From Trichoplax sp. H2 (lineage: Eukaryota): a stretch of 20,000 nucleotides of DNA. The stretch spans positions 242,638 to 262,637 of the forward strand of contig NOWV01000104.1 in assembly GCA_003344405.1 (NCBI GenBank), read 5' to 3'. The position numbers and the translations under genes were made by a program. This document shows positions 1 through 20,000 of this stretch, piece by piece. Under the pieces are notes generated by a model, which was not told the DNA's origin, made no database searches, and saw nothing but the letters and a program-made list of their open reading frames with translations. Each line of letters starts with the position of its first letter. Position 1 is the stretch's first letter.

Positions 1-245
1 CTAATGAATTTTCTAAGCAGTTAACTCAGTTATTAACTGATTAACAAATTGAGTAAGTAATTAAATGATTAATTTCTGTTATCAAGTCACTTATAACATA
101 CTGCTCTACGGATTGCGTACCGATTAGTTAAGCCACTTGATCCAACACGAAACAGCATCACTGGCTACGCTGACTACAGCATAGCTAAAGCCTCTCGGTA
201 GCAACAGAACCGTACAATCCTAACATTGCTACATTACGTCAAATA
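1..245. repeat. Direct copy of 895-1139 (element A), cut by the window start and the gap
   Basis: Ungapped 245-bp match with 8 substitutions by my count (~97%). Confidence 0.97.
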
Positions 246-265
246 NNNNNNNNNNNNNNNNNNNN
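246..265. other. Assembly gap (20 N)
   Basis: Run of N. Confidence 1.
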
Positions 266-845
266 TAGTAATACCAATCCCAGAAGCGGTACATATTTAG
301 TATAAGTGATATCAATTAGAGGATGAGAATTGTATATTTATTGGATTAAAGATTTCAGAAGAATACATGTATCGTTCATACTCCTATCTGACCATGTTTT
401 ATGATTTAAGATTTATAATTGCATGCATTTCATTAAATTAAAGCTATAATCGATTTTATAGTAATAAATTACTTGGCTGTGTCGGTAAATTAGCTCTCCA
501 GATGCGGTATTCTTATAAGTTCTCCGTTAAATACCAGCACTTCATTAACGTGTGTTAATTCCTTTTTAGTTCGTTAGTCGGTTGGATAGTCAACTAGTTT
601 TCCAATTGATATTTAATTGTAAAGACTATAATCTTGGGTGCCAAGATTCCTTCAGTATTAAATGATAGTAAATCTCTGACTATCTCGTCTACATCATCTG
701 TGACGCTATAATTATACCATAGTATTCGGTCGTTGGAACTGAATTATTTGGTGATATAGCTAATCTCGCCTCTTTAAGTTAGTAGGTGGCGTTCTCCGCA
801 AGGATTGGCGTGTGTAGACTACTTTGTCACTAGTGATGTGTGACA
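266..845 (-). mobile_element. Interspersed repeat B, LTR-like (~580 bp)
   Basis: Begins TGTCACA on the minus strand at 845, exactly where similarity to the 19078 copy starts. Minus-strand AATAAA near 337-342. The far end abuts the gap. Confidence 0.55.
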
Positions 846-848
846 ACG

Positions 849-1152
849 TGTTATAAAATAAGGTAGTTTTATTTCTCAAGTTCCCAAATGTGCTCTAATG
901 AATTCTCTAAGCAACTAACTCAGTTATTAACTGATTAACAAATTGAGTAAGTAATTAAATGACTAATTTCTGTTATCAAGTCACTTATAACATACTGCTC
1001 TACGGATTGCGCACCGATTAGTTCAGCCACATAATCCAACACGAAACAGCATCACTGGCTACGCTGACTACAGCATAGCTAAAGCCTCTCGGTAGCAACA
1101 GAACCGTACAATCCTAACATTGCTACATTACGTCAAATATATAATTGTAACA
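849..1152 (-). mobile_element. LTR-like element A (304 bp)
   Basis: Termini TGTTA...TAACA. On the minus strand TATAAG (989-984), then AATAAA (873-868) about 20 nt before the end. Repeated at 1-245. No TSD, PBS or PPT seen. Confidence 0.6.
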
Positions 1153-3295
1153 ATCTGTGATATGGAAATACTAGCAGTATGCCATATTTTAGACTTGATT
1201 AGTGTATTGAAAGCTACCAACTATTCTGTCCAATCTAAGAAGGTCTAATTTTATAAGATATATAATCTAAGTAAAGTAACCAATATTGCCTTAGATTGCC
1301 TTATTTTATCTTCAAAAATCATAAACCTAATCCGGAACGCATCAAAAAGTCCGCATAGCAGCATCCTCCTTTCATTGTAAATTTTCATAATTAGCAATCT
1401 TAGGAGGATTTGATATGCGAGTACATATTGAATCGCTTTTAATTTAAAAGTAATTAAAACTTCTATAGTCAACAGAATCAGTTATTGTCGGTATAAATTT
1501 TCAACAGGCTAGTGTGACTCTAAGATTTTTATTAATTTTATCCTTGCAGCGATGCCAAATTGTAATTGGCGAAGTTTTATTAGCAGAGACTCGTTCACAT
1601 TGAAAATTACTCAAGTAAAAAGTGCTAATATTGTTTCACCTAAAATTGATTTAAAAATACGTAGAGGTCACGAGATTATTACTTCAGGTAATCATTACAC
1701 TTACTGTGTAAATAATGTAAATTTCTGGTGCTTATGATTATTTATTTTGAACTTCGTTTTCAGGTAGCTTAGAAAATAGACTATTTGACCTTATGTATCC
1801 GTCTGTCTCAGCATGATTCTAGATAAAATAACCATATCCTCTAAAATGTTTCCGTACTTGTGTCCTTAAAAAAGTATTAATTAATTTTTCTATTCCAAAA
1901 ACTTATCTCACGAGAATATTCTGCGGTATAAATATAAATAATTATATAAGTATAAACACCACCAAATGCAATCTTAGCTGTTTTATAGATCCTTTTTCAT
2001 TTACTTAGTCGATAATTTTTAAGTTTCCAAATCATCAACTTCGAGGTATAGTAATTTTAATTAATTTATTCTCATGCAATCTATGATAAAAATATTGCTA
2101 AAATTCTAACGTGAGCTTACATCTTGTGATACAAGGCATAACTAATGAAAGTAAATAAATTGTTATAATGATAATTCTTAATCTAGCTAAAATTAGAATC
2201 ATTTATGTACGGTAACATCACATGAGTAAATTTCTTACAGCGTATAAAATACTGGTATAGAACAGGATTAGGTGTTGCAGGTCAAGTAGAGCTGTTAAAA
2301 CTAAAACTCTAATAAGATTTCAATTAAGCTCACTTTGATATCTTAATGTAGCTGAGTGTTACGAGCGGCAACAAGATTGGTGGTATATTAGAGCATGACA
2401 GAATCTAATGAAAATTCGAAAACTACTTCAGATAACTCCATCATTCATAAAATTAATAATATTCACATCATTCTAACAAAACTCTCCGTGTTTCCTTAAT
2501 AATAATGTGCAAATCTGTTAATATATTCTGAGTAATAGAATGCCTACAGATTATTTCATAGTTATAATGTACTATCATTAATTTTATCTGATAAGAGTGC
2601 TAGTAACTTTTCGTAACTATTGAAGAAATAGCAATGATTAAGAAATAACTAAAGCATGGCATATTTACAATCACGTTTTCTTTATTTCCATTTCTTGCCT
2701 CACCGTCATGAATATGTAGAAATAAGGCTATAACTGTTATAATTTTTAGAGCTCTTATATATTTCTGAGTATAGCTGTATTTAAAATGCAATCACACATT
2801 AAATGATCAATCTATCCAAAACTGGTTAATCAGGTTATGCAGTCAATCAGATCAACAAAAATTATTGATGGTAAATAACTTATGTAAATTATATAAATTG
2901 ACCGTAATTCAGTTATAAAGCTTTTTTAGGAACAATCAGACATGAAAACTATGAATTTTGATGACTCTACAACGACGCCAATAAATCGCGAAGTTTCATA
3001 GAAATATCAGGTAAACAATTACATATACTCATGCGGCGTGACGAATTCAAGATTAGATAGCAAATTTACAGTTTACTCTATTAATTATATTAATTATCAG
3101 CATTAACAACAGTGTATTTTCATACATGTGTTAAACATAAAATTTCTTATCCGAAGTATTGTGCTTATAGTATCGTAGATTCCTGATTTTATGCTGAAAT
3201 TGATGCTATAGCAAAGACTGCTAACATATTAATTTGATGTTAATCAAACAAGACAATTTTTATCACAGCAGATGATAATGACTCGATCAATTGAA

Positions 3296-3435
3296 TCATC
3301 GTTTGCCAATGTTGACGCCATAAATTGCATCTACTGGCGTAAAGATGATTCCTTGTAGCTGGATATTTCTTATCTGACCAGAAAATCCTGATGAAAGTCT
3401 ATTTTCTGTTTTTGCTGAAATATCTGGTGCACCAC
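3296..3435 (-). CDS. Exon 12: LamG C-terminus and stop (GGAPDISAK...AIYGVNIGKR*)
   Basis: Phase-1 acceptor, perlecan-LG3-like motif, TGA at 3298-3296. Confidence 0.88.
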
Positions 3436-6400
3436 CTTAGTATCAAATTTCAAGTAGAATATCACTCTTACATTACGCGAACTTTGTAATAGTAGTATTT
3501 ATCGAGTCGTATCCAAAGCTTTATTCATTGTAAATTATGTAGCTAATTTATTTTCATGTATTATTTTACGTTTGCTTTAAATCGTGCAGGGTTATAACCG
3601 ATATTTTGATCATGATTGCATTTCGATTCCATTTAAAACAAAGATTTTATGGCAAGATATATATACATTATCCTTACTGGGAAAACTCCAGTCTTAATCA
3701 TTGTGACACTGCAGTTTAATTAACTCCTGCTAATGTTACCATTTGAAATGTAATCATGAAATTACCAGATATTAGTACGAAAAGATGTTAGTACCTTGAA
3801 GTGAAAGATTAGTTAGTAACTATCACGAACTAGAAAAACAAGTACATGCTAGATGCTAGACAAATTATTCATCTCTGATAAAAATTTAATTAAATTTTTG
3901 TAGTGCTTTTTACTTAATTTTCAGTCGTGGTTTGAATTAAATAACATTATTTTGTGATTATCGCTGAAATTTTGCTTTACATGTGTAGTGTATTTAGAAT
4001 ATACTGTAACTATATTCTACTCTTAAATATATACATGTTGTATTGCTCTTATATTTAGGCAGATCTACAGTCCGCTTACTCTACATTCATATATAGACTA
4101 CTGTATTTAGTTATTACGGTACTCGCTGTTTTCTACAATCATCTGCTATTTTGTAAACTGTTACGGTATATGTTGTATCTAATTCCACAGTCCTATTCTC
4201 TGCATGTTCTCTATATTTAAAACTATAAATACCGGCGATTTCTACCTCAGAGTTCGTTAGCTTCTCAGTTAGTCTTCTAGTTAGTCTCTCGCAGTCTAAT
4301 ACTTCTACTCATTACTCACGACAGCTTGCACGCTGATCTACCGTAACTACCTCACTGTACTTCACATTACTAACCTACAATAAAGCATTTTTATAAACCC
4401 TTTGGTGTAATAATTGTAAAAGGCGACTAAATCTCAATCCTCAGAGATATTGAACCCTCCATCACAACATGTTATTGGCAATTACTGGTTTCAATAAGAA
4501 TATTATGACTGTTAAACATATAGACTACGAATGCTAACATGTAAGTTTTGTGCATTTCCCGCGATTTTATAGGTACATTTAACTAAATGTAGCAACTGAT
4601 CTACTCCACTATTGTTATCAATATTACTATAAAGCTGCCAGGATATTTATTGTAGGATTATAGCCAACCGTCTGACAAATACTTCTGCATTTAAATTCTA
4701 TTTAGGCTTAATAGTATCAGCATTTGTCGAGTTACATACCTATGTAAGCATAATTGGAATTTACTGCCAGTCTTGATGGGCCAAGATTGGATGATTTGGA
4801 TAACTGAGCTTCGAAGTTATCGACAAACATTTTAATGCTAGAGTAACTCCTGTAAGATAAGAGATATACATCAGAATTGCTTAGATTCGATTTTTAACCA
4901 AGTTTACTCTTCCGAAAAATTCTATAGATATTATAGATAGTATATTATGATATTGTAATTTTTAAAGATCTTAAGATCTTATACCTAGTCACATTGACTT
5001 GATAGTACTTCCCAGTAACGATATTTTGAGATGAAATTAAGTAATTTTCGCGTCCATTAACATGCAATCTATTGATGTTATAGAATATAGTACTTTTAGA
5101 TGAAATCCGAATGCATATGAATAATAAGTAATTAAAAATTTATTAGTATAATTAATGAGGTTGAAATAGACATTGTTCAGTTCTGTATTAACCTAAGCTC
5201 GAGCCTACTTTTTATCAAGGCTATATAGAGATATTTTCCCTCTGATTTCTGGATTGATTAAAAGACAAATTTTTAGATATTAAATTGAGGATATGTGAAA
5301 AAAGTGTCTCAGAATCAGAAATGATCAAAATTAGATAACTGACATTGCTCATTTTACTACACAAACTACTTCTTTATAGTGTCGAAATATCTCAATGGGA
5401 TATTCCTAACCAAAAGCTAAAATATTTACTGTATTAACTATTTAGCACAGATGTACGCTCAGTACAATCTTAAGATTCCACTTAATCTATAATCACGTAT
5501 ATCCAGTGTCAATCTTTTAATTTTATATATCTCTTAACGATTTCTTTCGACCTTTTAATTTATTTGAGAGTAGCACCTCAATAGGATATCAATAATTGGC
5601 TACATAATCTACCGTCGGACGAACAGTGATTACTGTAGTCTCTTTATAAGCCCAAGCATTTACAATAGTGAATTTAGAATTAAATATATTTACAGTGATA
5701 AGTAATAGAATATTAAATGATTATACCCCTCAATCTTACCTGACCAATCCAATATAGGGCACCTTCTAAGTTTAAGGCATTAAATTCGAACTGAATTTGC
5801 TGATATCTGCACAAAAAACAATAATTAATTCTTATGGTGACATGTATTTTCACCTGAAATTCTTAGACTAACAAAAGTTAAATTGTAATAAGATGTCGAT
5901 TAAATCGTTGATATGCTTATATTATTAGTTGCAATGCTAAATAATACAGCGCAAGAATATGAAACTTACTCATTAATAATATTTACTGAATAGAGCAGGT
6001 AACTATACTTTTGGAAATATGGAATATCGTTGTCATTTAGTTGTTTAACTGTCGAGATAAACGTAAAGCGATAGTGATAAATTTCATCATATTCTTAAAT
6101 ATTTCTTGCATATTCTTTATTTATCGGATAACTATTTATTATTCTTACATCGCTAACTTCATGAGGAATTTAAAAGTTAGTCAAGTTAACCTTAAAGCTA
6201 TCTTTAAGTAAAAATGCAAGAATGATGCCTTAACCCTACAGTTAAGTTGTATTTACAGTACTATTTATTACCTTCCCCACAGTCCGATAATCCATAGTAT
6301 GGCATAGGACATAAGCAATAATGTTGTTTACCGTTTGCTATACATCGTCCATTATTCAGACAAGGTGATCGGCTACATGGGTTTATTGTCGCAGAATACA

Positions 6401-9400
6401 TTTTCTCGCAGTAATTTCCATAATATTTATCTCTACAGCGACATGTGAAATAACTTTCGTCTTGTGCAAATTTTTGACATGTACCTCCATTTCTACACAC
6501 CTGATCTCCTTCACAGGCAGCGCCGCATTTGTCCATTTGATGACTTTCGACTGGCTTACTTAAGTCTATCTGTTTGTTATTAAATGATAATTGAGAGATA
6601 CAACCGGAAAATCCATATGGAACTTCAAATAGTGGATTCTGGCTTAAATCGGATAATCCTGCTAAGAATATCCAGCTAGATAGATCTATTGTTGTACTTT
6701 TACCCAAAAAACTACCAAAAGTAAATGCCGGTGTTCCACCGTTAACTACTACCGAACTCCATCCCCGTTCATACTTTGCTACTATGTGGTACCACTTGCC
6801 TTCTTGAATAATAAGTGGATAAACAACCTTACCGGATATTCCAGCAGGGCTACTTTGTGGTCCACTTGAATAGTAAAATGTAATGTGCCGATCTTTAACG
6901 CCTAGTGAAATATAATGCATTGTCGAGGGTGTATTTTCTGCAAATCCGTTGCTTTGAAATATAATCAGACCATCATGAACTTTAGTAGGCTTAATTTTGA
7001 TGTTGATTTCATGATTGTCAGATGGCCTTAATGCTGAACCAATAAATGCTCCATAGGCTGCATTATTAGGATTGCTATTATCAAATCCTGGGAGTATCGA
7101 TGTTACTGCAATTTATATATAAGACACATATCACATATAGCTTTAGTAACGATCTGAAATATCGAAAGTAATATCTGCCTGATTATCTCTTAAGAACATA
7201 AAATCTTCTCTCGTATTTTCCAATGTAACAATGACTGTAAAAAAAATGTTTAATTTAACCTGCTATATCTACTTGCAGCCGTGCCGATACATTCCCATAT
7301 GCATTCGAAACATGACATTCATAAATTCCAGCCATTTCTTGTTTAGGATTTCTAAATTTTAATGAAACACCCGACACCAATGATGGATCAATACTACCTC
7401 CAACTTTAATCCAGGTCACCGATGGAGCTGGTTTCCCGGCACCATTACAGGATACATCTTTTGTCTCACTTTTTAAAAGCCTTAATGCAATTCTGTTTGA
7501 TGGCGATATTTTAGCCGAGGGATAATCTGAAAATTATGGATTTTGCGTTAGAAAAATATTTTACACGTATGTGTGCAACATTTATATTATTTGATAATAG
7601 TGGATTTATAGAGAGAATAAGCTAATTTCACCACATTCTACTAATAGCAGTCAATATTTTAGTAACATTGAATGACTACTGACGTTAGCGTTAATTCAAT
7701 TTTCTCACCATCAACATGGAGCTGAACAGAATCTTGGCCAATCCCATCATTATTAGAAACAGTGCTAGTATAATATTCGCCTGATTTTTGAACATTCCGT
7801 AAAATTAAGAATGGACCGTATGTCTGGTGATGATAAGGTAAACCGGCTCCCATTCTAGTCCATTCACATTCTTTACTCTGTGTGCCATTAATGTTACTAA
7901 ATAAAATAGCTGTACCCCCTCGTAAAACCTTAGCTGACTTTGGCTGAACATCAACATCAACATCTGTTAATAATTATAAATCAAGCTTGTAAATAGAATA
8001 TTTAAAAATTCTAATGTCTTTAAAACTCACCGGTAATACGGTATGATGTATTTTTTAGCAGAGATTATGTTTATGTATTGATTAGAATTAAAAATAGATA
8101 AAGCTATATTATATTGTATTAATGCGATATAGTCTACTACTTACGCTTCGATAGATCAATAACCAAAATTACATTTTTAGAAACACTCCCATCTTGATTT
8201 GAAAGTTGGCAAGTATAAATACCGGAATGGCACTCAGTATTAGCTGGAAATATGAGTCTACCCTGTTGATCTTGGAAAACACCTGATGGAAATTTAGTGT
8301 CGCTTTTAGTAGCCCATTTTGGGATATTTTGGGAAGATTCGGAGAAGCATGCAAATTCTAATCTTTGACCTTTCCTAGCATAAACAATCCCTGATGGCAC
8401 CAGTTTTAATGATGGTACTGCTGCTTAACGAAATTAAAATTTAGAAGTCGAGTTAGGAAATAAATTCTAGAATATTACATGCTATCATCTGCAGTACTAG
8501 GATATTAAGTATTATCATCTATGAATGAATTTATAATACATCTAACCTGAATTTGCTTGATAGAAAGACATCTAGATATAATCAGAATAAATACATTAGC
8601 AGCTAAAGCATCAGTTTTTACTATACATGTAATGGCTTATATCACTAACGTTTCGGATGAGATCATTTATCGTGACACTATAGTTGTGAATTAACTCGTA
8701 ATACAAAGAATAGAAATATGCATTAAATCCATTATTTCTCCTATAAATTAATCTGCTATTCTACCGCGTTAACATTAATGGTAACTAACGAACTATGTTA
8801 TTTAATTTATAAAATAAATGAATCTATATCGCATATAAAATAGACACCAAAAAATGTTTTATCATAATGAATCTGATCAATGTTACTAGTAACTCATTCA
8901 AAATACTTCCAAGTACAATTGGATAAATTCTCAACATTCATGAAGCCAAAATTGTCGCTCAAATTATACCCCTATTAAGTAATATAATCAGCATTATAGT
9001 ATTTACATCTAAGTTAAAGTAAAAATCCATAGCGTACCTTTATCATCGAGCAAAGGTAAATTTAAATCGTTAGAAAATAAAGTGTTAAGAAAACATAATA
9101 AAAAATCAAACATCAGTCAGAAATCATGCTTAAACACAGCACCTTACAGTGTTTAGACAAGTCTATTCCAATTATGTGTGATATATTGTTTTATATTATA
9201 CTATCCCGAAATCTCGCAAAACCTCGTTCGTGATAATGTTTTGTTGTAGTTTAAATTGAGTTTTCACTACAATAATCTCTTTTCAATTTGCTTCTGAATT
9301 GATTTCTATAAAGATGCATTGAAGCAATTATTATGAAGGAGTTGAGCATAGAATTTCTCTTATAAATGTTCCAGTGTCGGCTACTTAAGGTAGTTGCGGT

Positions 9401-11069
9401 AGTAAAGGACTCATAGTAGCTGAAAAGAAGATATTTGCGATTGTTCTAGGAAAATAGTTATCTTGTCTGTACTTTCAGCCTTTCTCTATGTGTTTAGGTC
9501 TCGATTTTGGGCCATACATTAACGAGAACAAGGGTAATAAATATTTTAAATTTTAAATGTATAAACGATCAGAAAGTAGAATTTCACCTTGCTTTAATTT
9601 TCGAGTACCTCAAGTGTATCATTACACTCACTGTATAGTATATAATCTTGGTTAAGTTAAGCTGACAGTTAAAAAATAATTGTATCTTCGTTTTGCTCTA
9701 AGACGCTGCAGGGAACAGGTTCTTAAGTAACTTAATAGCAAGATCCCGATAATAAATAGTAAAATGGTGGCACCAGTTTGTAGGAAACTAATGGTGTTAA
9801 AGATACTACATTTGGGTATTAGGATAGTTCAATACTATTAGTGGATAATTTAGAGGCGATAGCAATAGACTTAAGTGAGAATAGAATATGTTATAAGAAA
9901 GAATATAAAAGGCTGGCTTCATGTGAAGGAAGTTTAGTTTGAGCTCTAGCTGTGCATGGATTACGTTGTCTAACTTTGCTACTGTTATTCCATATTATAA
10001 TAAACGTATTATTTAACAATAAAATTAAGAAATAAAATATTTTCATCTACTAACTTTGGGAAACAATTTATTAAGTTATCATGCCATAGTAAATCGCATT
10101 GCGGTAGATGACTGTAATATACTTATGCATAGTAAGTATAAATCTTATAATATGAAGATTAGAATGTAATTAAGTAGGAGTACGCCCTAACACATAATAT
10201 GTATACACTTCCAAAAATCCAGTTGTCGGCCTTTAATGCCAAACTTAGTAGAAATCATAATTATTTAATATTAATATTATTAATGGGATTACATGAAACT
10301 TATAACCAGGTACATTATTTTACGAAAGAGACATTAATAAAGTAAAATAATGTCAGAAAAATTTATTTAAAAACTTGTTACTTTTGCGAAACCTAAATTA
10401 AGATTATCGGTAACGACAATAAACTTATTTGTGTGCCAGTATTTCTTTATAAAACTGAGGACTCTCATAAAGTTGATTCTAGGCTTAATTTACGACTGTC
10501 CGCCTGAGTTTATATTATCAGAGAAATTATTTTATAACTATGAATCTAGTTGTAGCTCTGATTTGTGACAATCAAGAAAATTATTGTATAAGAAAGTCAT
10601 AACAGGTAAGCATATTTCCAGAAATACCGATAAAAAATATTCATTCTGAGAGTTTTTTTGTTATTTTATAACGAGGTGTTCTGCTAGTGTAATGTATATC
10701 ATGGAAAAATGCTAAGATTCTACGAGCTTATATTAAAATAATTAGCAAAAACTTGCCTGTTATTAATCTAATATACTATAGATAGCAAGTGGATAATTCA
10801 ATAGATTTAATGGGAAGATACCGAATTATTATAGCTGTTGATTTATGAACGTGTTAAGGTGAAAGCAAACTTTGGTACTTAATACTGAAAGCGTTTGCTT
10901 GTACCTTAAAGCCTAATAAGTGCAAGGTGCTTCTGTAAATTCCTTAATAATTGCAATGGACGCAATTAAATATTCTTAAGCAAACAAATGACATTGTTTA
11001 ATAATTGCTACTTACCGCAAGTATGGCAAGATAGGCTACCAATAGGAGAATGCTGAAGGGTTTTCTCAT
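3296..11069 (-). CDS. Multi-exon gene for a secreted perlecan-domain-IV/V-like protein: SP-Ig-Ig-Ig-LamG-EGF-EGF-LamG (~748 aa, 12 coding exons)
   Basis: Exons 11069-11016, 8571-8547, 8420-8145, 7963-7709, 7526-7260, 7105-6272, 6048-5970, 5806-5740, 5248-5193, 5068-4985, 4849-4740 and 3435-3296. All introns are GT..AG with compatible phases. The exons sum to 2247 nt with no internal stop. The C-terminal GGAPDISAKTENRLSSGFSGQIRNI resembles the perlecan LG3 motif GGAPDV...RFSSG.TGCVKN. Confidence 0.85.
4036..4469 (+). mobile_element. Solo-LTR-like element C (434 bp) in the last intron of the intact gene, antisense to it
   Basis: Termini TGTTGT...ACAACA, TATAAATA at 4224-4231, downstream TCAGTT/TTAGTC Inr-like motifs, AATAAA at 4379-4384. 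It lies in a 1.3-kb intron, whereas the equivalent paralogue intron is about 87 bp. Confidence 0.65.
4740..4849 (-). CDS. Exon 11: terminal LamG (SIKMFVDN...RLAVNSNYAYIG)
   Basis: TTACAG acceptor, GTATGT donor, 110 nt, phase 2->1. Confidence 0.85.
4985..5068 (-). CDS. Exon 10: terminal LamG (LHVNGRENYLISSQNIVTGKYYQVNVTR)
   Basis: 84 nt, phase 2-2. Equivalent to the LamG S...I.DG.WH.V...R motif. Confidence 0.85.
5193..5248 (-). CDS. Exon 9: terminal LamG (KSEGKYLYIALIKSRLELR)
   Basis: 56 nt, phase 0->2. Matches paralogue exon 14693-14632 (HYIYVTVNSGRVEL). Confidence 0.8.
5740..5806 (-). CDS. Exon 8: terminal LamG (YQQIQFEFNALNLEGALYWIGQ)
   Basis: IxFxF....GxLxWxG motif, GCAG acceptor, GTAAG donor, 67 nt, phase 2->0. 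Confidence 0.88.
5970..6048 (-). CDS. Exon 7: start of terminal LamG (VKQLNDNDIPYFQKYSYLLY)
   Basis: PxF...SYL LamG start motif, GTAAGT donor, 79 nt, phase 1->2. Confidence 0.85.
6272..7105 (-). CDS. Exon 6: laminin G domain plus two EGF-like repeats
   Basis: Extends ORF 6261..6920 upstream: DGLIIF, YISLG, GKWYHI, GFSGCISQL, then two 6-Cys EGF repeats. 834 nt, phase 1-1. Confidence 0.95.
7260..7526 (-). CDS. Exon 5: Ig domain 3 (I-set)
   Basis: DVSCNGAGKPAPSVTWIK...AGIYECHVSNAYG. Acceptor TTTTCAG, 267 nt, phase 1-1. Not in the ORF track. Confidence 0.92.
7709..7963 (-). CDS. Exon 4: Ig domain 2 (both canonical Cys replaced by Ser)
   Basis: VDVQPKSAKVLRGGTAILFSN...EWTR...LILRNVQKSGEYYTSTVSNNDG...VQLHVD. 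Acceptor AACAG, donor GTGAG, 255 nt, phase 1-1. Confidence 0.88.
8145..8420 (-). CDS. Exon 3: Ig domain 1
   Basis: RLEFAC...PKW...GRLIF...SGIYTCQLSN I-set motifs (ORF 8137..8400). GTAAGT donor at 8144, phase 1-1. Confidence 0.9.
8547..8571 (-). CDS. Exon 2: 25-nt microexon MSFYQANS(A), completes the signal peptide (A-N-S cleavage motif)
   Basis: T-rich acceptor ending ...TATCTAG and donor CAG|GTTAGA. Phase 0->1 exactly bridges exon 1 to the phase-1 Ig exon. Confidence 0.55.
11016..11069 (-). CDS. Exon 1: signal peptide MRKPFSILLLVAYLAILA
   Basis: ATG, basic n-region and hydrophobic h-region, ending at a consensus GTAAGT donor (phase 0). Confidence 0.7.
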
Positions 11070-11937
11070 CTTGGATGATCTGAGAAAGCGTAAAGCAACG
11101 TATACAGTAAGCTAAAAATTACGAGTTATGGGAATTTACCTCCTCTGATGTTCGATTTAAATTGCCGAACACTATCAAGTGTATTATTAAGGGGATAACT
11201 TATACTATGCTAGTAGTGATACAGCCAGGATACAGAAGATCGAAAGAACTATATTGCTTCTTCGCTAAAAATTAAACTACTAATCCTTTTTAGTAGTAAA
11301 CTTTTAAATGAAGTCTAGACTTTAGTCTAACTGCAGCTTATTTAATTCAATTTTTTTGCTAATGATTGGTTCATTTCCAATTTAATCACGTGCTGAATTT
11401 AATCAATCTGATATAATTTTAATAAAATTACAGTAAAGTTGATTAGGTTTAAACTTTACCTTTTCATTAGTCAAAATCTATTACTGAATGAACTGTCTTA
11501 AGTCAAGTTCAAATACCGGTAGTTAGTCATCTATAAAAATAAACTTAAAATCAGGCTGAAAATTGAAGAAATCCCATATTTGCTTAATAAATTAGTATAT
11601 AGTCACGAAACAGAGACTAAGCACATGAGCTATCATAGAGGAATGATAAATATTATAATACCTCAAGCCAAGGTATAAATCAAGAAAGGATTCATTTCTA
11701 CCGTACTGATTGAGTTAGCAAGCGTATCTAGCCGTCAACAGCAATCGAAGTCAACAAAATTCCATTAATTGTAATTACTGACGTAAGCAACATACGTAAC
11801 TTTTATGAAACCCCTGCTATCATTTCTTGTGAGAGTATGCATACTACTAACTAGTAAATTAAAGTTCGGTATATATACATATATATATATAATGCCGAAC
11901 GTATGATACAGATAGTAAATGTTGCATTTTTTATAGA

Positions 11938-11940
<3 letters not shown>

Positions 11941-11968
<28 letters not shown>
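11941..11968. repeat. (CT)10(AT)4 compound microsatellite
   Basis: Direct reading. A further AT-dinucleotide run lies at ~11870-11890. Confidence 0.95.
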
Positions 11969-11969
<1 letters not shown>

Positions 11970-13650
11970 ATATAGCGAAGGACTTCTTGATCAAAAATGA
12001 TCTTCAAAAATTATAAATATATTGGTCGAATTTATTTTTTTATCGAGAAGTGACTGATAGACACGTAACATGTGAATGGTTCTCCCTTTACTATAGCAAT
12101 TGCAGACTTTTGAATATGTTTGCATATTAAATGCTAAGACTGCAAATCTTTCTACCTTATTGTTTAAGTATCTAAATATGAAATTTGGCATTGTGTAAAT
12201 CTAAGTTTTAATTTTCAATTAAAATTATTTCTTAATATGTAACTGAAATGTACTGGATGTAAAGTAATAAGAATTTTCGTCTAGATTAGATTGACAATAA
12301 TTACTAAAAATATTTAGAAAAAATTCCTTACACATTAGGGTCTAATTTTAGTAATTTTAGAGTAGAACCTACGAGAATACATTACAATGCTCTAATTACT
12401 AATATCGCAATAATGATGGTAGGAAGTAAAGAATTATAAATAAATAAATAAGTAAAGTTTATTTTGCCACATTAATAAATAAAACTAGACTGTGGATTAC
12501 TTTGAATGCATTGGACGTACCAAAATCAGTAATACGAAGGTATATGAGATAATTAGTAATTATAATAAATTATTCATTTTAGTATTACTTAAACTATCCG
12601 GATAATTCATTCAAAACAAAATCCAAACTTTTTTTTCGCAGCTCGGTTTCAATAATAAAATTTTAAGAGAAAAATTAACCATAGTAAAATATACATAACT
12701 GACTACATATCACTTAAATTCTTAGATATAATTATTAGCTTATACGATCATTTTTAAATTAAGCAGGTTTTAAGAGACGCTAAAAGATGAGCAATACGCA
12801 ATATTCGACGAATACCTAGTCTTAATGTTGTTAGAATTTATCTTGCTATGAATATGTTAACTGCATTTATAACACTTTCGTTAGCACCAAGTAACTTACA
12901 CTAAGATAAGAGTAAGTTGAAATTCATTATTATATCGCATAGCAATTTAGCAGGGATTTTTAGTGTTGCTTAGTGAATCAATGCTAGAATAATTTACCAT
13001 GAAAATTGGGCTGTATCATTCGACAGACTTACAAGTAAATTTCAGAATTGAATTAGTATAATACTTATACGTCATAAATGCGATTTAATAATGAGCTGGT
13101 AAGATTTCGATCATTTTCTCCATTATTTAATTACTTTCTAGCAAAAAATTTAATTTCCGTAAACAATAAATCGAATGCATAGCTATAGTCAGTCACTTCA
13201 CGTATTCTACATACGAATTCTAGCCAATATATTAAGGTTTCTAAGCAGAGCTAAGAATTCTAAGTGCTATCGATTAATTTTAGGAGACAAATTTTCATAT
13301 CTGATTTGAAGTGTATTTTACATAAGGCAGTCTGTAATATGTATAGAGATCTAAATAATACTATCTATTTAAAATCAGAAAATTTCAACATTTGGCGAAA
13401 AGATTCTATCTGATACTCAGAATAAAGGTAAATGGTAAATTTTATTAAGAAAATATTGTCAATATCATAATAACATTAATTGCATAGCAGTTAATAACAA
13501 CTAATAGATTTAAAATTACAAGCGTATTTGATTAGAAATGTTCTCATACAAGCTTAAATTGAAGTTATAGATTAGTACAATATATTATAATGTAGAGAAT
13601 CAGGTACTAAATGTTATAAAAGTTTAATTGTTTTTAATTTGTAGCCATCA

Positions 13651-15028
13651 TTACAAGCTATAGTTACCAATAACTATGCCACAAAGAGTATCTTGAACTG
13701 CCATCCAGACCCACGCGGGCCCTTAGTATATCCTTGGAAATCTGTAGTAAATCTATCGCCTGTTTTGGAAGCGATATTATCTGTTCCTCCTTACTGAACT
13801 TTCACAATTATCTTATGCTAACCTATTTTCGCTTTATACTTTGAAGTCTGCGAGTATTGAGGTAGATGATTCTAACTCATAGAAATATTATTCGATACTT
13901 GTAGAGAATTGTCACTCTAGGAGATTGATTAGTACCAGTAGCTTGGTGTTACGAAACTGCTTTCTTGATCTGACCTAAATTAGTCTATCTAATCTATTTA
14001 ACCTCTATTAACTTCGGGATTTTCTCAATTAGAAAATTTTCTTATTGCAACACCTGAGAATAGAGTTCAACAATAAGGATTAAAGTTAGTTGAATTTTAT
14101 TTAGTACTAGTTATAATGTGCATTAATACCAGTGTACTCGATGTTAGCATCAGTGGAATTGAAATTAAAAAATTAATAATTAAGCTTATATATAGTTTAA
14201 TCCTAAGTCACATAAACGCTCCGGTACTAGTCTCTCATATTAAATTAAGTAATATTCTATAACGAAGCTCTGTTTTCATTTTTGAAAATTTAGGCAAAAT
14301 AAAATGTCTATATTGAATAATTTAAAAACAGGACTGTAAAAATTTTAGATAGAAGAAATACCCCTAGATTATTGATTTCGTAGATATAAATAGAATTTTA
14401 TGTAGATACCTTGTAACTTTAACAGTATGAGCCCTGCCATCGCTAACAGATTGTGGTGCTGTCAACAACGCCTCCCCGTATCTAAATTAAACCTATTGAT
14501 TATTTGTTAGAATTAATATATATAATATTTTATATTGATTAGAGTCTTGAGTAGAAATCTGACCAATAAGTACAAGTACAGTATTTATAATTTTGGTATT
14601 TAATATCATTGGATTGAATAATATGTCCTACCATAGCTCGACTCGGCCAGAATTGACAGTAACATAAATGTAATGGGTCGTAGAAGTTACCATCTTAAAC
14701 ACAGAAAACACAAATTAAACTTCGTTTCTATATTATTTTATGATATACAATTAATAGTATAACTATAATTACGCATACATTGCCTTGCCAATAAAGTAGT
14801 CCGCTAGACTGATTGGTTGCAAATGTAAACTGTATATCTTGCTGCCTGTATATTATGATCAAGTAATCAACGTAACGCAATTAAATTTGTACAAAAGTTC
14901 TTAATTATTAAGTAGTAATAACGCAATAAAATCTAGTACTATCACTTACTCTTTTAAAGCATTGATATAATAACGTAAGTAACTATTTCCACTGAAAGAT
15001 GCTCCATCAGACGAACTAAACGATAAGG
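13651..15028 (-). pseudogene. Terminal LamG exons (15028-14950, 14845-14779, 14693-14632, 14492-14410, 13974-13877, 13789-13651)
   Basis: ASFSGNSYLRY; IQFTFATNQSSGLLYWQG; HYIYVTVNSGRVEL; FNLDTG/EALL..VSDGRAHTVKVTR; GGTDNIASKTGDRFTTDFQGY. Same intron phases as the intact gene. Confidence 0.88.
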
Positions 15029-15238
15029 CTAATAAAGTAGAGAGTTAGTCAATAAGATTATAAACACACTGATCGTGCAATAAATAAAATAAAGTAGATG
15101 TACTAATATCTATAATAGGCTAGTTAATTACTATACCTGTATCATAAGTAACTATTTTCATTAAAAGATGCTCCATCAGGCAAACTAAACGATAGCACTA
15201 GCAAAGTAGAGGGTTATTTAATGGAATTATAAACATAC
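14976..15238. repeat. Tandem duplication (~94 bp, offset 169 bp) of an acceptor plus the first terminal-LamG exon
   Basis: 14976-15069 and 15145-15238 share TAAGTAACTATTT...AAAGATGCTCCATCAG..AACTAAACGATA...AAAGTAGAG. Confidence 0.9.
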
Positions 15239-15873
15239 GAAGCAAAAATTGTATCATTTCTGCACGGTGCACTGTGATATGGATCTGATGGTGATGTATA
15301 ATTTCTTTCGCAAAGCATTCCAAAATTACTAGATTGGCAGTTACAAATACAATAGTTTCTATCAGCTACCATAAGCAAGCATCGGTATTTTGGAAACTAT
15401 TCTGATCATAAGAATTATCGTAGGCTAATTATTCGCGGTTTCTAAGACGCCACTTACCAAATTATGGGTGGAATTGTCTAATTCACTGTCAAATCTAGAG
15501 ATACATCCTAAAAACGGAATTGAACCTCGAAGATTGAATTTTGATCAAATTGATTGATGATTCCTAGAAACTTCCAATGTAGCAAATCAGTAACTATTCT
15601 GCTTTCTGATTGTCTACTATGCTTTTGCACAAAATTACGTTAGAGTACTTAGCTTCCTTACTTTCTATGGTAAAACACATGAACATTCCAAAGGAGAGTA
15701 TAAAAGCGAACTAAAATTACGGTGTGGGAGAGAGGGAATAAATGATACTATGCAAACCTTGACTACCTAAACAGATCTTACACTAACGATTGACCAAAGT
15801 GCTCAATGGAAACTGTCTGTTTATCATATCAGTAGCTATGCTACGGTCAATCCCGGGAATGACCGGCAATTAG
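15239..15873 (-). pseudogene. Decayed homologue of the large LamG-EGF-EGF exon
   Basis: DLLHWKFLGIINQFDQNSIFEVQFRF/GCISR aligns to DLSSWIFLAGLSDLSQNPLFEVPYGFSGCISQ. DRNYCICNCQSSNFGMLCERNYTSPSDPYHSAPCRN aligns to DESYFTCRCRDKYYGNYCEKMYSATINPCSRSPCLN. Confidence 0.8.
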
Positions 15874-15954
15874 CTACTAAGCTAATACAACCACAGTACT
15901 ATGATAAACGTAAATAAACTAATTTTTATCAACAGTATCTACAGATGAAACTAC

Positions 15955-16444
15955 CTTGTATAATTTATATTCGCAATCACTTAAACAAAGATGACTATCC
16001 TCGATAATTACATAACAGGGAGGAGCATTGACGGCGAAAACTGCCAAGTAAATTAATGCATTGTTCTTGACAATCTCCATTCAAAATAATAAATCTAGTT
16101 AATAACAGATATTTTTCGCTAATGGTTGATTACCTTGTACGTAATTAATTCCAGCGAACTCATTTCTCACTATGCACTTGTAACTACCTAGGGTATTTAC
16201 TTTTTTACCATACTGATAGGGATTCTAGGGGTATTCGTTAATTTCTAATGAATGGAAATTATAACGTACAGCAGCATTAAGGTCATTGCGGTAGTAAATA
16301 TTGATCCAATGTAATGCCACTTGTTAGAAAATTGATGACCGTGGTCACAGTAAACGCCCGTATATCAAGTTCTGCATCAATATTTAGAATCATTATGAGA
16401 TTGAGTGCATGTCCTTTTTACGTAAGGATTGGAATGACAGTTAT
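15955..16444 (-). pseudogene. Degenerate EGF exons (16444-16340, 16244-16134, probable remnant ~16050-15955)
   Basis: DNCHSNPYVKRTC...KY*CRT*YTGVYCDH and EINEYP*NPYQYG..VNTLGSYKC...FAGINYVQ. Both keep phase 1-1 splice sites. Confidence 0.75.
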
Positions 16445-16654
16445 CTGATTTAATATTGAATTGTTGTAAAAATAGATTAATGGTTACTTTCCCATTTTGA
16501 GATTATAAAGCTTTGTTGATTTGAACAATTTATAAGCCAAAGTAATCACAAGTAAAACTTAGCTCTTAAAAAAAAAGTTTGTTTGATCTACGAGATCTTT
16601 CTGAGCAAAGTTTATCTGTGATTGAAATTACGATAAAATAAATTGAAAAATAAC

Positions 16655-17323
16655 TGTATCTTGTCGAATAATAACGCTGATTGCAAACTGGTAGTGGATG
16701 AAGTTGATAGATGAGATAACAGTCATAATTTTTGACAGTGGTGGTTTGATTTCAATGACAAGGATTACGGCCCCATGAAAAGCATACTTTGCCGACGACA
16801 ATATTTTCTTAAACTGATAGCAAGGTAAAGACATCGACGATTTTGAAGTATCTAAAAAGGGTAACAAAAGGAGGAAGCTTCTTCAAACAACAATATTGAT
16901 AGGCCGATGCCTAATAATATTGTATTTAGGCTCTTGTATTGCATAATGCAGAGAAATCTTTCTAAATAACTTGACGCCATTGCTCGTCATTAATTCACAA
17001 TTTTAACTTACAGGATTGCAGTCTTCAAATTAATAAAATATTCGAAGAATATTGTAATAAATTACGACAGTATAAATAAACGTATTTATAGTACTTGTTG
17101 GATAATTTTCCGTCAGTTATTCTGGTGAGACTGTAACGCATCTAATCATGCTTAACCTTCCTCCGAATATCATCTGGCTATTGTAGCTACCATCTAAACG
17201 ATACCAAGAATTATTTAAATATAATCGATCACGAGTAATATCTAAAAATTACTCAACTCAATATATTGATCTTATAGTATCAGTTAGCAAGATACGATTA
17301 TGACATGGATCAGTCCATATTAA
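16655..17323 (-). pseudogene. D8C/D10C (uromodulin/GP2/OIT3-type) domain in two exons (17323-17095, 16813-16655)
   Basis: DPCHN..LTDTIRS...SWYRLDG...RCVTVSPE*LTENYPT / KVCFSWGRNPCH*N...VKNYDCYLIYQLHPLPVCNQRYY. Matches the D8C pattern DPC..RS / WYRF.G / CGT..PGWL...HP / VCF.W / V.NC.G.YVY.L...P.C..RYC, with both Trp codons turned to stops. Confidence 0.8.
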
Positions 17324-17415
17324 CTAAGCAATCCGATAACGATGTTAAAGTGAAGACGTATTACTAGCCTAAGAAATTTATTTTTCAAACTGCAAATTTT
17401 GCATGTTTTTTTAAC

Positions 17416-17955
17416 TTAAACAGGAAGTATTGTCTGCTTTTAAAATTTTACCAGCTACACACCGGCAGTAGTAACTACCAATTGTACTGGTACAATTTCC
17501 TTGACACAGCTGATTCTGGCATTCATCAATATCTATCATTAACGACGCAAATCGATACATAAAGAAGGATGAAAATGGTCGAATTCGATCTATTTCTAAA
17601 TATCAAAAGTTTAATTATAATAGTAAATAAAGCAACCGACTATTTTGGTATTGCTTTCCATTAAAACTGAGATCGCATTGGCATTGGTATTGAAGTCTAA
17701 TAATAATACATTTTCCATGATTGCAAGGGCCAGGTTCGCATGGATGAAAAGCTAGTATGTAAAGTGAAAAAGTTGTAGACGGCTATATGCTGGATAGTGA
17801 TTAGTATCGAGCTGACCACCGTTGAAAGAACACTGTACCTTTTTCTCAGTGTTCTTCGATGTCACCTACAGGATATAAACATGTATAGCCTGATTTTTCT
17901 GAAGTACAATTACCGTAATTAAGGCAAGGATTTAGATTACAACAATCAATAAAGA
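17416..17955 (-). pseudogene. Three EGF exons (~17955-17839, 17751-17641, 17532-17416)
   Basis: CNLNPCLNYGNC...YTCLYP..H*EK (stop at Cys6, no nearby AG acceptor); HPCEPGPCNHGKC...CQC...QY; intact-looking cbEGF DIDECQNQLCQGNCTSTIGSYYCRC...SC. Confidence 0.88.
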
Positions 17956-19077
17956 GTTAAGAAAGGCACAATATTTATGAAATTAGAAGCAGGCGATTCG
18001 ATTTGCCGTTTCCAAGGCTTTAACATCATATCAAATGAACATATTCGGTTTATTTGGCCAAGTAGGAGCAGAATTGAATTTTGAAACTTAGCGGATAGGC
18101 AATTGTTACAGTGTTAAATACTGTATTAGAGTTGAAATATCTATGTTAGGATAATTCTGCTAGACTATCCTTACTTAGTTAACTTCTAATTTGGATATAC
18201 TGTGTTTTAATATAGCACTGACTTTTTATGACAGTGACACTTATACACATACTGAAATTAATAGTTATAATAGGGAATGCAAATCATCTACTTACAGTTC
18301 GAATCATTGTGATTGTAATTTACTTATGCTAGATTGTAAATTATCATGGAAATGTTCCGTGGTAGGACATATCGTAATCTGACTATTCTGTATTAGTCAT
18401 TACATGCCTATGTTCGTAAATACTGTTGTCTGCATTAAGGGAGCAGTAGCTATAATTAATATCTAATTCAGTAAATGATTCCGAGGTTAATTGTATTAAC
18501 TATGACTCATGAACTATTGAGGAACAGTATATAAATGCAGTATATCGTGAAATAAAGAGAATTCTGAAACTTAGTGTTTAACGTAAAATACGAGACGTTC
18601 AAGTCTTTGTGTAGTCTGCTAGTAGAGCAAAAGCGTTTCAGATAGTGCAGATATCGTTCCTTGATACGTGGTTCAAGGAATTGACTTATTGATTGTACAT
18701 TACGTTATCTTGTTGCAAAGCTGTTTTGTGACAGTAATAAAGTTTTTATGTTAAATACTCAAATATACTGATTAGTAATTGAAGAAAGAATGGGAAAAGT
18801 TTGAATAACCTTGTGGATAACTACCGCGCATCTAACCTGAAGAAATCGTTTGGCAATCACAAACTGTTCCACGACAAGTCATTTGCAAGATATAATTATT
18901 AATTATTGGTGATTCCATCGAACAGTACCAAATATTAGTTAGATCTTCATCACATCGTAATCTCGATCCTTGATTGATGCTCTTAAAAGTGATCTACTTG
19001 TCTAATTTAACTAGTGATATTGCCAACATGGGTTTAGTATTTTGAAGGTGTAGCAAATTATAATATATATGTGATAC

Positions 19078-19361
19078 TGTCACACACCACTAGTGACAAA
19101 GTAGTCTACACACGCCAATCCTTGCGGAGAACACCACCTACTAACTTAAAGAGGCGAGATTAGCTATATCACCAAATAATTCAGTTCCAACGACCGAATA
19201 CTTTGGAATAATTATAGCGTCACAGATGATGTAGACGAGATAGTAAGAGATTTACTATCATTTATTACTGAAGGAATCTTGCCACCCAAGATTATAGTCT
19301 TAGAATTAAATATCAATTGATAAACTAGTAGACTATCTAACCGACTAACTAACTAAAAAGG
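19078..19361 (+). repeat. Partial inverted copy of repeat B (matches 845->561)
   Basis: Reverse-complement match over ~285 bp with ~14 differences by my count (~95%). Confidence 0.95.
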
Positions 19362-20000
19362 GATCTTCAGGCACCAACCTTTTATAGTCTCGTCAGAAAC
19401 TCCTGGTGCACATAAAATAAAGCTATCCTTTTAAAGTCATAGGAATTATTATGAATATTGTCATTAAAGACTTCATATAAGATAATTAATTAACAACTTC
19501 TATTGTTAAGAACTGATAATTAATTAATAAATTAATAAAGAGCTTAACTAGTAAACAGTGCATTATCATATTAATCAAAGATTAAACAGATTATATGAAG
19601 AAATGATAATTAATAAAACGTCAATCCACACAAAAAATATTTAATATTACTCAATAATTAGGACGAGCTTACGCATCGTAACAGACACAGGTAGGAATTT
19701 TCCCAGTTTACGGTCCTTTCTGTATCCGATACGTTAGTCCATTAACAAACTAAGATTAGTGAATACGAAATATATTACGCGTATTCAACGAATAAATTAG
19801 TCAATTTGCAAGACTATGCTTGGTACGAAATAAACTATTTAAGCAGTAACAAGAAGAGTCTTGAAACAAGAGGTTTCAAGAATTGATACTAGTAATTTCA
19901 CCTGTCGGTGGGAACGCCGAGATATCTAGTCGTCGAATCGTCTAAAACGAAAATATTGTAAAGCAGCATCGGCCCACCAAGTTTTAAATAACTTAACTAG

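Follow-up and report, generated by a model that had tools for sequence, protein, structure and literature searches.

A transcribed Ig-LamG gene and a probable non-processed pseudogene of the same family side by side in Trichoplax sp. H2

Pikachurin (EGFLAM), a small secreted protein, has fibronectin type III domains before its LamG region and three LamG domains. In placozoans, to our knowledge, an old puzzle is that matrix proteins are encoded, yet no basal lamina is visible. Regarding perlecan, the true Trichoplax protein is described in published work (PMC4398486) as encoded by two large genes with ~36 Ig modules and all five domains. The window analyzed here, i.e., the whole stretch of 20,000 nucleotides from Trichoplax sp. 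H2 to which all coordinates refer, contains two homologous genes, called gene 1 and gene 2. It very probably holds one working gene (gene 1) and one dead neighbour (gene 2, a pseudogene), and the locus is a case of ordinary duplicate-and-decay. An earlier note on this DNA had proposed instead two functional tandem genes with a constant endorepellin-like tail and different heads (three Ig domains versus EGF and D8C modules) exchanged by shuffling of phase 1-1 exons, a scenario that we now hold to be very unlikely.

Gene 1 is a real, intact and expressed gene for a small secreted perlecan-like matrix protein. The sequence, together with RNA evidence in the form of assembled contigs from three runs (X19, X20 and X15), delineates 12 exons on the minus strand, from 11293 to 3296. 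Their frame of 2247 nt (748 codons) has a single terminal stop, the TGA at 3298-3296 directly after LamG2, and encodes, in this order, a signal peptide, three Ig domains and a LamG-EGF-EGF-LamG cassette:

11016..11293, minus strand: exon 1, with 5' untranslated sequence and, as read from the letters, an ATG (11069-11067) that opens a hydrophobic stretch of 18 codons resembling a signal peptide; the donor GTAAGT follows 11016, and in both X19 and X15 RNA contigs reaching 11293 connect 11016 with 8571.
8547..8571, minus strand: exon 2, a 25-nt mini-exon with phase 0 at its start and phase 1 at its end; X19 and X15 both contain the joints 8571/11016 and 8420/8547.
8145..8420, minus strand: Ig exon 1, phase 1-1 (Pfam Ig_2, E 2.5e-06; RNA joints).
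7709..7963, minus strand: Ig exon 2, phase 1-1 (Pfam I-set, E 4.2e-04, under the curated cut-off; own Ig profile; joints in all three RNA runs).
7260..7526, minus strand: Ig exon 3, phase 1-1 (Pfam Ig_3, E 6.8e-10; joints in all three RNA runs).
6272..7105, minus strand: large exon of 834 nt with LamG1 and two EGF modules (Pfam Laminin_G_1, E 4.7e-12; EGF, E 3.1e-07; RNA joints).
3296..6048, minus strand: LamG2, in six exons (6048-5970, 5806-5740, 5248-5193, 5068-4985, 4849-4740 and 3435-3296) whose five introns are RNA-bridged.

RNA contigs bridge all 11 introns of gene 1, eight of them in the three RNA runs and the remaining three in two runs, and RNA contig depth over its exon bins is 33-106; contigs of the DNA run X2 bridge none of the 11. 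The splice borders are AG/GT for the large exon and for the tail exons of 79, 67, 56, 84, 110 and 140 nt. The exon sizes (79, 67, 56, 84 and 110 nt for the small exons) and phases previously read from the letters are exact, with RNA-bridged introns, and the three phase 1-1 Ig exons placed before the large exon are recognized by Pfam and linked by RNA joints. The last intron of gene 1 harbors a high-copy repeat (~3984-4466).

The gene 1 large exon shares 99% identity with the Trichoplax adhaerens model TRIADDRAFT_57624 (P0001, 673 aa), in which Pfam recognizes a second Laminin_G stretch. The N-terminus of this model falls on the 25-nt mini-exon (8547-8571), and the model contains neither the exon for the signal peptide nor the last LamG exon, and only part of the first Ig exon. 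The main practical gain of the present analysis is a corrected gene model for TRIADDRAFT_57624: with the missing exons restored, a complete secreted Ig-LamG protein is obtained, which is clearly transcribed and bears on the puzzle of placozoan matrix proteins without a basal lamina. A literature search returned no mention of TRIADDRAFT_57624 and, at the level of listings, nothing specific on placozoan laminin G, extracellular matrix or pseudogenes. The gene 1 product would be a 748-residue secreted protein, comparable to a miniature of perlecan domains IV-V. By analogy with the LamG pairs of perlecan, agrin, laminin and pikachurin, it may act as an extracellular matrix or cell-surface adhesion protein, its own LamG pair binding a glycosylated receptor or matrix partner of the dystroglycan or heparan-sulfate type and its Ig domains serving as a spacer or as a second binding arm; this putative function is drawn from domain families only.

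Gene 2 spans 17956-13667, also on the minus strand. Its second half consists of the following features:

15250..15687, minus strand: large-exon remnant comprising the C-terminal end of LamG1, followed by EGF1 and one half of EGF2 (family profile, E 7e-18; match to P0010).
15140..15238, minus strand: decayed tandem copy of an intron 3' end and the first LamG2 exon, 81% identical to 14971-15069 and containing a TGA.
14410..15028, minus strand: LamG2 exons 15028-14950 (79 nt), 14845-14779 (67 nt), 14693-14632 (62 nt) and 14492-14410 (83 nt), with canonical AG/GT borders.
13667..14333, minus strand: remnant of the fifth LamG2 exon, which begins at 14333, is interrupted by in-frame stops and lacks a donor, and remnant of the last exon (13789-13667).

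Four weak matches of the gene 1 tail are colinear and on the same strand in gene 2, the 79-, 67-, 62- and 83-nt exons sit at the splice positions of gene 1 and, as stated in the earlier note, one acceptor (...ATCAATAG) is common to both genes. The homology is beyond chance, as shown by these colinear matches and by the match to P0010 (E 6.6e-17, see below), and the tail splice positions and the family profile bear out the proposal that the cassettes of gene 1 and gene 2 are paralogous and divided alike into exons and introns. The large LamG+EGF+EGF exon, formerly taken as intact in gene 2, proved to be a fragment covering only positions 96-242 of the ~267 of the family profile (1-95 and 243-267 are absent), with three in-frame TAA (15660-15640) and two frameshifts, of -1 near 15520 and of +1 near 15400. 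Its EGF1 is without the first three Cys, and its EGF2 has a Tyr at the first Cys and ends after profile position 242. The small exons of 79, 67, 62 and 83 nt were correctly called, but the open 98-nt exon expected after them was not found: 13795-14412 offers 17 open AG..GT candidates, but not one has a length of 98 nt or a resemblance to the 110-nt exon of gene 1. The last exon is frameshifted, with a frame change and a 7-base gap relative to gene 1. The first three LamG2 exons have an open frame; in the fourth, the run 14474-14477 contains one G too few. As this 83-nt exon is one base shorter than the 84-nt exon of gene 1, the frame is shifted and the phases differ from there on, which contradicts the identical intron phases claimed throughout both genes.

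With its stops, frameshifts, two internal deletions and a local duplication of 169 bases, gene 2 cannot give rise to any LamG-EGF-EGF-LamG protein. It combines homology and disabling lesions with retained parental introns and, since these introns were kept, the pseudogene would be of the non-processed type. Decay is incomplete: an open frame persists in three tail exons (208 nt) and in one calcium-binding EGF exon. Among 12 bins covering 11738-17905, RNA depth exceeds zero in one bin for X19, two for X20 and three for X15, with all values at most 2.5; absent RNA contig cover over gene 2 was not counted as evidence for a pseudogene. Searches with the family, Ig and tail profiles found no third family copy in the window.

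Upstream of the large-exon remnant, gene 2 contains the following stretches:

17849..17956, minus strand: EGF-like stretch a (Pfam EGF, E 4e-4), with a Tyr at the fifth Cys position and a TGA at the sixth.
17618..17782, minus strand: EGF-like stretch b (Pfam EGF, E 7.8e-05), with a Tyr at the sixth Cys position and a weak sole donor.
17416..17532, minus strand: calcium-binding EGF exon of 117 nt, phase 1-1, with six Cys (Pfam EGF_CA, E 3.2e-06, over 17414-17602).
17006..17248, minus strand: remnant formerly called D8C, with two in-frame TAA and 2 Cys in an 81-codon read-through.
16340..16442, minus strand: EGF-like stretch in which two TGA interrupt the frame and Cys positions are changed to Tyr; it was spotted by eye and in a tblastx comparison with the EGF of gene 1, and Pfam does not recognize it.

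EGF-like stretch a is directly preceded by a TAA, with no AG acceptor in the 45 upstream bases (18000-17956). A very-high-depth repeat begins at ~18104, directly upstream of gene 2 (bin 17906-18400; loose end at 18104). The phase 1-1 EGF head attributed to gene 2 is hence partly recovered: Pfam recognizes three EGF-like stretches, but two of the three are damaged and 17532-17416 is the only intact-looking head exon of phase 1-1. The D8C domain is defined by eight conserved cysteines, and 17006-17248, the D8C module of the earlier note, may resemble the D8C of uromodulin. For this stretch, no family of the Pfam copy used, which may contain no D8C model, was found at E<=1, the collection of longer proteins gave 0 of 12 candidates, the PDB sequences gave no match, and the Atlas gave no usable match with the plain 43-residue frame; the module is thus left without support. 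Visual inspection also suggested an Ig-like remnant in 16133-16323, where a phase-1 donor accompanies a Trp and a Gly-x-Tyr-x-Cys motif, but this candidate was dropped: its 74-codon read-through matches no Pfam family at E<=1, and the profile of the three gene 1 Ig exons is silent there, its best matches lying elsewhere (E 1 and 3.5). More generally, neither Pfam nor this profile detects an Ig domain upstream of gene 2.

Two working genes with swapped heads would account for the homologous tail exons at the same splice positions, for upstream sequences that differ (Ig in gene 1, EGF-like without detectable Ig in gene 2) and for the one intact calcium-binding EGF exon of phase 1-1. However, gene 2 is unable to encode the cassette in this genome, its head EGF stretches are mostly damaged, D8C is found by no search, and nothing ties head and tail into one transcript, the EGF-like and LamG remnants having neither a joining RNA contig nor an intact orthologue that joins both. 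Of the local family with swappable heads, what stands is a family with a shared tail, which forms a clade in the tree described below; the two working genes do not, gene 2 being dead. Alternatively, two different dead genes, or one gene that the repeat at ~18104 interrupted, could be the source of the EGF-like (17956-16340) and LamG (15687-13667) remnants, a reading to which we grant a real but minor chance. Between 16340 and 15687, 650 bases are without recognisable homology and LamG1 profile positions 1-95 are gone, so that the junction attesting continuity is lost, and the very-high-depth repeat with its loose end lies directly upstream. Yet the two sets of remnants are alike in strand, order and degree of decay, and the sequence separating them shows no recognisable sign of a second promoter or terminal exon.

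Could the lesions be assembly errors, gene 2 being intact in the animal? In the DNA run X2, whose organism label is different, one additional base in the G run 14474-14477 (31.2 of 48.1 depth) restores the 84-nt frame of the fourth LamG2 exon of gene 2, and the 83-nt frameshift is thus polymorphic, strain-specific or an assembly slip. As a general explanation, assembly error is nonetheless highly improbable. In the same assembly stretch, the 2247 nt of gene 1 are flawless and agree with the RNA contigs; most gene 2 lesions are not homopolymer slips but substitutions (to TAA, to TGA or from Cys to Tyr) and the loss of segments of 75-285 nt; and the X2 contigs over 15541-17305 show just 17 letter differences and 5 gap letters, with the two gaps outside the EGF-like remnants. 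The other gene 2 lesions would be common to X2, a claim based solely on how little X2 differs overall (17 of 1760 letters, 10 of 588 and 10 of 1547). X2 also contains joints skipping 12546-14003 (depth 12.4, versus 14.1 for the contiguous contig) and 14200-15060 (depth 20.1), which, with one contig each and a 30-letter side, may be deletion alleles removing gene 2 exons.

Regarding the origin of this pair, gene 1 with P0007, and P0009 with the pair formed by the gene 2 remnant and P0010, group in one clade (5 of 62 rows, SH-aLRT 99; inner pairs, support 94) in a tree obtained by a quick search with no bootstrap. Phmmer scores for the family are 311, 193 and 186 versus 83 for the next protein; one clade and a clear score separation from other LamG-EGF-EGF units thus mark a lineage-restricted family. 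P0007, P0009 and P0010 come from assembled contigs of presumed placozoan origin. P0010 matches gene 2 at 15630-15238 (E 6.6e-17). Over 93 alignment columns, P0010 and the gene 2 remnant share 56% identity, versus 23% between the remnant and gene 1 over a 128-residue tblastn alignment, which makes the remnant the relic of an older family member and not a recent duplicate. As gene 1 is closer to P0007 and gene 2 to P0010, they belong to separate orthology groups; the earlier note had set separate ancient groups against a local family, and the separation is found, but both groups are placed by these sequences inside one lineage-restricted clade and would not be separate ancient metazoan groups. 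Among longer proteins, the P0010 search retrieved no annotated Trichoplax protein, its only match being P0014 from a metagenome (28% identity), and a scan of metagenome contigs with P0010 gave 69 pattern matches, none of which was confirmed.

Gene 2 would hence represent a second, older paralogue group whose intact form is P0010, presumably from another placozoan. The family would have duplicated before the split from the organism(s) carrying P0007 and P0010, and the copy adjoining gene 1 would have died in the Trichoplax line. Gene 2 shows that more members of the family once existed in the Trichoplax lineage. Placozoans might even have a family of their own, with three or more small secreted proteins built on an endorepellin-like LamG-EGF-EGF-LamG tail, in which the P0010-type member, dead in Trichoplax, bore an EGF/calcium-binding-EGF head and not Ig domains, a speculation that we consider rather unlikely. 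If true, a phase-1 exon swap within this family would have exchanged heads on a constant tail before the loss of one copy. Gene 2 also cautions against inferring domain architectures from decayed exons.

How does this locus compare with known systems? As in perlecan, gene 1 has Ig repeats followed by LamG-EGF-EGF-LamG; after family members, the next-best matches of its large exon include proteins named perlecan-like at NCBI, and the LG3 structure 3sh4 is among the solved matches. Gene 1 differs from perlecan by having only three Ig and two LamG domains and its own signal peptide and first exon. It is without the LDL-receptor class A module, the laminin B/laminin-EGF region and the long Ig array of a perlecan/HSPG2 orthologue (Pfam finds in P0001 only Ig, Laminin_G and EGF families and no LDL-receptor, laminin B or SEA module) and, with two LamG and one EGF pair, it is not a perlecan domain V, in which three LamG are split by EGF pairs. 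By Pfam and by its best named matches, which are perlecan-like, it nevertheless contains a LamG-EGF-EGF unit of the perlecan-domain-V type; the likeness to perlecan domain V put forward earlier is thus upheld by the next-best named matches, i.e., perlecan-like proteins and Nematostella pikachurin. Pikachurin resembles the gene 1 product in its small size, its secretion and its LamG and EGF modules (28% identity for P0029, the Nematostella pikachurin; LG structure 8d1b among the matches), but P0029 lies outside the gene 1/gene 2 clade and Pfam detects no fibronectin type III domain (fn3) in P0001, which sets gene 1 apart from the pikachurins. Finally, unlike a duplicated pseudogene beside its functional paralogue, gene 2 is not a recent duplicate of its neighbour gene 1; like duplicated non-processed pseudogenes, it has kept introns at the parental positions, with scattered stops, frameshifts, deletions and a local duplication, and structural variants in the DNA contigs of another strain.

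The window is AT-rich animal DNA (GC 0.26-0.35), and its large open frame (7103-6273, minus strand), translated into 277 residues, shares 99% identity with TRIADDRAFT_57624, a 673-aa protein of Trichoplax adhaerens (P0001); the locus is therefore placozoan. Most likely, it tells an ordinary story, that of an old duplicate (gene 2) decayed beside a working gene (gene 1). The earlier note, in which two tandem paralogues shared a tail and carried swappable heads, is partly confirmed. Gene 1 was modelled from sequence and then compared with contigs assembled from three RNA runs and one DNA run, yielding 12 exons on the minus strand:

11293 (tentative)-11016, minus strand: exon 1, ATG at 11069, hydrophobic start of 18 codons
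8571-8547, minus strand: exon 2, a 25-nt mini-exon
8420-8145, minus strand: first Ig exon, phase 1-1
7963-7709, minus strand: second Ig exon, phase 1-1
7526-7260, minus strand: third Ig exon, phase 1-1
7105-6272, minus strand: large exon of 834 nt, LamG + EGF + EGF
stop at 3298-3296, minus strand: final six exons of 79, 67, 56, 84, 110 and 140 nt, jointly encoding the second LamG and the stop

The spliced frame comprises 2247 nt (748 codons) with a sole, terminal stop. Pfam assigns Ig families to all three Ig exons, with the match to the second one falling under the curated cut-off; it also recognises Laminin_G and EGF in the large exon, and two Laminin_G stretches in P0001. All 11 introns are spanned by RNA contigs: the two 5' introns and the final one in two of the three RNA runs, the other eight in all three. 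The DNA run (X2) bridges no intron. The description of gene 1 in the earlier note thus proved exact. As for the public model TRIADDRAFT_57624, it is incomplete: it conflicts with the RNA contigs by beginning at the mini-exon, omitting nine codons of the first Ig exon, whose acceptor lies at 8420, and lacking the last exon (3296-3435), and the contigs also add an upstream signal-peptide exon (coding part 11016-11069). A literature search for this locus tag found no paper. Each of the three RNA runs has unspliced contigs of depth 3-11 over much of the 2.4-kb intron 8572-11015 (intron 2), and a single contig of RNA run X20 connects 8399 to 11280 on opposite strands; this signal may represent pre-mRNA, an antisense transcript or an assembly chimera.

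The tail of gene 2 is homologous to that of gene 1. The gene 1 tail finds four weak but colinear matches on the same strand, and four exons have AG/GT borders at the gene 1 positions:

15028-14950, minus strand: tail exon of 79 nt
14845-14779, minus strand: tail exon of 67 nt
14693-14632, minus strand: tail exon of 62 nt
14492-14410, minus strand: tail exon of 83 nt

The acceptor octamer said to be common to both genes is found in each. A profile built from gene 1 and three relatives known from unnamed assembled contigs (P0007, P0009 and P0010) matches 15687-15250 at E 7e-18, and P0010 by itself matches 15630-15238 at E 6.6e-17. The tail exons had been described as matching throughout; this holds for the splice positions of the 79, 67, 62 and 83 nt exons, but the 83-nt exon, missing one G from a G run, is frameshifted relative to the 84 nt of gene 1, and the 98-nt exon was not found. 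The stretch 13795-14412 offers 17 open AG..GT candidates; not one of them has 98 nt or resembles the 110-nt exon of gene 1, whose counterpart, from 14333, has in-frame stops and lacks a donor. The last exon shows a frame change and a 7-base gap with respect to gene 1.

The large LamG+EGF+EGF exon previously attributed to gene 2 is a remnant. Read against the family profile and P0010, it is missing positions 1-95 and 243-267 of a profile of about 267, contains three in-frame TAA at 15660-15640, and loses its frame near 15520 to regain it near 15400. EGF1 is without its first three Cys, EGF2 has its first Cys replaced by Tyr, and the remnant stops midway through EGF2. Immediately after it, 15140-15238 is an 81%-identical, TGA-containing copy of 14971-15069 (intron end and 79-nt exon).

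Upstream, Pfam recognises three EGF-like stretches. In the first, the last two Cys positions are Tyr and TGA, TAA lies immediately upstream, and no AG acceptor occurs in the preceding 45 bases (18000-17956); in the second, the last Cys is Tyr; among the three, only the third (17532-17416) is an intact phase 1-1 exon. An additional EGF-like stretch (16442-16340), not recognised by Pfam, has two TGA. The stretch taken for D8C (17248-17006) contains two TAA and two Cys, and found no match in Pfam (E<=1), the protein collection, PDB sequences or the Atlas. The reading of different heads is consequently not sustained: the EGF-type copy is a dead gene, D8C is unconfirmed, and nothing joins the head remnants to the tail remnants.

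Evidence on whether these lesions are genuine comes from the same assembly and from X2, whose organism label differs. Gene 1, a few kilobases off, has no flaw and is consistent with RNA, and the majority of gene 2 lesions are substitutions or absent segments rather than homopolymer slips. Over 15541-17305, X2 contigs differ at 17 letters and carry two deletions, of 4 bases and 1 base, neither of which touches the EGF-like remnants; they show 10 differing letters in each of 12517-14063 and 14503-15089. Speaking against genuine lesions, one more base is present in X2 at the G run (14473/14474), in 31.2 of 48.1 depth; because this restores the 84-nt frame, the frameshift of the 83-nt exon is either unfixed or an assembly slip. 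Single X2 contigs also jump 12546-14003 and 14200-15060, with 25 and 5 other letters between, the former at depth 12.4 vs 14.1 for the contiguous contig, like two alleles; these skips are only candidate deletion alleles, which would remove gene 2 exons.

Several repeats accompany the locus. Within the last intron of gene 1, a high-copy repeat of ~480 bases (3984-4466; X2 depth 1900-3500 vs ~29 elsewhere), bordered by loose ends at 3982-3984 and 4466-4467 in all four runs, is probably a short mobile element. A very high-copy repeat extends from 18104 to 18400 and beyond, immediately upstream of the first EGF-like remnant (loose end at 18104; X2 depth 36566 in bin 17906-18400), and may have cut the dead gene in its 5' part. 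A direct repeat (1-245 / 895-1139; 245 bases, 97%, spacing 894 bases) and an inverted pair flanking the whole locus (558-845 / 19078-19364; ~290 bases, 97% and 89% complementary, 18.2 kb apart) are probably dispersed-repeat copies. A simple repeat, passed over in the placement of the contigs, lies at 11864-11978, and 20 consecutive N at 246-265.

Regarding the family, the best matches of the large exon among 1.84 billion representatives are P0007 (60% identity), P0009 (39%) and P0010 (38%), rescored by phmmer at 311, 193 and 186 bits, with the next protein at 83; the next named matches are bilaterian perlecan-like proteins and Nematostella pikachurin. A quick IQ-TREE search (support by SH-aLRT only) was run on 62 LamG-EGF-EGF units with a domain score >=40 and >=190 profile positions, excluding the near-duplicates P0001, P0160 and P0157-P0159. 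Gene 1 groups with P0007 (support 94), and P0009 with a pair formed by P0010 and the gene 2 remnant (94 for the pair); this remnant occupies only 39% of the alignment columns (56% identity to P0010 over 93 columns). The five form one clade (99), outside which the tree resolves no close neighbour. By this placement, the two cassettes therefore fall into separate paralogue groups within a single lineage-restricted family, and the shared-tail family is real. The duplication is older than the split from the carrier of P0007 and P0010, presumably another placozoan. Searching P0010 among longer proteins returned no annotated Trichoplax protein, which is weak evidence for loss of that member in Trichoplax. 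A head swap survives solely as a possible historical event.

According to Warren et al. (2015, PMC4398486), Trichoplax perlecan consists of two large adjacent genes with five of five perlecan domains and ~36 Ig modules. Gene 1, in contrast, starts from a first exon of its own and contains three Ig and two LamG domains, and is therefore not the perlecan gene so described; it is a small relative whose layout resembles domains IV-V. By sequence, the structures solved for laminin alpha-1 LG4-5, pikachurin LG, neurexin and perlecan LG3 come closest. According to Adams and Brancaccio (2015, PMC4582122), dystroglycan is present in T. adhaerens, and alpha-dystroglycan is bound by laminin, agrin, perlecan and neurexin through their LG domains. 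On this basis, the LamG pair of the gene 1 product might bind a glycosylated receptor or matrix partner of the dystroglycan or heparan-sulfate type.
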